A stretch of DNA of 64,000 bases, taken from an uncultured Solirubrobacteraceae bacterium (GTDB lineage: Bacteria > Actinomycetota > Thermoleophilia > Solirubrobacterales > Solirubrobacteraceae). The DNA lies in NCBI GenBank assembly GCA_963805745.1, contig CAWDVD010000002.1:1253119-1317118 (forward strand), read 5' to 3'. Each line of letters starts with the position of its first letter. Within the stretch, counting starts at the first letter, position 1. The notes under the pieces were generated by a model. It made no database searches. It was not told where the DNA came from and saw only the letters and a program-made list of their open reading frames with translations. Positions 1 to 64,000 of this stretch are shown piece after piece. Made by a program: the position numbers and the translations under genes.

Positions 1-440
1 CGGGTCGCCCCGACGGGCTGAGCGGCTGGATCGCTCAGCAGGGCACCCGCCCGCTGGTGACGCCCTGGCACATCGTCGTCGACCTCGCCGCCCGCAGCGT
101 GAAGACCTACCGGGACGGCGACCTGGCGAGAAGCTTTCAAGCCGTTGTCGGCAAGCCCTCGACGCCGACGCCCGCCGGTGAATTCTTCGTGGAGGAGGTG
201 CTGCAGATGGCGCCCGCCGAGCCCGGGGGGCCGTTCGCGCTGGCGCTCAGCGCCCGCTCGAACGTGTTGCAGGAATTCGAAGGCGGTCCGGGCCAGATCG
301 CCATACACGGCCGCGACAACCTCGGAGGAACACTGGGCGCCGCCGAATCGCACGGCTGCATCCGCCTCGCCACCGCGAGCATCGACTGGCTGGCGGCGCG
401 CATCGGACCGGGCACGCCGGTGACGATCGAAGAGGATTGA
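1..440 (+). CDS. L,D-transpeptidase (YkuD family), 5'-truncated by the window edge
   Basis: The frame is open from base 3 (GRPDGLSGWI...). It has the catalytic motif IAIHGR...AESHGCIRL. Confidence 0.85.
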   Translation, partial: GRPDGLSGWIAQQGTRPLVTPWHIVVDLAARSVKTYRDGDLARSFQAVVGKPSTPTPAGEFFVEEVLQMAPAEPGGPFALALSARSNVLQEFEGGPGQIAIHGRDNLGGTLGAAESHGCIRLATASIDWLAARIGPGTPVTIEED

Positions 441-455
441 AGGCCGAAGCCTCGA

Positions 456-1436
456 TCAGGGACGCGCACCCGCGCGCAGCTCCGCGAGACCGTCGGGGAT
501 GCTCTTGACGGGCGCGTAGCCGAGCTGGTCGCGCGCCTTGTCGATTCGGATCGTGCACTCCTGCGCGGAGACCCAGTAGGCGAAGCGGGTCAGCGGCGGG
601 CGGGCGGGGAGGGGCAGCAGCCGCCAGCTCGCCTCGCCGGCGCTCGCCAGCACGTGCGCGGCCGCCGCGGGGATGCTGCGCGAGGGAGCCTCAAGTCCCT
701 GCGTGGCCAGCAGCTCACCGACGAACTCGCGAAACACGACCGGCTCGCCGTCGGTGACGAAGTAGGCGTTGCCCGGGCGCCCGCGCGTGGCCCCGAGGAT
801 GAGCCCCTCGACGGTGTTCTCGACGTGGGTCGTCGAGGTGCGATGGCGCCCGCCGGCGATCCACGCGAAGCGCCCGCCGCGAACCATCTCGGCCATCACC
901 GGCAGCAGCGTCGTGTCGCCGAGGCCCCACACGAAGCGCGGGCGCACGACGACCGTCTCGAAGCCGTCGCGGTTGGCTGCCATGACGGCCTGCTCCGCGC
1001 GCGCCTTGGTCGCGCTGTACAGAGCCGGCGAGTCGGGGCGCAGCGGCGCCGTCTCGTCGACGTTCACGAGCGGCTCGCCGGCCAGCAGCGCGGCCTCGGT
1101 GCCGACGTGGACGAAGCGGCGCACGCCGGCCTCCACACAGGCGCGCAGCGCGTTGCCCGTGCCCTGGACGTTGCCGCGCTCGAAGTCCTCGCGCCGGCCC
1201 CAGTCGCCGAGCGTCGCGGCGGCGTGAAACGCGAGCTCGCAGCCGTCGGCGCCGGCGCGCATGGCGGTGACGTCAGCGAGATCGCCGGCCACGGGCTCCG
1301 CGCCACGCGCGCGCACGCGCTCGGCCGCCGCGCTCGAGCGTGCTAGCGCTCGCACGGCGTGACCGTCAGCGCGCAGGCGCTCGATCAGCCGGCCGCCGAT
1401 GAAGCCCGAGCCACCCGTCACGAACACCCCGGTCAT
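456..1436 (-). CDS. NAD-dependent epimerase/dehydratase (extended SDR)
   Basis: N-terminal VFVTGGSGFIG Rossmann motif and YSATK (YxxxK) catalytic motif. Confidence 0.9.
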   Translation of the reverse strand: MTGVFVTGGSGFIGGRLIERLRADGHAVRALARSSAAAERVRARGAEPVAGDLADVTAMRAGADGCELAFHAAATLGDWGRREDFERGNVQGTGNALRACVEAGVRRFVHVGTEAALLAGEPLVNVDETAPLRPDSPALYSATKARAEQAVMAANRDGFETVVVRPRFVWGLGDTTLLPVMAEMVRGGRFAWIAGGRHRTSTTHVENTVEGLILGATRGRPGNAYFVTDGEPVVFREFVGELLATQGLEAPSRSIPAAAAHVLASAGEASWRLLPLPARPPLTRFAYWVSAQECTIRIDKARDQLGYAPVKSIPDGLAELRAGARP

Positions 1437-1462
1437 GCTCGCCGCAGGCTACCCTAGTCCGC

Positions 1463-2362
1463 GTGGACGCGATCGAGCCCAGGACGGTGTCGCTCCACGG
1501 TCGCCCGGTGAGCTACGTCGAGGCGGGCAGTGGCCCGGTGCTGCTCCTGATCCACGGGATGGCCGGCACGTACGAGAACTGGCAGGCGGTGATCGAGCCG
1601 CTTGCCGAGCGCCATACGGTGCTCGCACCCGACCTTCCCGGGCACGGCTCCTCGGCGCCCGGCGGCGGCGACTACTCGCTCGGGGCGCTCGCCGCCGGCC
1701 TGCGCGACCTGCTGATCGCGCTCGGCCACGACCGCGCGACGCTCGTCGGGCACTCGCTCGGCGGCGGGGTGGCGATGCAGTTCGCCTACCAGTTCCCCGA
1801 GATCACCGAGCGTCTCGCGCTCGTCTCCAGCGGTGGGCTCGGCCCGGAGGTCAGCCCCGTGCTGCGCGCCGCGGCGCTGCCGGGCGCGGACCTGTTCATC
1901 GCTGCGACGGCGGGGCCGGGCGCGATCGCGGGATCGGCGCTCGCGCGTGGCCTCGCGGCGGTCGGTCTGCGCCCGAACGCCGACGTCGCCGAGGTCGCCC
2001 GCGGATACGCGTCGCTGTCGGACCGCGGCCGTCGCGCCGCGTTTCTGGCCACGTTGCGCGCCGTGGTCGGCACCGACGGCCAGCGCGTCGACGCGGGCGA
2101 CCGGCTGTACCTCGCCGAGGGCGTGCCCGTCCTGATCGTATGGGGGCGAGGAGACCGGATCATCCCCGTTCACCACGGCGAACAGGCCCACCTGGCGATC
2201 CCGGGCAGCCGCCTGGAGGTCTTCGACGGGTCCGGCCACCTGCCGCAGCTCGACGCACCCGGGCGCTTCGTCGCGGTGCTCGAGCGATTCCTGGAGGAGA
2301 CCGAGCCCGCGCGGTGGGACACCGGGCAGTGGCGTGCCCGGCTGACCGCCGCCGGCGAGTGA
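1463..2362 (+). CDS. alpha/beta-fold hydrolase
   Basis: LLIHG, APDLPGHG, GHSLGG nucleophile elbow, and a C-terminal GHLPQ His. Confidence 0.9.
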   Translation: MDAIEPRTVSLHGRPVSYVEAGSGPVLLLIHGMAGTYENWQAVIEPLAERHTVLAPDLPGHGSSAPGGGDYSLGALAAGLRDLLIALGHDRATLVGHSLGGGVAMQFAYQFPEITERLALVSSGGLGPEVSPVLRAAALPGADLFIAATAGPGAIAGSALARGLAAVGLRPNADVAEVARGYASLSDRGRRAAFLATLRAVVGTDGQRVDAGDRLYLAEGVPVLIVWGRGDRIIPVHHGEQAHLAIPGSRLEVFDGSGHLPQLDAPGRFVAVLERFLEETEPARWDTGQWRARLTAAGE

Positions 2363-2384
2363 CGGGGGCCGCGCGAAGCGGCTG

Positions 2385-2939
2385 CTAGGGGTCGAGCTCG
2401 GAGCGAAGCTTCGTCAGCCCGAGCCGCATCCGCCCCTTGACGGTGCCCGGCGGAAGGGCGAGCCGGCGCGCGATCTGCTCGTGGGTGAGGCCGTCGAAGA
2501 AGCCCAGTTGGATCACCTGCCGCTGCGCCGGCGGCAGCAGCGCGAGCAGCTCGGCCAGCTCCTGCGTCTCGGCACGGGCGGCGAAGTCGCCGGGCACGTC
2601 GTCGCGTGAGGGCTCCTGCTCGAGCCGAGCGTCGTCGCGCGCGGCGGCGAGCGAGCGGCGGCGCGCCAGGTAGATCGCGCGGTGGCGGACGATGCTCATC
2701 GCCCACCCCGCCACCGATCCGCGCGCCGGCTGATAGGTCGCCCGCGAGGACCACATCGAGACGAAGGCATCCTGCACGGCGTCCTGGGCGCAATCGCGGT
2801 CATGGCAGACGGAGAAGGCGGTGCGGTACGCGCGCACGGCCAGGCGGTCGTACAGCCGCCCCAGCGCAAGACGCTCTCCCGCCTGGACCTCGCGCATGAG
2901 CGCGGCGTCCGTCAGCTCCAGCGAAAGCGCGGCCCTCAT
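2385..2939 (-). CDS. ECF RNA polymerase sigma-70 factor (SigK-like)
   Basis: Region 2 (AQDAVQDAFVSMW) and region 4 (THEQIARRLALPPGTVKGRMRLGL). The ATG at 2939 overlaps the upstream stop (ATGA). Confidence 0.85.
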   Translation of the reverse strand: MRAALSLELTDAALMREVQAGERLALGRLYDRLAVRAYRTAFSVCHDRDCAQDAVQDAFVSMWSSRATYQPARGSVAGWAMSIVRHRAIYLARRRSLAAARDDARLEQEPSRDDVPGDFAARAETQELAELLALLPPAQRQVIQLGFFDGLTHEQIARRLALPPGTVKGRMRLGLTKLRSELDP

Positions 2940-3307
2940 GCGGCAACCTCGATCGGCGCCAGGAAGAACATCTCGCAGGCGATGCCCGGCGAGGTCTGGT
3001 TGGCGCTCATGAAGGCCACGACCCGGCGCAGCGTCAGGCGCTCGACCTCCGCGCTGAAGTCGTCCTCGCGGTCGGCCTGGAACGCCACGCGCCCGTCGAT
3101 GACCTCGCTCGCCCCGCCGGCGGCCACCTTCTCCTGCTCCGAGGAGCTCAGGATGTCCTCGAGTATGCACACGACGACGTTGTCGTTGATGTACGTGCTC
3201 GCGGTCGTCCGGTCGTGCCCGTAGAACTCGCCGTAAAGCCTAACCATTGCCGCGGATATGGCCCGCGTGAGACCCTCTCCACTCGGCAGAGCGTGAACGT
3301 CTGGCAT
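2936..3307 (-). CDS. DUF2294 / MpsC-like small protein
   Basis: AISAAMVRLYGEFYGHDRT...VVCILED...VERLTLRRVVAFMS pattern typical of the family. Confidence 0.75.
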   Translation of the reverse strand: MPDVHALPSGEGLTRAISAAMVRLYGEFYGHDRTTASTYINDNVVVCILEDILSSSEQEKVAAGGASEVIDGRVAFQADREDDFSAEVERLTLRRVVAFMSANQTSPGIACEMFFLAPIEVAA

Positions 3308-3598
3308 GAGCGCCTCGGTTCTCCCGGCTCTATCGATGGACGCGCGGGCAGGAGCAGAGGAGAAGCCCGGCGCTTGATCTCCGTGTCATTGTACTCTCCC
3401 GGCGCGACCGCTGCGGGATCGCGACCGCGAGTGATCCAAATACGCCTGGCCGTACTAGTGGAGAGTGGGTAGCGTCCCCCCAACGCTGAACCCTCTGGCA
3501 CATTGGGCGCGGGGTCGACGGCGGTTTTCCTGGGCCATCTTCCTCGCGCCCTTGTGCACCGGTGAGAGCGGGTTCTCCCCCGCTCCCACCGTAAGCTC

Positions 3599-5425
3599 CT
3601 ACCAGTTGATCGGCGGCGGCGGTTTTGCCGTCATTTCGATCGTGTTGCCCGGTCCGGACATCGTGGCGGAGAGGACCGGTCCGAACAGACCGCATCCGCC
3701 GAATTCCGGGACGGTGACCGTGGTCTTGAACGAGAAGCCGCCGGTGACCAGCTCGTTCACCGGCTCGGAGATGCTCAACGGCAGTGAGATCGGTTCGACC
3801 GTCGTGCAGCCGATCGGGACCGTGAAGATCCCGACGCCGACCGAGCCCACGAGCTCGTTCGCCGAGCCGCTGGCGCTCTCGCTGAACACCCCGCCGTTGG
3901 TCAGGCTCACGCTGCCGTGGATCGCACCGGTTGGGGTCAGTGCGCCCTTCACGGTGACTGGGATCAGACCGATGTCGATCGTCTGGTCGATCGGCGGTAT
4001 CGACAGGGTCGCCGTCAGCGCACCCGAGGTGACGTCGCCTTCGGCGCTCAACGTCGAGCCCTTGGGAACTTCGACTGAGAGGCCGCTCTTCTTCTCGGTC
4101 ACCTTGCCGCTCAGTTCCCACGCCGGCAGCGGGACGATCAGATCGCCGGTCTCGGGGGTCAGGCGAGCCGAGGACGGCAGCGTCGCGCTCGCCGAGTGAT
4201 CCCCGCACGTGCTCGGCGCCGTCTTGCCCGCCAACCGTCCTTCGATCCAGCTGATCACGTTGGAGATCGCCGTCGGGTCTGTCAGCAGGTGATCGCCCGG
4301 ATACAGCTGGAAGTCGTCCTTGACGCCCAGTTCGCACCACCTCTGGTGCAGTTCCACATCCTGCTTCACCGGCACGAACTCATCCTCCAGGCCGTGGTAG
4401 TGGTAGACGGGCACGGGCACCGATTTCGTCCCGAGCTGCTGTTCGTCGATGATCCTCTGCATCGCGGGGTGTTCGGACTCGAGCTGCGCGAACGACTTGT
4501 TGCCGATCGTGTATTCATCGCTGTTGACGTCGCGGAATTCCGCCAGCGACTGGATCGCGCACTCGCTCAGCAGCTTGCCCGCCGCTTCGAGGCCGGCCGC
4601 GTTGGAGAGCGAGGCGAGGTTGAATTCTTCGGGGTAGGCCGCGCTGAGGCCGATCAACCCGTCCAGCCCAAAGGCGGTGCCGACGGACGCGTTGTCGAAT
4701 TCCCCGATGGCCTGGAGGTTCGCGGGAACGCCGCCGACGGCGAGGCCCACCATGTCCACGTTGGGCGCGTAGCTCGACTGGAGCTCTCCGGCCCAACCCG
4801 CGGCCTGACCGCCCTGCGAGTAGCCCCACACGATCACCGGATCCTTTTCGGTGATCCCCGAGCCAGGGACCTGCCTGCCCGCGCGCACCGCGTCCAGCAC
4901 CGCCTGGCCCTCCGCCCTGCCGGCCGAGTAGGTCGGAACTGCGCCGTTGGTGTAGCCCTGGTAGTCGGTGACCGTCACCGCGTAGCCCTTTTTGAGGGAT
5001 TCGATGATCGCGCCGCCGTCGTACTCGGTGCCTTCGGCGATCTGCAACGACGGGGCGCACTGATGGGCAAGGCCCTGCGTGCCCTCCGCATAGCTCACGA
5101 CCGGCCGTTCCCCTTTGCCGATCCATTTGGCGGTGGGCACGATCACGGTCCCGGTCACCCAATCGGGTTGACCCTGCTGGCCGGTGGACTGGTAGAGCAC
5201 GGTCCACGCTTTGATGCTGGGAAGCGTGACGTTGAGATCGACCGTCGCCGGCCGGTACCAGACGAGTTCACCGGCGGTGCCGGTGGGAGTGGGCGACGGC
5301 GGCGTGTAGAACGCCGACCCGGACGGCCCTTCCACGGGCGTCGCGGAGGCCACGGAGGCCATCGCCAGGACAAAGACAACCGAAAGCACGAATACCGCCC
5401 GCGCCAGAGCCGCGCGATGGGTCAT
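3599..5425 (-). CDS. Secreted lipase (LIP/secretory lipase family) with a C-terminal beta-rich domain
   Basis: Signal peptide, VTVTDYQG, GYSQGG nucleophile motif, DEFVP and GDHL. An alternative GTG start lies at 5455. Confidence 0.8.
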   Translation of the reverse strand: MTHRAALARAVFVLSVVFVLAMASVASATPVEGPSGSAFYTPPSPTPTGTAGELVWYRPATVDLNVTLPSIKAWTVLYQSTGQQGQPDWVTGTVIVPTAKWIGKGERPVVSYAEGTQGLAHQCAPSLQIAEGTEYDGGAIIESLKKGYAVTVTDYQGYTNGAVPTYSAGRAEGQAVLDAVRAGRQVPGSGITEKDPVIVWGYSQGGQAAGWAGELQSSYAPNVDMVGLAVGGVPANLQAIGEFDNASVGTAFGLDGLIGLSAAYPEEFNLASLSNAAGLEAAGKLLSECAIQSLAEFRDVNSDEYTIGNKSFAQLESEHPAMQRIIDEQQLGTKSVPVPVYHYHGLEDEFVPVKQDVELHQRWCELGVKDDFQLYPGDHLLTDPTAISNVISWIEGRLAGKTAPSTCGDHSASATLPSSARLTPETGDLIVPLPAWELSGKVTEKKSGLSVEVPKGSTLSAEGDVTSGALTATLSIPPIDQTIDIGLIPVTVKGALTPTGAIHGSVSLTNGGVFSESASGSANELVGSVGVGIFTVPIGCTTVEPISLPLSISEPVNELVTGGFSFKTTVTVPEFGGCGLFGPVLSATMSGPGNTIEMTAKPPPPINW

Positions 5426-5664
5426 GCGAACACCCCTCTCCCTAGTTCGTTTCACAGTGATCGAGCACCGTCGCGCCCTCGCCCCGAAGACCCGATCCAG
5501 GCGGCCCAGGCGAGGCGTGGAGCCTCGACGGAGCGAAACTGTAGCAGTGCCATACCTGTTTGTAAAGACCTCGCCGGGTCGCCCCCCCTTTGCCGCGAGC
5601 GGCCTCGCCGGAGCCGAGCGCCCGAGCTCCAGAGCGCGCCCACCGGCCTGCGAGAATGCGTGGC

Positions 5665-6297
5665 ATGAGTCCGGCCACCCAAGCCCCCCGCCTCTACCGG
5701 GGCATCAGCTCGTCAGAGCGCCGTGCTCGCAGGCGCGAGCGGTTCCTGGAGGCTGGTCTGGAGCTGTTCGGGACGGCGGGATACGCAGGCACCTCGATCC
5801 GCGCCCTCAGCGCAGAGGCCTCGCTGAACTCGCGCTACTTCTACGAGTCCTTCAGCAGCAGGGAGGATCTGCTGTACGGCGTCTACAGGGGCATCATCCG
5901 CGAGATCGCCGAAGCCTCGGAGAGGGCGACCGCGGAGGCCCTCACGATCGAAGAGAAGGCGCGGGCTGGTCTGCGAGTCGGCTGGACGACCCTCACCGAG
6001 GACCCGCGCAAGGGGCGTGTGGTGTCGCTCGAGGTGGTCGGCGTCAGCGATCGCCTGGAGCGGCTGCGCCGCGAGAACAGGCACCGGTTCGCCGATCTCC
6101 TGTTCGCCGATCTCCTGACCGACAACCGCAGCCGCCTGGACCCCGTGCTCGCCGGCCGCTCGGTCATGGGTGGCGTCATGGACGTGCTGACCGACTGGAT
6201 CAACGGCGATCTCGACGCGTCGGTCGATGAGATCGTCGAGCACTTCACGCAACTGTTCGTGGCGGTGGCGAACGCCGCGGGCCCGACGGAGACCTGA
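5665..6297 (+). CDS. TetR/AcrR family transcriptional regulator
   Basis: N-terminal HTH (FLEAGLELFGTAGYAGTSIRALSAEASLNSRYFYESF). It is divergent from the lipase gene. Confidence 0.9.
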   Translation: MSPATQAPRLYRGISSSERRARRRERFLEAGLELFGTAGYAGTSIRALSAEASLNSRYFYESFSSREDLLYGVYRGIIREIAEASERATAEALTIEEKARAGLRVGWTTLTEDPRKGRVVSLEVVGVSDRLERLRRENRHRFADLLFADLLTDNRSRLDPVLAGRSVMGGVMDVLTDWINGDLDASVDEIVEHFTQLFVAVANAAGPTET

Positions 6298-6303
6298 CCC
6301 GCG

Positions 6304-8220
6304 TCAGGAGGATCGTGGCGCCCGCGCCAATGCGGGAGCGTCGATGTCGGCCCTGCCGCGGAAGAACGCTTCGGTGGCGGCCACGTCGAGTGGCCGCGCG
6401 AACAGGAAGCCCTGCCCGTTGTCGCAGTCCTCGTCTCTGAGCAGTAAGAGCTCGTGCTGCTGCTCGATGCCCTCCGCGAACGTGTCGATCGAGAGCGCCT
6501 TGCCGAGTTGCACGAGCGTGCGGATGAGAGTCTCGCCCTCCTTGTTGTGCCTCAGCCCCGAAATGAACGAGCGGTCGATCTTCAACGCGTCGACCGGGAA
6601 CTGCTGGAGGTGGGCGAGGGATGAGTAGCCGGTGCCGAAGTCGTCGATCGCCAGGCGCACGCCGAGCTGCTTGATCTCGCCGAGGCGGCGGACCGTCTGC
6701 TCGACGTTGCGCATGAGCGTCGTCTCGGTGATCTCGATCGTCAGCGCCGCCGGGTCCAGCCCGCTGTCGCAGAGCGCGCCCCGTATGTGCTCGATGAGCT
6801 GATCGCTGTCCAGCTGGCGTCCGGAGACGTTGACGGCCATCGCGATCGGAAAGCCGTCCCGGCGCCAAGCCGCGCACTGAAGGCAGGCCTCCTGCAAGAC
6901 CCACCTGCCGACCTCCGTGATCAGTCCGGTCTCCTCGAGCAGCGGGATGAAGTCGTTGGGTTGCACGACGCCGCGCACGGGATGCCTCCAGCGAATCAGG
7001 GCCTCCACTCCAGTGGGCGTCATGTCACTGAGGGAGAACGTGGGCTGATAGGCGAGGAAGAACTCCTCCTTCTCGAGAGCTTCGCGGAGGTCCATGTCGA
7101 GCTCCATGCGGTTGGCCACCGTGTCCTGCATGCCGCTCTCGAACACCGCGTAGCGGTTCTTGCCATCCCACTTGGCCCGGTACATGGCGATGTCGGCGTC
7201 GCGCAGGAGCTCCTCCGCCGAGGTCCGCTGCCCTGCCGCGATCCCAATGCTCGCCGTCACGGTCAAACGCGTCTCCCCGTCGGCGCCGAGCTTGAACGGG
7301 TGCTTCAGCGCATCGAGCAGGCGCTCGGCGACGAGCTCGGGCCCAGCCGCCAGCGAGAGCTCCTCGGCGATCACGACGAACTCGTCCCCGCCGAGGCGCC
7401 CCAGCGCGTCGACGTGGCGCACCACCCCCCCGAGCCTGGCGGCGACGGCGCGCAGCAGCTCATCGCCGACGCCGTGACCCAGGGTGTCGTTGATGCTCTT
7501 GAAGTTGTCGATGTCGATGAACAGCGACGCCACGGGCGTCTGGTTGCGAGCGGAGCGCGCGAGCATCTGCTCGACGCGATCCAGGATCAGCGTTCGGTTC
7601 GGCAGGCCGGTCAGCGGGTCGTGCGTCGCCAGGAACGCGAGCTCCTCCTCGCGCCGCGCGAGCTCCTCATCCGTGCGCTGGCGCTCGGCCTCGAAGCACT
7701 CGCACATCCGCAGCAGGTTGAACTCGACGCTCATCTGCACCATGCTCAGGGCTTGCGAGAGCGCGTGGGGCGAAACGTCCAGCTGTGCGGCGCAGTCACG
7801 CAGGACCTCCGCCATCACATTGCGCCACCACAGGCTGCGCCTGGTCACCTCGTTCAGCGACGCCGCGCGGTGGGCGGCCAGCTCACCGAAGATCTTCGAG
7901 CTTTCCCTGGCGGCGTCGTTGGTCACCTCGAGACCCTCTCCCGCGATCCAGCGGGCGACCGCGACCGTGGACCCCACGCATATCCGCTCGAAGCTGTCCT
8001 GAACCACGGCGTCGACGAGTTCGCCCGATCTGATGGTTCGCGCGACGGTCTTCTCGAGCACGTCGTCCGCGCGCGCCTTCAGCGCCTCGCCGAGGCGGCC
8101 CAGATCCTCCGCGGGCGGCTCCGTTGGAGCGGACGGCGGCGCCGGCGCTGGGATCTCTCCCTGCGCCACGCTCGAGCGTTGACCCGTCATCTCGAGCATC
8201 AATCGGCTGCCGGGCCCCAT
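6304..8220 (-). CDS. Diguanylate cyclase/phosphodiesterase (GGDEF-EAL)
   Basis: Intact RLGGDEF, VEALIRW and DDFGTGYSS motifs, with a soluble helical N-terminal domain. Confidence 0.92.
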   Translation of the reverse strand: MGPGSRLMLEMTGQRSSVAQGEIPAPAPPSAPTEPPAEDLGRLGEALKARADDVLEKTVARTIRSGELVDAVVQDSFERICVGSTVAVARWIAGEGLEVTNDAARESSKIFGELAAHRAASLNEVTRRSLWWRNVMAEVLRDCAAQLDVSPHALSQALSMVQMSVEFNLLRMCECFEAERQRTDEELARREEELAFLATHDPLTGLPNRTLILDRVEQMLARSARNQTPVASLFIDIDNFKSINDTLGHGVGDELLRAVAARLGGVVRHVDALGRLGGDEFVVIAEELSLAAGPELVAERLLDALKHPFKLGADGETRLTVTASIGIAAGQRTSAEELLRDADIAMYRAKWDGKNRYAVFESGMQDTVANRMELDMDLREALEKEEFFLAYQPTFSLSDMTPTGVEALIRWRHPVRGVVQPNDFIPLLEETGLITEVGRWVLQEACLQCAAWRRDGFPIAMAVNVSGRQLDSDQLIEHIRGALCDSGLDPAALTIEITETTLMRNVEQTVRRLGEIKQLGVRLAIDDFGTGYSSLAHLQQFPVDALKIDRSFISGLRHNKEGETLIRTLVQLGKALSIDTFAEGIEQQHELLLLRDEDCDNGQGFLFARPLDVAATEAFFRGRADIDAPALARAPRSS

Positions 8221-8349
8221 CCCTGAAGACCTGAAGGCCCCTTTGCAGACAGATGTCGTTGTCAGCCCGGGGCCGGTCGCACGCCGGCCGCCTCCTGTGA
8301 TGCACCGCAGCGATGCGCTCGCGGACGGCAGCGCAGCCGCGACTGCGTC

Positions 8350-9111
8350 TCAGGCCGTGCGCCGCAGGATCACGGCGAACTCGTCCAGGTGCTTCTGGGC
8401 GAGCTCGAGCGCGGCCGGGAGCTCGATGGCTCGCAGCAGCTCGAGGAAGCTCTCGAGCTCCCACACGTGGAAGTGGTGGCGTGTCCCTTCGCGGGCGAAC
8501 TGTGCCACCCGCTCGGCGACGCTCTCCTCTGGCAGGCACTCCACGCGCGCCCACTCCAGGTAGTGCTCGTAGCGCGAGATCTCGGGGCCCTCGCGATGGT
8601 CGCGCAAGACGTGCGCAACCGTCGTGCGGGCGCGCGAGACGTCGAACGTGTGTCGGGCGTCGGGCAGCGTGACGAAAAGGATGCCGCCCGGCCGCAGGAC
8701 ACGGACGAGGTTCTCCAGGGCGGCGATCGGGTCCTCGGTGTGCTCGAGCATGTGGTTGGAGACCACGAAGTCCACCGATTCCTCGGCGAAGGCTTCCAGC
8801 CGCTCGCCGTCGTCGATCACGTCGACGTTCACCACCCATCGCGGGTTCCCGTACACGGCGCTCGAGTGCGTCGCCAGCAGCTGCTCGCGGCTCATCACGT
8901 CGACGTAGCGCACCCGCGCCGCCCGAGGCAGGCGAAGCGGACGCTGCAGCGCGCCGATCTCGATCCCATCCCCGCGCAGGTAGCGTCGCGCGAGATCCTC
9001 GCGAAAGGTGGCCATGTCCGCCCGGTCGCTTGCGCGGAGCAGCACGTCACGCACCCGTTGGCGTATACGACGGGTGCTCAGGCGGGTGCGAAGCTCTCTA
9101 CCGAGTTTCAT
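8350..9111 (-). CDS. Class I SAM-dependent methyltransferase
   Basis: GIEIGAL, VDFVVSNHMLEH and VLRPGGILF motifs. The ATG at 9111 is my chosen start. Confidence 0.8.
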   Translation of the reverse strand: MKLGRELRTRLSTRRIRQRVRDVLLRASDRADMATFREDLARRYLRGDGIEIGALQRPLRLPRAARVRYVDVMSREQLLATHSSAVYGNPRWVVNVDVIDDGERLEAFAEESVDFVVSNHMLEHTEDPIAALENLVRVLRPGGILFVTLPDARHTFDVSRARTTVAHVLRDHREGPEISRYEHYLEWARVECLPEESVAERVAQFAREGTRHHFHVWELESFLELLRAIELPAALELAQKHLDEFAVILRRTA

Positions 9112-9227
9112 GAGGGTGTTCTCGCGGGCGCGCCCTGCGCGATCGATGGCCGGTTTCCACCACGATCTGACGTCCCCTACTCTGGCAGTTGGCACTGACT
9201 GCGTAGTATCGGACATGATGGCTGGCG

Positions 9228-10271
9228 GTGTCGGAATCGGACCACCAAGCACGCCGCGCCGCCGAGCGTCCACGGGCGATCGCGGACCGGCAGCTGATGA
9301 GCTTCGGACGGCGCATCGGCTTCCTGAGCGCGATCGTGCTCATCCTGCTGCTCCTCGGCGCGCTCGGCCTGGCCCTCAGCGAAGGAGTCGGCTTCTGGTA
9401 CGCGTTTCGCTGGGCGCTCGACACGGCGGCGACGGTCGGGGGCTTTCCCCGGCCTCGCACGACCGTGGGCCAGATCGTCGAAGTCGCGCTCGTCGTGCTG
9501 GGCGTAGGTACGCTCTTCTACGCACTTGCCACAGTCGCCGAGTTCTTCGTGGCGGGACACCTCGCCGACGTGCTGGCCATCAGGCGCATGCAGAAGATGA
9601 TCGACTCGCTCACCGGCCACCACATCATCTGCGGCTTCGGTCGCGTCGGGCGTCAGGTCGCGCACGATCTGCACGCGGCGCGCGCCGACTACGTGGTGAT
9701 CGACACCGACCCGGAGAACCGTCACCTGGCCGAGGGGCTCGGCGTGTGCTTCATCGAGGGCGATGCCGCGGATGACGCGGTGCTGCTCGAGGCCGGGATC
9801 GAGCGCGCGCGCTCGATCATCGCGTGCGCGGACTCGGACGCCAACAACGTGTTCATCACGCTCACGGCCCGCGGGCTGCGGGCAGACATCGCGATCGTGG
9901 CGAGGGCTGCGATGGAGGACACCGAGAAGAAGCTCAAGCGGGCGGGGGCCGACCGCGTCATCTCGCCGTACAAGGCCAGCGGCACGGAGATGGCAAGGCT
10001 GGCGCTGCACCGCCAGCTGAGCGGGGTGGTGGACGTGGATGTCCAGTACCGCCTGGAGGAGATCGAAGTGGGCGACAGCTGCGAGGGGCTGGGCCGGACG
10101 GTCGGCGACATCCGCGGAGGCTCGATGATCGTCGGCCTGCGGCGCGGGGCGGAGTTCCAACCGCAGCCGCCCGGCGAGACCACCCTGCTGCACGGCGACA
10201 TCATCATCGCCATGGGCACGCCACCCGCGCTCGACCGGCTGGAGGGGCTGCTCGAGGACGGAGGTTCGTGA
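9228..10271 (+). CDS. Two-TM potassium channel-like protein with RCK (TrkA-N/TrkA-C) domains
   Basis: Two hydrophobic helices flank a pore-like segment (TAATVGGF). These are followed by ICGFGRVG and a TrkA-C domain. Confidence 0.85.
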   Translation: MSESDHQARRAAERPRAIADRQLMSFGRRIGFLSAIVLILLLLGALGLALSEGVGFWYAFRWALDTAATVGGFPRPRTTVGQIVEVALVVLGVGTLFYALATVAEFFVAGHLADVLAIRRMQKMIDSLTGHHIICGFGRVGRQVAHDLHAARADYVVIDTDPENRHLAEGLGVCFIEGDAADDAVLLEAGIERARSIIACADSDANNVFITLTARGLRADIAIVARAAMEDTEKKLKRAGADRVISPYKASGTEMARLALHRQLSGVVDVDVQYRLEEIEVGDSCEGLGRTVGDIRGGSMIVGLRRGAEFQPQPPGETTLLHGDIIIAMGTPPALDRLEGLLEDGGS

Positions 10272-10326
10272 GCGTCTGCGATCAGCCGATCGGACGCTCT
10301 CCTGACCGGCCGCAGCTGAAGATATC

Positions 10327-13300
10327 GTGCGCGCGATGCGGGTCCGTATCACCGCTATCCCACTCCTCGCGCTCGCCGTGTTCCCCTCGGCCACCTTCGG
10401 GAGTACCGCCCACCGGGCGAGCGGCGCACCGCGTTCGCGCTCTCTCGGGGCGCTCGGGACACTCGCCGCAGGCGTCATGCGAACAAGGGCCCGCCAGTCC
10501 GGCATATCGCTGACTCCGTCCACGACCGAGCCCTATTGGGCGTGCCCGGATGGGCCCTGTGATGCGATCGTCGACCCGCGGCCCGTGTGGACGGGACACC
10601 AGTGGAGGCTCCCGGCGACGGGCGCGATCCTCGAAGGCAGCGGAGAACTCGGCGGCTTCGACCCACAGGACCTCCAGGCCGCATACCAGATCCCAGCCGC
10701 CGGGGGCACAGGCCAGACCGTCGCCGCGGTCGACGCCTTCGGCTACCCCGGCGCCGAAGAAGACCTGTCCAGATACCGTGAACGGTACGGGCTCCCTCCC
10801 TGCACGAGCGCCAACGGGTGCTTCACGAAGGTGAACGAGAGCGGCGAAGAAGCCGACTATCCGCCAGCCGAAGAAGAAGGGTGGGAGGATGAGAGCGCTC
10901 TCGACCTCGACATGGCCTCCGCGGCGTGCCTGGATGCCACCTCATGCTCGTCGAGGCCTCCACCGCATACTTGAGTGACATCGGCGAAGCGGTGAACACG
11001 GCCGCGCGGCTGGGTGCAACGGAGATCTCCAACAGCTACGGACTCCCCGAAGAAGAATGCGGCCCGTCCGACTGCGAAGAATTCAACGTCGACTACGACC
11101 ATCCTGGCGTCGTCGTGACCGCGGCCGCGGGCGACAGCGGCTACGACAACTTCAGGATCGGAGCGAGCTCGCCAAGCTTTCCAGCTTCCTCGCCATACGT
11201 GGTTGCCGTCGGCGGCACAAGCCTGACGCATTCCCATCGCGGCTCGCGAGGATGGTCCGAAGAACCCTGGTACCTGTACTTCGAAGGAGGCTCCGGCGGT
11301 GGCTGCAGCACGGGCGAGCCGAAGCCGACGTGGCAGCAGGACACGGGCTGCGCGACCCGTACAGAGAACGACGTTGCCGCTGTAGCAGCGTGCATGACAC
11401 CGGTTTCGGTGTATGTCGCGGAATGGGCGGACGCCTGCGGGACCAGCGTGAGCGCACCGCTGGTGGCTGGCGTCGCCGCACACGCCAGCGACTACGCGCG
11501 CTCTCTCCCGGGCGCGGACGCGTTCTACCAGGATCCGGGCGCCATCTTCGATGTCACATCCGGGACAAACGGGGAATGCATCCTGCCCGTGGAACAGGAA
11601 TATCTGTGCTACGCGGGGCCCGGCTATGACGGTCCCACCGGCGAGGGAAGCCCGCTCGGGCCACTGCTGCTGAGCGGTGCAGCACCGTCGCTCACCACAT
11701 CGCCGGCGGACGAGGTCAGCGGCGAGGAGGCGACGCTGAACGGCCGGCTGGACCCGCAGGGGCTCGGCACCACCTACCACTTCGAATACGGTGAAACGAC
11801 GTCTTACGGCACGAGCGTCCCGATTCCCGACACGTCAGCGGGCTCCGGCACGGCAGAGCAGCAGGTGAGCTATGTCATAACGGGCCTGCACAGCGACACG
11901 ACCTATCACTACCGGCTCGTCGCGAGCAACGAATCGGGCACGAGCTACGGCGGGGATGAGACGTTCATCACCGCGCCGCCGAGCGTGAGCCGCGTCCAGC
12001 CCGAAAGCGGGGCGCTGGCGGCAGGTGACGCCGTGGCCGTCAGTGGCACGAACCTCGCCGGCGCGATCGCCGTCGACTTCGGCGCCACGCCCGCCGCCAG
12101 CTTCAGGGTCGAATCGGCGACGAGGATCAGCGCGATCGCGGCGGCGGGCGCCGGCACGGTCGACGTGACCGTGACGACCCCGGCGGGCACGAGCACGGAC
12201 TCACCCGCCGATCGCTTCAGCTACGCGCTGGGTCCCGTCGTGGGATGGGGCAACAACGAACGCGAAGAAGGAGACCTCGGCAATGAAACGCTCGCCAACC
12301 CCCACGATCCCGCAGAACTGAGCGACGTACCGGTGGAAGTCAGCGCCGTGCCCGAAGCGATCGGGCTGGCTGCGGGCTCGCACCACAGCCTTGCGCTGCT
12401 CCAGAGCGGCGAAGTGATGGCGTGGGGAGAGGGCATCGACGGCGAGCTGGGAGACGGCACTCGGCGCGGCAGCGCACGGGCCGAGAGAGTGTGCGCGCCC
12501 GAAGTGACGAGATGCCCTGGCGGACCCTACCTCGACGAAGTGACCGCGGTGGCGGCGGGCGAAGGCTTCAGCCTGGCGCTGCTGAGAAGCGGCGAGGTGA
12601 TGGCCTGGGGAGACGACACAAACGGAGAGCTGGGCATCGGAGATCAGATCGGCAGTCGGGTTCCGGCGCCGGTCTGCATGAAGCTGCAGTGGCCGTGCAG
12701 GCCCGGCAACTACCTCACGGAAGTCGTGGCCATCGCGGCCGGGAGGTCCTTCAGCCTGGCACTGCTGAGAAACGGCACGGCGATGGCGTGGGGCGAAGAC
12801 GACGAAGGACAGCTCGGCCCGGCTTCGGGCCATTCGAAATGCAGTCCATCGAGGAACAAATGCAGCTGGAACCCCAGCCCTGTGCGCGGGCTGACGGAAG
12901 TGACGGCAATCGCCGCGGGCAACGAATTCAGCCTGGCGCTGCAGAGCAACGGCACCGTCAAGGCCTGGGGGGAAGGTGCGGTGGGCAACCTTGGCGATGA
13001 CTCTCACAAGAAGAGCGCCACGCCCGTTGCCGTCTGTGCGATCGGAGCGCGCAAGCCGTGCACGGCGGGCCTGGACGGGGTGAAGGGGATCGCGGCAGGC
13101 TCGAGGACGGCCTACGCGCTGCTCGAGAGCGGCGCGGTCGCGGCGTGGGGCTCGAACGACTACGACGCTCTGGGAGACGGCAGGTCCAGCGGCCCCGAAG
13201 CGTGCGACAGCGAAGGCCCCTGCAGCAAGACCCCCGTCGCGGTCAGCGGACTGAGCGGTGCGCGCGCGATCGCCGCCGGCGTCTGGAGCAACGTGGGACT

Positions 13301-13514
13301 CGCGCTGCTGGAAGGAGGCGAGCTCGCGACGTGGGGCTCCGGCTACGGCGGGCAGCTTGGCGACGGCGAACTGGGGGGTTCGAGCGTGCCCGTCCTGGTC
13401 TGTTCGCCGTACGCGTCCGGTCCGTGCCCGAGCGGGCCGTACCTCAGCGGCCGTGTCACGGCGATGGCGGTTGGCGGAAACCGGGCCTTCGTCAGCGTCG
13501 CTGCCGAGCCGTAG
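10327..13514 (+). pseudogene. Secreted S53 (sedolisin-like) peptidase with FN3-like, IPT/TIG and RCC1-repeat domains, split by a 1-nt frameshift near 10930
   Basis: ORF 10327-10974 carries ESALDLDMASAAC. The other frame continues with GCHLMLVEA, SNSYG, AAGDSG and GTSVSAP, then about 7 RCC1 repeats. One extra C at 10929-10930 would fuse the two frames. Confidence 0.75.
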
Positions 13515-13646
13515 GGCCCAAGGATTCGGCTCCTGCGTCGGTCGCAGGTCCGCGGACGGGCGCCGGACCGCCCGCGACCGACCTACGTCGCGCGTTTGCG
13601 CCATTGACCGTCCGTCCACTTCGGGGGTCGGCGACCGAGGCTCCCC

Positions 13647-15344
13647 GTGCCGAGCGCCGATCTGTCCAGCGTGGGTGCCTCCCGCCGGACCGAAGCAAAG
13701 AGCGATGTCGCAGTCTGCGAAGGGGTGCCGGCAGCGATCGCCGTGCTGAGCGAGGCCGGGTCGGTCGAGCGTGCGACGAGCGCATTCGTGGACCGGTTCG
13801 ACGTACGCGACGGCTCATTGACCTCGTGTCCAGACGAGGTCGAGCTGATCACCGCGGGCCAGGCCGAGCGCCTGACGGTGCTGCTCGACGGTGTCGAGGC
13901 GGAGCTCGTCGCGGTAGTCGACGCAGACGGCCGGCGCGCGGCCGTGCTGACGATCCCCACCGCGCGCGGTGCGGAGGATGTCGATCCGGGAAGTCCACTG
14001 CTCGACGAGCCTCTGGACGAGAGCCCCGCGATCGTCTGGCTGAAGGACCTGGATGGCCGCTACCTGCGCGTGAACCGCCGCTACGTCGACCAGCTCGGGA
14101 CCGATGCCGAGCGCGTGTGCGGCCGGACCGATGCCGAACTCACCGCCGCGGGGTCGATCGAGGGACTGCGACTGGAGGAAGAGGACACCGCCGTCGGGCA
14201 GGCGCTGCTGGAGCTCGAGTACCGGATCGGCGCGTTCGAAGAGCGCCCCGCGTTCGCTGTTCTGCGCTTTGCGCTGCGCGACGGCGAGGGACAGCCGACG
14301 GCCACCTGCAGTGTGGCGGCAGCGGTCGCTGAGGAATCGCTGGCACGCTCGGAGTGCGAGCGGCTGATGAGGATCGATCGCTGGGGACGGCTCGACGCGT
14401 TCGCGATCCGTCAGGAGCTACTCGACGAGTGGGGGCTCACGCTGGCCGACGGGAGCTCCGGTCCGCCTCTCGATCGTGACGACCGCGTCGCGGCGGTCCT
14501 CGTCGAACGAGACGAGGCGCTCGCGCTGGCCGCGCGGCTGGAGGAGGAGCTGTTGAAGGAGGATGAGCAGCGGGGCAGCCTCCGCGACGAGGCGGAGCGC
14601 GCCGCCCGCCGCGCCGACGAGCTCGATGGCGCCGTTGCGGCCGAGCAGGCGCGATCGGACGAGCTCGAGCGCTCGCTCGCTCGCACCGGCGCCCGTGTGA
14701 GTGAGCTGGAAGCCGAGCTGACGGTCGCCCGCGGGGAGCTCGAGGAGAACCTGCTGCGTGCGGAGGCGGCCGAGGCTGCCGCGTCCGCGCAGGAGAGCAA
14801 CGGCCTCAGGTGGGGCAAAGGCTCCCAGCGCGCCCTCTCGGCCGCGCTCGTGGGCCTCACGGAGTGGCGATCGGTACTCAACCACGCGGTTGGGACGCTC
14901 GGCTCGGAGGGAGGCTGGGATGCGACCATCGCGTGGTGCCGCGACCAGCCGCGCGGGTCGATGACGTGCAGTGCGATCTGGACGCGCGACCCCGCCGGCC
15001 TGGCTGCGTTCGAGGCGCGGACCTGGAAACACCGAGAGGATGCGTCGACCGCGGAGTTCGGTCGTGCTCGCAACCGGATGGCGGCGACCTGCCTGCTCGA
15101 GTTGCAGTCGGCGGAGGACCCGCTGCTCAGGGCCGCGGCGGCGGAGGGCATGGGCTCAGCGCTGCTGGTGCCAATCAGCGACGGCGGCGAGGCGATCGCG
15201 ATGCTCGAGCTGCTGTCTCGGACGGCCACCGCGCCGAACGCGGAGCTGATGGTCTCGCTCGAAGCGATCGCGCTGCAACTCGGCGCAATGGCACAGCTCC
15301 TCAAGCTCACGGACGTGCCCCGCTGGCGGATGGGGCGTCTGTGA
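13647..15344 (+). CDS. PAS + coiled-coil + GAF domain protein with no recognisable output domain
   Basis: PAS-like IVWLKDLDGRYLRVN, an E/A/R-rich coiled coil, and a C-terminal GAF-like SALLVPI...IAMLELLS segment. Confidence 0.65.
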   Translation: MPSADLSSVGASRRTEAKSDVAVCEGVPAAIAVLSEAGSVERATSAFVDRFDVRDGSLTSCPDEVELITAGQAERLTVLLDGVEAELVAVVDADGRRAAVLTIPTARGAEDVDPGSPLLDEPLDESPAIVWLKDLDGRYLRVNRRYVDQLGTDAERVCGRTDAELTAAGSIEGLRLEEEDTAVGQALLELEYRIGAFEERPAFAVLRFALRDGEGQPTATCSVAAAVAEESLARSECERLMRIDRWGRLDAFAIRQELLDEWGLTLADGSSGPPLDRDDRVAAVLVERDEALALAARLEEELLKEDEQRGSLRDEAERAARRADELDGAVAAEQARSDELERSLARTGARVSELEAELTVARGELEENLLRAEAAEAAASAQESNGLRWGKGSQRALSAALVGLTEWRSVLNHAVGTLGSEGGWDATIAWCRDQPRGSMTCSAIWTRDPAGLAAFEARTWKHREDASTAEFGRARNRMAATCLLELQSAEDPLLRAAAAEGMGSALLVPISDGGEAIAMLELLSRTATAPNAELMVSLEAIALQLGAMAQLLKLTDVPRWRMGRL

Positions 15345-15426
15345 GCGTCCGCGCCAGCGGGTCCGGGACGAGCCGCGGAGGGGCAGCCTCGCGCGCTAAC
15401 GTAAACAGCAAGGATCCATCGTTCGC

Positions 15427-16626
15427 TTGGATGTCATGCTCAACAGCCCGAGGCGGAACTTCCTCATCGCGGTCGCGCTGCTGGTCGGGCTGGCGGGCGT
15501 GTTGCCGGCCGGTGCTCGAGCCGAGCGGGCGCGAGCCGACGCCAACACGACCACCTCGCCGAACCCCGGCAACGGGCTCGAGACGAACCCGGAATTCTTC
15601 CCCATCGCGGTGTGGCTTCAGACCGCGACGCATACTGCCAAGAAATTTCACGAAATTGGAGTCAACACGTTCATCGCTCAGTGGGAAGGGAACACCGAAG
15701 AAGCTCTGCGGGCACTGAAGGAAGCCGGCGAGATCCTGATCACCGAACAGGAATCCGTTGCGCTCAACAGTCCGTACAACAGCGTGATCAAGGCCTGGCA
15801 AATCCAGCCGGACGAGCCCGACGACGCCCAGCCGAACGGCGAAGGTGGATATGGCCCGTGCGTCGAACCCAGCGCGATCGTCGCGGAGTACCACATGCTC
15901 AAGAAAAACGACCCCACGAGACCCGTCTACACCGGTTTCGGCCGAGGCGTCGCGGAACCCGAATGGCCCGGGCGGGGCCCGTGCACCGGTGACACGGCGA
16001 TGTACCCAGAATACGCGGAAGGCACGAACATCGTGGAGTTCGACATCTATCCGGTCAACCAGGGCTACCCGTTGAGCATCATTGCCACGGGTGTGGAAAA
16101 CCTTCACAAATGGGCGGGCAACAAGCCTCTGTTCACCGCCCTCGAGACCACGCCGATCGAAGGCGGGCACGGGCCGACGCCGGCTCAGATACGAGCGGAG
16201 ACGTGGCTGGCGCTGATCCACGGCGCGAACGGGATCAACTACTTCTGCGACATCATCGGGCCGACGTTCGTCGAAGAAGGCTGTCTGACCATCCCCAAGG
16301 TCGTCGCCCAGATGAAGGCGGATGACGCACAGATCGCGTCGCTGGCACCCGTGCTCAACAGCGACACCATCCTCGGCGGCGTCAGCGTGACGTCGAAACT
16401 CCGGGTCGACACGATGGAGAAGGCGGTCGGCGGCCAGACCTACCTGTTCACGGAGGCCGTGGGCACGAAGGGCGGGACGGCCACCTTCAACCTCGCCGGC
16501 TTCGGCGACGCCAAGGTCACGGTCATCGGCGATCACCGCACGATCACGATGTCAGACGGCACCTTCAAGGACAGGTTCCACGGCTACGGCGTGCACCTGT
16601 ACGAGATCCCCGGGGAAGCGGGCTGA
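15427..16626 (+). CDS. Secreted glycoside-hydrolase-like (TIM-barrel) protein
   Basis: Signal peptide, FFPIAVWLQ, QPDEPDDAQ, FDIYP, WLALIHGANGINYF and a C-terminal beta-sandwich. The family assignment is inferred. Confidence 0.55.
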   Translation: MDVMLNSPRRNFLIAVALLVGLAGVLPAGARAERARADANTTTSPNPGNGLETNPEFFPIAVWLQTATHTAKKFHEIGVNTFIAQWEGNTEEALRALKEAGEILITEQESVALNSPYNSVIKAWQIQPDEPDDAQPNGEGGYGPCVEPSAIVAEYHMLKKNDPTRPVYTGFGRGVAEPEWPGRGPCTGDTAMYPEYAEGTNIVEFDIYPVNQGYPLSIIATGVENLHKWAGNKPLFTALETTPIEGGHGPTPAQIRAETWLALIHGANGINYFCDIIGPTFVEEGCLTIPKVVAQMKADDAQIASLAPVLNSDTILGGVSVTSKLRVDTMEKAVGGQTYLFTEAVGTKGGTATFNLAGFGDAKVTVIGDHRTITMSDGTFKDRFHGYGVHLYEIPGEAG

Positions 16627-16713
16627 GCTGGGCGGGCTTCGGAGAAGCGGGCGAACCATCCCGAAATACGTAAGCACCGGCGTTCGTCGAGGGATAGTTC
16701 AGGCTTGTCGTAG

Positions 16714-17916
16714 ATGTGGGACCCTGATGACATGATCGTCTCGTCCTACCTGGGAAGTCACTGGCTCCGATGGCTAGCGATTGTGAGCTGCGCTCTGACG
16801 GCGGCGCTCACCGTCGGCTTGATGGCGGTCTCGGAAAGCCTGGCTCTGCCCCCGCCTAGGCCGTTTGAAAATAAGAGCTTGGCGATCGTCAACGGCGGCG
16901 TGCTGTGGTTCGATGAAGGAGCGCTGCTCTTGGAGGGCCCGCACTCGCGGATCAGACGACTCGGGGCAAGCAACTCGTTGCGAGACGACTTCTCCTCATC
17001 AGTGACCGCGACCGCGGCTCTGGTCGAAAACGTAGAACGGTCTGAGGAACCGCAATTCGTGGCGAGTGTCCTCCCCCGGCGGCTATCCGTAATCGCTCAG
17101 CCGCAGCGACTCAGCGGCGGAGGCTGCACATGGTGGGAGCCGTCCAGGCCCTTCGTCGTCGTGAAGGACGAGCTCGTCGCAGCCGGAGAATGCCAGGAAA
17201 TCAAAGAACACCCCGAGCGAGAACCGCTGTACATACGCAACCTGCGCGGCGGGCGATGGAAAGTTCTGCGTTGGCTCGCCGGCGCATCCGGCCCCGAGCT
17301 CGCTGCGGAAGGCCCCCTGCTGGCGGTCGGCGCTCAGCGCTCAGATCGACGGATGACGGTCTCAATCCTCGACCTCTCCACCGGAGCCATGCAGGCGAGC
17401 TTCGGCACTCCCCTTGGGCGGCTGGCGTTCGCGTCGCCGCGGCGGCTCGTGCTGGAGACCTCCGATCCCGTCATCTCCACGCGGCCGCAGCGGTTGGGGC
17501 GGTCGCAGGTCGTCAAGCTGCGTTTGTACTCCAGCCATGGCAACTACCTCGCCAACCTCGGGGCAATGACCGAACCGCTGATCTCAGGCATGCACATCGT
17601 CACCTACGAAAACGGCACACTCTCCGTCAGGAGTGTCGCCGGCGGCGCTCCACGACCAATCGTCGGCTTCGACCCCCCGGCACGCGGACTCGAGTCGTTC
17701 GCCTTCCGCTGGCCCGATCTCGTCGTATCCGAGACGACGAGCACGCCGCTCCTTCCAAGCGAAGTGCGCTGCTACAGCGGCAGCTACGGTTCATCGAGCG
17801 AGCCATTCCTGGCAACGTTCGACCTCGCTCGAGTCGAACCGTTCGACGCTCCACCCACGATCGTCCACGTGGAACCCGCGGTACCGCTCACGAACTGCGG
17901 GCCTGCACCTCCGTGA
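16714..17916 (+). CDS. Hypothetical secreted/membrane-anchored beta-rich protein
   Basis: 400-aa ORF with an N-terminal hydrophobic helix and no motif I recognise. Confidence 0.5.
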   Translation: MWDPDDMIVSSYLGSHWLRWLAIVSCALTAALTVGLMAVSESLALPPPRPFENKSLAIVNGGVLWFDEGALLLEGPHSRIRRLGASNSLRDDFSSSVTATAALVENVERSEEPQFVASVLPRRLSVIAQPQRLSGGGCTWWEPSRPFVVVKDELVAAGECQEIKEHPEREPLYIRNLRGGRWKVLRWLAGASGPELAAEGPLLAVGAQRSDRRMTVSILDLSTGAMQASFGTPLGRLAFASPRRLVLETSDPVISTRPQRLGRSQVVKLRLYSSHGNYLANLGAMTEPLISGMHIVTYENGTLSVRSVAGGAPRPIVGFDPPARGLESFAFRWPDLVVSETTSTPLLPSEVRCYSGSYGSSSEPFLATFDLARVEPFDAPPTIVHVEPAVPLTNCGPAPP

Positions 17917-18020
17917 CGCAACCGGTTCGATGGTGCCGGCTTTGCCCTCCAGGGCGAATGCAGTCCCGCGAACGAGCCTCGACCCGCCTCACGCCGTCCA
18001 GTTGAACTGTGGCCCCCGGA

Positions 18021-18035
18021 AGTGGGCGATCCAGG
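18021..18035. repeat. att-like direct repeat (copy of the tRNA-Ile 3' end)
   Basis: AGTGGGCGATCCAGG is identical to 26241-26255. Confidence 0.75.
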
Positions 18036-18056
18036 TGGGCCGAGCGATAGTCCTGC

Positions 18057-19868
18057 GTGGTGTGGGTTGCCGCATTGGGCGGTGTCGGGTGCCGTAGTCG
18101 CGGGTATGGGGCTGACAGGCGGTGCCGACGCGTGATCGCGGGGGGCTCACCGCGGTGCGATGTGTCGTTGGTCGTTCGCGGGCTTGCGCTGCTCGTGTGC
18201 GTTGTCTTGGCGCTCGCCGCCTCGGCTGCGAGCGCCGGGGCACTTCGGCTGGGCGAAGCCGACGACTTCCGGAACCCAACGGGTGGTTTTTCTGGATTTC
18301 CTTCTCAAGTCGCCGTTGGTGCCGAAGGCGACATCTGGTTCACGGAGGCGGGCCCGAGCAAGATCGCCGAGATCAATCCCACCACGCACGAAAGCCACGA
18401 CTTCGCGACCCCGACCTCCGCCGAGCCGGAAGGCATCGCCCTCGGACCCGAAGGCAATCTCTGGTTCACGGAGCGGCCCGCCAGCAAGATCGGCGAGATC
18501 AACCCCACGACGCACGAAATAAGCGAGTTCGAAACGCCAACCCCCAGCAGCGATCCGTGGGGCATCGCCCTCGGACCCGAAGGCAACCTCTGGTTCACCG
18601 AGTTTGACGCGGGCAAGATCGGCGAGATCAACCCGACAACGCACGCGATCAGCGAGGTCGCAACCCCTGGGGGCGAACCGTTCGGCATCGCCCTCGGACC
18701 CGAAGGCAACCTCTGGTTCGCCGAGCGCTCTGCGGGCCAGATCGGCGAGATCAATCCCACGACGCACGAAACGCACGAATTCGCGACCCTGACCGCCGAA
18801 AGCGGCCCGACCGACATCGCCCTCGGACCGGAAGGCAATCTCTGGTTCACCGAGTCAGGGAAGTTCATCAACTCGGGGGTCAGCAAGATCGGTGAGATCA
18901 ATCCCACGACGCAGGTGATCAACGAATTCGAAACCCCGACCGCTAGCAGCGGTCCGTTGGGCATCGCCGTCGGACCCGAAGGTCACCTCTGGTTCACCGA
19001 GTGGGAGGCGAGCAAGATCGGCGAGATCAATCCCACCACGCACGAAATAAGCGAGTTCGCCACCCCGGCCGGCTCCAGCGAGACGGAAAGTATCGCCCTT
19101 GGGCCCGAAGGCAACCTCTGGTTCAGCGAGCCGGGCGCAAACGCGACCGGCGTGATCGGTGCAAACGCGCAGCCCGCGAGCCTGGCCGGGCCGGTCGTAG
19201 CGGGCTCTGGCCAGGCCGGCACGCAGCAGGTTTGCGAGGGGGAGTTGTGGAGCAACTTTGCTGGCCAGCAGCCCTCGCTTGAAGCGTTCTCCTTCGATGG
19301 CTACCAGTGGCTGTTGGACGGCGGTCCGCTCGCCGGTCAGACCGCCCAGGCTTTTACGCCTTCGGTGGCGCAGGTGGGCCACGTGCTCTCCTGTCGAGTG
19401 ACGGCTACTTACCCGTTGACGCACACGACCGCGGTCGCTACGAGCGCGCCGGTGAGCGTGATCGCACAGAGCTCCGGTCCGGCTGGAGCAAATGGTGCCA
19501 ACGGCGCCAGTGGCGCCACCGGCGCTCAGGGGACGATTGGTCCGAGCGGCCCGGCGGGCAAGGTCGAGCTGGTGAAGTGCACGACGGTCACCAAGAAGGT
19601 CAAGGGCAAAAAGAAGACCTCGCAGAAATGTTCGACTAGCCTCGTCTCGGGGCCGGTGAGCTTCACGACCTCCGCCGCCGAGGTGAAGGCGACGCTTTCG
19701 CGTGACGGTCGCGTCGCGGCCACGGGCACGCTGCGAACGGTCGCTGGGCACACCGAGTTCCTGTCAAACAGCGCACGCGTACTGCCACCCGGCCGCTACA
19801 CCCTGACCGTCATGCGCAAGGCCGGCACGCACACCGCCACGAGCCGCCAAACCATCACGATCACATGA
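18057..19868 (+). CDS. Secreted Vgb-lyase-like beta-propeller repeat protein with an Ig-like domain and a collagen-like segment
   Basis: Seven ~42-aa repeats (IALGPEGNLWFTE...KIGEINPTTHE) and G-X-Y triplets (GPAGANGANGASGATGAQGTIGPSGPAG). The true start is probably ~100 bp downstream of 18057. Confidence 0.8.
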   Translation: MVWVAALGGVGCRSRGYGADRRCRRVIAGGSPRCDVSLVVRGLALLVCVVLALAASAASAGALRLGEADDFRNPTGGFSGFPSQVAVGAEGDIWFTEAGPSKIAEINPTTHESHDFATPTSAEPEGIALGPEGNLWFTERPASKIGEINPTTHEISEFETPTPSSDPWGIALGPEGNLWFTEFDAGKIGEINPTTHAISEVATPGGEPFGIALGPEGNLWFAERSAGQIGEINPTTHETHEFATLTAESGPTDIALGPEGNLWFTESGKFINSGVSKIGEINPTTQVINEFETPTASSGPLGIAVGPEGHLWFTEWEASKIGEINPTTHEISEFATPAGSSETESIALGPEGNLWFSEPGANATGVIGANAQPASLAGPVVAGSGQAGTQQVCEGELWSNFAGQQPSLEAFSFDGYQWLLDGGPLAGQTAQAFTPSVAQVGHVLSCRVTATYPLTHTTAVATSAPVSVIAQSSGPAGANGANGASGATGAQGTIGPSGPAGKVELVKCTTVTKKVKGKKKTSQKCSTSLVSGPVSFTTSAAEVKATLSRDGRVAATGTLRTVAGHTEFLSNSARVLPPGRYTLTVMRKAGTHTATSRQTITIT

Positions 19869-20199
19869 CCTGAAGCAGGCGGCTTAGGAGAGCGCCTGAC
19901 GGCCCGCTCCGGCTTCCGCGCCCTTCGGCACTCACCCCGAGGCTTGCGGAGTCGAGGAAAAGCAGCACTGCTCCGGCCCCACGCCGGCCGCACCTCCCTC
20001 GCGCGAGATACGAGCGTCCGCTGAAGTTCGCTCGAGACGCCTGCTCGGGACGACGAGCACTCGTCCGCGCTCCGGCGCGCCAGACGCTCGCTTGGGCATG
20101 GCGAAGGAGGCGTCTCGGACGAGCCGCCCGAGACTGCCCGTCCTCGTCCAACTCGACAGTCTTGTGCCGGGCGGACTCGCGCTCGCATTGCTCCGCTAA

Positions 20200-21099
20200 G
20201 AAGGTCTTCAAAATGGGTATAGGCGTCGCCAGCAGAGGATTGAGCAGGCGAGTGTGACGAACGCGGTGTGCATGTCGGGGTCGCGCTCGTAGCGGATTCT
20301 GAGCCTGCGGAAGTTGTGTAGGTCTGCGAAGCCGCGCTCGACGACCCAGCGCTCGCGGCCCAGGCCGGAGCCGTGCCCGGTTGCGCGTCTTGCGATCACG
20401 GGAGTGATCCCGAAAGCCCGCAGCAGCCGGCGGTGCTTGTCGAAGTCATAGCCACGATCTGCCAGAACACGGTCTGGTTTTCGGCGTGGCCGGCCGCGCT
20501 TGCCGGCGACCGGCCTTGAGTGCAGATCCTCGATCAGCGGGATCAGCTGGGTGACGTCGTGGCGATTGCCGCCGGTCAATGCGACCGCGAGCGGGATACC
20601 CGTCGCGTCGACCAGCAGATGGTGCTTTGAGCCCGTGCGCGCACGATCTACCGGGGATGGCCCGGTCAGGAGTCCCCCAAAAGAGCACCTATATGGCTGG
20701 CGTCAACCGATGCGCGTGACCAGTCGATCTTCCCCGCAGCGTTCAGCTTCACCAGCAGCTTCTGGTGCAGCGCATCCCACACACCGGCCTTCTGCCACGT
20801 CCGCAGCCGCCGCCAGCACGTCACCCCGGACCCATAGCCATACTCGCGCGGAAGGTCCTCCCACGCGATCCCGGTGTGCAGCACGTGCAAGATCCCGTTG
20901 AGCACCAGGCGGTCATCGATCGCCTTGCGACCCGGGTTACGCCGACGACGAACTCGAGCAGGAATCAACGGCTCGACCTCGGCCCACAGCTCATCAGTGA
21001 TCTCGAATCTCGAGGGCACCTCCACGACCTCCAATCCTCGGGGACACACCCCAAAGAGTCAAGACCCGAACCCCAACCACTCCATTTTGAAAGACCTTC
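20200..21099 (-). mobile_element. IS5-family insertion sequence, apparently intact (900 bp)
   Basis: Terminal inverted repeats GAAGGTCTT(T)CAAAATGG and a TAA target duplication at 20197-20199 and 21100-21102. Confidence 0.9.
20208..21049 (-). CDS. IS5-family transposase in two frames joined by a -1 frameshift at TTTTGGGGG (20674-20682)
   Basis: ORF A (ITDELWAEVEPLIP...WEDLPREYG) ends LLGDS*. The -1 frame continues GGLLTGPSPVDR...ADRGYD...RWVVER without stops. Confidence 0.85.
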
Positions 21100-21248
21100 T
21101 AAGTCGGACGCGCGCATGGCGGCTCGGCACGGCCGCGGGTGCGTGATCGGCGCTTGACGCGGAGAGCCGCGACGCTTACGATGGCGGCGAGTTCGCGGAC
21201 GGGCTCGGCGGGGGAGCCGGCCGAGCCGGACGCCGGCGAGGCAGACAG

Positions 21249-24200
21249 ATGCTCGTGCTGGAACGGAAGGGCGGAGGTGGCAAGGTGAGCACGTTCAGCG
21301 CCCCATTGGGCATGACGGCAGGAAGCGCGCGCAGCGCCGAGGTCGCCCGCGCCACTTCGGCGTCGGCGTGCGAGCCGCGCGCTCGCAGCCACGTATCACG
21401 CAGGCGCGCGCTGATTGTCGCTGTGCTGCTCGCGCTGGCGCTCGGCGCGATCGTCGATCTCGGTCGCGCGAGCGTGCACCGCTCCGCGCCCGCGGCGCGC
21501 GTGCAAGATGCTCGCGCATTTTCCCGCGAGAGCCTGCTGAGCCTGCCGCTGTCGGCACGAGGACCGGTTTCCGCGAGCATCGGCGAGGACAGCGCAGCCT
21601 TCGCCGTCGGCGGCTCAGCCGGCAGCTTCCAGGCCAGCAACCCCGCCCAGCGCCTGCGCGCCACGTTCGACCGGGCCGGCGTGCTCGTCCGCTCCGACGG
21701 CGCGCGGGTCGGGCTCGCTCTCGACGCGATCGGATACGGCGGTGGGCTGCGTCCGCTCGCGCTGGGCGCACCGAGCGCCGCGGGCAACCGCGTGAGCTAC
21801 CGCCACCCCGGCCTCAGCGAGTGGTATGTGAACGGGCCGCTCGGCCTCGAGCAGGGCTTCACGCTCTCCCGCGCCCCCACCCACGGGGCGAGCGGCCCGC
21901 TGACGCTTGCGGTCGCGCTCTCGGGCAATGTGCGCGCATCGCTGGCCGCGGGCGGGCAGAGCGTCGCGATGAGCCGCGCAGGCCGGACCGTGCTGCGCTA
22001 CACCGGCCTGTCCGTCACGGACGCGACGGGGCGCTCGCTGCGCAGCTCGCTCGCGCTCGCCGCCGGGCGGATCCTGATCCACGTCGACGCCGATGGCGCC
22101 CGCTACCCGCTTCGCATCGACCCGTTCGTGCAGCAGGGGGGAAAGCTCACCGGCAAAGAAGAGTTGAAAGAAGGCTTACTCGGTTACAGCGTGGCGTTGT
22201 CCGCTAACGGGGACACGGCGCTGATTGGCGCCGCCTACGACGAAAAACAAGCCGGCGCGGCATATGTGTTCACGCGATCGGGCGAAAGCTGGAGCCAGCA
22301 GGCGAGGCTCGTCGCCACCGGCGAGAGCGGCGAAGGCCACTTCGGCGACAGCGTGGCGCTGTCGGCGAACGGGAACACCGCGCTGATCGGCGCGCCCAAC
22401 GACAACAGCTCGGTCGGCGCCGCTTGGATCTTCACGCGCACCGGCGAAAAATGGAAACAGGCGCAGGAACTCACCGGCCACGCCGAGAGCGGCGAGGGCG
22501 TCTTTGGCCGCGGCGTCGCGCTCTCGGCAGAAGGCACCACCGCAATGGTCGGCGGACCGCTCAACGGCAGCACCGGCGGAGCGTGGGTATTCACGCGCGA
22601 AGGTGAAAAATGGACGCAGCAGGGCGAAGCGCTCACCGTCGGCGGCGTGGACGGCTTGGGCGAAAGCGTGTCGCTGTCCGCCAACGGCAATACCGCGCTG
22701 GTCGGCGCCCCGCTCGCAAACGCCGTTGACGGGGGCGCCTACGTGTTCACCCGCTCGGACGGAAACTGGAGCGAGCAGAGCCAGCTCACAGGGAGCGGCG
22801 AGGCGGGGGGAGGCGAATTCGGCGTCAGCGTCGCCCTCTCAGGCGACGGGAACACCGCGCTCGTGGGCGCGTACTTCGACGGCGCGGCGTGGGTCTTCAC
22901 GCGCTCGGGCGCAAATTGGAGCCAGCAGGAAAAGCTCACCACCGGCGAAGGCGGGTCGGAAGGGTTCTACTTCGGCAAGAGCGTCGCGCTGGCCGCGGAC
23001 GGCGACGCGGCGCTGGTCGGCGGCTACGACTACGAAAGCAAGGGCGCTGCGTGGGCGTTCACGCGCTCGGGCTCGACCTGGAGTCACCTGGGCGGCAAGA
23101 TGACCGGAGAAGGCGAGAGCGCTGATGGTGGGTTCGGCTTCAGCGTAGCCCTGTCCGAAGGCGGGTACACGGCACTCGTGGGCAGCCCCTTCGGCAACGA
23201 AAAGCTGGGGGCTGCGTGGGTGTTCACGAATCAGAGTGCACCCACCGTCACCTCAGAAGCCGCCTCGGGCGTGACGACCCAAGCAGTCACGCTGCACGCC
23301 ACGGTGAATGCCAACGGCAACGCCACGGAATGCGTGTTTGAATACGGCACGAGCACGGACTACGGACACACCGTCGAATGCTCACCGAAACCGACGGGCG
23401 AAGTCCCTGTTGCGGTGTCGGCCGCGCTGAGCCCGCTCAGCTCGAACGCGACATATCATTTTCGCGTCGTCGCAATGAACGACGTCGGTGTGAGCGACGG
23501 CGCCGATGAGAGCTTCACGACGTTGGCGACGAGCGCGTCCGCCGAAACGAAAGAAGAAAGCAAACCGGCTGAAGCGAAAGACAATGAACTGACGGCGAAG
23601 GCCAGCGAAGGCACCGGGACCGTCACGGCGGGCACCTACGGCTCGGACATCGGTGGCCCGGCACTGGCGAAAAGCACGGGCAAGTACATCGACGTCTACC
23701 ACACGGGCACGAGCACGTTCAAGCAGGTCGAGATCAAGGATTGCGAACTCGGCGGCGGGAAGTCGCTCTGGTGGGACAACCCGGCGGCCACGTGGGAACC
23801 GATCCTGGAACCACCGGCCCTCTACAGCGAAGGACCGCCTGCGTGCGTCACCGTGACGCTCACGGAATCGACCAAACCGAGCGTTGCGCAGCTCATCGGC
23901 ACGCGCTTCGGCACACGCTTTGGCGAGGCGCCGGGCTCGCTGGAGTACGGCAAATGCGAGGCTGCCAAGGACGGCCTCTACGAAGAAGGCAAATGCCAGA
24001 AAGAGAAGCTCAAGAAAGGCCTGCCGAAGGGCAAGTACGAATGGTATGCGAACCCCGTGGGGTGCTTCCCGAAGAAGAACGGCTACTACTCGGAATCCCA
24101 GTGCCTGACCGAAGACACGAAGAAAGGAAAGCCGAAGGGCAAATACGAAAAGGGCAGCAACGAGGTCAGCGGCAGCGGCGACGAAGCGAAGCTCGAAATC

Positions 24201-24677
24201 GAAGGAATCGGCGACCTCACATGCACCTCGAGCAGCGCGACTGGTGAGCTGCCTGGGCAGAAAGAGGGCATCGAGACGATCACCTACTCCGGCTGCAAGC
24301 TCGAAACGAAAACTGAAAAAACCGAATGCGCGAGCAAGGGCGCGGCCGCCGGCACAATCGTGACCAGCCCGCTGGAAACGTTCGTCGAAGACGAAGGCAA
24401 AGCCGTCGACACCGAAATCTTCCAGGATCCGGTCGCCATCTTCACGTGCAACAAAACCGAATACACGCTGCACGGAGGCGTCCGCGGCGAAACGACCGGC
24501 GACGCCGACACCATGAGCCTCACGAGCGAAACAGTCTACAAGCAGAGCGTCGGGGAACAGGAACTCTACGTCTCCGCGAGCGGAGCCGAACACAAGACGG
24601 TCATGACCGCCACCTACAAGACCACGGGCACACAGGAAATGGAGATCAACACGAATCCCCCACAAAGCGGCGGGTGA
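21249..24677 (+). CDS. Large secreted FG-GAP (integrin-alpha-like beta-propeller) repeat protein with an FN3-like domain
   Basis: About 7 repeats of FGxSVALSxxGxTALxGAP...GAAWVFTR, a TLHATVN...FEYG...YHFRVVA module and a Cys/Lys-rich C-terminus. The start is uncertain. Confidence 0.85.
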   Translation: MLVLERKGGGGKVSTFSAPLGMTAGSARSAEVARATSASACEPRARSHVSRRRALIVAVLLALALGAIVDLGRASVHRSAPAARVQDARAFSRESLLSLPLSARGPVSASIGEDSAAFAVGGSAGSFQASNPAQRLRATFDRAGVLVRSDGARVGLALDAIGYGGGLRPLALGAPSAAGNRVSYRHPGLSEWYVNGPLGLEQGFTLSRAPTHGASGPLTLAVALSGNVRASLAAGGQSVAMSRAGRTVLRYTGLSVTDATGRSLRSSLALAAGRILIHVDADGARYPLRIDPFVQQGGKLTGKEELKEGLLGYSVALSANGDTALIGAAYDEKQAGAAYVFTRSGESWSQQARLVATGESGEGHFGDSVALSANGNTALIGAPNDNSSVGAAWIFTRTGEKWKQAQELTGHAESGEGVFGRGVALSAEGTTAMVGGPLNGSTGGAWVFTREGEKWTQQGEALTVGGVDGLGESVSLSANGNTALVGAPLANAVDGGAYVFTRSDGNWSEQSQLTGSGEAGGGEFGVSVALSGDGNTALVGAYFDGAAWVFTRSGANWSQQEKLTTGEGGSEGFYFGKSVALAADGDAALVGGYDYESKGAAWAFTRSGSTWSHLGGKMTGEGESADGGFGFSVALSEGGYTALVGSPFGNEKLGAAWVFTNQSAPTVTSEAASGVTTQAVTLHATVNANGNATECVFEYGTSTDYGHTVECSPKPTGEVPVAVSAALSPLSSNATYHFRVVAMNDVGVSDGADESFTTLATSASAETKEESKPAEAKDNELTAKASEGTGTVTAGTYGSDIGGPALAKSTGKYIDVYHTGTSTFKQVEIKDCELGGGKSLWWDNPAATWEPILEPPALYSEGPPACVTVTLTESTKPSVAQLIGTRFGTRFGEAPGSLEYGKCEAAKDGLYEEGKCQKEKLKKGLPKGKYEWYANPVGCFPKKNGYYSESQCLTEDTKKGKPKGKYEKGSNEVSGSGDEAKLEIEGIGDLTCTSSSATGELPGQKEGIETITYSGCKLETKTEKTECASKGAAAGTIVTSPLETFVEDEGKAVDTEIFQDPVAIFTCNKTEYTLHGGVRGETTGDADTMSLTSETVYKQSVGEQELYVSASGAEHKTVMTATYKTTGTQEMEINTNPPQSGG

Positions 24678-24820
24678 GTGCTCCCTCGACGAGAGGGCGG
24701 CGTCGTGCCGGGACCTCGTCGCGCTACTGCTTTCGCGGGAAGGCAGGCGCAGTTCGGCTCCCATGCGGGTGCTCAGCCAGGCCCAGGGGGTAGATGGAGG
24801 GGCCATTTCGGAGTCGACGC

Positions 24821-25543
24821 TTAGTAGTGCTCCGTTAGGTTGGTGGTGGTCGTAGTTGGTGATGGGGCGGCAGTTCTCTGTGGCAGGTGGGGCAGGTTCC
24901 GTGCCAGCAGGCCAGGAGCGCTTGTAGCTCCCGGGCGATTGCGAAGAGGGTTAGGCTGCCGCCCTGGCTGGAGGGCGCCGGGTTCGCTCCAGGGTGAGGA
25001 ACGCGTGCGCGATGGAAACGAGGGTGACGTGGTGGTGCCAGCCGCGGTAGGTGCGGCCCTCGAAGTGATCGAGGCCGAGCGCGTCCTTGAGCTCGCGGTA
25101 GTCGTGCTCGATCCGCCAGCGCAGCTTCGCCAGTTTCACCAGCGTCTTTAGTGGCGTGTCGGGCGGAAGGTTGGAGAGCCAGTACTTGGTCGGCTCGTCC
25201 TTGCCGGGAGGCCACTCGCACAGCAGCCAGCAGACCGGGAGCTCCTTGCCGTTTCTGTTGGCGTTGTTGCGCAGGTGGATGTTCGCGGGGCGGACCTTCA
25301 CTGCCAAGAACCTAGAGGTCATGCTGCCGCGTGTGCCCTCCCGCCAGGTGACTGTCTGAGCGGCCTGTTTGCCGGCGGCGAGGGCCAGCGCCTTCAGCGA
25401 AGATGGCTCCTGGCGGTAGCTCGGCTTGGGTGGCCGCCCGGTCCCTTTCCACTCCGGGCGCTCGGGCTCGACTTCCTCGCTATAGGCCGAGGTGGCACCC
25501 TTGACATCGAGCACATACCCAAGCTCGCGCTTCTGGAGCTCAC
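24821..25543 (-). pseudogene. IS701-family transposase 3' remnant
   Basis: KLRWRIEHDYRELKDALGLDHFEGRTYRGWHHHVTL and a downstream WHGTCPTC frame. The 5' half is missing and replaced by IS21-type sequence. Confidence 0.8.
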
Positions 25544-25943
25544 TGGGAGCGGCGGCTTGCAGTGGCCCCGGCGCGGCGGCTTGAAGTGGCCCCACTTCGC
25601 GTCGGTTGGTGTGTGGTTGATCTTCTCTGATTGGTGGGTGCGGCGGCGTCTCGTGGAGCGGAGCCCGTAGGGCGTAGCGGAGCGAGACGCCGCCGGCGCG
25701 GCTGGTGTTGGGGGGTCAGGCGGCTCCTTTCTGCTTGGTGCGTGCGAGCCCGTGGCGGACGCGCCAGGACTCTTGGCCGGTGTCGATGATGTGTGCTCGG
25801 TGGGTGATGCGGTCCACGACGGCCTTCGCGAGGCGTGCGTCGGGGAACACCTTCGTCCACTCCCCGAAAGGGAGGTTGGTGGTAACGATCAGGCTGGCGC
25901 GCTCGTTGCGCTCGGAGATGACTTGGAAGACGAGCTCGGCTGC
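25544..25943 (-). pseudogene. istB: IS21-family right-end remnant (istB C-terminus plus terminal repeats)
   Basis: The minus frame ending at 25716 reads [52 protein letters not shown]. Two 21-bp repeats GCGGCGGCTTG(C/A)AGTGGCCCC lie at 25549 and 25573. Confidence 0.8.
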
Positions 25944-26019
25944 TTGTAGCTCGTTCGCGAGCGCTCCTTCACCAGGGCAAAGCAGCAGTCTGAGCGTTGT
26001 GTGCCCGGGCTATCGAGAT

Positions 26020-26130
26020 TCGTCCGAAGCAGCTGCAGCAGCGCGCCAAGCGCGACCGTGGAGCCAAGTTCGACAAGCTCGTGCGCGACGCCCGCGAGCA
26101 GCTTCTGAGGCCCAACGAGACACCGCGGCA
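26020..26130 (+). pseudogene. Possible extreme C-terminal remnant of an integrase
   Basis: A short helical frame (LQQRAKRDRGAKFDKLVRDAREQL) points toward the tRNA att site. No catalytic motif is visible, so the call rests on position and weak recall. Confidence 0.25.
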
Positions 26131-26242
26131 GGCGCCCATTGGGACGGTGAATGGGACGGAAGGGCGAAAAAGGGCTGCTAAGCGCCCTCGCCGGCGCCCT
26201 ACGTCCTCCACAAAACCCAGTGATTTGCAGGCCATCCGCGAG

Positions 26243-26316
<74 letters not shown>

Positions 26317-26430
26317 TCGCGCTGCTATCACTGCGTTTACTCGGCGCCGGTGGTGGGATGGAACGTCGTGGTCCGGGGATTTCGGCATCGCCGGGCCATC
26401 TTATCGTCCGTGTTGGCTGGTCGCAGCGCG

Positions 26431-27726
26431 TCAAGGCGCCGGCTCGGATCCCGATCTGAGCGCAGGCGGCTGAGCTGGGCGCGACCTGGAGGAGAGGGAC
26501 GTTCGCAGGCGGTCGACTCGCTGCCCGACCAACGACGGCAGCTCCGGGGGGAGCCCCTCGGTCTCGTCTTCCGCCGCCGCCACGGCCGCGGGGAGCCGGT
26601 CGAGCGAATCGGTGACGATCTCCTCGACCCTTCCTCTCGCCATCCCCCAGCCCGTCGCCTCATTGACGATCCGGTCGGCCGTGACCCTGTCGGCCTTCTG
26701 GACGCCGTCAACGTACATCGCGAGCTTGTCGTCGATGGGGTAGAGCCTCGTCGACAGCAGGTCGTAGAGGGGAGCCAGTCGCAGGACGCCGGTGTCTGTG
26801 TGCAGCAGCGAATAGTTCTTGCCGTGCGCGTCGCAGTTGCCGAGCGCCACGTTGAGGGTGAGCGCACGGAGAAACGTCTCCAGGGAATCCGCATCGGCTA
26901 CGTCTTGGAGGACCCGGGCGACGCGGGCCAGCGTCGGTCCGGCGTCCTGCTCGTACTTCCTGCCCGCAGGCAACCCAAGGGCCTGGCACAGGTCCTCCTG
27001 GTGGACTCGATGAACGTTTCCGTCGGGATCGACGACGCGGTCGTAGCGTTCGACGACGAGGACGGGGCGCTCGTCGACGTTCGTCGTCTCGACGTTCGCG
27101 GCCGTGAGTCCATGGTGCTTGGCGACACGCATGCAGAACGCCTCGTTCTCGACGGTGTTCGCAAAGCGCTCGATCTCGGGCTTGAGGATGTGGGTGGAGG
27201 GCGTTCCATCGACAGGGCGACCCCACGCGCCGTCGGGCATGCGCGTGAGGAGGAGCTTCTCCTGGACGCCCGCCAGGGACAGTCGAACGTTGCGGTCGAC
27301 CCCCAAGGGCGCACTGCGCAGGTTGGCCACCAGCTCGGCGAGCTGGTCAGGGCTGAGAGGCTCGGCGCTGCGGGTGGTGTGGAGCGGCGGCGTGGGATCG
27401 TCCTGTGGCTGGATGATCAGCGCCCCGGCGCAGTCCTTGCCGAGGGCGGCAAGCAGTCCGAAGACATCGCTCGCAAGCAGGTCGAGGTCCGCTGCGATCG
27501 CATTGCGGGGCTCGCCCTCCGGCAGAAGCCCGTCGAGAAATGCACGGGTCACGGCGTTGGGGTAGCGATCGCGAGTCAGCGGCAGGGCCAGCGACAGCAG
27601 CGGCGTGCCGCCTTCGTAGGTCGCCAGCGCGTCCTCGGTGTAGGAGAGGCGCAAGCGGTCGTTTCGCTCTTTCTCCACGACGGCGACCTGGTGTCCGTAG
27701 AGCCAGATCGCCAAGGGACCGGCCAT
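26431..27726 (-). CDS. hipA: HipA-family kinase toxin (HipA_N + HipA_C)
   Basis: SLAGVQEK P-loop, HILKP, NCDAHGKNYS catalytic motif and LAPLYDL. Confidence 0.92.
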   Translation of the reverse strand: MAGPLAIWLYGHQVAVVEKERNDRLRLSYTEDALATYEGGTPLLSLALPLTRDRYPNAVTRAFLDGLLPEGEPRNAIAADLDLLASDVFGLLAALGKDCAGALIIQPQDDPTPPLHTTRSAEPLSPDQLAELVANLRSAPLGVDRNVRLSLAGVQEKLLLTRMPDGAWGRPVDGTPSTHILKPEIERFANTVENEAFCMRVAKHHGLTAANVETTNVDERPVLVVERYDRVVDPDGNVHRVHQEDLCQALGLPAGRKYEQDAGPTLARVARVLQDVADADSLETFLRALTLNVALGNCDAHGKNYSLLHTDTGVLRLAPLYDLLSTRLYPIDDKLAMYVDGVQKADRVTADRIVNEATGWGMARGRVEEIVTDSLDRLPAAVAAAEDETEGLPPELPSLVGQRVDRLRTSLSSRSRPAQPPALRSGSEPAP

Positions 27727-27998
27727 TACCAGTCGGCTTCCTGGAGGGTGGCCCGGACGCCGAGCAGCTTGAGGATGCGCAGGATGCGGCGCATCTGCTC
27801 CGTTTCCTTGCCCTGCTCCAGCTCGGAGAGATAGCTCCGGTTGAGGCCGGCCATGTCGGCGAGCTCAGCCTGGGTCAGGCCGGCTTCCTCGCGGAAGTGG
27901 CGGATCGCTGGTCCAACCGAGGCCGCCGTGTAGAGCCGGAAGGGCTTGCCCGAACGAGGAGTCTTTTCGCGGAGGCTGTCTTTGGCAGATGTCTGCAT
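27726..27998 (-). CDS. hipB: HipB-like XRE helix-turn-helix antitoxin
   Basis: IRHFREEAGLTQAELADMAGLNRSYLSELEQG. Its stop overlaps the hipA start. Confidence 0.85.
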   Translation of the reverse strand: MQTSAKDSLREKTPRSGKPFRLYTAASVGPAIRHFREEAGLTQAELADMAGLNRSYLSELEQGKETEQMRRILRILKLLGVRATLQEADW

Positions 27999-28085
27999 AT
28001 GCGGACATCATAGCAAAGAATGTCTGATGTCGACTTATATGGACATTCGCTCTCTGGGGATACCGTGTCGGGATATTCAGACATC
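27988..28085. promoter_or_regulatory. Three palindromic operators upstream of hipB, TGTC-N10-GACA, spaced 38 bp apart
   Basis: GATGTC-N10-GACATC (27988), GATGTC-N10-GACATT (28026) and CGTGTC-N10-GACATC (28064). Confidence 0.7.
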
Positions 28086-28204
28086 GTTATCTCGAGAAGT
28101 GGCGGCAAGTGTAGAGCGGCGAAGCCTCGCCGTGCGCCTCACCTTCAGGTAGAGGGCCAGCCCCCTGGATGGAAAACGGCCTGATCTCCGACCTCAGCAG
28201 CGAT

Positions 28205-29107
28205 CTACGCCACCGCCCGCGGTCGAATCCGGCGCGCGAGCTCGATCGCCTCCTCGGGCGTGGCGAACGACAGCTGCGCGCTGTAGCGACCATCGCGCGT
28301 CGGCCTCACCTGCACCTCGGCGCCGAGCGCGCCGCCGAGAGCCTCCGCGATCTCCCTGGCCGCCTGCTCCTGGTCGGGATGCGCCAGTGATGGCGTCCGC
28401 GAGCGGGGGGCGCCCCCGCCAGCTCCCGCCAGCGCGTTGCTCTCCCGCGCGCGCTCCTCGGTCACCCGCACCGACCATCCCCCCTCGACCGCCGCCCGTG
28501 CGAGCGAGCGCCGCGCGCCGTGATCCTCGGCCAGCAGCAGCGCGCGGCCGTGGCCCTCGCTGAGCGCGCCCTGCTGCACGAGCTCGATCGCCTCGTCGGG
28601 CAGGTCGAGCAGGCGCACCAGGTTGCTGACCGCCACGCGGCTGCGCCCGACGCGGCGTCCGACGTCCTCGCGCGTCAGCCCGAGCTCCTCCACCAGCGCC
28701 GCGCACGCACGCGCCTCCTCGATCGGGTTGAGGTCCTCGCGGGCCATGTTCTCCACCAGCGCCACTTCCAGCGCCTGGGCGTCCTCGCGCTCGCGCACGA
28801 TCGCCGGGATGCTCGGCAGTCCGGCGATTCGCGCGGCGCGCCAGCGGCGCTCGCCGGCGACCAGCTCATACGTGCCACCCGGCTTCGGGCGCACCAGCAC
28901 CGGCTGCAGCATCCCCCTCTCGCCGAGCGATCCCGCGAGCGTCTGCAGCGTCTCCTCGTCGAAGCGCCGTCGCGGCTGCCTGGGGTTGGGCGAGATCAGC
29001 TCGACCGCCAGCTCGCGCAGCTCCTCGTCGGCCTGCCCGGCGCCCTCCGCCGACACCGACAGGATCGCGCCCAGGCCCCTGCCCATGCCCGGCCTCGGCC
29101 TAGCCAC
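28205..29107 (-). CDS. parB: Chromosome partitioning protein ParB
   Basis: GRGLGAIL, NPRQPRR, LVAGERRWRAA and ENMAREDLNPIEEA. Confidence 0.97.
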   Translation of the reverse strand: MARPRPGMGRGLGAILSVSAEGAGQADEELRELAVELISPNPRQPRRRFDEETLQTLAGSLGERGMLQPVLVRPKPGGTYELVAGERRWRAARIAGLPSIPAIVREREDAQALEVALVENMAREDLNPIEEARACAALVEELGLTREDVGRRVGRSRVAVSNLVRLLDLPDEAIELVQQGALSEGHGRALLLAEDHGARRSLARAAVEGGWSVRVTEERARESNALAGAGGGAPRSRTPSLAHPDQEQAAREIAEALGGALGAEVQVRPTRDGRYSAQLSFATPEEAIELARRIRPRAVA

Positions 29108-29858
29108 GCGCGGCCACCTCCTTGGCCAGCTCGAAGTACGCCTCCGCGCCGGCGCTGTGGGGATCGTGGTGGGTCACCGGCAGACCGTAGCTCGGGGCCT
29201 CGCCCACCCGCACGTTGCGCGGTATCACCGTGTCGAACACCAGGTCCGGGAAGTGCGCGCGCACTTCGCGCTCCACGTCCTGCCCGAGGCGCGTGCGCGC
29301 GTCGTGCATCGTCAGCAGCATTCCCGCCACCGTCAAGCGCGGGTTCAGCTCACGCTGCACCAGCGCCAGCGTCTCCAGCAGCCCCGCCAGGCCCTCCAGC
29401 GCGAAGTACTCCGTCTGGACGGGCACGATCACGCGGTCGGCGGCCACCAGCGCGCTCACCGTCAGTGGTCCGAGCGACGGTGGGCAGTCCAGCAGGATGT
29501 ACTGGAAGTCCTCGAGCACGGGCTCCAGGCACTCGCGCAGGCGCTGCTCGTATCCCTCCATGCGCGGGAGCTCGACGTTCGCTCCCGCGAGATCCGGGCC
29601 GGCGGGGAGCGCGCGCAGACCCCGCACGGGCGTGTCGGTGAGCGCTTCCCCGGCGGTCGCCTCGCCGGTCAGCACCTCGTAGCACCCGGGTGTCCGCGTG
29701 CGCGGTATGCCCAGCCCGACCGTCGCGTTGGCCTGCGGATCCACGTCCACCAGCAGCGTCGCGTATCCCGCCTCCGCGATGCACGCCGCCACGTTGACCG
29801 CAGTCGTCGTCTTGCCCACGCCGCCCTTCTGGTTGGCGATCGCGTAAACCGTGCCCAC
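29100..29858 (-). CDS. parA: Chromosome partitioning ATPase ParA/Soj
   Basis: ANQKGGVGKTTT, DVDPQAN, DCPPSLG and EAPSYG. The GTG start at 29858 is my choice. Confidence 0.97.
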   Translation of the reverse strand: MGTVYAIANQKGGVGKTTTAVNVAACIAEAGYATLLVDVDPQANATVGLGIPRTRTPGCYEVLTGEATAGEALTDTPVRGLRALPAGPDLAGANVELPRMEGYEQRLRECLEPVLEDFQYILLDCPPSLGPLTVSALVAADRVIVPVQTEYFALEGLAGLLETLALVQRELNPRLTVAGMLLTMHDARTRLGQDVEREVRAHFPDLVFDTVIPRNVRVGEAPSYGLPVTHHDPHSAGAEAYFELAKEVAARG

Positions 29859-29942
29859 CGCGCGCACGCTAGCGCCGATCGTCCGCACGCGGCGGCCGAT
29901 CGCCAGCAAAGTGCGCGCAATGCCGCCGCCTCGGCGCTCGCC

Positions 29943-30650
29943 TCAGCCCCCCAATGGCCGCTTGCGCGCGATCCCGGCCCTTCTCGGAAACCGCGGCGGC
30001 GTCTCGGCCACCTTCACGAACACGTGCAGATGGTGGTCCCTGGCGCCCTCGAACGGGACCACCCTGCGCACCTCGGTCCTGCGCAGCCCCAGCGCCGCTG
30101 CCGCCCGCTCGCCCGCGTCCTCGTCCGCTCGCGCGCGCCTGCCGCGCCAGTCGACCAACGTGCCCCCCAAGCGCAGCAGCGGCGCCGCGTACTCGAGCAC
30201 CACCGGCTGCGGCGCCAGCGCCCTCGCCGCCACCACGTCGTTGCCCGAGAAGCCCTCCTGCCACTCCTCCGCGCGCGAGCACACAACGCGCGCGTTCTCG
30301 ATCTTCGCGGCCGCGCACGCCCGCTCCAGGAACTCGCACCTGCGCCGCTGGCTCTCCACGAGGCTGACCCGCGCCGCCGGCAGCGCCACCGCGAGCGCCA
30401 CGCCCGGGAAGCCCGCGCCGCTGCCGAGGTCCGCGATCGCAGCGGCCGTCCGCACCGCATCGACCTCCAGCGCAGCCAGCGAGTCCGCGACGTGCGTCCG
30501 TGCCGCGCGCTCCGCCTCGCGGACCGACGTCGGGGCGTGCTCGTCCGCCTCCAGCAGCTCGAGCACAGCCGTCAGTTGGCGGCGCTGCCCGACGCTCAGC
30601 CGGGTGCGATCCCACCAACCCTCGGTGCGATCGGACCCATCAGCGTTCAT
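29943..30650 (-). CDS. rsmG: 16S rRNA m7G527 methyltransferase RsmG (GidB)
   Basis: HVADSL, DLGSGAGFPG and VAARAL motifs, in the canonical position next to parA. Confidence 0.93.
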   Translation of the reverse strand: MNADGSDRTEGWWDRTRLSVGQRRQLTAVLELLEADEHAPTSVREAERAARTHVADSLAALEVDAVRTAAAIADLGSGAGFPGVALAVALPAARVSLVESQRRRCEFLERACAAAKIENARVVCSRAEEWQEGFSGNDVVAARALAPQPVVLEYAAPLLRLGGTLVDWRGRRARADEDAGERAAAALGLRRTEVRRVVPFEGARDHHLHVFVKVAETPPRFPRRAGIARKRPLGG

Positions 30651-31005
30651 AGCGCCCAAAGAAATCCGCGTACTTGAGGCGCATGTCGCGTACCCGCTCG
30701 AGCACGTGGGAGTCGATCTCATCCGTCAGTGCCGACTCCACGACGGGCAGGACGTCCTCCGCGAGCGCCGCGCCGCGCGCCATCCACTGGTAGTAGTTGC
30801 GCTCGCCGTGGCTGTATGGCCCGTACAGCCGCGAGCGTGGGAACAGCGCCTGCAGCCAGCGGAACAGCGCCTCGTGACGAACGTGCATCCGCAGCGCTAT
30901 CTGCGGCTGCTTGCCGTCGCCCCCGAAGTGGCCCTCGCCGATCAGGACCCCCACCACGAGCCCTCGCTCGAGGTCGGTCAGCTCCCGCGGACGCTCGTCG
31001 GCCAT
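30640..31005 (-). CDS. Standalone single-motif LAGLIDADG-like protein (121 aa)
   Basis: N-terminal helix LVVGVLIGEGHFGG resembles LAGLIDGEGSF and is followed by a beta-rich segment. It is co-oriented with the operon and overlaps the rsmG start by 11 bp. Confidence 0.6.
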   Translation of the reverse strand: MADERPRELTDLERGLVVGVLIGEGHFGGDGKQPQIALRMHVRHEALFRWLQALFPRSRLYGPYSHGERNYYQWMARGAALAEDVLPVVESALTDEIDSHVLERVRDMRLKYADFFGRYER

Positions 31006-31015
31006 GGCCGAAAGT

Positions 31016-31042
31016 GTTTCACCGTCAAGAAAAACGTGAAAC
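31016..31042. promoter_or_regulatory. Split parS-like inverted repeat
   Basis: GTTTCAC-(13 nt)-GTGAAAC: both halves of the parS core GTTTCACGTGAAAC, separated by CGTCAAGAAAAAC. Confidence 0.4.
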
Positions 31043-31054
31043 GCTCAGTGCGCC

Positions 31055-31555
31055 TCAGTCCTCGGACGGGGTCACCACGAGGTAGCGCTGCGGCTCGTTG
31101 CCCTCGCTGTGCGTCTCCACGTCGCCGCGCTCGCGCAGGTACTCGTGCACGATCCGCCGCTCGAACGGCGGCAGCGGGTCGAGCTCGACAGGCCTGCCCG
31201 AGCTCAGCGCCTCATCGGCCGCGTCGTCGGCTTCCGCGCGCAGCGCCTCGGCGCGGCGCTCGCGGTATCCGTTGGCGTCGATCACCACCCGAACCGCTGA
31301 GGGGCCGTCCGGAAAGACGATGCGCTGTGCCAGGTGCTGCACGGCATCGATCGTCTGGCCGTGCCTGCCGATGAACAGGCCCACGTCCTCACCCTCGAGC
31401 CGGCCGCTGAGGACGCTCTCCTGCTCGTCGATCTGGACCTCGGCGTCGAGGCTCAGCCCGACCACGATCTCCTCCAGCAGCTCGCCGAGCGCCTCCGCCG
31501 GCTCGAGCTCGTCTGCCGTCGCGTCGCCGTCGAGGCTGTCGTCGCGGTCGCTCAT
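31055..31555 (-). CDS. jag: Jag/KhpB/EloR RNA-binding protein (KH + R3H, short form)
   Basis: GLFIGRHGQTIDAVQHL and FERRIVHEYL...HSEGNEPQRY. Its start overlaps the yidC stop (ATGA). Confidence 0.92.
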   Translation of the reverse strand: MSDRDDSLDGDATADELEPAEALGELLEEIVVGLSLDAEVQIDEQESVLSGRLEGEDVGLFIGRHGQTIDAVQHLAQRIVFPDGPSAVRVVIDANGYRERRAEALRAEADDAADEALSSGRPVELDPLPPFERRIVHEYLRERGDVETHSEGNEPQRYLVVTPSED

Positions 31556-32571
31556 CGCCTTCTGCCCGAGCGTTTCTTCTTCTTGCGCGGCGAGCGCGGC
31601 GGCGGCGCGGCGGTCGAGGTGGCGCCTCCCCCGCTCGCGACCTCCGCGGGCGCGGCGGCGGTCCTGGCGCCGCCGGTCGCTTCGGACAGCGCCTGTCGCA
31701 GCGAGACGCGCGGTTTCCCGTTCGGCGAGCCCGCCGAGCGATCGACCCTTGGCGGCGGCGGCAGGCGGCGGCGGATCAGGTACTGCTGGCCGATCGTCCA
31801 CAGGTTCGTCGTGATCCAGTAGACCAGCAGGCCGGCCGGATAGCGGTACAGGATCACGACGAAGATGAGCGGCAGCAGCAACATCATGCGCCGCTGGGTG
31901 GGATCGGCGGTGGCGGTGGCAATGAGCGTCGAGCCGAGCTGCGAGCCGACGTAGAGCAGGATCAAGACGACGAGCACTACGCCTGTGGCCTTGCTCGTGA
32001 TGTCGGGTAGGAACAGGAACTTGCCGGAGTGCGGCGCGACCGTGTTGCACGCTGTGTTTTCGACGTATTTGGATGGCAGCTTGGCGACTGTCGCGATGTG
32101 CGAGGCCGATTTGTACGTGCTCGCCAGATGCAGCTTCACGTTCTCGGCGTTCTGGTTGTAGTAGGAGACGAGCTGGGGGCCGCAGATGTGCTTCTTCAGG
32201 TCGGTGCGCAGCATGTAGAACAGCGAGATGAACACCGGCAACTGCAGGAGCAGGGGCAGGCAGGATGCCAATGGGTTGATTCCTTTGTCCTTGTAGAATT
32301 TCATCAGCTCCTGCTGCTGGCGCTGTTTGTCCTCCTTGTACTTCTCTTTCAGCGCGCTGATCTCGGGAGCCAGCCGCTGCATCTCCTGCATCGACTTCAG
32401 CTGTTTGTAGGTCAGCGGCACGAGGATCGCGCGTATGAGCACGGTCAGGCCGACGATCGCCAGGCCCCAGCTGCCGCCCACGACGTGGGCGTGGATGAAG
32501 ACCATGATCCCTTCGAACAGGCTGATCAGAGGCGAGAACGCGCTCTGGATCACGTTGGCGAGGATTGGCAT
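31552..32571 (-). CDS. yidC: Membrane protein insertase YidC
   Basis: WGLAIVGLTVLIRAILVPL, INPLASCLPLLLQLPVF and GLLVYWITTNLWTIGQQ. Confidence 0.95.
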   Translation of the reverse strand: MPILANVIQSAFSPLISLFEGIMVFIHAHVVGGSWGLAIVGLTVLIRAILVPLTYKQLKSMQEMQRLAPEISALKEKYKEDKQRQQQELMKFYKDKGINPLASCLPLLLQLPVFISLFYMLRTDLKKHICGPQLVSYYNQNAENVKLHLASTYKSASHIATVAKLPSKYVENTACNTVAPHSGKFLFLPDITSKATGVVLVVLILLYVGSQLGSTLIATATADPTQRRMMLLLPLIFVVILYRYPAGLLVYWITTNLWTIGQQYLIRRRLPPPPRVDRSAGSPNGKPRVSLRQALSEATGGARTAAAPAEVASGGGATSTAAPPPRSPRKKKKRSGRRR

Positions 32572-32668
32572 GATCTAGGGAGTCTCGGCGGTCGTGGTGG
32601 TGGGCAGGTGGCTGAGGCCTGGTGCGCGGCGGCTGTCCGGGGCTGTGGGCTGCGTGCCCGATCCCCGC

Positions 32669-32989
32669 TCAGCCGCCATCATCGGGGCCGCGGGCAGGGC
32701 CGTCAACTCTGAACACTCGCTGGGCCTCCACCGGATCGTATCCGCCGAGGCTCCACGGGTTGCACCTGAGCAGACGCCACCCCGCGAGCACCAAGCCCCT
32801 AAGTATGCCGTACTCCCGGATCGCCTCGACCGCATAGCGCGAGCACGTGGGCTCGTACTTGCAGCGCCTGGGAATCGCCGGAGAGACGACGTGTTGGTAG
32901 ACGACGATCGGAGCCGCGGCGGCCATGCGCGCCAGACGCGCGAGGCCGCTCGGCGGCGGCGGTGCGCCACGCGAGGCCGAGGAGGTCAT
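32669..32989 (-). CDS. yidD: Membrane protein insertion efficiency factor YidD
   Basis: CKYEPTCSRYA...RLLRCNPWSLGGYDPV. Confidence 0.93.
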   Translation of the reverse strand: MTSSASRGAPPPPSGLARLARMAAAAPIVVYQHVVSPAIPRRCKYEPTCSRYAVEAIREYGILRGLVLAGWRLLRCNPWSLGGYDPVEAQRVFRVDGPARGPDDGG

Positions 32990-33381
32990 CGCTCCAGCTC
33001 CGGTGGGGCATCCGCGGACCGCGCGCGCAGCCCCGCCCTGGCGATCAGCTCCGACAGCGACTCCTCCACACCGGCCAGCCCCTCGCGCTCGGCCAGCTCC
33101 CCCGCCCCGGGACGCGCCACGACCACCACGTCCTGGCCGGGCTTCAACCCACCCTCGACGTGCGCGAACGCCTCGCGCAGCAGCCGCTTGACCCTGTTGC
33201 GCTGCACCGCGCCTCCGACCTTGCGCGAAACCGACAGCCCCAGGCGCGGGCTCTGCGCGGAGGCGTTCGGGAACGTGTAGAGCACGAGATGACGGTTGGC
33301 GGTCGAGCGCCCCTGCCGGTAGACCCGCTCGAACTCGGCGCTGCGCGACAGCCGCCCGCGCGCCGACGCTCGCGGTTTCAT
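32986..33381 (-). CDS. rnpA: Ribonuclease P protein component
   Basis: RLGLSVSRKVGGAVQRNRVKRLLRE (RNR motif). Confidence 0.96.
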   Translation of the reverse strand: MKPRASARGRLSRSAEFERVYRQGRSTANRHLVLYTFPNASAQSPRLGLSVSRKVGGAVQRNRVKRLLREAFAHVEGGLKPGQDVVVVARPGAGELAEREGLAGVEESLSELIARAGLRARSADAPPELER

Positions 33382-33421
33382 CGCCTGTCCGCCGGCGTCG
33401 GGGATCGCGCCACCACGACCC

Positions 33422-33556
33422 TCAGGTGGAGAGGCGCTTGCGTCCCTTGCCGCGACGCCGCTTCAACGTCAGCCGTCCCGCGCGCGAGCTCATGCGGGCA
33501 CGGAACCCGTGCGCGCGGGCGCGCTTGCGCTTCTTTGGCTGGTAGGTGCGCTTCAT
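33422..33556 (-). CDS. rpmH: 50S ribosomal protein L34
   Basis: [22 protein letters not shown]...[12 protein letters not shown]. Confidence 0.98.
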
Positions 33557-33567
33557 GGCGGGCTTGC

Positions 33568-33573
33568 AGTATA
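33568..33573 (-). promoter_or_regulatory. Putative -10 box (TATACT) of the rpmH promoter
   Basis: TATACT lies ~12 nt upstream of the rpmH ATG. No clear -35 box is visible. Confidence 0.45.
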
Positions 33574-33810
33574 GGACCGGAGGGCCATCGCTGCTGTTTT
33601 TCGGTGATGTGTGCGCAGACACACCCGAGGGCGCTCCGAGTGGACCGTCTAGCGCTTCGGCAGTCCTTGGAACTCCGGATGGCTGACGATCCGGGCCTCC
33701 GTCTCGGCATCGATCCGGTAGTGCTCGTGCCACTCGTGGCCCGGCGTTAGCTCAGGATTCGCACGGAGTAGGTTGCGGAGCGCTAGCCCCTGGACGGTCT
33801 CTGGTCATCG

Positions 33811-34092
33811 CTACCAGTCTCGCCGCATCGACAGGAGCCGCACTCGCTCATCGTCGAACGTGTAGAAGATGCTAGCCGCCTCGGCACCGCTAGAAGTCTC
33901 GGCTGGGAATACGATCGGGGCCACCCAAACGGCGGGTGTTGCGGTCTGGAGGCCGAATTCTGGATCTGTCTTGAGGACCGCCTCGACGTACATCATCGCT
34001 TCATCCATGCGATGGAAGTCGCTGTCGATGGCGGCAGCCTCGGCCTCAAACCGAGGTTCGTAGACAAAGTCCCTTCCTACGGAGCCATTCAT
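33811..34092 (-). CDS. Putative RelE/ParE-superfamily toxin (93 aa)
   Basis: ATGA-coupled to the upstream antitoxin. The pattern FVYEPRF...LKTDPEFG...SIFYTFDDERVRLLSMR fits the fold by eye. Confidence 0.55.
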   Translation of the reverse strand: MNGSVGRDFVYEPRFEAEAAAIDSDFHRMDEAMMYVEAVLKTDPEFGLQTATPAVWVAPIVFPAETSSGAEAASIFYTFDDERVRLLSMRRDW

Positions 34093-34649
34093 CCGGCCGT
34101 AAGGCCGAACTCGCGCGCAAGATTCTCGGCGTGCGCCTGCTCCTCGGACGTAAGTTGCTTGCGCTTTCCCCAAAACGCGGCTTCATAAGGGACTGGCGAC
34201 TTAGGGCCAATCTTGTTGTAGGCGAAGATCCACCCCGGAAACTCGTGGGCGACGTCCACGAGTTGCGCGCCGGTGAACTCCTTGTAACGCTCGATCTGGC
34301 GGTCGATGTACTCAAGCTGCTCGGGCGTGAACACGTCAGTGCGGGGAGGTTCCAGCGCCACGGGGATCTCCTGGCGGTCGTACCCCGGCTGCATCTCTAG
34401 GCGGCCTTGCGTCTCTAGATCGCGAATCGCGAGCAGCTCCTCGGTCGGCGCGGGACCTAGCTCATCGGCCACGTAGTTTGCGCCCGTGACTGGCTCGCCA
34501 AGGCGGAAGTAGGCTCCGAAGTCGATCAGAAAAAGCAGCTTGGCGATCCTGATCCGGCCCAGGCCGGGGTGACCCTCATCGCGCGTCTTCTTGGCGATGT
34601 AGAGGTATAGCTCGTTGAGCCGCGTCCTGTCGATGTCCGGGGGTTGCAT
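34089..34649 (-). CDS. Panacea / DUF4065 (SocA/GepA-like) antitoxin
   Basis: IRIAKLLFLIDFGAYFRLGEPVTGANY...LGP and TGAQLVDVAHEFPGW match the family's KLLY...GP...L...H..W pattern. Confidence 0.8.
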   Translation of the reverse strand: MQPPDIDRTRLNELYLYIAKKTRDEGHPGLGRIRIAKLLFLIDFGAYFRLGEPVTGANYVADELGPAPTEELLAIRDLETQGRLEMQPGYDRQEIPVALEPPRTDVFTPEQLEYIDRQIERYKEFTGAQLVDVAHEFPGWIFAYNKIGPKSPVPYEAAFWGKRKQLTSEEQAHAENLAREFGLTAG

Positions 34650-34699
34650 CTCGGGTTGCCTCCCGCACGCATAGCGTAGTAGAGTCGGCTGCCTTCATC

Positions 34700-34722
34700 T
34701 TCGTATACAGCTGATATACGAA
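34700..34722. promoter_or_regulatory. Palindromic operator between the divergent antitoxin and the small ORF
   Basis: TTCGTATA-CAGCTGA-TATACGAA, a perfect 8-bp inverted repeat in AT-rich intergenic DNA. Confidence 0.55.
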
Positions 34723-34745
34723 CACGAGTTTAGGGGTCCTTGCGG

Positions 34746-34946
34746 ATGGCCGAGGTGGAAACCAAATCTGCGCAGCTTCATCCGCTGACGAAGGAGCGGC
34801 TCTCGGAGCTAAGAACGGCACTAAAAAGTGACGAGGGGATCACCGCGACCGAGGGAGACATCATCGGTGCCCTCGTCCACGGGAACACCGTTGCCCAGCT
34901 TGTCGCCCTGCTCCCCGTATATAAACGATATACGAGCAAGCACTAG
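34746..34946 (+). CDS. Small putative DNA-binding protein (ribbon-helix-helix-like, 66 aa)
   Basis: A short strand (KSAQLHP) followed by two amphipathic helices (LTKERLSELRTAL; TEGDIIGALV). A purine-rich RBS lies upstream. Confidence 0.45.
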   Translation: MAEVETKSAQLHPLTKERLSELRTALKSDEGITATEGDIIGALVHGNTVAQLVALLPVYKRYTSKH

Positions 34947-35051
34947 TCCGTCTAACGCGGGCGGCGCTTTCGATGTACTCAAGCTGCCTGCTGGTAGGTC
35001 AGCCGCCGGCCCGCCGCGCGCCCGACGATGGCCGCCATGCGCTCGTTGTCC

Positions 35052-35231
35052 GTGTCCTTGCATGGCGAAGGGCTTGGCAAGCTCGCGGTGGTGCAGTCCG
35101 GAGTCCGTGTGCAGGTGCGTCCGGGCGACATCGATCTGCTCCTCGATGACCGTTCGCAGGTTGTGGCCGCGCACGTTCGGGACCGCCTGCGAGCGCACCC
35201 CGCCGGTCTGACGGGACACGAGTGCGGGGAG
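35052..35231 (-). pseudogene. IS1595-family (ISXO2-like) transposase fragment
   Basis: LPALVSRQTGGVRSQAVPNVRGHNLRTVIEEQIDVARTHLHTDSG...PFAMQGH resembles the DDE core V..GxVRS..VPNV...L...I...I......L.TD. The flanks are degenerate. Confidence 0.65.
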
Positions 35232-35572
35232 TGGACGAGGTGACCGCGAGATGGGCGACCGCAGCGTGACCGTTGACGGCCAGCACGGCTCTATGGAGCC
35301 GGTCCGGCTGCGGCGAGTTCGCGTGGCCCAGTAGGGCCGCGCTCGCAGCAGACCAGCTCGCGCTCTAGCGAGCTTTCGAGTGCCGCGCCGCACGCGGGGC
35401 ACTCGGAGCGCCTTGGGTGTGTCTGCGCACACATCACCTTTTTCCCGCCAAATGCGGGCAGCCCTCTAGAGCCTGTCGAGGGGTTGGGTATAGTCGCCCG
35501 ACCGGGCTCTCGGAGCCCTCCTTCGAATAGCAATCAGCACTTCCTCTGGGAGAGGAGCGGACCGACTCTGCC

Positions 35573-36985
35573 GTGAGCTGCGAGCTCGAGCACATATGGA
35601 CGCGGGTGCAGGCCCAGCTTGCGCTCGTGGTCGACGAGCCCACCTATCGCATCTGGCTCGAGCCGCTTCGTGGCGTGGAGCTCGACGGGGACCGACTCGT
35701 GGTCGAGGCGCCCGTGCACGCGTGCCGCTGGATCCGCGAGCGCTTCGGCAGGGTCATCCAGGCCAGCGTCGAGTCCGTCCTCGGGCCCGACGCGAGCATC
35801 GAGCTCGTCACCGCGTCGCCCGAGGGAGCGCTCGACCCCGCCACCGGCCCGACGGGACCGCGGGCAGCCCGGCGAGAGCGAGGAGCGACGCCACCGCGCG
35901 TCCTCGCGGGGCACGGCGGCACGCTCCCACCAACGCCGACGGGACCGCTCGGCAACCCCAAGCTCACCTTCGACCAGTTCGTCATCGGCGACAGCAATCG
36001 GCTCGCTCACGCCGCAGCGCTCACGGTCGCCGAGATGCCCGCTCAGGCCTACAACCCGCTGTTCATCTGCGGGCCTCCAGGCGTCGGCAAGACCCACCTG
36101 CTCAGCTCGATCGCCAACCTCCTGCTCTCCCACAGTCCCGGCCTGATCGTCCGCTGCACGACCGGCGAGGCCTTCACCAACGAGTTCCTCGGCGCGCTCG
36201 GCGGCGGGCACACCGACGCCTTCAAGCTCCGCTTCCGCGACCTCGACGTCCTGCTCCTGGACGATGTCCAGTTCCTCGAGCGCAAGGCCAAGACCGAGGA
36301 GGAGTTCTTCCACACGTTCAACGCCCTGCACGACAGCGGGCGCCAGATCGTGCTGACCTCCGACCGTCCTCCGCGCGACCTGCAGGCGCTCGAGGACCGC
36401 CTGCGCGAGCGCTTCGAGGCCGGATTGGTAGCGGACATCAAGGCTCCCGACCTCGTGACCCGGCTGGCGATCCTGCGCAAGCGCGTGCAGCACGATCGCA
36501 TCGTGCTCGACGACGACCGCGCGCTCGACGCGATCGCCGGGCGGATCGACTCAAACGTCCGCGCGCTCGAGGGGGCGCTCATCCGCGTCGTGGCGTTCGG
36601 CTCTCTGACCGGCAGGCCCATAACAGGCGAGCTTGCGCAGGAGGTCCTCGACGGGCTCTACCCCCGCCCCTCCTCGCCAGGGCAGCGCAGCCGCACCATC
36701 CACGAGATCCAGGCAGCCACGTGCCGCGAGTTCGGCCTCTCGCCCGCCGAGCTGCTCTCCTCCGCACGCACTGCGCGCATCGCCTGGCCGCGGCAGGTGG
36801 CCATGTATCTCGCCCGCGAGCTCACCGGCGAATCGCTGCCTGCCATCGGGCGCGAGTTCGGCAGGCGCGACCACACGACCGTCCTGCACGCCTGGCGGCG
36901 CACCACCGCGCGAATCGCCTCCGACGAGGCCTCGCGAGAGGCTGTGGAAAAGCTGTGCCGGACACTCAACTCCAGCGACTCATGA
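35573..36985 (+). CDS. dnaA: Chromosomal replication initiator DnaA
   Basis: TFDQFVIGDSNRLA, GPPGVGKTHLL, LLLDDVQFL and the domain IV motif RQVAMYLARELT...FGRRDHTTVLHA. Confidence 0.98.
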   Translation: MSCELEHIWTRVQAQLALVVDEPTYRIWLEPLRGVELDGDRLVVEAPVHACRWIRERFGRVIQASVESVLGPDASIELVTASPEGALDPATGPTGPRAARRERGATPPRVLAGHGGTLPPTPTGPLGNPKLTFDQFVIGDSNRLAHAAALTVAEMPAQAYNPLFICGPPGVGKTHLLSSIANLLLSHSPGLIVRCTTGEAFTNEFLGALGGGHTDAFKLRFRDLDVLLLDDVQFLERKAKTEEEFFHTFNALHDSGRQIVLTSDRPPRDLQALEDRLRERFEAGLVADIKAPDLVTRLAILRKRVQHDRIVLDDDRALDAIAGRIDSNVRALEGALIRVVAFGSLTGRPITGELAQEVLDGLYPRPSSPGQRSRTIHEIQAATCREFGLSPAELLSSARTARIAWPRQVAMYLARELTGESLPAIGREFGRRDHTTVLHAWRRTTARIASDEASREAVEKLCRTLNSSDS

Positions 36986-37139
36986 GCCGACAGCCGCGAT
37001 CGACCGCCCAGCCTGAGAGACTTCTCCTCGGCCCTCCACAGCTCTATCCACCGGCCCACCACACGAATCACCACTGTTCGTGCCCACTGCACATGTCCCC
37101 AAGCCCTACTGATACTGCTCTTCAACTCATGGTCACATC
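36943..37139. other. Replication origin oriC (dnaA-dnaN intergenic region)
   Basis: DnaA-box-like 9-mers (TGTGGAAAA at 36943, CTATCCACC at 37044, ATGTCCCCA at 37093). These are followed by AGCCC and DnaA-trio-like CTA CTG ATA CTG CTC TTC (37106-37123). Confidence 0.75.
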
Positions 37140-38252
37140 ATGAAGCTGTCGCTCTCGGCCGCAGACTTGCTGGCACAGCTGCAAACCACTACACGCGTCG
37201 CCTCGACACGCAGCGCCGTGCAGGCGCTCTCCGGCGTGATGATCTCCGCTCAGCCCGACACCACGCCGGAGTTGCTCGCAACCGACATGGAGATCGGTCT
37301 GCGCGTTCCCCTGCGCGCTGACGTCGCCCGCAGTGGCTCAGCCGTCCTGCCGGCGCGCCTGTTGCTCGACGTTGCCCGCTCGCTGCCGTCAGATACGCTG
37401 ACGATGGAGCTCCGAAGCGCCGAGCAGGACGTCGAGCTCATCTGTGGGCCGACGACGTTCCACCTGCGCACGCTGCGCGCCGAGGACTTCCCGTCTCTGC
37501 CGTCCCCGTCCCCGGACACGCGGGTGACACTACCCGCGGAGGCGTTCATGCAGACGGTCACCCGCGTTGCCCGCTCGGCCTCGCGGGATGAGACGCGCCC
37601 GGTCCTCACCGGGATCCTCATGTCCGCCTCCGGCCAGGAGCTGCGGATGGTCGCCACCGATTCCTATCGACTGAGCGTCAAGGAGACCGCGCTGGAGTCC
37701 GCGTTGCAGGGGAGCCTGGAGGCGAACGTCCCCGCCAGGGCGCTCCAGGAGCTCGTGCGCATCTCCCAGCAGGCGCCCAGCGAGTCGATCGCTGTCAGCG
37801 TCGGGCAGAACCAGGTGATCTTCGAGCTCGGCGACGTCGTCCTCTCCTCGCGCCTGATCGACGGCCAGTTCCCGAACTACCGCCAGCTGCTACCCGAGTC
37901 TGTCGAGCACGAGCTGCGCCTGTCGAGCGCCGAGCTGACCGACGTCGTGCGCCGCATCAGCCTGCTGGCGCAGAAGAACGCACCGCTGCGCCTGAGCTTC
38001 AGCGAGGGCACGCTGACGGTTTCCGCGCAGACCCCCGACGTCGGCGAGGCCAGCGAGGCGATCCCCGTCCCGTTCCACGGCGAGCCGTTCGAGATCGGCT
38101 TCAACCCCGAGTTTCTGCGCGACGGCCTCGAGAGCATCGAGTCCGAGGAGCTCGTCCTCAAGCTGATCAGCCCGCTGCGCCCGGGGCTGATCGAATCCCC
38201 CGACACCGGGGACTTCGTATACCTCATAATGCCGATCCGCCTGAACGTGTGA
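37140..38252 (+). CDS. dnaN: DNA polymerase III beta clamp
   Basis: ATDMEIG, SRDETRPVLTGIL, VATDSYRL, SRLIDGQFPNY and YLIMPIRL. Confidence 0.98.
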   Translation: MKLSLSAADLLAQLQTTTRVASTRSAVQALSGVMISAQPDTTPELLATDMEIGLRVPLRADVARSGSAVLPARLLLDVARSLPSDTLTMELRSAEQDVELICGPTTFHLRTLRAEDFPSLPSPSPDTRVTLPAEAFMQTVTRVARSASRDETRPVLTGILMSASGQELRMVATDSYRLSVKETALESALQGSLEANVPARALQELVRISQQAPSESIAVSVGQNQVIFELGDVVLSSRLIDGQFPNYRQLLPESVEHELRLSSAELTDVVRRISLLAQKNAPLRLSFSEGTLTVSAQTPDVGEASEAIPVPFHGEPFEIGFNPEFLRDGLESIESEELVLKLISPLRPGLIESPDTGDFVYLIMPIRLNV

Positions 38253-38366
38253 CGTCATGGCCGGCGCATCTCGGCGTCCTCGGTCGCTCGCGTGCGTAGC
38301 ACGCCACGCTCCCTGCGTCCTTGATCTGCTTGGCCCTGACGCCACACGACGCTCGGGGGGCTTCTA

Positions 38367-39494
38367 GTGCGCGTCCTCAGCGTGCAGCTGCGCGACTTTC
38401 GCACCTACACCCGCGCGGAGGCGGGCATCGGCGAGGGCCTGACGGTCGTCCACGGACCCAACGGCGCCGGCAAGTCCAACCTGCTGGAGGCGCTGTACTT
38501 CGGGTGCACGGCCCGCTCGCCGCGCACTCGCAACGATCGCGAGCTCGTGCGCTTCGGGGCGCAGGCCGCACGCGTCGTCGTACGGCTGCAAGACGGAGCG
38601 GATGCCCATGAGCTGAGCGTCGGCTTCGGAACGCTGGAGGCAGGCGGGGATTCCGTCAAGCCGGTCAAGCGCATGACCGCCGACGGAGCCCCCGTGGAGC
38701 GGCTGCTCGACGTCGAGATCCGGCCCCTGGTGAGCGTCTTCATGCCCGATCGGCTGGAGCTGCTGAAGGGGCCGCCGGCCGTTCGCCGAGCCCACCTCGA
38801 CCAGGTCGTCGCGGCGATCTGGCCGTTGCGCGCGGACACGCGCAGGCAGTACTCGCGAGTGCTCGCCCAGCGCAACGCGCTGCTCGCGCGAATCCGCTCG
38901 GGGCGTGCGTCGGACGCGACGCTGTCCACGTGGGACCGCGAGCTGGCCGCCAGCGCGCTCGAGCTGCGCGCCGACCGCGCCGCCGCGATCGACCTGCTGG
39001 CCGAGCCGTTCTCCCAGCGCGCTGCGCAGCTCGGATGCAGCGGCGGGGTCGCACTCGCCTACCGGCCCCGCTCGCACGCCGCGGACGAGGAGGAGTTCGT
39101 GGCCGAGCTGCGCGAGCGGCTGCCCGGAGACCTCGAGCGGGGCTTCTCCGGCCATGGACCCCACCGCGACGAGCTCGCGATCCTGCGCGACGGGCGCGAG
39201 CTGCGCGTCTACGGCTCTCAGGGGGAGCAGCGCCTCGCGCTGCTGGCGCTGCTGCTGGCGGAGCGCGCGCTGCTCGCCAGCGAACGCCGCCGCACGCCGC
39301 TGATGCTGCTCGACGACGTCATGAGCGAGCTCGACGGCGAGCGCCGCGAGCTGCTCGCCCGCGAGCTGCGCGCGGGCGGCCAGAGCGTCATCGCGACAAC
39401 GGACCTTGCTCACGTTCCCGGCGCGACGGACGCCTCCGTGACGCGCCTGCGCATATCGCCCGGCGCGATCCTGCAGGAGGCGATCGCCGCATGA
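38367..39494 (+). CDS. recF: DNA replication/repair protein RecF
   Basis: GPNGAGKSNLLEA, GPHRDEL, GSQGEQR and LLLDDVMSELD. Confidence 0.97.
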   Translation: MRVLSVQLRDFRTYTRAEAGIGEGLTVVHGPNGAGKSNLLEALYFGCTARSPRTRNDRELVRFGAQAARVVVRLQDGADAHELSVGFGTLEAGGDSVKPVKRMTADGAPVERLLDVEIRPLVSVFMPDRLELLKGPPAVRRAHLDQVVAAIWPLRADTRRQYSRVLAQRNALLARIRSGRASDATLSTWDRELAASALELRADRAAAIDLLAEPFSQRAAQLGCSGGVALAYRPRSHAADEEEFVAELRERLPGDLERGFSGHGPHRDELAILRDGRELRVYGSQGEQRLALLALLLAERALLASERRRTPLMLLDDVMSELDGERRELLARELRAGGQSVIATTDLAHVPGATDASVTRLRISPGAILQEAIAA

Positions 39495-39781
39495 GCAGAA
39501 CCGCCCCGCGACCCCTGACCGCCGCGCTCGGGGATCTCACCAGCGCCCTCGCACCCGCCAGCACGCTCGCGCGGGTGCAGGAGGTCTGGGAGCGCACGGC
39601 CGGCCCGGCGATCGCCGCCTGCGCGCGCCCCACCGCCGAGCGCGACGGCGTCCTCACGGTCACCTGCGCAGCCGCCGTATGGGCGCAGGAGCTGGACCTC
39701 ATGGCCGGCGTGCTCGTCCCCCGCCTCAACGCCGCGCTCGGCGCCGAGCGCGTCCGCGAGCTGCGCTGCCGGACCGGCTGA
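39491..39781 (+). CDS. DUF721 / DciA-family protein
   Basis: VWERTAGPAIA...DGVLTVTCAAAVWAQEL, in the canonical position between recF and gyrB with an ATGA overlap. Confidence 0.88.
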   Translation: MSRTAPRPLTAALGDLTSALAPASTLARVQEVWERTAGPAIAACARPTAERDGVLTVTCAAAVWAQELDLMAGVLVPRLNAALGAERVRELRCRTG

Positions 39782-39931
39782 TGCGCTCGCCTGACCACCG
39801 GACTGACGGGCCGGCAGCGCTTTGGGCCCCTGAGCGCATATCGCCCTGTTTCCCGCCATTTTGCAGGCATTTAGGGCCTCCCGACAGCCCGATCAGGGGT
39901 GCCGCCATGCTATCCTTTCAGTCATAGCTAA

Positions 39932-44179
<4,248 letters not shown>

Positions 44180-44190
44180 GGAGGTGAGTG

Positions 44191-46719
44191 ATGGCAACAG
44201 CTGACGTGATCGGCGGTGGCAACGTCGAACCGCGCGCGCTCGAGGAGGAGATGCGTACGGCCTACCTCGACTACGCCATGTCGGTGATCGTCGGGCGCGC
44301 GCTCCCCGACGTTCGCGACGGCCTCAAGCCCGTGCACCGCCGCGTTCTCTATGCGATGAACGAGCTCGGGCTCGGGCCGACCCGCTCCTACGCGAAGTGC
44401 GCCAAGATCGTCGGCGAGGTGATGGGCAACTATCACCCCCACGGCGACTCCGCCATCTACGACACGCTCGTGCGCATGGCTCAGAACTTCTCGATGCGCA
44501 ACGAGCTCGTCGACGGCCAGGGCAACTTCGGGTCGGTGGACGACGATCCGGCTGCCGCCATGAGATACACAGAGGCGCGTTTGTCTCGAATTGCCACCGA
44601 GATGCTGCGCGACCTGGACATGGACACGGTCGACTTCGTCGCCAACTACGACGGCTCGCGCCGCGAACCGCTCGTCCTACCGGCACGCTTTCCCAACCTG
44701 CTCGTCAACGGCTCCTCGGGCATCGCCGTCGGCATGGCCACCAACATCCCACCGCACAACCTGCGCGAGGTGATCGACGCGACGATCGCCTACATCGACG
44801 ATCCCGACATCGACACCGCCGGGCTGATGCGCCACATCAAAGGCCCGGACTTCCCCACCGGGGGGATCATTCTCGGCCACGCTGGCATCAAGGACGCCTA
44901 CGAGACAGGCCGCGGCCGCGTGCGCGTCCAGGCCCGCGCGCACATCGAGCCGCTGAGCCATGGCAAGGAGGCGATCGTGGTGACCGAGCTGCCGTTCATG
45001 GTCAAGAAGGGCGGCGAAGGCAACCTGGAAACGAAAATCGCCGACCTCGCGAACGAAAAGCGGATCCCCGAGATCTCCGATCTGCGCGACGAGTCCGACA
45101 AGCGCGGCATGCGCCTGGTGATCGAGCTCAAGCGCGACGCCATTCCGAAGGTCGTGCTCAACAAGCTCTACAAGCACACGCCGATGCAGACGACCTTCGG
45201 CGTGAACATGGTCGCGCTTGTGGACGGCGTGCCGCGCACGCTCAGCCTGCGCGAGGCGATCGGCAGCTACGTCGCCCACCAGCGCGAGGTGATCGTGCGG
45301 CGCACCAAGCACGAGCTGTCCGAGAAGGAGGCCCGCGCCCACATCCTCGAGGGGCTGCTGACCGCGCTCGAGCACCTCGACGCGATCATCGAGCTGATCC
45401 GCGGCTCGCGCGACCGCGACAGCGCGCGCGAGCAGCTCATCGCCCGCTTCGAGCTGAGCGCCATCCAGGCCACCGCGATCCTCGACCTGCGCCTCTCCCA
45501 GCTCACCGCGCTGGAGGCCGACGGGATCAAACAGGAGCACGCCGACGTCACCGAGCGCATCGCCGAGCTGCGCGCGATCCTCGGCGACGAGACCCGCGTC
45601 CTGTCCGTGATCAAGGAGGAGCTGACGGAGATCTCCGAGCGCTTCGGCGACGAGCGCCGCACCGAGATCAGCCACTCCGAGGACGAGATCGACATCGAGG
45701 ACCTGATCGCCGATCAGCAGATGGTCATCACGATCACGCAGACGGGCTACATCAAGTCGCTGCCGCTGGCCACCTACCGCCAGCAGCAGCGGGGCGGGCG
45801 CGGCGTGACCGGGATGGACATGAAGGACGGCGACTTCATCGAGCACCTGTTCGTGTGCTCCTCGCACGACTACCTGCTGTTCTTCTCCAACCGCGGCAAG
45901 GTCTACCGCTCGAAGGTCTACGAGCTGCCCGAGGCCCAGCGCACGGCCAAGGGGCGCGCGCTCGTGAACATCCTGCCGCTGCGCGAGGGCGAGCGCATCC
46001 AGGCCGTGGTCTCGACACGCGACTTCACCGAGACCCAGTTCCTCGTGTTCGCGACACGCAACGGCACCGTCAAGAAGACCGAGCTTCAGTCCTACAACAC
46101 GCCGATCAAAGCCGACGGCATCATCGCCATCAACATCCGCGACGACGACGAGCTGCTGGCCGTGCGCGCAGTCGCCCCCGGCGATGAGATCATCATGGTC
46201 TCCCGCGCCGGCCTGACCGTCCGCTTCGCCGAGTCCGACGCGCGCTCGATGGGGCGCGACACGACCGGCGTGCGCGGCATGGACGTGGGCAAGTCCGGCC
46301 GCGTGATCGCCATGGACGTCGCGCGCGACGACATGGACCTGCTGGTGGTCACCGAGAACGGCTACGGCAAGCGCACCCAGATCGCGCAATACCGCAAGAC
46401 CAACCGCGGTGCCAAAGGCGTCAAGACGATCGGCCTGACCGAGCAGAAGGGCGCGCTCGCCGGCGCGCTCGTCGTGCGCGAGCACCAGGAGCTGGTGTTC
46501 ATCAGCGTCGGCGGCATGGTCCAGAGGACCGCAGCCGGTGGCATCTCCCAGCAGGGTCGCTCGGCAACCGGCGTGCGCGTGATGAACCTCAAGGACGACG
46601 ACGTCGTAAGCGCCGTCGCGCTGGTCGTGGACACCGGCGAGGATGACGCGCCCGCCGCCTCCGGCGCCGGCGAGCAGCCGAACGACGAGCAGCCGAACGA
46701 CAACGGCGCCGGCGCCTAG
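44191..46719 (+). CDS. gyrA: DNA gyrase subunit A
   Basis: [36 protein letters not shown] and the GyrA-box QQRGGRG. Confidence 0.98.
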
Positions 46720-46840
46720 CTCGACAGCGATATCATTGGTTGCGCAAGATTTTTCCCACGATTTCTGACGCTGTCTCCCACCCGTCCAGATTCGTGCGCT
46801 AGCGCTCAGACAGGCATAGGCGCCGGCCGACAGGCTGAGG

Positions 46841-47737
46841 GTGCCTATCGCCCGCAGCCTCCCAGTCCTCGCCCTTTCGATCCTCAGCTGTGCCGCGTTC
46901 GCCGCCGCCACCGACCCCGCCGCAGCCTCGCGTCCCTCCGGGAGCTTCGGTGGGACGGTCGCCCACGCGACCGCCGCCGGCCGAGCCAACCGCGCCCGCG
47001 CCGGCTGCGTCAAGAACTCCGCCCGCGCCTCGCGCCGCGCTCGCCTGGCCGCGCACGGCTGCCGGGGGAGAGCACGCAAGCCCCGCGCCCAGAAGCCCGC
47101 AGGAACCCGCCCCGCGAGGACCCGCCCGGCAAAGACGCGTCCTGCGAGGACCCGTCCGACCCCAGCCCCCCGCGCGACCAGCCCGACGCCCGCCGCGAGC
47201 ACGGCGCCGGCCGCCTCCGCCCGCAGCGACGCCGCGACGATCGCAACCGTCCTCGCCACGTCCTGCCAGAACACCGAACTGACCCCCGACGTGGAAGACA
47301 TCGGCCTGGTGCGCGCTGCCGTCCTCTGCCTGATCAACCGCAAGCGCGCCGAAAACGGCGAGAGCCCGCTGGTGACGAGCCCGGAGCTGGAAGAGGCAGC
47401 CGAAGGCCACTGCCAGGAACTGATCGCCGACGATTACTTCGCGCACGTCTCGCCCAGCGGCGAGACCCCCGTGGAACGCATCCGCCTGACCGGCTACATA
47501 CCGAACCTCGGCGACGGCTACGTGATCGGCGAGAACCTCGCCTGGGGCACCTATCAGCTGTCGACCCCCCAGGCGATCGTGTCGGCCTGGATCGCCTCGC
47601 CCGGGCACCTCGCCAACATCCTCGAAGCCCAGTACCGCGAAACGGGAATCGGCGTCACGCCCGCCGTGCCCGCGTCGCTCTCCGGCGGCGCCCCCGGCGC
47701 CACCTACGCGCAGGAGTTCGGCGTCATCATCCCCTGA
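46841..47737 (+). CDS. Secreted CAP (SCP/allergen V5) domain protein
   Basis: Signal peptide and basic linker, then CLINRKR, YFAHVSP, GENLAWG and SPGHLANIL. Confidence 0.88.
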   Translation: MPIARSLPVLALSILSCAAFAAATDPAAASRPSGSFGGTVAHATAAGRANRARAGCVKNSARASRRARLAAHGCRGRARKPRAQKPAGTRPARTRPAKTRPARTRPTPAPRATSPTPAASTAPAASARSDAATIATVLATSCQNTELTPDVEDIGLVRAAVLCLINRKRAENGESPLVTSPELEEAAEGHCQELIADDYFAHVSPSGETPVERIRLTGYIPNLGDGYVIGENLAWGTYQLSTPQAIVSAWIASPGHLANILEAQYRETGIGVTPAVPASLSGGAPGATYAQEFGVIIP

Positions 47738-47846
47738 GCCGGAAGGGTGGGCTCCGGCACTGCGAGCTCCGAGGTGGGCTCTCATCCCCGCATGTCATCT
47801 CCGTTCGCTAATCTGGCCAGACCAGAGAAAGGAGGTGGTCCAAACG

Positions 47847-47891
47847 TTGAGTGACAGTTCTTGCGGGACCCTGGAGGTGACCGGCCGTTAG
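47847..47891 (+). CDS. Putative 14-aa small peptide MSDSSCGTLEVTGR
   Basis: TTG start 9 nt after AAAGGAGGTG, with a TAG stop at 47889-47891. Confidence 0.35.
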   Translation: MSDSSCGTLEVTGR

Positions 47892-48006
47892 GTCGGGAGG
47901 CTGGACCGCCTAGCGGAATCCAACCCGGGACACCCCGAGACGACTGCCGGCCCTGGTCCCTCCGGCCTCGCCCGTCGCTCTCGGTCTTTCCAGTCAACAG
48001 CAGCTT

Positions 48007-48047
48007 GCGAAGGGCGCCGTCGTGCAGGCGCCCTTCGCTTTCTCTTT
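48007..48047 (+). terminator. Rho-independent terminator
   Basis: Perfect 12-bp stem GCGAAGGGCGCC/GGCGCCCTTCGC with an 8-nt loop, then TTTCTCTTT. Confidence 0.85.
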
Positions 48048-48060
48048 GGCCGCTGCGGCG

Positions 48061-48567
48061 TCAGGCGGCCTGCGGCAGGTACTGCAGCCATGCCGCCGGG
48101 ATCGTCGGGCTGGCGACGTGGATGAAGATCTCCGCCCGCGGCGTGCGCGGGGCGTGCCTCGGGTGCATCCCCGCCTGCCGCGGCAGGCGGTCCCCCTTGC
48201 GCCGGTTGCACGGCGCGCACGAGGCGACGATGTTCTCCCAGCTGGAGGTGCCGCCCTTGGAGCGGGGGATGACGTGGTCGACGGTCAGGTTGGAGTGCGA
48301 TCCGCAGTACTGGCAGGTCCAGCTGTCCCTGGCGAACACCGCCCTCCGGGTGATCTTGCGCCGGTGCGCGTCACGCGGAACCCTCACGTAGCTGACGAGC
48401 CGGATCACCACCGGTCGCGCGAGCGTCGAGCTCTCCGAGCGCAGCTCCCGGCGGCCGCGCTCGACCAGCTCGGCCTTGTCCTTGAGCAGCAGCACCACCG
48501 CGCGCCGCACCGTGCACACGTTGATCGGCTCGTACGTGGCGTTCAGGACGAGCACCCGGCCGCTCAT
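48061..48567 (-). CDS. HNH endonuclease (McrA-like)
   Basis: VLVLNATYEP, CQYCG, TVDHVIPRSKGG...WENIVASCAPCNRRKG. Confidence 0.92.
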   Translation of the reverse strand: MSGRVLVLNATYEPINVCTVRRAVVLLLKDKAELVERGRRELRSESSTLARPVVIRLVSYVRVPRDAHRRKITRRAVFARDSWTCQYCGSHSNLTVDHVIPRSKGGTSSWENIVASCAPCNRRKGDRLPRQAGMHPRHAPRTPRAEIFIHVASPTIPAAWLQYLPQAA

Positions 48568-48731
48568 CGCCTTCGCGGGCGATGTCCCAGGTCCGTGCCG
48601 CTGGTGCTCTGAAGGCGACACGGACCCCACCGGCTCTGGTGGGGCTGTGCTCTCCATCTTCAGGCCCGGAGTCTAGCGAGGCCCGCCCGTCCACGCTCTC
48701 CGCGCGCGGCGCTGTGGGCTGCTCGCGTCGG

Positions 48732-49646
48732 TCAGGACCCGGGCCGCCGGGGATCGGCGGCGGCCCGGTAGGAGCCGAGCACGCGCACCTCCTCGCACAG
48801 GCCCCGCATGCCCGCGATCGCCTCCGCGACCGGATCGTCCACCACGCGGCCGGCGAGGTCGGCGAAGAACATGTAGCTGCCGAGACGCTGCCGGCGCGGG
48901 CGCGACTCGATCTTCGTCAGGTTGATGTCCCTGCCCGCGAACTCGTCCAGGCAACGCACGAGCCAGCCCGGCCGCTCGGCGCCCGCGCCCCAGAACACCA
49001 GCGATGTCTTCCACTCGCCGCCGCCCCCGCGCAGCGGCGCCGCGGGGCGATCCTCGCTCGGCCGCGCCAGCCACACGAAGCGCGTTTCGTTGTCGTCGCG
49101 GTCCTCGACTCCCTCGCGGATGACCGTGCCGCCGTAGATCTCCGCCGCCAGCACGGTCCCGATGGCCGCCTGCCCGCGCCTGCCTGCGCTCACCACCGTG
49201 CGCACGGCCTCCGCGGTGGAGCTGGCCGGTAGGACCTGTGCGCGCGCCAGCTCGTTGCGCAGGAACAGCGTGCACTGCCCCGGAACCTGGGGGTGGGTGA
49301 TGACCGTCTCGATCTCCTCCAGCGCCACCGCCCCGGGGGCGATCAGCGAGTGCCTGACGCGCAGCAGCGCCTCGCCCACGATCTTGACGTCGCTCGCGTC
49401 TCCCGCGAGCAGGTCGAGCGTCACGTTGATCGATCCCTCCAGCGAGTTCTCGATCGGCACGATCGCCCAGCTGACGTCTCCGTGGCGCAGCGCCATCACG
49501 GTGTCGTAGATGCTCGCCAGCGCAAGCGGCTCCACGGCGTCCTGCGTCGCGCTGGCCAGCAGCGCCTCCTCGGTGAACGTTCCCGCCGGTCCGAGATAGC
49601 CGACGCGCGGCCGGCCGGCCGGCGAGCTCTCAGGCTGGCTGCTCAT
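48732..49646 (-). CDS. pheA: Prephenate dehydratase
   Basis: YLGPAGTFTEEA, VPIENSLEG, NETRF and the ACT-domain motif INLTKIESRP. Confidence 0.95.
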   Translation of the reverse strand: MSSQPESSPAGRPRVGYLGPAGTFTEEALLASATQDAVEPLALASIYDTVMALRHGDVSWAIVPIENSLEGSINVTLDLLAGDASDVKIVGEALLRVRHSLIAPGAVALEEIETVITHPQVPGQCTLFLRNELARAQVLPASSTAEAVRTVVSAGRRGQAAIGTVLAAEIYGGTVIREGVEDRDDNETRFVWLARPSEDRPAAPLRGGGGEWKTSLVFWGAGAERPGWLVRCLDEFAGRDINLTKIESRPRRQRLGSYMFFADLAGRVVDDPVAEAIAGMRGLCEEVRVLGSYRAAADPRRPGS

Positions 49647-50184
49647 CCGTGGCCGACCCGCCCCCACCCCAGTCCCCGTCGCCTGCCAGGGCCAGGCGCA
49701 CGGCCTCGGCCTCCTCCGGCGAGAGCTCCAGTTCGCCGCGCCCGTCGCGCACCTGCTTGCCGTACACGCGCGCCTGGTCGCGGTGGTGGATGCACGAGAG
49801 CACGATGCCCGACCGTTCGTCGTCCAGCAGCGCGATCGACATCGACTGGTGCCCGGACAGCTCGTTGTAGGCGTCGTAGCGCACCAGCGCGCGGTGCGCG
49901 ATGCGTCCCCGCAGCGCCGCCTCCACGGCCCCCAGGCGCGCGTCCAGGCGCGTGGAGGTCTCCTCCACGTATGCGCTCAGCGCCTGGAACGCCTCCTGCA
50001 TGGCGGCCGCGTGCGCCACCACGTCCTGCTGCTCGCGCTCGCCGAGCACCAGCCGCTGAGCCCGGCGCAGGCGGCGCACGCCCACGCTGAGCGCCGCGCA
50101 TGCCAGCAGCGCGGCGATCGCCAGCGCCCCGGCCGCGATGGCGATGATTCCCTGCGTGTCGGTGATCGATGCGGCCATCGCCAC
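49630..50184 (-). CDS. DUF4446-family membrane protein
   Basis: N-terminal TM helix, then VRYDAYNELSGHQSMSIALLD and ELSPEEAEA. Confidence 0.8.
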   Translation of the reverse strand: MAMAASITDTQGIIAIAAGALAIAALLACAALSVGVRRLRRAQRLVLGEREQQDVVAHAAAMQEAFQALSAYVEETSTRLDARLGAVEAALRGRIAHRALVRYDAYNELSGHQSMSIALLDDERSGIVLSCIHHRDQARVYGKQVRDGRGELELSPEEAEAVRLALAGDGDWGGGGSATDEQPA

Positions 50185-50283
50185 AACTTAGCCGCTGGCG
50201 CCGCGCACGCGGCCCGCCCCCGCGGGGCGGCCCGCCCTCCACAGCATGGGCCCGCCACCGGCAGTGCCGCCACGGTGCCGGGC

Positions 50284-51435
50284 CTATTCGCCGAAGATCG
50301 CCAGGTAGCTGCCCTTGTTGTTTTCGGTGTTCGTCTCACCGGGCACCGGCTGGATATACGCTTCCACCTTCGCCGGCGCCCCCTGCGGCACGCCGACGAC
50401 CGTGACTTCCGCGTTGACCTTGCTGCCCGGCTGGGTCGAGTTGATCACGTGGGATGCCTTGTACTGCTTGCCGGCCGCCGTCACCGCCACTTCGACCGTG
50501 ACGTCCGTCTCCTGGCTTTCGCCGGAGTCTTCGACGATCACCGTGAACGTCGGATTGGCTCCGCCGCTCACGTGGTTGACCGTCGGTTCGGGCTGCAGCG
50601 TGTTGGCGCCCACGCTCACCCCGATCAGCGCGCTGCCGTGGGTGCCCGGAGCGAGCGCCGTCTGGGAGCTGCTCGCGGCCTGGCCGGTGATGCGCGAGAG
50701 GGCGCCCGCCGCTTCGAGCCAGCCCAGGTTGGGCAGGAAGCGCGTAGGAGATGTCGTCAGGCCCTGGATCCCGTTGGCGGCCAGCGTCTGCTGGATCAGC
50801 GGGACCACGCGCTGGGAGTAGACGACGTCGGAGGCCAGGAAGATCTCCATGTCTCCGGCGAGCTTCGTGCTGTCCTGCTTGGCCTGCCCGTCGAGCGCCG
50901 TCGGCACGAGCGCCGCCACCTTGGTCATGCCTTCGACCCGCAGGTCGAGTGCCAGCAGCAGATCGCGCTGCGCCGAGGCCATTTCGCCGGGCACGCTCAG
51001 GCTCTTCGCGCGTGTGGCGATGCCCTGCGCCAGCCCTCGCAGTTCGTCGACCTGCTGCTCCACGTCGAGCGCGGACTTGTTGGCGGAGTTCGTCAGCGCC
51101 ACGAACAGCGGGTGGGAGACCTGGGTGTCGGATTCCTGCGCGAGTTCGCTGACGTCGTGGTTGTAGTTCTTCAGCGACTGCTGCTTTTCGCTTTTCAGGC
51201 AGCCGTTGATCAGCAGCACGATCGCGATCAGCAGCACGATCGCCACGCCCGCCGCCGCACGCCGGCGCACCATCAGGGTGTGCTGGTCGGACCCCGACGC
51301 GCCCGGGTGCTGAGAACGGCGCGGCCGTGGTCGCTGAGGGGACGCCCCGCCCGCCGGCCGATCGCCGGACGGCCGTCGCGGTGTGCGGGGCGACGGCCGC
51401 GATGCTGTCTCCTCGCCATCGTCAAAGAACGACAA
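50284..51435 (-). CDS. Conserved hypothetical membrane-anchored protein with a C-terminal Ig/CARDB-like domain
   Basis: One TM helix, a helical domain and a terminal PGETNTENN motif. A TTG start is assumed. Confidence 0.6.
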   Translation of the reverse strand: MSFFDDGEETASRPSPRTPRRPSGDRPAGGASPQRPRPRRSQHPGASGSDQHTLMVRRRAAAGVAIVLLIAIVLLINGCLKSEKQQSLKNYNHDVSELAQESDTQVSHPLFVALTNSANKSALDVEQQVDELRGLAQGIATRAKSLSVPGEMASAQRDLLLALDLRVEGMTKVAALVPTALDGQAKQDSTKLAGDMEIFLASDVVYSQRVVPLIQQTLAANGIQGLTTSPTRFLPNLGWLEAAGALSRITGQAASSSQTALAPGTHGSALIGVSVGANTLQPEPTVNHVSGGANPTFTVIVEDSGESQETDVTVEVAVTAAGKQYKASHVINSTQPGSKVNAEVTVVGVPQGAPAKVEAYIQPVPGETNTENNKGSYLAIFGE

Positions 51436-51586
51436 AGTCAACCGGCTCCTTTGCAGGGACTTTATGAAGGTTCCCAAGTATGACTGGCGGCCGTCCCCGA
51501 GGCGAGACTGCAACTTCTCGGTCAGTGCGCCATTTTCTGCCGGCCCCGGCAGGGACAGGGCCCGCCGACGGCGAACGCGGGAGCCG

Positions 51587-53416
51587 GTGGAGTCGCCGCA
51601 CACCCTCGTCCAAACGCCCGGTCCACGTGACGCCTCCGCGCAGGAGCCCACGCGCCGGCGCCTGACGCGCCGCGGCGATGCGCCCGGCGCCGAGGACGTC
51701 GTGCTCGGTCGCTACCGGCTGCTCGAGCGGCTCGGCACGGGCGGCTTCGGCGTGGTCTGGCGTGCCCACGACCAGCTGCTGCACCGCGAGGTGGCCGTCA
51801 AGCGGGTGTCGCTGGGGGCGGGTGGGGGTCCGATCGACAGCGAGCGCGCCGAGCGCGAGGCACTCGCCGCCGCGCGGCTGTCGCATCCGGCGATCGTCGC
51901 CCTGCACGAGGCGTGCGCGGTGGACGAAGCGTTCTATCTGATCTCCGAGCTGGTCGACGGCGAGACGCTCGCCCGGCTGATCGCCGAGCGGGCGCTCGCC
52001 GACGAGGAGGTGCTGGCGATCGGCCTGGCGCTCGCCAGCGCGCTGTCCCATGCCCACGCGCGCGGGGTCGTCCATCGCGACATCAAGCCCCAGAACGTGC
52101 TCGTGCCCTATCGCACGGAGGATGGCGCGCCTGCGCCCGAGGCGCTGGTCGCGGCGGCCAAGCTCACCGACTTCGGCGGCGCCAGCCTCGCCGGCGAGGA
52201 CGCCCTCACGCGCACCGGCGACGTGGTCGGCACGCTCGCGTACATGGCGCCCGAGCAGAGCGAGGGCCGCGACGTGGGCGCGCAGGCCGACCTGTACTCG
52301 CTCGCGCTCGTGATCTACGAGGCGCTGTGCGGGGTGAACCCCGTTCGCGGCCCCACGCCCGCCGCCACCGTGCGGCGCATCGGCCGCCCGCTGCAGCCGT
52401 TGCAGCGCAGGCGCCGAGATCTGCCCATCGCGCTCACGCGTGCCCTGGACCGAGCCCTGGCTCGCGAGCCGGCCGGCCGGGGGACCCTGGAGGAGCTGCG
52501 CCTCGCGTTCGAGGAAGCGCTCGAGCACGGGCTCAGGCGCCCCCGTTGGCGGCGCGGGCGCGCCGGCGCCCATCGCCTGGCAGCGGAGGATCCGTCAGCC
52601 ACCATGCGCCGTGCCGGCGCCACGCGTGCCCCCGCTCGACTACGCCCGCGCCCCGCCGCGCTCGACTACGCCCCCGCGCCCCGCCGGTTCGCCGACGCCG
52701 ATCCGACGGTCGCCCAGCCAGAGCAGGAGACCCCCCCGCGCCGGATCGTCGGGCTGCCGCGCGCCATGTGGCTTGCGTGCGCCGCCGCCGCGATCGGCTG
52801 GCAGGCGTTCGCCGGGCGCCCGGGCCTCGCCCTGCTGATGTTCGCGGCCCTGCTGCCGCTGCTGGTGCTGCCCGGCGCGCCTACGAGCACACGCCTCGGG
52901 GCGGGATGGCTCGCGTGCGCGCTGGCGCCCGTGCTCGGCCTCGCCGGCCTCGCCGGCGCCTTTCCCGCGCTCGCGGGGCAGGCATCGCGCTGGCGCGAGC
53001 GCGCGGCGCTGGCGGCGCTCGGGTACTGGTGGCTGGCGCTCGCCGCGCCGCTCCTCGGTCGGCGCCTGTGGCTGGGCCCGCCCTCGGGGACGCCAGCCCG
53101 CCCCGTCTGGGAGGGCTCGCTGAGCCTCGCCGCCACGCACGTCATCGCCCCGCTGCTCGTCCTCGGCATGCTCCTGGGTGCGCTGCTGTGGGGGGCCGGC
53201 GCGGCGGCGCTGCCGTGGATCGTGCGCGGGCGCAGCGCCGTGCTCGACGTCATCGCCGTCACCGTCTGGTCGGCCGCGATCGCGGCCGCCGCGCCCGCGC
53301 TGGATGCCGGACTGGCCGCCCACGCGACCCAGCCCAATCCCCGCGGCGCCGTCCTCGGCGCGATCCTCGGCGGCGTGATCGCGGTCGCCGCCCGCGCCCT
53401 GCGTGGACCCGTGTAG
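51587..53416 (+). CDS. Hanks-type Ser/Thr protein kinase with a multi-TM C-terminus
   Basis: LGTGGFGVVW, VAVK, HRDIKPQN and DFG, followed by several hydrophobic helices. The start is approximate. Confidence 0.88.
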   Translation: MESPHTLVQTPGPRDASAQEPTRRRLTRRGDAPGAEDVVLGRYRLLERLGTGGFGVVWRAHDQLLHREVAVKRVSLGAGGGPIDSERAEREALAAARLSHPAIVALHEACAVDEAFYLISELVDGETLARLIAERALADEEVLAIGLALASALSHAHARGVVHRDIKPQNVLVPYRTEDGAPAPEALVAAAKLTDFGGASLAGEDALTRTGDVVGTLAYMAPEQSEGRDVGAQADLYSLALVIYEALCGVNPVRGPTPAATVRRIGRPLQPLQRRRRDLPIALTRALDRALAREPAGRGTLEELRLAFEEALEHGLRRPRWRRGRAGAHRLAAEDPSATMRRAGATRAPARLRPRPAALDYAPAPRRFADADPTVAQPEQETPPRRIVGLPRAMWLACAAAAIGWQAFAGRPGLALLMFAALLPLLVLPGAPTSTRLGAGWLACALAPVLGLAGLAGAFPALAGQASRWRERAALAALGYWWLALAAPLLGRRLWLGPPSGTPARPVWEGSLSLAATHVIAPLLVLGMLLGALLWGAGAAALPWIVRGRSAVLDVIAVTVWSAAIAAAAPALDAGLAAHATQPNPRGAVLGAILGGVIAVAARALRGPV

Positions 53417-53514
53417 AGGCTGTCGAAACAGGTTCCGAGCAAGGGTGCGTAGCATGGCTGATCGTTGCCGGCCGATCGGCAGCGATTGATCAACGCCCGC
53501 CCACCCGTCCGCCG

Positions 53515-54309
53515 ATGAACCCGCTCAAGAGCGTCGAGACCACGATCGCCAACCTCGTCGAGGGCACCTTCGGGCGGCTGTTCCGCACGGAGGTGCGGCC
53601 GATGGAGCTCGCCCGCAAGCTCGCCCGCGAGATGGACTCGCACCGCACCGTCTCGGTCTCGCGCGTGTACGTCCCCAACGAGTACTCCGTGTGGCTCTCG
53701 CCCAAGGACCGCAAGCGCTACGAAGGGGTCGAGCACGAGGTCATCGGGGAGCTGTGCGCGTATCTGCTGGAGCACGCCCGCCGCGAGGATCTGATCATGG
53801 CCTCCCAGCCGCACATCGTCTTTCACACCGACGAGCGCCTGTCGCTCGGCGAATTCGGCATTCAGGCCCGGTTGGTCCGGGCCGGCGGTGAGGATGAGGG
53901 CGGGCAGCCTCATTCTCACCACCAACCCCCCCCATCTGCCGCGCCCGAACAGCATGGCCAGACGATGATCTACAGCAACTCCGAACGCGTCGGAGGCGCG
54001 GTCGAGGAGGCGCACGCCCGTCGCAGCGCCCAGCGCGCGCTGCTCGCCGTCGGCGCCCGCCGGCTGCTCGTGCCCCCCGGCGGCGGCACGATCGGCCGCA
54101 GCCACGACTGCGACGTCGTCCTCGACGACGTCGGCGTCTCGCGCCGGCATGCGAACATCCGCCCGGGACCCGACGGCTGGACGGTCGAGGATCTGGGGTC
54201 GACCAACGGCGTGCTCGTCAACGGCCAGACGGTTCGCGGCGTGCGAGCGCTGCAGCCGGGGGATCGTGTCGAGCTCGGCACGACCGAGATCGTGTTCGAA
54301 CTTGCATGA
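53515..54309 (+). CDS. fhaA: FhaA-like protein (DUF3662 + FHA)
   Basis: VRPMELARKLAREMD and the FHA motif IGRSHDCD...VSRRHA...DLGSTNG. Confidence 0.9.
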   Translation: MNPLKSVETTIANLVEGTFGRLFRTEVRPMELARKLAREMDSHRTVSVSRVYVPNEYSVWLSPKDRKRYEGVEHEVIGELCAYLLEHARREDLIMASQPHIVFHTDERLSLGEFGIQARLVRAGGEDEGGQPHSHHQPPPSAAPEQHGQTMIYSNSERVGGAVEEAHARRSAQRALLAVGARRLLVPPGGGTIGRSHDCDVVLDDVGVSRRHANIRPGPDGWTVEDLGSTNGVLVNGQTVRGVRALQPGDRVELGTTEIVFELA

Positions 54310-54821
54310 ACACGCTCGAGCCCGTATCCGTGGCGCTGAAGTTCGGGTTCCTCGTCGTGCTGTATCTGTTCCTGCTGTGGGTCGCGCGCAGCGCCCGCCG
54401 CGATCTTCGCGGGGGCCCTGCCGCTTCGAGCGAATCGCCGTCCGGACGCGCGAGCCCGTCGATCCCGCCGGACGCCACGGGCATGTACTCGGCCTCGGCG
54501 CTCGGCAGCGCCGACGTCGCCCACCGCGCTCCGCGCCTGGTGGTCGAGCGCGCGCCCGGCCACGACCAGGGGATGATCTACGACCTCGACGGCGACATCG
54601 TGCTCGGACGCGGCGACCGCGCCGAGATCCGGCTCGAGGACCCGTTCGCCTCCTCGCGCCACGCCCGCGTCTACGAGCAGGGCAACATCGTGGTCATCGA
54701 AGACCTCGACTCGACCAACGGCACGTATCTCAACGAGGAGCTGCTGCAGACGCCCAGGCCCCTGCATCCCGGCGACCGGGTGCGCATCGGCGACAGCGAA
54801 TTCGAATTCGAGGTCGACTAG
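54306..54821 (+). CDS. fhaB: FhaB-like FHA-domain membrane protein
   Basis: N-terminal TM (LKFGFLVVLYLFLLW) and FHA motifs LGRG...SSRHAR...STNGTYLN. Confidence 0.88.
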   Translation: MNTLEPVSVALKFGFLVVLYLFLLWVARSARRDLRGGPAASSESPSGRASPSIPPDATGMYSASALGSADVAHRAPRLVVERAPGHDQGMIYDLDGDIVLGRGDRAEIRLEDPFASSRHARVYEQGNIVVIEDLDSTNGTYLNEELLQTPRPLHPGDRVRIGDSEFEFEVD

Positions 54822-54823
54822 CG

Positions 54824-56083
54824 ATGCTGCGCGTGGCCGAACAGTACGCCGGGACCGACACCGGGCGCCAGCGGCGCGCCAACGAGGACTCCCTGCTCGC
54901 CCGCTCGCCGCTGTTCGTGGTGGCCGACGGCATGGGCGGCGCGCAGGCCGGCGAGGTCGCCTCGCGGATCGCGATCGAGTCCTTTCAGCCCGGCCTGCAG
55001 GACGCCTCCGAGCCCGAGCAGGCGCTCGCGTCGCTCGCGCTCGCCGCCAACGCCCGCATCCACGAGCTGTCGCACTCCAACGCCGAGCACGCCGGCATGG
55101 GCACGACCCTCACCGCCGTGTACGTCGGCGAGGAGGAGGTGGCGATCGCGCACGTCGGCGACAGTCGCGCCTACTGCCTGCGCGACGGCCAGCTGCTGCG
55201 CCTGACCGACGACCATTCGCTGGTCGACGAGCTCATGCGCCAGGGCCGGCTCACGCCCGAGGAAGCGGTCGAGCATCCCCAGCGCTCCGTCATCACGCGC
55301 GCCCTGGGCCCGGAGGGGATGGTGGAGGTCGACACGCGCTCCTTCCGCGGCCGCGCCGCAGACGTGTACCTGCTGTGCAGCGACGGCCTCACCACGATGA
55401 TCTCCGAGGAGCGGATCGCGGCGGTGCTGCTCGCCCACCCGCAGCTGCGCGACGCCGGCGAGGCGCTGATAGCGGCGGCCAACCAGGCAGGCGGACGGGA
55501 CAACATCACCGTGCTGCTGATCCGCCTCGAGGAGGTCCATGTCGCCGAGGCGCCGCTCGTGCACGAGGGCGCGACCTTGGTCGGGGTCCCGGCCGTCTCC
55601 GCGCCAGTCCCCGCGCCGGCGCCCCCATCCGCGGCCCCACCCGTCCCTGCACGGGACGGCGCAACGATGACGCAGGCCCCTGCCGTCCCCGCCCCAGCAT
55701 CCGCCCCCCGGCGTCTGACCCCGCGTCCGGCCCCGCCGGCCTCGAAAGCCGCGCCGGGCGCGCGCGCGCGCAGGCGGATCCGGCGCGGGGGCGCGCTCGT
55801 GTTCGCGCTGGTCGTGCTCGGAGTGCTCGCCTCCGCCGCTTACCTGGCGCTGCAGTCGGTGTACTTCATCGGCACCAACAGCCGGGGTCTTGTCACGATG
55901 TTCCAGGGGCTGCCCTACCGGCTCCCGGGCAACGTGGCGCTCTACAGCAGCCAGTACGTATCGGGGGTCAGCGCCTCGACGCTCAGCCCGGAAAGACGGC
56001 GCTCGCTGCTCGACCACTCGCTGCGCACGGAAGCCGAAGCCGCCTCGTTGATTCGCAGCCTCGAACTCGGACAGCTCGAATGA
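54824..56083 (+). CDS. pstP: PP2C-family Ser/Thr phosphatase PstP/Stp1
   Basis: DTGRQRRANED, VADGMGG, GMGTT, HVGDSRAY, LLCSDGL and GGRDNIT, with a C-terminal TM helix. Confidence 0.95.
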   Translation: MLRVAEQYAGTDTGRQRRANEDSLLARSPLFVVADGMGGAQAGEVASRIAIESFQPGLQDASEPEQALASLALAANARIHELSHSNAEHAGMGTTLTAVYVGEEEVAIAHVGDSRAYCLRDGQLLRLTDDHSLVDELMRQGRLTPEEAVEHPQRSVITRALGPEGMVEVDTRSFRGRAADVYLLCSDGLTTMISEERIAAVLLAHPQLRDAGEALIAAANQAGGRDNITVLLIRLEEVHVAEAPLVHEGATLVGVPAVSAPVPAPAPPSAAPPVPARDGATMTQAPAVPAPASAPRRLTPRPAPPASKAAPGARARRRIRRGGALVFALVVLGVLASAAYLALQSVYFIGTNSRGLVTMFQGLPYRLPGNVALYSSQYVSGVSASTLSPERRRSLLDHSLRTEAEAASLIRSLELGQLE

Positions 56084-56118
56084 GGCTCCCGCACCCCATG
56101 ACGGGGCACAGGCTGTGA
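56080..56118 (+). other. 12-codon mini-ORF (MRLPHPMTGHRL) at the usual rodA position
   Basis: Its ATG overlaps the pstP TGA (ATGA) and its TGA overlaps the pbpA GTG (GTGA). Confidence 0.45.
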
Positions 56119-57554
56119 ACCGCCCGATCATCCGCCTGTACGGGCTCGTAGCCCTGCTGTTCGCGCTGCTCGTCGCGTTCACCTCGCGCTGGACGATCTT
56201 CGAAGCCACCTCGCTGCGCGACAACCCGCTCAACGAGCGCACGCTGCTCGAGCAGCGGCGCATCGAGCGCGGACCGATCGTGGCCGCCGACGGGACGGTG
56301 CTCGCGCGCGACGTACGCCGTCCTGAAGACACCTACCAGCGGGCCTACCCCACGGGCGAAGAGTTCGCCAACGCGATCGGCTACTCCTACCTCGAACCCG
56401 ACCTCGGCAGCACCGGACTGGAGCGTTACCGCAACTCGGCGCTGAACGGGCAGACCGGCACGAACCTGCAGACGATCCTCGACCAGCTCCAGGGCAGGGA
56501 ACCACAGGGCGAGAAGGTCATCACGACGCTTGACCCGCGCGCCCAGCGGGTCGCCAACGAAGCGCTCGCCGGCTACAAGGGGGCGGTGGTCGCAATCGAC
56601 CCGAGCACCGGCGCGGTCACCGTGATGGCCTCCTCGCCGAGCTTCAACCCCAACGCGCTGCGCTCGTCCGCCGACGCGGAGAAGCTCAAAACGGACCCCA
56701 GCGCCCCGCTCGTCAACCGCGCCACGCAGTTCGGCTACGCGCCGGGCTCGACGTTCAAGGTGCTCACCGCCACGGCCGCCATCGACACGGGCGTGTACAC
56801 GCTCGAATCGACCGTCAGCGGTCGCAACGACATAACCATCTCGGGCGTGCCGCTGCAGAACGACCAGAACGAAAGCTTCGGCGAGCTGACACTCACCCAG
56901 GCGCTCGCCAAATCGGTGAACACCGTGTGGGCGCAGGTCGCGGAAAAGCTCGGCAAGCGCACGCTCGCGCGCTACATGGACCGCTTCGGCTTCGACCGCA
57001 CGCCCCAGCTCGACTACCCGGCGAAAGAAATGTCGCCCAGCGGCGAGTACGAAGGCGAAGACCTGCTGGCGCCCACGAGCCCCAACGTCGACGTCGGGCG
57101 CATGGGCATCGGCCAGGACAAACTCGAGGTGACCCCGCTGCAGATGGCCGAGGTCGCCGCCGCCGTCGCCAACCGCGGGCGCCTGATGGTGCCGCATCTG
57201 ACAAGCCGCATCGTCGACGCCGAAGGGCGCACGGTGACGAGCGTCTCCCCACGCGTGCAGTCGGTCGTGATGAAGCCCTCGACCGCCGCGGCGGTGACGT
57301 CGATGATGGAGGCCGTGGTCAACGAAGGGACCGCCACGGCCGCGCAGATTCCCGGCGTGCAGGTAGCGGGCAAGACGGGCACGGCCGAAACGCAGATCGG
57401 CACCGCGCTCAACAACGCCTGGTTCATCGCCTTCGCCCCCGCGTCCCACCCCCGCGTGGCGATCGCGGCGACCGTCCAGCACGTCCCCGGCTATGGGGCC
57501 ATCTTCGCCCTGCCAGTCGCCAGACGCGTGATGGAAAGCCTGCTCGATGATTGA
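56115..57554 (+). CDS. pbpA: Class B penicillin-binding protein PbpA
   Basis: PGSTFK (SxxK), SVN (SxN) and GKTGTA motifs. Confidence 0.93.
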   Translation: MNRPIIRLYGLVALLFALLVAFTSRWTIFEATSLRDNPLNERTLLEQRRIERGPIVAADGTVLARDVRRPEDTYQRAYPTGEEFANAIGYSYLEPDLGSTGLERYRNSALNGQTGTNLQTILDQLQGREPQGEKVITTLDPRAQRVANEALAGYKGAVVAIDPSTGAVTVMASSPSFNPNALRSSADAEKLKTDPSAPLVNRATQFGYAPGSTFKVLTATAAIDTGVYTLESTVSGRNDITISGVPLQNDQNESFGELTLTQALAKSVNTVWAQVAEKLGKRTLARYMDRFGFDRTPQLDYPAKEMSPSGEYEGEDLLAPTSPNVDVGRMGIGQDKLEVTPLQMAEVAAAVANRGRLMVPHLTSRIVDAEGRTVTSVSPRVQSVVMKPSTAAAVTSMMEAVVNEGTATAAQIPGVQVAGKTGTAETQIGTALNNAWFIAFAPASHPRVAIAATVQHVPGYGAIFALPVARRVMESLLDD

Positions 57555-59499
57555 CCCCGAGACGATCATCGACGGCCGCTACAGGGTGATCTCGCGCCTG
57601 GGCTCCGGGGGCATGGCCGACGTGTACCTCGCCCAGGACCAGCTCCTGGGCAGGGACGTCGCGGTGAAGGTGCTGCACCATCACTTCTCCGAAGACCAGG
57701 AGTTCGTCGAGCGCTTCCGGCGCGAGGCCTCGAGCGCCGCCGCGCTGTCGCACCCGAACATCGTCGCGATCTTCGACCGCGGCGAGTGGAACGGCACCTA
57801 CTACATCGCCATGGAGTACGTGGCCGGCCGCTCGCTGAAGACGATCGTGCGCGAGCACGGCGCGCTCGACCCCGCGGCGGCGATCGACATCGTCGTGCAG
57901 ATCCTGCGTGCCGCGCGCTTCGCGCACAGGCGCGGGGTCATCCACCGCGACCTCAAGCCCCACAACGTGATCATCGACGAAGAGGGCCGCGCCCGCGTCA
58001 CCGACTTCGGGATCGCCCGCGCGGGCGCCTCGGACATGACGCTCACCGGCTCGATCATGGGCACCGCCCAGTATCTCTCGCCCGAGCAGGCGCAGGGGCT
58101 CGCCGTCAGCGCCGCCTCGGACCTGTACTCGATCGGGGTGATCCTGTACGAGCTGCTCACCGGCGTGGTCCCGTTCGAGGGCGAGACCGCGGTGGCGATC
58201 GCCCTCAAGCAGGTCTCCGCCGAGCCATACCCGCCGAGCGCGCTCAACCCCGCGCTGCCCCAATCCCTGGACGCGGTCGTCCTGCGCGCGCTGGCCAAGG
58301 ACCCCGCGCAGCGCTACGCGGACGCCGACGAGCTGATCGCGGCGCTCGAACACGAGCGCGCGGCGCTGCCCGCGTTCTCGCCCGCACCCGCCGCCGCCGT
58401 CCCCGCCGGCCCCGTCTATCACGCTGCGCCGGCGCCCGTGGCGCCGAGCACCGGCTCGCTGCTGGCGGCGCCGCCCGGCACCGGGCGCTACGACATCGAT
58501 GACGGCCCACCGCCGCAGGACGACCGCCGCTGGCGACGCGCGCTGCTGTGGACGCTGGCGGTGGTGCTCCTCATCGGCGTGGCGGCGCTGGCGATCGTGC
58601 TGACGCAGTCGAGCAAATCGGTGAGCGTGCCGAGCGTGACCGACCAGACCGAACAGGCCGCCGGAGCCGCGCTGCGCAGCGCGGGCCTGAACCCCGTCCC
58701 GTCGCTGGCGCCGAGCACGACCGTCCCCAGCGGCCTCGTGATCCGCCAGGCGCCGGCCGCGGGGAGCGTCGTCAAGAAGGGGAGCCGGGTGAGCATCGTG
58801 GTCTCGGGCGGCCCGTCGAGCGCGCCGCTAATTAACGTCGCCGGGCTCAGCGCCGCCAAGGCCGAAGCCAGGCTGCACAAGGCGGGCTACAAGACGACGA
58901 AGAAGGCCGAGTCCAGCAAGACGCTCGAAGCGGGCCTGGTGATCGGCACCGAACCTCCCGCTGAAACCGAGGTGCAGGAAGGCCGCCTGGTCACGCTGCT
59001 GGTCTCCAGCGGCCCCGCTCCGGTACGCGTGCCGGACGTGACCGGCCAGTCCCAGGAAGCGGCGGAAGCGACGCTCACCAACGCCGAACTGGCTGTCGGC
59101 GCGATCACGCGGCGAGTGTCGAGCACGCAGAACCCGGGCACCGTGCTCGCGCAGTCGCCGGCCGCCGGCAGCTCGGTGCGCGTGGGCGACAAGGTCGAAC
59201 TGACGGTCGCGCGAGCGCCCAAGGAAGTCGCCATCCCCGGGGTCGTCGGCGCGGCCGAAGCGGTGGCGGTGGCGCACCTCAAAGCCGCCGGCCTGCACCC
59301 CGTGACCGTGACCGCAGCGACGACCGAAGCGGCGCAGGTGGGCGTGGTGCTCAAACAGAGCCCCGAAGCCGGCACCAAGGCCCGCAAGGGCGCGACCGTG
59401 ACGATCACCGTCGGCGCGCAGGCGACGCCGACCATACCCACGACCACCACGACGACGTCCACCACCACCACGACGCCCGCGCTGCCGCCGTCCGAATGA
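57547..59499 (+). CDS. pknB: PASTA-domain Ser/Thr kinase PknB
   Basis: LGSGGMADVY, HRDLKPHN and DFGIARA, one TM helix and four PASTA repeats (VPSVT, LINVA, VPDVT, IPGVV). Confidence 0.95.
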   Translation: MIDPETIIDGRYRVISRLGSGGMADVYLAQDQLLGRDVAVKVLHHHFSEDQEFVERFRREASSAAALSHPNIVAIFDRGEWNGTYYIAMEYVAGRSLKTIVREHGALDPAAAIDIVVQILRAARFAHRRGVIHRDLKPHNVIIDEEGRARVTDFGIARAGASDMTLTGSIMGTAQYLSPEQAQGLAVSAASDLYSIGVILYELLTGVVPFEGETAVAIALKQVSAEPYPPSALNPALPQSLDAVVLRALAKDPAQRYADADELIAALEHERAALPAFSPAPAAAVPAGPVYHAAPAPVAPSTGSLLAAPPGTGRYDIDDGPPPQDDRRWRRALLWTLAVVLLIGVAALAIVLTQSSKSVSVPSVTDQTEQAAGAALRSAGLNPVPSLAPSTTVPSGLVIRQAPAAGSVVKKGSRVSIVVSGGPSSAPLINVAGLSAAKAEARLHKAGYKTTKKAESSKTLEAGLVIGTEPPAETEVQEGRLVTLLVSSGPAPVRVPDVTGQSQEAAEATLTNAELAVGAITRRVSSTQNPGTVLAQSPAAGSSVRVGDKVELTVARAPKEVAIPGVVGAAEAVAVAHLKAAGLHPVTVTAATTEAAQVGVVLKQSPEAGTKARKGATVTITVGAQATPTIPTTTTTTSTTTTTPALPPSE

Positions 59500-60557
59500 G
59501 CGACCGGACGGGCACGGGGGGCACGACGGTCGGCGAGGCGCTCGCGGTGGCCGTCCTGGCCGGTGGTCGCTCCTCCGAGCACGACGTGTCGCTGTCCTCC
59601 GGCACGGCCGTCCGCGACGGGCTGCACGCCGCCGGGCACGAGGTCGTGTGGGTCGAGATCGGTCGCGACGGCGTCTGGCGCCGCGACGGGCAACCGCTCA
59701 GCGTCACGCCGGCGGGCGGGCTGCTCGGGGTGGACGTCGTGTTCCCGGCGCTGCACGGCCCCTTCGGCGAGGACGGGACCGTGCAGGGGCTGCTGGAGAC
59801 GCTCGACGTGGCCTACGTGGGAGCGGGCGTGGCCGCTTCGGCGGTGTGCCTGGACAAGGTCCTGTTCAAGGAGCTGATGTCCGCGATCGGCGTCCCGCAG
59901 GTGGACTACGTGGGGGTGCGGGCCGAGCGCTTCGCGCGCTCGCGCGAGCACGCGCTCGCCGAGATCGCGCGGATCGCGGCGCTCGGCCTGCCCGTGTTCG
60001 TCAAGCCGGCGCACCTGGGCTCCTCGATGGGCATCGTCAAGGTCACCGCCGAGGAGGAGCTGGGCGAGGCCCTGCGCCACGCGTTCGACCACGACAGCCT
60101 GGCGATCGTCGAGGCGATGGCGTCGGGCACGGAGGTCGAGTGCGGGGTGCTCGGCGTCCTTGCCGGCGAGCGCGACGGCGGCGAGGCGGCGATCGCCTCC
60201 GAACCGGGCGAGATCGTGTACGCGGGCGAGTTCTACGACTTCGGCGCGAAGTACGTGCCCGGCGGCATGGAGCTGAAGATCCCCGCCCGGATCTCCGCGA
60301 GCGCGAGCGAGGAGGTCAGGCGGCTGGCCGTGCGGGCGTTCGCCGCCGCCGGCTGCGAGGGCCTGGCGCGGGTGGACTTCTTCGTCGAAGGAGAGCGCGT
60401 GCTGGTCAACGAGCTGAACACGATGCCCGGCTTCACGCCCACGAGCGTGTACGCCAAGCTGCTGGCCGCCTCGGGCGTCGCCTACCCGCGGCTGCTCGAC
60501 CGCCTCTGCCGGCTGGCGTGCGAGCGCCATGAGCAACGGCGCGCGTACCGCTTTTGA
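59496..60557 (+). CDS. ddl: D-alanine--D-alanine ligase
   Basis: GGRSSEHDVS, HGPFGEDGT, KPAHLGSS and NELNTMPG. Confidence 0.96.
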   Translation: MSDRTGTGGTTVGEALAVAVLAGGRSSEHDVSLSSGTAVRDGLHAAGHEVVWVEIGRDGVWRRDGQPLSVTPAGGLLGVDVVFPALHGPFGEDGTVQGLLETLDVAYVGAGVAASAVCLDKVLFKELMSAIGVPQVDYVGVRAERFARSREHALAEIARIAALGLPVFVKPAHLGSSMGIVKVTAEEELGEALRHAFDHDSLAIVEAMASGTEVECGVLGVLAGERDGGEAAIASEPGEIVYAGEFYDFGAKYVPGGMELKIPARISASASEEVRRLAVRAFAAAGCEGLARVDFFVEGERVLVNELNTMPGFTPTSVYAKLLAASGVAYPRLLDRLCRLACERHEQRRAYRF

Positions 60558-60573
60558 GTTGGACTGCTGAGCG

Positions 60574-62148
60574 CTACTTGAACAGCGTCAGCTCGTCGAT
60601 CGTCGCCGACTCCATCCCGGGCGGCAGCGTGGTCAGCCAGAGGAGGTAGTAGCGGTGCGGGTGCCCGGACAGCGCCACCGGGATGCGTTCGCCGTTGTGC
60701 ACGTAGGAGCTCGCGCCGACGGGTCCCAGCCACCCTCGCACGCTCAGCGGCGCGGAGTCTCCATACGGCGGTTCCAGTTCGATGTGGTCGGCGGCGTAGA
60801 TCTGCACGGCGAAGCCGGGGGTCGGCGTCTGGACCTCGATCGCCTTGGCGAGCACCGTGGGAGCGGCGTCGAGATAGACGCCCGTGCCGACGCCGCCGGG
60901 CTTCTTGAGCGTGCCGTCGTAGTACTGCTCGGTGCTCCACGTCGTGTTGGGGTCGCCGTCGACGACGTTGTCGACCTGGTCGCGGTTTTCCGGCCCGGTG
61001 CCGAACGGGTTGTAGTCGTGGGCGGCCGTCTGGCTCAGCGCCACCGGTTCCAGGCCCGCGTGCGCGCTGATGCCCGGCGTCACCCCCACGCCGCGGTGCG
61101 TCCTGCCGGCGAGGGCGACCAGCGCGATCGCGACGATCGCGACGAGCAGCGCCAGCGAGGCGACCCAGCGCGCGGGGTGGCGCATGCGCCACGGCAGGCG
61201 ACGGCGTGCCTGCCCGGGGAGGCTGCGCAGCACGGTGGTCACCTCGCCGGTGGCCGCCCCGGCGCGGGCGGCCTCGATCGCGAGCACCTCCTCGAGGTCG
61301 GTCACCATGCTCCCCGCGTCCTGGTAGCGGCGCGCGAGATCCTTGGACACCGCGCGGTCGACGACCGCGGCGGTCGCCGCGGAGAGCTCGGGACGCAGCA
61401 GCTGCACGTCGGGCACGTCCTCGCGCACGTGCTTCATCGCCACCGCCACCGGCGAGCTCCCGTGGAAGGGGACGTCGCCGGTGAGCATCTCGAACAGCAC
61501 GACCCCCAGCGAGTACAGGTCGGACTGTCCGGTGACGGCCTGCCCGAGCGCCTGCTCGGGCGAGACGTAGTCGGTCGTGCCGAGCACGCGCCCGGCGATC
61601 GTCAGCCCTTCCTCGGTGAGCGTGCGCGCGATCCCGAAGTCCGTGATCTTGGCTGCGCCTTCCTCGCCGATCAGCACGTTGTGGGGCTTGACGTCGCGGT
61701 GCACGATCTGGCGCTCGTGGGCGGCGCCGAGCGCGCGCGCGATCTCGATCGCGTAGGCGATCGCCTGCGGGATGTCGAGCGGCCCTTCGCGGCGGATGAC
61801 GTCCTTGAGGGTCTCGCCTTCGACGTACTCGAGCACTATGTACGGCGATCCCACCTCCGCGGTTGCGGTCCCGCCCTCTCCCTGCGGCTCCCAGTCCGGC
61901 GAGGGCTCCTCGCCGGCGTCGATCACGGTGACCACGTGCGGGTGGCTGAGCTGCGCCACCGAGCGCGCCTCCCTGCGGAAGCGCTCGAGCTGATCGGAGT
62001 CGGCCGCGATCTCGCGATGCATCAGCTTGATCGCCACCGGCCGCTCGAGCACCGTGTCGAAGGCGCAGTAGACCGTCGACATCCCTCCACGCCCGATCAC
62101 GGTGTCGAGTCGGTAGCGCCCGCCGATCACGGTGCCGATGACGATCAT
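60574..62148 (-). CDS. Ser/Thr protein kinase with a TM helix and an extracellular discoidin-like domain
   Basis: IGRGGMSTVY, HRDVKPHN, DFGIAR and a C-terminal VDGDPNTTWST. Confidence 0.9.
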   Translation of the reverse strand: MIVIGTVIGGRYRLDTVIGRGGMSTVYCAFDTVLERPVAIKLMHREIAADSDQLERFRREARSVAQLSHPHVVTVIDAGEEPSPDWEPQGEGGTATAEVGSPYIVLEYVEGETLKDVIRREGPLDIPQAIAYAIEIARALGAAHERQIVHRDVKPHNVLIGEEGAAKITDFGIARTLTEEGLTIAGRVLGTTDYVSPEQALGQAVTGQSDLYSLGVVLFEMLTGDVPFHGSSPVAVAMKHVREDVPDVQLLRPELSAATAAVVDRAVSKDLARRYQDAGSMVTDLEEVLAIEAARAGAATGEVTTVLRSLPGQARRRLPWRMRHPARWVASLALLVAIVAIALVALAGRTHRGVGVTPGISAHAGLEPVALSQTAAHDYNPFGTGPENRDQVDNVVDGDPNTTWSTEQYYDGTLKKPGGVGTGVYLDAAPTVLAKAIEVQTPTPGFAVQIYAADHIELEPPYGDSAPLSVRGWLGPVGASSYVHNGERIPVALSGHPHRYYLLWLTTLPPGMESATIDELTLFK

Positions 62149-62232
62149 CCGCCTCTATTGTGCGCGCAAGCCAGGCGGCGCGCGCATGCGCGACCGGACG
62201 CCATCCCCTCGAGCGGCCGTTTCGTTTACGGA

Positions 62233-63093
62233 TTAGTCGGAGTTCGCAGTGCGCTGAGAGCGCAGGCGTGAGATCACGAGGGCCGCGAGCAGACAGCGGT
62301 AGAGGGAGCAGGGCCAGAGCGGCTGACCGTCGCGCAGCCGGCGATCCAGCAGCCGGGCGCTGGCCAGGGTGGAGAGCAGCGCGCTCGCGCCACCGAGCGC
62401 GAGCGACGCGCGCTGCTCGCGCGGAACGCCGGTGCGGCGCATGCGCGCGCCCTTGAGCGCGCTCGCCGCGAAGATCACCGGCAGCCCCGCGTGCCAGGAG
62501 AGCGCCTGCGCCGCGCCGCGGGCGAAACCGCGCGCGCGCGCGGCGCTCAGCGTGGCCCCGTTGCGCGATACACCGGGCATCAGCGCGGCCGTCTGGGCGA
62601 GCCCGAGCGCGAGTCCGTCGCGCGCGGTCGCGTCCTCCTGGGCGCGCGCCCCGTCGCTGCCGCTGGCGCCCGGGCGCGCATCCGCGATCGCCATCGCCAC
62701 GGCGCCGCCGGCCAGACCGGCCGCGATCGAGCGCGGCCCGCCGAGCCACCGCTCGATCGGTCGGTCGAGCACGTATCCGGCGAGCGCGGGCGGCGCGAGC
62801 GAGAGCGCGATCACGACCGCCCGCCGCCCGTCCACGCGCGCGGCGTCGTGCAGCAGCTGACGGCGCATGTGGATCGCGAGCGCTGCGCCGGCGCCGGCGT
62901 GCAGGGCGACCTCGAAGGACTTGCGCCGCTCTCCGTGCAGCCGCGCGTAGGGCCAGCCGGCGAGCCACGGGATCAACGTCGTGTGCGCCGAGGAGGAGAC
63001 CGGCAGCAGCTCGGCCGGGCCCTGCAGCAGCCCGAGCGCGACGGCGTGGCGAAGCGGGAGCGCCTCCTCGGGGCAAGCCTCAGCCGACGGCAT
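62233..63093 (-). CDS. uppP: Undecaprenyl-diphosphate phosphatase UppP/BacA
   Basis: GLLQGPAELLPVSSSAH and ALMPGVSRNGAT. Confidence 0.92.
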   Translation of the reverse strand: MPSAEACPEEALPLRHAVALGLLQGPAELLPVSSSAHTTLIPWLAGWPYARLHGERRKSFEVALHAGAGAALAIHMRRQLLHDAARVDGRRAVVIALSLAPPALAGYVLDRPIERWLGGPRSIAAGLAGGAVAMAIADARPGASGSDGARAQEDATARDGLALGLAQTAALMPGVSRNGATLSAARARGFARGAAQALSWHAGLPVIFAASALKGARMRRTGVPREQRASLALGGASALLSTLASARLLDRRLRDGQPLWPCSLYRCLLAALVISRLRSQRTANSD

Positions 63094-63784
63094 CGGCTGC
63101 CGGGTCGCGGCGCGCCCGCCGCCGGCGCACGAGCACGTACACGACGCCCACGACGACCCCCGCGACGATCGCGTAGTCGACGTACTCGAAGCCCTTGCGC
63201 ACGCTCGTCCAGTCGCCACCGAGCGCATGCCCGGCCAGCGCCAGCCCCAGGACCCACGGGAACGTGCCGATCAGCGAGAACACGGTGAAGCGCCCGAGCG
63301 GCATCCTGGCCACGCCCGCGGGCAGCGACACGAACGCCCTGACCACGGGGATCACGCGACCGATCAGGACGGCCGCCTCGCCGTGGCGCTGGAACCAGCG
63401 ATCGCCGCGTTCGATCTGCGCCGGACCCATGTGCAAGCGGGCCCCGTGGCGTTCGAACAGCTCCAGGCGCCCGCCGCGGCCGACGGCGTAGGCGACCCAG
63501 GAGCCGACGATCGTGCCGAGCATGCCCGCCAGCACGACCCCGACCAGCGTCAGGTGGTGATGGGAGGCGCTCTGGCCGGGATCCGCGACGGCGAAGCCGG
63601 CGAACAGCATCACCACCTCGGAGGGGAGCGGGATGCATGCGCTGCCGACGGCCATCAGCGCGAAGATCACCGGCAGGCCCCCGTCGCGGACCAGGTGCGA
63701 GGTTTCGTTGACCAGCGTTTCGGATATCGCGGCGAGGACGAGCATCGGCCGGCCAACGATACTGGCGATGCGCGGTCGTGACAC
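63080..63784 (-). CDS. DedA-family membrane protein
   Basis: IPLPSEVVMLFAGF and GRVIPVVRAFVSLPAG. Confidence 0.92.
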   Translation of the reverse strand: MSRPRIASIVGRPMLVLAAISETLVNETSHLVRDGGLPVIFALMAVGSACIPLPSEVVMLFAGFAVADPGQSASHHHLTLVGVVLAGMLGTIVGSWVAYAVGRGGRLELFERHGARLHMGPAQIERGDRWFQRHGEAAVLIGRVIPVVRAFVSLPAGVARMPLGRFTVFSLIGTFPWVLGLALAGHALGGDWTSVRKGFEYVDYAIVAGVVVGVVYVLVRRRRARRDPAADAVG

Positions 63785-63836
63785 GGACTCGCGCCCCGGG
63801 GCTCGCCGTGGCGCGGACCGTTACCGTGCCTCGTCG

Positions 63837-64000
63837 ATGCGCGTCTGGATCGACCTGACGAACAGCCCGCACGTGCTGGTCATGCGCCCGGTGATCGAGC
63901 TGCTGCGCGCGGACGGCCACGACGTGCGCGTGACCGCGCGCGACTTCGCCCAGACGATCGAGCTGTGCGAACGCCTGGGCGTCGCCCACACGCAGATCGG
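63837..64000 (+). CDS. DUF354-family glycosyltransferase-like protein, 3'-truncated by the window edge
   Basis: MRVWIDLTNSPHVLVMRPVI...VTARDFAQTIEL. Confidence 0.8.
   Translation, partial: MRVWIDLTNSPHVLVMRPVIELLRADGHDVRVTARDFAQTIELCERLGVAHTQI

What the first reader, a model, noticed from the sequence alone, without database searches (positions are those of the whole stretch)
33597..35444. TIR-bounded cassette carrying a Panacea toxin-antitoxin module, inserted between rpmH and dnaA
Seen: 39-40-bp inverted repeats, an exact TTTTTC duplication and an IS1595-type transposase relic, with passengers being a DUF4065 antitoxin, an ATGA-coupled 93-aa partner and a divergent small ORF. Removing the element leaves a normal-sized ~174-bp rpmH-dnaA spacer. 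It sits 46 bp upstream of the rpmH start. Established: IS1595-family derivatives can carry passenger genes, and Panacea antitoxins pair with diverse toxins. Inference: a trans-mobilised addiction or defence cassette lodged in the dnaA/rpmH promoter region.
Basis: partly seen in the sequence, partly recalled or inferred. Interest (0 to 1): 0.82.

Follow-up and report, generated by a model that had tools for sequence, protein, structure and literature searches.

The report
Decayed IS1595 transposon carrying toxin-antitoxin cargo
A 1.8-kb broken transposon carrying an intact three-gene Panacea toxin-antitoxin module sits exactly between rpmH and dnaA, and its relatives repeatedly insert at the same short palindromic motif in front of dnaA and gyrB in related soil bacteria.

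Summary
The 40/39-nt inverted repeats are at 33603-33642 and 35400-35438. An exact TTTTTC duplication flanks them. The antitoxin is a Pfam SocA_Panacea protein, and a 93-aa partner overlaps its stop codon (ATGA). A small ORF is transcribed divergently. A transposase relic is also present.

None of 24 same-genus genomes carries the cassette. The seven sites aligned show one uninterrupted TTTTTC(C)CGCCAAATGCGGGC, so this is a precise, recent insertion.

An intact IS1595 transposase from a congener matches the relic (60% identity, E=1e-19). The relic lacks about 177 N-terminal residues and the third catalytic block. The 93-aa protein has a RelE/ParE fold. The antitoxin and the 93-aa gene are under purifying selection (dN/dS 0.07-0.2).

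The element belongs to a Solirubrobacterales IS1595 lineage with a shared TIR and 8-bp duplications. Some members are autonomous and some lack a transposase. They carry TA or defence cargo, including a second PanA type, SoFic and PIN/DUF433.

A new result is that about a third of 68 distinct element ends abut one palindromic motif. The motif lies upstream of dnaA, of gyrB (unoccupied in this window at 39848-39875) or of a DUF1802-like gene. Ends lie at a nearly fixed distance from it, in both orientations.

No second TIR copy exists in this genome, so this copy is probably stranded. Toxicity, neutralisation and the targeting mechanism are inferred.

The parts
33597..33602 (.). Left copy of the target-site duplication, TTTTTC. 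The 8-mer here is TGTTTTTC.
   Evidence: The family norm is 8 bp. The other three M1 insertions have 2 more nt on the dnaA side.
33603..33642 (+). Left terminal inverted repeat (40 nt), GGTGATGTGTGCGCAGACACACCC...
   Evidence: The same TIR core is found in 15 genome loci and 40 metagenome loci.
33649..33810 (-). Relic of the end-proximal backbone gene (orf88/orf101 family). The C-terminal 48 codons are 94% identical to L054 orf88. The N-terminal ~40 codons are lost through an out-of-frame deletion.
   Evidence: tblastn E=3e-29; frames.
33811..34092 (-). 93-aa candidate toxin with a RelE/ParE fold. It is acidic (by my count 17 D/E and 9 K/R/H).
   Evidence: AlphaFold2 gives pLDDT 66 with beta-alpha-alpha-beta-beta-beta topology. 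Top Foldseek PDB hits are HigB2, RelK, PrpT, YoeB, YafQ and ParE2. There are 169 remote homologues, and 7 of 81 tested hit Pfam ParE_toxin. dN/dS is 0.09-0.2.
34089..34649 (-). 186-aa PanA antitoxin (Panacea domain at residues 36-140 plus a ~45-aa C-terminal tail). Its stop overlaps the 93-aa start (ATGA).
   Evidence: Pfam PF13274 E=1e-12. 13 close homologues, all carrying PF13274. dN/dS is 0.07-0.12.
34702..34720 (.). Operator-like palindrome O1, CGTATAC-N5-(G/A)TATACG, in the 96-bp divergent promoter region.
   Evidence: A paired palindrome with conserved arms and a variable centre, spaced 202-214 bp in seven copies (window, L024, L027, L043, L051, L052, L054). In L033 only an overlapping pair 11 bp apart was found.
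34746..34946 (+). 66-aa small helical protein transcribed divergently. It is a candidate DNA-binding regulator. It travels with the IS backbone and with both PanA types.
   Evidence: 23 homologues. Contexts. AlphaFold2 predicts three helices with pLDDT 69. There is no significant structural match.
34916..34934 (.). Operator-like palindrome O2, CGTATAT-AAACG-ATATACG, inside the 3' end of the 66-aa gene (codons PVYKRYT).
34982..35234 (-). IS1595-family transposase relic. Residues ~178-238, including the second catalytic D (HLHTDSG), are fused out of frame to residues ~296-322. The NQAE...K block is deleted.
   Evidence: The reference transposase has PF12762 and PF12760.
35235..35399 (-). Remnant of the transposase 5' region: about 165 bp where about 530 bp is expected. 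A possible CPxCG zinc-ribbon trace at 35387-35401 is not significant (E=1.3).
35400..35438 (-). Right terminal inverted repeat (39 nt).
35439..35444 (.). Right copy of the target-site duplication, TTTTTC.
35441..35459 (+). Host target motif M1, TTTCCCGCCAAATGCGGGC. It is conserved in the empty sites of relatives, and the element abuts it.
39848..39875 (+). Unoccupied second target motif M2, TGTTTCCCGCCATTTTGCAGGCATTTAG, in the DciA-gyrB spacer of this genome. The homologous site is occupied in many relatives.

Best explanation
This is a decayed, non-autonomous derivative of an IS1595-family transporter IS, that is, an IS that carries passenger genes inside its inverted repeats. It transposed precisely into the rpmH-dnaA spacer of a Solirubrobacteraceae-like genome. 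It landed in the A/T tract that borders a conserved host palindrome (M1, CCCGCCAAATGCGGG). Afterwards it lost most of its transposase and its end-proximal orf88 gene through out-of-frame deletions. A three-gene cargo remains intact and selectively maintained. The cargo consists of a PanA (Panacea) antitoxin, a translationally coupled RelE/ParE-fold 93-aa protein and a divergent 66-aa protein whose gene is bracketed by two CGTATAC-N5-GTATACG palindromes.

Proposed mechanism (inferred): the 93-aa protein is a growth-inhibiting toxin, more likely ParE-like than a RelE-type RNase because it is acidic. PanA neutralises it by direct binding, probably using its C-terminal half. That half co-varies with the toxin between the two PanA types of the family. 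The 66-aa protein represses the divergent promoters through the two operators. This would give a three-component TA like paaR-paaA-parE. The module would stabilise the element or act in abortive-infection defence.

Shown: boundaries, empty sites, the relic, domain and fold assignments, purifying selection, membership of a mobile family with autonomous and transposase-less members, and the recurrence of insertion at M-type motifs. Inferred: toxicity, neutralisation, repression, present immobility, and that the hot spot reflects targeting by the transposase.
For: TIRs and duplication.
Empty sites: none of 24 same-genus genomes matches the element interior. In G001 the two flank matches abut with a 5-bp overlap. 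The joined flanks align without a gap to G001 and G018.
Relic.
PanA.
93-aa fold and remote ParE links.
dN/dS of 0.07-0.2.
Autonomous relatives carry the same cargo order. L024 has an 8-bp duplication GGCTTTCC and a 322-aa transposase. L020/21 has AAAATATA. L052 has GGAAATCA.
Transposase-less relatives: L029-31, L054, and the SoFic cassette at two different sites.
Horizontal spread: PanA is 94% identical to the L024 copy, while RecF, DciA and GyrB of the two hosts are 78-85% identical. Element GC is 57-64% against 70-75% in the flanks.
Hot spot: 21 of 68 distinct TIR flanks carry the motif, 20 of them ending 5-9 nt from the TIR and one 14 nt away. The fuzzy motif occurs about once per 2.8 kb in the same sequences. 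Both orientations occur at both M1 and M2.
Conserved operator pair.
Literature: PanA pairs with ParE-domain toxins and often lies beside transposases (PMC8832971). IS1595 elements make A/T-rich 8-bp duplications (PMC12561309). Transporter ISs and mobile insertion cassettes (MICs) are established concepts (PMC3129680).
Against: The 93-aa protein gets no direct Pfam, NCBIfam or PADLOC hit. The structure model is of only moderate quality (pLDDT 66, TM 0.4-0.5). The protein is acidic, which is unusual for RelE/ParE toxins, so toxicity is unproven.
The 66-aa protein has no recognisable fold, so its regulator role rests on the palindromes alone.
Only 6 of the expected 8 duplicated bases match.
Absence of a helper in the genome rests on one TIR pattern search (24 nt, up to 3 mismatches) in an assembly estimated 93% complete.
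Hot-spot occupancy could partly reflect survivorship (insertions elsewhere being lethal or lost) or inheritance within clades, rather than active targeting.
Confidence: 0.8

Rival explanations
1. The cassette is a currently active mobile insertion cassette that a resident IS1595 transposase moves in trans.
For: Family members without a transposase occur at several sites. Both TIR tips are intact here. A 99.6%-identical cassette in another metagenome (L028) joins a different sequence beyond 34953.
Against: Only the two arms of this element match the TIR anywhere in the 3.99-Mb assembly. No other IS1595 transposase lies in the 64-kb window. The relic shows that the element once had its own transposase. 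Two bases next to the right tip appear to have been lost.
Confidence: 0.15
2. The recurrent occupation of the dnaA- and gyrB-proximal motifs is not transposase targeting. It would be the residue of generic A/T-rich target choice plus selection. In a ~70% GC genome these are among the few A/T tracts where insertion is tolerated. Vertical inheritance or homologous exchange between resident elements would then spread them.
For: Non-motif insertions of the same lineage all use A/T-rich 8-mers: AAAATATA, AGAAAAAA, CGTTTATG, GGTTTTTT. IS1595 elements are known to prefer A/T-rich targets. The duplication preserves an A-tract for each divergent promoter.
Against: Insertions lie at the same nucleotide, within one base, relative to the palindrome at three unrelated loci and in both orientations. 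Cargo and hosts differ between them. Other A/T tracts in the same spacers are not used. All 24 congeners of this genome are empty at M1.
Confidence: 0.3
3. The Panacea and 93-aa pair is not a toxin-antitoxin system. The 93-aa protein would be a non-toxic RelE/ParE-fold accessory, for example a regulator or a transposition or defence cofactor.
For: The protein has net negative charge, lacks obvious catalytic basic residues and has no direct family hit. Panacea has been proposed to act as a sensor domain (PMC10440598).
Against: The gene pair overlaps (ATGA) and is conserved in at least 7 contexts. The fold matches only toxins of TA systems. PanA-ParE pairs are documented. The PanA C-terminal half and the partner are swapped together between element variants.
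Confidence: 0.2
4. The element has been co-opted to control rpmH or dnaA expression, for instance through an outward promoter or a terminator in the TIR.
For: It sits about 22 nt upstream of the conserved rpmH -10 box (TATACT) and about 60 nt upstream of the dnaA TATAGT. The right TIR plus the T-run scores as a terminator-like hairpin facing dnaA.
Against: All congeners function without it. No sigma-70-like promoter was found in the element. The duplication leaves both core promoters and the M1 motif intact. Relatives insert in either orientation.
Confidence: 0.05

Closest known systems
IS1595-family transporter ISs and IS-derived mobile insertion cassettes (Siguier, Gagnevin & Chandler 2009; De Palmenaer et al. 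2004, as cited in PMC3129680)
   Same: Intact relatives have a DDE_Tnp_IS1595 plus zinc-ribbon transposase. The elements have terminal inverted repeats starting GG(Y)GATG and A/T-rich 8-bp duplications. Passenger genes lie inside the repeats. Transposase-less derivatives exist.
   Different: This copy is a relic with a 6-bp matching duplication. The lineage (TIR GGYGATGTGTGCGCWGACAMACC) was found almost only in Solirubrobacterales MAGs. It shows strong site preference for a palindromic host motif, which I did not find reported for IS1595 in the papers consulted. The subgroup was not assigned.
PanAT (Panacea antitoxin) type II TA systems (Kurata et al. 2022, PMC8832971; Ernits et al. 2023, PMC10440598)
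   Same: A standalone Panacea-domain protein overlaps a small toxin-like gene. ParE-domain partners and neighbouring transposases are already recorded for PanATs. The partner and the adjoining antitoxin region swap between variants.
   Different: The partner is a divergent, acidic RelE/ParE-fold family that Pfam does not recognise. A third, divergently transcribed small gene with two flanking operators is conserved. The module is bona fide cargo between TIRs. None of this has been tested experimentally.
paaR-paaA-parE three-component TA systems (Hallez et al. 2010, cited in PMC8832971)
   Same: A ParE-like toxin, a dedicated antitoxin and a separate small regulator.
   Different: The antitoxin is Panacea, not PaaA. 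The regulator is divergent rather than co-transcribed, and its fold is unassigned.
Site-specific transposons that use safe-harbour sites, such as Tn7 at attTn7/glmS, and the defence-rich cargo of Tn7-like elements (PMC8649781)
   Same: Insertion recurs at a fixed distance from a conserved host sequence next to essential genes without disrupting them. The cargo is enriched in TA and defence genes (SoFic, PDC-M24B, PIN/DUF433, PanAT).
   Different: The element has a single DDE transposase of the IS1595 type. No TnsD- or TniQ-like selector was identified. Preference is not absolute, since roughly half of insertions lie elsewhere. The targets lie upstream of dnaA, gyrB and a DUF1802-like gene.

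Membership tests
IS1595 family | Transposase with a DDE_Tnp_IS1595 (PF12762) catalytic domain and an N-terminal zinc ribbon (PF12760) | tested here: inconclusive
   The window relic gives no Pfam hit. It aligns to residues 178-238 and 296-322 of intact transposases that carry both domains. The second catalytic D is retained. The first D and the E/K block are deleted. Intact relatives with the same TIR and cargo carry both domains.
IS1595 family | Terminal inverted repeats | tested here: met
   40/39-nt arms. The core is shared with elements that encode IS1595 transposases.
IS1595 family | A/T-rich target duplication of about 8 bp | tested here: inconclusive
   Complete relatives have 8 bp exactly: GGCTTTCC, AAAATATA, GATTTTTC, GGAAATGA, TACGCGAT and others. 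In the window only TTTTTC (6 bp) matches. The dnaA-side junction is 2 nt shorter than in three other M1 insertions. This fits a later 2-bp loss.
Transporter IS / mobile insertion cassette | Passenger genes unrelated to transposition lie between the IRs, and the MIC form has no functional transposase | tested here: met
   Three intact cargo genes and a dead transposase lie inside the TIRs.
Transporter IS / mobile insertion cassette | Mobilisation in trans by a cognate transposase | not testable with these tools
   Indirect support only. The transposase-less SoFic cassette is found at two sites. No second TIR copy exists in the window's genome.
PanAT type II toxin-antitoxin | The antitoxin carries the Panacea/DUF4065 domain | tested here: met
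   PF13274 E=1e-12, 49.4 bits against a cut-off of 25.7. The NCBIfam SocA equivalog is not met (12 bits against 190), so this is not a SocA orthologue.
PanAT type II toxin-antitoxin | A conserved two-gene architecture less than 100 nt apart in at least two species | tested here: met
   The genes overlap by ATGA. The pair is conserved in L020-L035 contexts from different MAGs and metagenomes.
PanAT type II toxin-antitoxin | Toxicity of the partner and neutralisation by complex formation | not testable with these tools
   This needs expression assays.
RelE/ParE toxin superfamily | beta-alpha-alpha-beta-beta-beta fold | tested here: met
   AlphaFold2 topology. The top Foldseek PDB hits are predominantly RelE/ParE-type toxins (ranks 1-11), with probabilities up to 1.0, but TM is only 0.4-0.5.
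RelE/ParE toxin superfamily | Sequence-family membership (Pfam ParE_toxin PF05016 or RelE families) | tested here: not met
   There is no hit for the window protein at E<=1. Only 7 of 81 remote homologues reach PF05016, best E=3.5e-5. It therefore works like, and folds like, this superfamily, but forms a separate sequence family.
Three-component TA (paaR-paaA-parE type) | A separate DNA-binding transcriptional regulator of the operon | tested here: inconclusive
   A conserved 66-aa gene and two conserved palindromes are present. There is no fold or domain match.

The most novel reading that the evidence does not exclude
A lineage of single-transposase IS1595 elements in Solirubrobacterales homes to a ~15-bp palindromic host motif (CCYGC-A/T3-5-GSNGG plus an adjacent A/T tract). 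The motif lies upstream of dnaA, gyrB and one other gene. The elements insert at a fixed base, in either orientation, without breaking the promoters. They use these origin-proximal sites as safe harbours to deliver exchangeable TA and anti-phage cargo (two PanAT types, SoFic, PIN/DUF433, PDC-M24B). The motif itself may be the operator of an unknown regulator shared by dnaA and gyrB, which the transposase or an accessory protein recognises.
Probability: 0.5. Interest if true: 0.75.

Novelty: new variant of a known kind. Interest (0 to 1): 0.62.

Why it matters
The cassette alone is a clean, well-bounded example of TA cargo on an IS1595 transporter IS, which is a known kind of thing. The recurrent insertion site adds value. 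DDE insertion sequences of this family are regarded as having only a loose A/T-rich preference. Here a lineage repeatedly occupies the same base next to a conserved palindrome in front of two essential replication and topology genes.

If this is true targeting, it gives a simple one-protein system for studying sequence- or protein-guided target choice. It also points to an uncharacterised cis-element shared by the dnaA and gyrB promoters in a poorly studied actinobacterial order. It further shows how defence genes are shuttled in soil Actinomycetota. Finally, it defines a new RelE/ParE-fold partner family for Panacea antitoxins and a conserved third component with paired operators.

Tried and rejected
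- Pfam and NCBIfam on the relic ORFs, the 93-aa protein and the small ORF gave no hits. PADLOC on the three cargo proteins gave none.
- An exact 22-nt TIR scan of genome contigs gave 0 hits. The degenerate pattern was needed.
- A PDB sequence-profile search with the 93-aa family gave only spurious coiled-coil or TPR hits.
- Foldseek on the 66-aa model gave nothing significant, so 'RHH-like' could not be confirmed.
- Rfam on 33000-40200 gave no family.
- blastn of the element against PLSDB plasmids gave no match.
- The sigma-70 consensus scan found no promoter.
- The DnaA-box scan was at chance level, so no statement on oriC is made.
- I considered that the motif might be part of the element. 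I rejected this because it is present in empty sites.
- I considered that M1 might be a terminator. I rejected this because the T-run precedes the stem on one strand and an A-run follows it on the other.
- G012 has a 1.4-kb extra gene in the same spacer but no TIR, so it is not this element.
As a result there was no whole-genome transposase search, no order-wide mismatch-tolerant TIR scan and no read-level test for empty-site alleles or expression.
Full report
**Observation.** Two inverted arms lie at 33603-33642 and 35400-35438. They begin GGTGATGTGTGCGCAGACACACCC and differ by one substitution and one 1-nt indel. TTTTTC flanks them directly on both sides. rpmH (33422-33556, minus strand) starts 46 nt from the left end, and dnaA (35573-36985) starts 134 nt from the right end. 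Removing the 1836-bp element and one TTTTTC leaves a 174-bp spacer.

**The insertion is precise and recent.** A BLAST of 33000-36200 against 40 relatives found the rpmH side and the dnaA side in every genome, but the element interior in none. The relatives comprised 24 species of the same genus and 16 of the same order. In G001 the two flank matches overlap by 5 bp. The joined flanks align end to end with G001 and G018. All seven aligned genomes carry a single (A)TTTTTC(C)CGCCAA(A/T)TGCG(G/A)(G/C)(C/T) at the junction. A metagenome contig (L027) is 99.1% identical across the rpmH junction, so the insertion exists in at least one close strain. Element GC is 57-64% against 70-75% around it.

**Transposase relic.** Profile libraries miss the relic. 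A congener (G005) has an intact 319-aa protein with PF12762 and PF12760. Its residues 178-234 match 35064-35234 at 60% identity (E=1e-19), and residues 291-318 match 34985-35068 in another frame. The 322-aa transposase of L024 gives the same picture. About 177 N-terminal residues and residues ~239-295 are gone. The lost parts include the first catalytic D and the NQAE...K block, so the gene is dead. The 'CPACG' next to the right TIR may be a zinc-ribbon trace, but the match is not significant.

**Cargo.**
- The 186-aa ORF is a Panacea/DUF4065 protein (PF13274, E=1e-12). It is not a SocA orthologue by the NCBIfam cut-off.
- The 93-aa ORF overlaps its stop (ATGA). It has only 9 close homologues, all 89-94 aa.
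- With that alignment AlphaFold2 gives a beta-alpha-alpha-beta-beta-beta model (pLDDT 66). The best PDB matches are HigB2, RelK, PrpT, YoeB, YafQ and ParE2.
- A profile search of 1.8 billion representatives finds 169 small proteins. Seven of 81 tested reach Pfam ParE_toxin.
- I therefore place it in the RelE/ParE fold superfamily as a separate sequence family. It is acidic, which argues against a ribosome-dependent RNase and leaves its toxicity unproven.
- PanA and the 93-aa gene show dN/dS of 0.07-0.2 against the L024 and L025 copies, so both are maintained.

**Third gene and operators.** The divergent ORF is 66 aa from its ATG at 34746. It has 23 homologues and accompanies both PanA types, always next to the transposase 3' end. 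Its model is three helices, with no significant structural neighbour. Its gene is bracketed by two palindromes, CGTATAC-N5-GTATACG. One lies in the 96-bp divergent promoter region (34702-34720). The other lies inside its own 3' codons (34916-34934). The pair recurs with conserved arms, a variable centre and 202-214 bp spacing in seven copies: the window, L024, L027, L043, L051, L052 and L054. L033 shows only an overlapping pair 11 bp apart. This is the signature of a protein operator. Which protein binds is inferred.

**End-proximal relic.** Between the 93-aa stop and the left TIR lies the relic of a fourth backbone gene. Its last 48 codons are 94% identical to L054 orf88, and the first ~40 were lost out of frame.

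**The family.** The look-up of encoding contigs and two TIR pattern scans recovered the lineage. Hits are uncultured Solirubrobacteraceae or Solirubrobacterales MAGs, one Acidimicrobiales MAG and soil metagenomes.
- Autonomous members:
  - L020/21 is 2.4 kb and carries a transposase, PanA, the 93-aa gene and one more gene, with duplication AAAATATA.
  - L024 is 4.3 kb. It carries a dCTP-deaminase-fold gene, DUF1653, an HTH gene, the transposase, the small ORF, PanA, the 93-aa gene and orf101, with duplication GGCTTTCC.
  - L052 has a 332-aa transposase, and L043 has a frameshifted one.
- Members without a transposase:
  - L029-31 is 1.46 kb and carries a small ORF, PanA and a 91-aa gene.
  - L054 lies in the rpmH-dnaA spacer in the same orientation as here, with duplication GATTTTTC.
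  - A 1.56-kb cassette holds only a Fic protein that scores as PADLOC SoFic (E=4e-113). It is found at two different sites.
  - L079 is a 790-bp MITE-like element.
- Other cargo includes HTH_66/DUF433 with PIN_10, DUF3800, and DUF1828/PDC-M24B.
- Every complete relative has an exact 8-bp duplication.
- In the window only 6 bp match. The dnaA-side junction is two bases shorter than in the three other M1 insertions. I read this as a 2-bp loss after an 8-bp (TGTTTTTC) duplication.

**Horizontal movement.** PanA here is 94% identical to the L024 copy, while RecF, DciA and GyrB of the two hosts are 78-85% identical. The small ORF is 91% identical to the L052 copy, against 69-78% for that host's DciA and RecF. 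The two PanA types share the first ~60 codons and the small ORF, but differ in the C-terminal half and in the toxin. This matches the partner swapping described for Panacea.

**Hot spots.** The flanks of 68 distinct TIR ends were compared. Twenty-one carry a palindromic motif. In 20 of them it ends 5-9 nt from the TIR, and in L073 it ends 14 nt away. Many further ends are the opposite sides of the same insertions, as their complementary 8-mers show. There are three sites.
- M1 lies upstream of dnaA (...GCCCGCATTTGGCGGGAAAAA|TIR). It is occupied in this window, L033-35 with L057, L042, L054, L060, L056/L075 and L058.
- M2 lies between DciA and gyrB (...CCTGCAAAATGGCGGGAAAnnn|TIR). It is occupied in L024, L029-31, L043, L036 with L047, L051, L052, L065 with L078, L076, L079, L086 and L087. 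L046 carries a 40-bp scar there.
- M3 lies upstream of a DUF1802-like gene. It is occupied in L050, L059/L091 and L085.

Both orientations occur at M1 (this window against L033) and at M2 (L024 against L029, and L043 against L052). The motif belongs to the host. It is present in empty M1 sites, and this window has an unoccupied M2 at 39848-39875. A strict version of the motif occurs almost nowhere else in 364 kb of loci. The remaining insertions use other A/T-rich 8-mers, one of them at a tRNA 3' end.

IS1595 elements are known to prefer A/T-rich 8-bp targets. I found no report of a motif-specific hot spot. Whether the pattern is targeting or survivorship cannot be settled here. The base-exact recurrence at three loci favours targeting.

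**Effect on neighbouring genes (inference).** The conserved TATACT lies 11 nt upstream of the rpmH ATG, and the conserved TATAGT lies upstream of dnaA. Both remain attached to their genes. The duplication leaves an A/T tract on each side. The right TIR plus the T-run forms a weak terminator-like hairpin facing dnaA.

**Mobility of this copy.** The TIR pattern (up to 3 mismatches in 24 nt) occurs only at the two arms in the 3.99-Mb assembly, and no other IS1595 transposase lies in the window. The copy is therefore probably stranded. L028, a 99.6%-identical cassette joined to unrelated sequence beyond 34953, hints at a second context in another sample.

**Comparison with the literature.** PanA antitoxins paired with ParE-domain toxins, three-gene variants and frequent transposase neighbours are described (PMC8832971). 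Neutralisation can occur through the Panacea core or through added terminal segments (PMC10440598). Transporter ISs and MICs are established concepts (PMC3129680). The cassette is thus a new member of known kinds. The lineage's site preference and its defence-cargo repertoire are the new variant.

**Verdict.** Interest is 0.62.

Noticed in passing
window 35441-35459 and 39848-39875; L050:1012-1025: The same palindromic motif with a flanking A/T tract (TTTCCCGCCA(A/T)3-4TGC(G/A)GGC) lies upstream of dnaA, upstream of gyrB and, in relatives, upstream of a DUF1802-like gene. It may be the operator of an unknown regulator shared by these promoters. It occurs only twice in the 64-kb window.
   Followed up: partly
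L046:1833-1888: In one MAG the DciA-gyrB site holds only a 40-bp scar, flanked by 8-bp direct repeats GATTTCCC. The scar is a 15-nt TIR tip plus a 25-nt TIR in the same orientation. It looks like an excision or deletion footprint of the element.
   Followed up: partly
window 33556-33576; alignment: In this genome, G001 and G018 the conserved TATACT box lies only 11 nt upstream of the rpmH ATG, so the mRNA would be nearly leaderless. Four other congeners have an extra ~90-nt leader containing a GGAGA ribosome-binding site.
   Followed up: no
L028:1-115: A metagenome contig is 99.6% identical to the cassette from the left TIR to just past the small ORF's stop (window 33615-34953). It then continues into unrelated sequence containing an 11-bp inverted repeat. 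This is a second structural context for the same cargo.
   Followed up: partly
window 34472-34649 against L052/L054/L043: Two PanA types, only ~35% identical overall, share about 70-77% nucleotide identity over the first ~60 codons and the small ORF. They differ completely in the C-terminal half and the toxin. This is a clear recombination mosaic.
   Followed up: partly
L012:100-1500 (G012): One congener has a 429-aa gene inserted in the rpmH-dnaA spacer right next to the M1 motif, without any TIR. The same spot accepts other DNA.
   Followed up: partly
L042:207 and L042:4916-6383: One MAG has both hot spots occupied. A PanAT cassette sits at M2. A different IS1595 member (TIR GGCGATGTGTGACTTGACAAACCC, with a transposase fragment at the locus edge) sits at M1.
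   Followed up: partly
L040:5890-7330: The DUF433/PIN_10 cassette of L039 recurs at the same site in another MAG, with a 1.5-kb nested insertion encoding a 343-aa transposase-like protein.
   Followed up: no
L079:1168-1958: A 790-bp TIR-bounded element without long ORFs (MITE-like) occupies the M2 site. Its two 8-mers differ by one base (GGAAAAGG and GGAAAATG).
   Followed up: no
window 39944-44179: gyrB is 1411 aa, far longer than usual. Homologous GyrB genes in relatives carry Intein_splicing and LAGLIDADG_3 Pfam hits.
   Followed up: no
L017:3470-3530 (G005): Downstream of the congener's intact IS1595 transposase there is a sequence resembling a tRNA 3' end on the opposite strand (GGTGGAACTTGCGGGAATCGAACCCGC). 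Another family member (L038/L045/L071) is inserted right at a tRNA 3' end.
   Followed up: no

Follow-up and report, generated by a model that had tools for sequence, protein, structure and literature searches.

A divergent member of the Ms_IGR-5 small RNA family with an extended Shine–Dalgarno sequence and a 14-codon reading frame in a Solirubrobacterales-type actinobacterium

The genome of an uncultured Solirubrobacteraceae bacterium carries a short stretch between convergent genes that could pair over 17 nt with the 3′ tail of 16S rRNA and that also holds a reading frame of only 14 codons, and the question is what kind of RNA is made from such a locus. The preliminary description of the window (the whole 64,000-nt stretch of contig CAWDVD010000002.1 that was analysed; coordinates below are positions in it) had wavered between a ribosome-binding or 30S-sequestering RNA, a dual-function sRNA and a 6S/Ms1-like RNA. 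On the plus strand the unit has, in this order, a −10 box, a predicted +1, the 14-codon ORF and a strong terminator. The gene stands alone and measures ~227 nt, from a +1 near 47821 up to 48047, where the terminator ends. The flanking genes converge, with gyrA and a CAP-domain gene on the plus strand and genes for an HNH endonuclease and a prephenate dehydratase on the minus strand, and the element, which has a promoter and a terminator to itself, is transcribed as an independent unit, as had been supposed. The −10 hexamer, the 16S complement, the TTG-started frame and the terminator were all found where they had first been placed:

47809–47814, plus strand: −10 promoter hexamer TAATCT (TANNNT type), with conserved placement among homologues
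47821, plus strand: predicted transcription start (A), at which the Rfam alignment begins
47826–47842, plus strand: 17-nt complement to the 16S rRNA 3′ tail (extended Shine–Dalgarno), AGAAAGGAGGTGGTCCA
47847–47891, plus strand: 14-codon sORF, TTG to TAG (MSDSSCGTLEVTGR), with the stop TAG at 47889–47891
48007–48047, plus strand: intrinsic terminator from a terminator prediction, a 12-bp stem (48007–48038) and then the T-run UUUCUCUUU

A TANNNT hexamer lies 5–8 nt 5′ of the predicted +1 in 111 of the 145 homologues, versus 1/145 in a control window, and the predicted +1 position is an A in 134/145. A47821 is thus the probable +1 of the RNA in this organism. A simple sigma-70 scan called no promoter at the locus because it demands a −35 box. 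Relatives of the element likewise end in a terminator hairpin. A reading on the minus strand was rejected, since promoter and terminator are both on the plus strand and many plus-strand G–U pairs would become A–C on the other strand.

The 16S rRNA gene of the same genome ends in ...UGGAUCACCUCCUUUCU, and checked against this end the complement forms 17 continuous pairs with one G–U, as proposed. The predicted energy of the duplex between the 17-nt site and the 16S tail is −29.4 kcal/mol, versus −8.7 for GGAGG alone. The 4.0-Mb genome contains 12,782 GGAGG sites; apart from the rDNA antisense, none but that at 47826–47842 attains 17 nt, and the match is therefore beyond chance; the runner-up sites have 14 nt of complementarity to the 16S tail. 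The complement is 16–17 nt long in 141/145 homologues and varies only by A↔G opposite U and C↔U opposite G, changes that keep the pairing, while invariance of the SD core, GGAC, GAGGTG and TAR is by construction in the phylum-wide set (L065–L184), which was picked by a motif that includes these letters. On this comparison of sequences, selection on the 16S-tail pairing holds, and the earlier statement that the pairing goes far beyond a normal Shine–Dalgarno (SD) is borne out by a site that is the longest in the genome outside the rDNA and is kept among homologues. The SD-side GGUCC could instead pair with GGACC in a modelled hairpin, P1, which would hide the 3′ half of the SD; this helix itself is invariant and no covariation of its flanks was found.

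Sequence comparison firmly places the element as a divergent member or orthologue of the sRNA family Ms_IGR-5 (Rfam RF02471). Model positions 1–184 align collinearly, full-length and on one strand, with 27.3 bits (E 1e-4 to 2e-4), and in a search of the whole genome the element was the best and only match (E = 3.9e-4). The score stays under the gathering cut-off of this family (45 bits), and Rfam at gathering thresholds gave no match at the site. That the element might match a described family, as the preliminary description considered, is thus true of RF02471 in substance but not at its cut-off. The scores are graded, from Mycobacterium (176.5), Micromonospora (98.5), Streptomyces (95.2) and Cellulomonas (66.8) to an Acidimicrobiales genome (48.8, over the cut-off) and then 30.6, 29.8 and the 27.3 of the window. 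The 48.8-bit Acidimicrobiales sequence carries the 5′ domain of the window type, and a model from window-type sequences alone aligns full-length to 69/71 Actinomycetes-class loci. The element is single-copy in 25/25 genomes of the same genus. Its motif has a scattered distribution in the phylum, and of 121 genomes sampled evenly, 17 carry it. Look-alikes (L097, L105) also occur in MAGs labelled Acidobacteria and Polarisedimenticolia. In line with the earlier proposal of a small RNA gene, conserved homologues were found across Actinomycetota, with a fold that shows compensatory changes. The element is not a new kind of RNA, as Ms_IGR-5 is already catalogued.

The window element and Ms_IGR-5 share one order of elements along the whole model: a 5′ A comes first, followed by the extended SD AAGGAGGUGGUCC, then GGAC and GAGGUG, a hairpin whose base holds a stop codon, the bulge GAAUYCC, CACC and, last, a long hairpin whose loop contains GUCC. 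The pairings P0, HA, P2 and P3 (see below) hold in both the window-type group and Ms_IGR-5, and both RNAs are free-standing and single-copy in hosts of the same phylum. They differ in the sORF (14 codons in the window, 12 in Ms_IGR-5) and in P0 (CCAG:CUGG versus CACG:CGUG), and the window element, unlike Ms_IGR-5, has a separate U-tract terminator and the tail CUUUCCAG. Its neighbours are the gyrA, CAP-domain and HNH genes, whereas Actinomycetes-class Ms_IGR-5 lies next to Rv0812/Rv0813c-like genes, a context absent at the window locus. Clustering of neighbour genes found no partner gene conserved across classes, and Rv0813c-like and YgfZ-like genes occurred only in the Actinomycetes class. 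IGR-5 of M. smegmatis is reportedly the ncMSMEG15794c of Li et al. 2013. A literature search for IGR-5 or its locus names found no functional study.

The fold supported by covariation combines a helix of the 5′ end with the sORF (P0), a long-range helix (HA), two hairpins (P2 and P3) and a pseudoknot, GGGACC:GGUCCC. Its parts in the window, together with two conserved single-stranded or tail motifs, are:

47822–47825, plus strand: 5′ strand of P0 (CCAG), partner 47871–47874
47865–47870, plus strand: pseudoknot strand GGGACC within the sORF, partner 47955–47960
47871–47874, plus strand: 3′ strand of P0 (CUGG), within the sORF, partner 47822–47825
47876–47882, plus strand: 5′ strand of HA (GGUGACC), part of a second SD-like GGAGGUG, partner 47928–47934
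47885–47916, plus strand: hairpin P2, with the final sense codons and the stop in its base
47917–47924, plus strand: conserved unpaired AAUCCAAC (GAAUYCC motif of the family), matching gAAUuCC of the Rfam consensus
47928–47934, plus strand: 3′ strand of HA (GGACACC, with an internal anti-SD-like CACC), partner 47876–47882
47935–47984, plus strand: long hairpin P3, outer stem 47935–47939/47980–47984, inner stem 47946–47950/47962–47966, loop GGUCCC at 47955–47960
47986–47993, plus strand: conserved 3′ tail CUUUCCAG (anti-SD-like), kept between Solirubrobacterales-type and Acidimicrobiia sequences

Two alignments were compared, A4 with window-type sequences and A5 with Actinomycetes-class sequences on the window-derived model. 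In A4, 89% of cells pair, 15 pairs are changed on both sides and the observed values were reached by 0/500 shuffles, and in A5, whose alignment is fitted to its model, 86% of cells pair versus 72% in shuffles and 31–47% when slid, with compensatory changes in 19/27 pairs; the shuffle controls take no account of phylogeny. P0 pairs in 93% of cells at its fixed offset, versus 32–41% with the partner slid, with 14 distinct fully paired variants (100% paired in A4, 98.9% in A5). The positions flanking the pseudoknot covary (72% paired versus 44% in shuffles, and 66% versus 42%) and the pseudoknot itself is paired in 96% of A4. Pairing of HA reaches 93.5% in A4 and 96.8% in A5 and compensatory variants were seen, while a crude longest-complement search to define this helix did not discriminate, GGUGGCUG being common to many sequences. 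Changes on both sides affect 6/8 pairs of P2 in A5 and 5/5 pairs of the P3 inner stem, where 90–92% of cells pair. AAUCCAAC is near-invariant in A3 and A4, GUCC lies within the hairpin loop of 137/145 homologues, and the tail CUUUCCAG could, judging by its sequence, occlude GAAAGG of the SD.

Two of the four helices originally drawn for this RNA survive, the hairpin 47886–47915, which is P2, and 47865–47870/47955–47960, which is supported as the pseudoknot. The closing helix 47819–47828/47979–47987 pairs in 61% of cells and its 3′ arm pairs with 47935–47939 instead, and the helix 47881–47885/47946–47950 competes with the covarying P3 stem, so that neither was retained. The MFE fold of the window RNA (−106.5 kcal/mol) was likewise rejected as the conserved structure, since it differs from the covariation model (−85.8 kcal/mol, pseudoknot not counted); MFE folding of both strands gave modest z-scores of −2.8 and −3.3. 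RNAalifold, run on 75 sequences aligned by MAFFT, found hardly any structure, since the variable hairpins were misaligned. The supported fold also differs partly from the SS_cons of RF02471, which pairs GGUGGU of the SD with GCUGCC.

The sORF is part of what is conserved. An in-frame ATG, GTG or TTG is present in 117/145 homologues, versus 59 and 58 for the two alternative frames; a further 12 homologues have an in-frame CTG. Stop triplets number 0/1891 in frame 0 versus 177 and 112 in the other frames, the sORF stop is kept in 35/35 homologues not chosen by motif and changes only to other stop codons, and the start codon lies 8–10 nt past RAGGAGGUG throughout the family. About 40% of species in the window's own genus have TTA, CTT, CTC, TCT or ACG at the start position, so that in this genus translation is perhaps weak or dispensable. 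The peptide shows a different picture, with 107 distinct sequences among homologues and an N-terminal half that varies freely. The residues conserved family-wide are only G/R/W, T, E and V, and they are coded by GGAC and GAGGUG, whose bases pair in the pseudoknot, P0 and HA. Between Thr and Glu stands a codon that covaries with the 5′ end of the RNA (values R, C, L, S, T, P, H and E), and GAG and GUG are never swapped for synonymous codons. These patterns suggest that the act of translation is selected and the peptide sequence itself is not. Dual-function sRNAs such as SgrS/SgrT, RNAIII/hld and SR1/SR1P are also small, structured and translated, and they have defined base-pairing targets and peptides with sequence-dependent functions. 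The window peptide, unlike theirs, is not conserved independently of the RNA.

Expression of Ms_IGR-5 is documented for S. lividans and S. avermitilis (PMC8079986, PMC8780764). In M. abscessus and M. smegmatis the RNA is protected by ribosomes (PMC4974804), and in M. smegmatis it carries an NAD cap at a +1 A (bioRxiv 10.1101/2021.12.14.472595). Among characterised systems the nearest analogue is Bradyrhizobium rreB, with an SD of 17 nt, an sORF for 14 aa and an mRNA that co-sediments with 30S (Hahn et al., RNA Biol 2017, PMC5711450). rreB is weakly translated and its RNA is more stable without the start codon; conditions thought to overproduce RreB caused no phenotype and left growth unaffected, and the RreB and RreR peptides are conserved within their own clades and unstructured as synthetic versions (PMC5711450). 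Like rreB and rreR, the window element is a free-standing small mRNA that has a promoter and a terminator to itself, a 16–17-nt complement to the entire 16S 3′ tail, a weak start codon before an sORF of 14–18 codons, and an SD whose 3′ part is able to enter a hairpin. With 17 nt and 14 codons it falls within the rre definition of at least 16 nt of 16S 3′ complementarity upstream of an sORF in a stand-alone transcript. The rre complementarity reaches the GTG start codon's initial base, whereas the window complement ends at 47842, 4 nt before the TTG at 47847. CC2171 of Caulobacter in Rfam is of the rre type, and its model gave 14.3 bits against the window (cut-off 75), with only SD and terminator aligned; past these two, comparison through this model detected no likeness in sequence or structure. 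Unlike in rre, the sORF of the window is woven into a pseudoknotted fold, and its peptide varies beyond what the RNA pairings dictate. The rre hosts are alpha-proteobacteria, another phylum, and a homologous and a convergent origin are both possible. Together, the mycobacterial ribosome protection (PMC4974804) and the co-sedimentation of rreB with 30S (PMC5711450) indirectly support a ribosome-binding role for the window element.

We propose to read the element as a ribosome-docking mini-mRNA of the Ms_IGR-5 family, whose frame is read while its peptide is not selected, and give this reading a probability of roughly 0.6. P0 joins the 5′ end to the sORF and so closes a large loop, on which the 17-nt 16S complement and the start codon would be displayed. 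A 30S subunit could then zip its free 16S tail onto the exposed extended SD, after which a ribosome would read the 14 codons for a peptide that is not itself selected. Reading the frame would force open P0, the pseudoknot, HA and the base of P2. Docking and passage of the ribosome would thereby set the conformation of the RNA and probably its turnover (compare the start-codon-dependent stability of rreB), and the RNA might report on, or be controlled by, ribosome availability; this output step is speculation.

An ordinary small-protein gene would likewise conserve its start, open frame and stop, and here the product would be a 14-aa peptide with a conserved C-terminal GTLEVxGR whose expression is tuned by the long SD. 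Similarity of the peptide within a clade, found also for RreB and RreR (PMC5711450), speaks for such a gene. We regard it as unlikely, since the residues kept family-wide are those encoded by RNA pairing partners, with GAG and GUG never replaced by synonymous codons, the codon between Thr and Glu varies in step with the 5′ end, 107 peptides are distinct, and RreB and RreR were unstructured with no phenotype under presumed overproduction (PMC5711450). The opposite view, a purely non-coding sRNA that pairs with targets in trans, takes the ORF and the SD-like stretch as incidental, or the latter as seed or structure only. It is somewhat harder to defend, because the sORF frame has twice as many starts as either other frame, frame 0 is free of stop triplets, the stop changes only to other stops and mycobacterial ribosomes leave footprints on the RNA (PMC4974804); in its favour are the sRNA entry of the family in Rfam, the lack of canonical starts in part of the window's genus, and AAUCCAAC, CUUUCCAG and the loop GUCC as potential seeds.

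The strength of the predicted duplex (−29.4 kcal/mol) and the presence of rreB in the ribosome fraction (PMC5711450) would also suit a sponge or decoy that titrates 30S subunits globally. Ribosomes vastly outnumber such an RNA, however, and presumed rreB overproduction left growth unchanged (PMC5711450), so that the global 30S sequestration first suggested is very improbable. Equally improbable is its companion, a 6S/Ms1-like RNA that binds RNA polymerase, which found no Rfam match to 6S or Ms1 and is at odds with a multi-helix, pseudoknotted fold that is not a rod with a central bubble. A translated uORF within alternative structures is the classic design of an attenuator, and the element might thus be a cis-acting leader, attenuator or riboswitch for one of its neighbours, which could also act as antisense by reading through into the convergent HNH gene. 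We give this little credence, as the strong terminator at 48007–48047 is followed by that convergent gene with no co-oriented downstream gene in the unit, the neighbours differ between classes (Rv0812/Rv0813c-like versus gyrA, CAP-domain and HNH), and the studies cited above describe a discrete RNA in mycobacteria and Streptomyces.

Within Actinomycetota the family has a wide range, which includes Mycobacterium, Streptomyces, Micromonospora, Acidimicrobiia and Thermoleophilia, and it is expressed and ribosome-bound where tested, and the window element extends it to a deep-branching class. The comparison yields testable constraints on the ribosome-docking mini-mRNA, namely that the 16–17-nt pairing is selected, that translation and not the peptide is selected, and that reading frame and pseudoknotted fold interlock. 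The link to rre suggests the same solution in two phyla, and the rreB assays are therefore transferable to M. smegmatis or S. coelicolor. A broader and doubtful extension is that Ms_IGR-5, rre/CC2171 and the look-alikes L097 and L105 form one cross-phylum functional class of ribosome-docking mini-mRNAs, pseudoknotted RNAs that would be switched between two states by capture of the intact 16S tail and the passage of one ribosome. If this were true, the RNA would belong with neither peptide genes nor classical base-pairing sRNAs; it would be a sensor of free ribosomes with an intact anti-SD tail, for example when the 16S 3′ end has been damaged or while ribosomes mature.

The small RNA proposed in the preliminary description for 47809-48047 is a real finding. 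It is conserved, its design is unusual, and it belongs as a divergent member to an actinobacterial family that has been catalogued before, Ms_IGR-5 (Rfam RF02471). The landmarks that had been read from the sequence were described accurately:

47809-47814, plus strand: -10-type hexamer TAATCT
47826-47842, plus strand: complement of the 16S rRNA tail (SD), AGAAAGGAGGTGGTCCA
TTG at 47847 to TAG at 47889-47891, plus strand: 14-codon sORF, MSDSSCGTLEVTGR
48007-48038, plus strand: GC-rich 12-bp stem of the terminator, then UUUCUCUUU

The neighbours on the plus strand are gyrA and a gene for a CAP-domain protein, and those on the minus strand encode an HNH endonuclease and a prephenate dehydratase, so that the element is a stand-alone unit, free-standing between convergent genes as had been proposed. 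It was assigned to the plus strand because G-U pairs are common on that strand in the covariation fold (alignment of 48 window-type sequences). Of 145 homologues, 111 carry a TANNNT hexamer 5-8 nt upstream of the predicted first base; for a control window the count is 1 of 145. The base itself is A in 134 of the 145. For the window RNA we infer a start at A47821, five bases 5' of the 16S complement.

Ms_IGR-5 was reportedly discovered in M. smegmatis by Li et al. in 2013. There it is located between MSMEG_5794 and MSMEG_5795, carries an NAD cap at its +1 A and has been termed ‘validated but yet uncharacterized’ (bioRxiv 10.1101/2021.12.14.472595). RNA-seq detected it in S. lividans and S. avermitilis (PMC8079986, PMC8780764), ribosome footprints are known from M. 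abscessus and M. smegmatis (PMC4974804), and our literature search found no functional study of it. At curated thresholds, the Rfam search suggested in the preliminary description gave no match at the site, but with an E-value threshold 47821-47990 aligned collinearly with all 184 positions of RF02471 (27.3 bits, E about 1e-4, below the cut-off of 45). The scores of the collected loci form a graded series.

RF02471 scores of the window and of collected loci
Mycobacterium: 176.5 bits
Micromonospora: 98.5 bits
Streptomyces: 95.2 bits
Cellulomonas: 66.8 bits
Acidimicrobiales genome with a window-type 5' domain: 48.8 bits
Two further MAGs: 30.6 and 29.8 bits
Window: 27.3 bits

In each of 25 same-genus genomes compared, the model finds exactly one such match at the orthologous place. 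A weaker second match occurs off this locus in a single genome of the genus (L028, G005:C1:254904-255053; 22.3 bits) and may be a paralogue or chance. BLASTN matched the 5' half in the majority of the order's genomes, and the sequences closest to the window carry Solirubrobacterales labels. A search of 185,579 species genomes with the motif AAGGAGGTG-N20-50-GGACNNNNGAGGTG-N9-TAR returned at least 120 loci. Among the matches listed, almost all are Actinomycetota, comprising Mycobacterium, Streptomyces, Micromonospora, Nocardioides, Rhodococcus, Cellulomonas and Kineococcus as well as Acidimicrobiia, Conexibacter, Thermoleophilaceae and Solirubrobacterales, and two are MAGs labelled Acidobacteria and Polarisedimenticolia. 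Three look-alikes in MAGs with these two labels and one other (L097, L105, L173) have the same SD, GGAC and GAGGUG landmarks, with frames of 15-19 codons and a GTG start 5 nt past the SD; they may be cross-phylum members or mislabelled bins. Of 121 genomes sampled evenly across the phylum, 17 contain the exact motif and none contains it read backwards, so the family is widespread but patchy. A covariance model built from window-type sequences only aligned full-length with 69 of 71 Actinomycetes-class loci, a score that is not independent evidence since these loci were motif-selected. In Actinomycetes-class loci (e.g., L065, L111) a convergent Rv0813c-like (FABP/nitrobindin-like) gene adjoins the RNA, with YgfZ-like and Fur-family genes close by; this synteny is not present in the window's class. 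We conclude that the window element is a divergent orthologue of Ms_IGR-5.

The genome's own 16S gene (one detected) ends in ...UGGAUCACCUCCUUUCU, and can therefore form 17 continuous pairs, one of them G-U, with the window complement, which confirms the match proposed earlier. The predicted duplex energy is -29.4 kcal/mol, compared to -8.7 for bare GGAGG. Among all 12,782 GGAGG sites counted in the 4.0-Mb assembly, only the window site and the antisense of the rDNA reach a 17-nt match, and the next-best sites reach 14 nt. The comparison was extended to 145 distinct 5' domains (a second filter on the collected sequences removed none), and the contiguous complement is 16-17 nt in 141 of these. 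Outside the collection motif, all variation in the complement preserves pairing, with A or G at positions 1, 3, 13 and 17 opposite U, and C or U at positions 15 and 16 opposite G. Such variation indicates that the 16S pairing is under selection across the family. A few GGUGAUCC variants retain the 16S pair while an internal GUCC:GGAC pair would be lost, which suggests that the SD 3' extension is selected for pairing with the 16S tail.

Although the search motif did not include a start codon, 117 of the 145 sequences have an ATG, GTG or TTG in frame with GAG-GUG (59 and 58 for the other two frames), and a further 12 have an in-frame CTG at the start position. The distance from RAGGAGGUG to the start is 8-10 nt. 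Frames of the Thermoleophilia and Acidimicrobiia types have 14 codons, those of the class Actinomycetes 12. Between start position and stop, frame 0 contains no stop among 1891 triplets, versus 177 and 112 stops in frames 1 and 2. BLAST or the covariance model supplied 35 distinct sequences whose retrieval did not depend on a stop, and all of them have one five codons past GAG (TAG 31, TAA 3, TGA 1). By this comparison, start, frame and stop are under selection. The peptide is not conserved as such: 107 distinct peptides occur, and the sole recurring pattern, (G/R/W)-T-x-E-V, is specified by GGAC and GAGGUG, both of them pairing elements of the RNA. Synonymous codons for GAG and GUG are never used, and codon x (R, C, L, S, T, P, H or E) varies together with the RNA 5' end. 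The selected feature seems to be a ribosome that starts, reads and stops at fixed places. In the window's genus, 47847-47849 and the orthologous positions (L005, L011, L012, L015, L023-L026) hold TTG in most species, and TTA, CTT, CTC, TCT or ACG in about 40%. In the species without TTG the frame is open throughout and the SD invariant, so that either near-cognate initiation is tolerated on so long an SD or this lineage can dispense with translation.

The fold derived from covariation comprises four elements:

47822-47825 (CCAG) with 47871-47874 (CUGG), plus strand: P0; 93% of cells paired at the fixed offset, 32-41% when slid
47876-47882 with 47928-47934, plus strand: HA; 93.5% of cells paired in window-type sequences and 96.8% in Actinomycetes-class sequences aligned to the window-derived model, with compensatory variants
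47885-47916, plus strand: P2; 87.7% of cells paired in window-type sequences, both-side changes in 6 of 8 pairs in Actinomycetes-class sequences
47935-47984, plus strand: P3, inner and outer stems; both-side changes in 5 of 5 inner-stem pairs

P0 occurs in 14 distinct fully paired variants (e.g., CACG/CGUG, CACA/UGUG, CCGA/UCGG, CUUC/GAAG, CGCU/AGCG). Taken together, these elements have 89% of cells paired across 48 cleanly aligned window-type sequences, with 15 pairs changed on both sides and 70 compensatory cells versus 27 in shuffles, and none of 500 shuffles equalled the observed value on any measure. Actinomycetes-class sequences, in an alignment fitted to the model, have 86% of cells paired (72% shuffled, 31-47% slid) and 19 of 27 pairs compensatory. 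The proposed helix GGGACC:GGUCCC (47865-70/47955-60) is invariant and therefore has no covariation signal itself. Its first flank is paired in 72% versus 44% in shuffles (C-G, G-C, U-A, A-U and U-G seen) and its second in 66% versus 42%, with no covariation further outward, and 137 of 145 sequences present a GUCC in the loop of a hairpin. We retain this helix and read it as a putative 5-6-bp pseudoknot of the sORF with the P3 loop. GGUCC at the SD 3' end, the alternative partner of GGAC, lacks flank covariation. Two other helices of the preliminary description were abandoned: the closing helix 47819-28/47979-87 has only 61% of cells paired, its 3' arm CUCGG pairing instead with CCGAG at 47935-39, and 47881-85/47946-50 competes with the well-supported P3 inner stem. 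Thermodynamic folding of the window RNA gives an MFE structure (-106.5 kcal/mol) that differs from the conserved fold, which comes to -85.8 with the pseudoknot left uncounted. The Rfam SS_cons pairs SD GGUGGU with GCUGCC and is without P0, HA and the pseudoknot, all three supported by covariation. [quoted passage not shown]

Some relatives carry extra hairpins of 20-70 nt within the P2 loop (L015 in G020, L022 in G008, L099, L106 and several same-order loci, L058-L062), which makes P2 a tolerated expansion site. Between P3 and the terminator lies a pyrimidine tail, (C)CUUUCCAG (47986-47993), conserved across two classes and present in Acidimicrobiia loci L080, L093, L102 and L110. It is complementary to SD GAAAGG, and its CCAG copies the P0 5' strand; the tail might act as a cis anti-SD or compete for P0, both candidate partners being invariant.

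The design principle is already published for another phylum. In the 165-nt Bradyrhizobium small mRNA rreB, 17 nt are complementary to the 16S 3' end and a sORF encodes 14 aa (PMC5711450), so the window RNA shares its design with the rre RNAs, of which analogues were reported from alpha-proteobacteria only (PMC5711450). CC2171 (RF01867), annotated as a Caulobacter sRNA, begins ...GAAAGGAGGUGAUCCAGUG and is evidently an rre-type small mRNA. The design is common to both, but the alignment of CC2171 with the window is limited to SD and terminator (14.3 bits, cut-off 75). A 6S/Ms1-like RNA, considered in the preliminary description, was rejected, as was a cis-regulatory role. It also seems unlikely that the element is a global 30S sponge. 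The rreB mRNA co-sediments with 30S subunits, is weakly translated and becomes more stable once its start codon is replaced by a stop; its overproduction leaves growth unaffected and its function was called ‘elusive’ (PMC5711450).

For the window RNA, a 30S subunit would dock via its entire free 16S tail. Given the very stable duplex and the weak start codon, initiation would be slow or weak. A ribosome reading the frame would have to unzip the fold, so that ribosome engagement would set RNA conformation and lifetime, for which the rreB start-codon experiment is an analogy. This analysis adds a covariation-based fold, which corrects the Rfam consensus in parts as well as the MFE prediction, and phylum-wide evidence on which features of Ms_IGR-5 are under selection.
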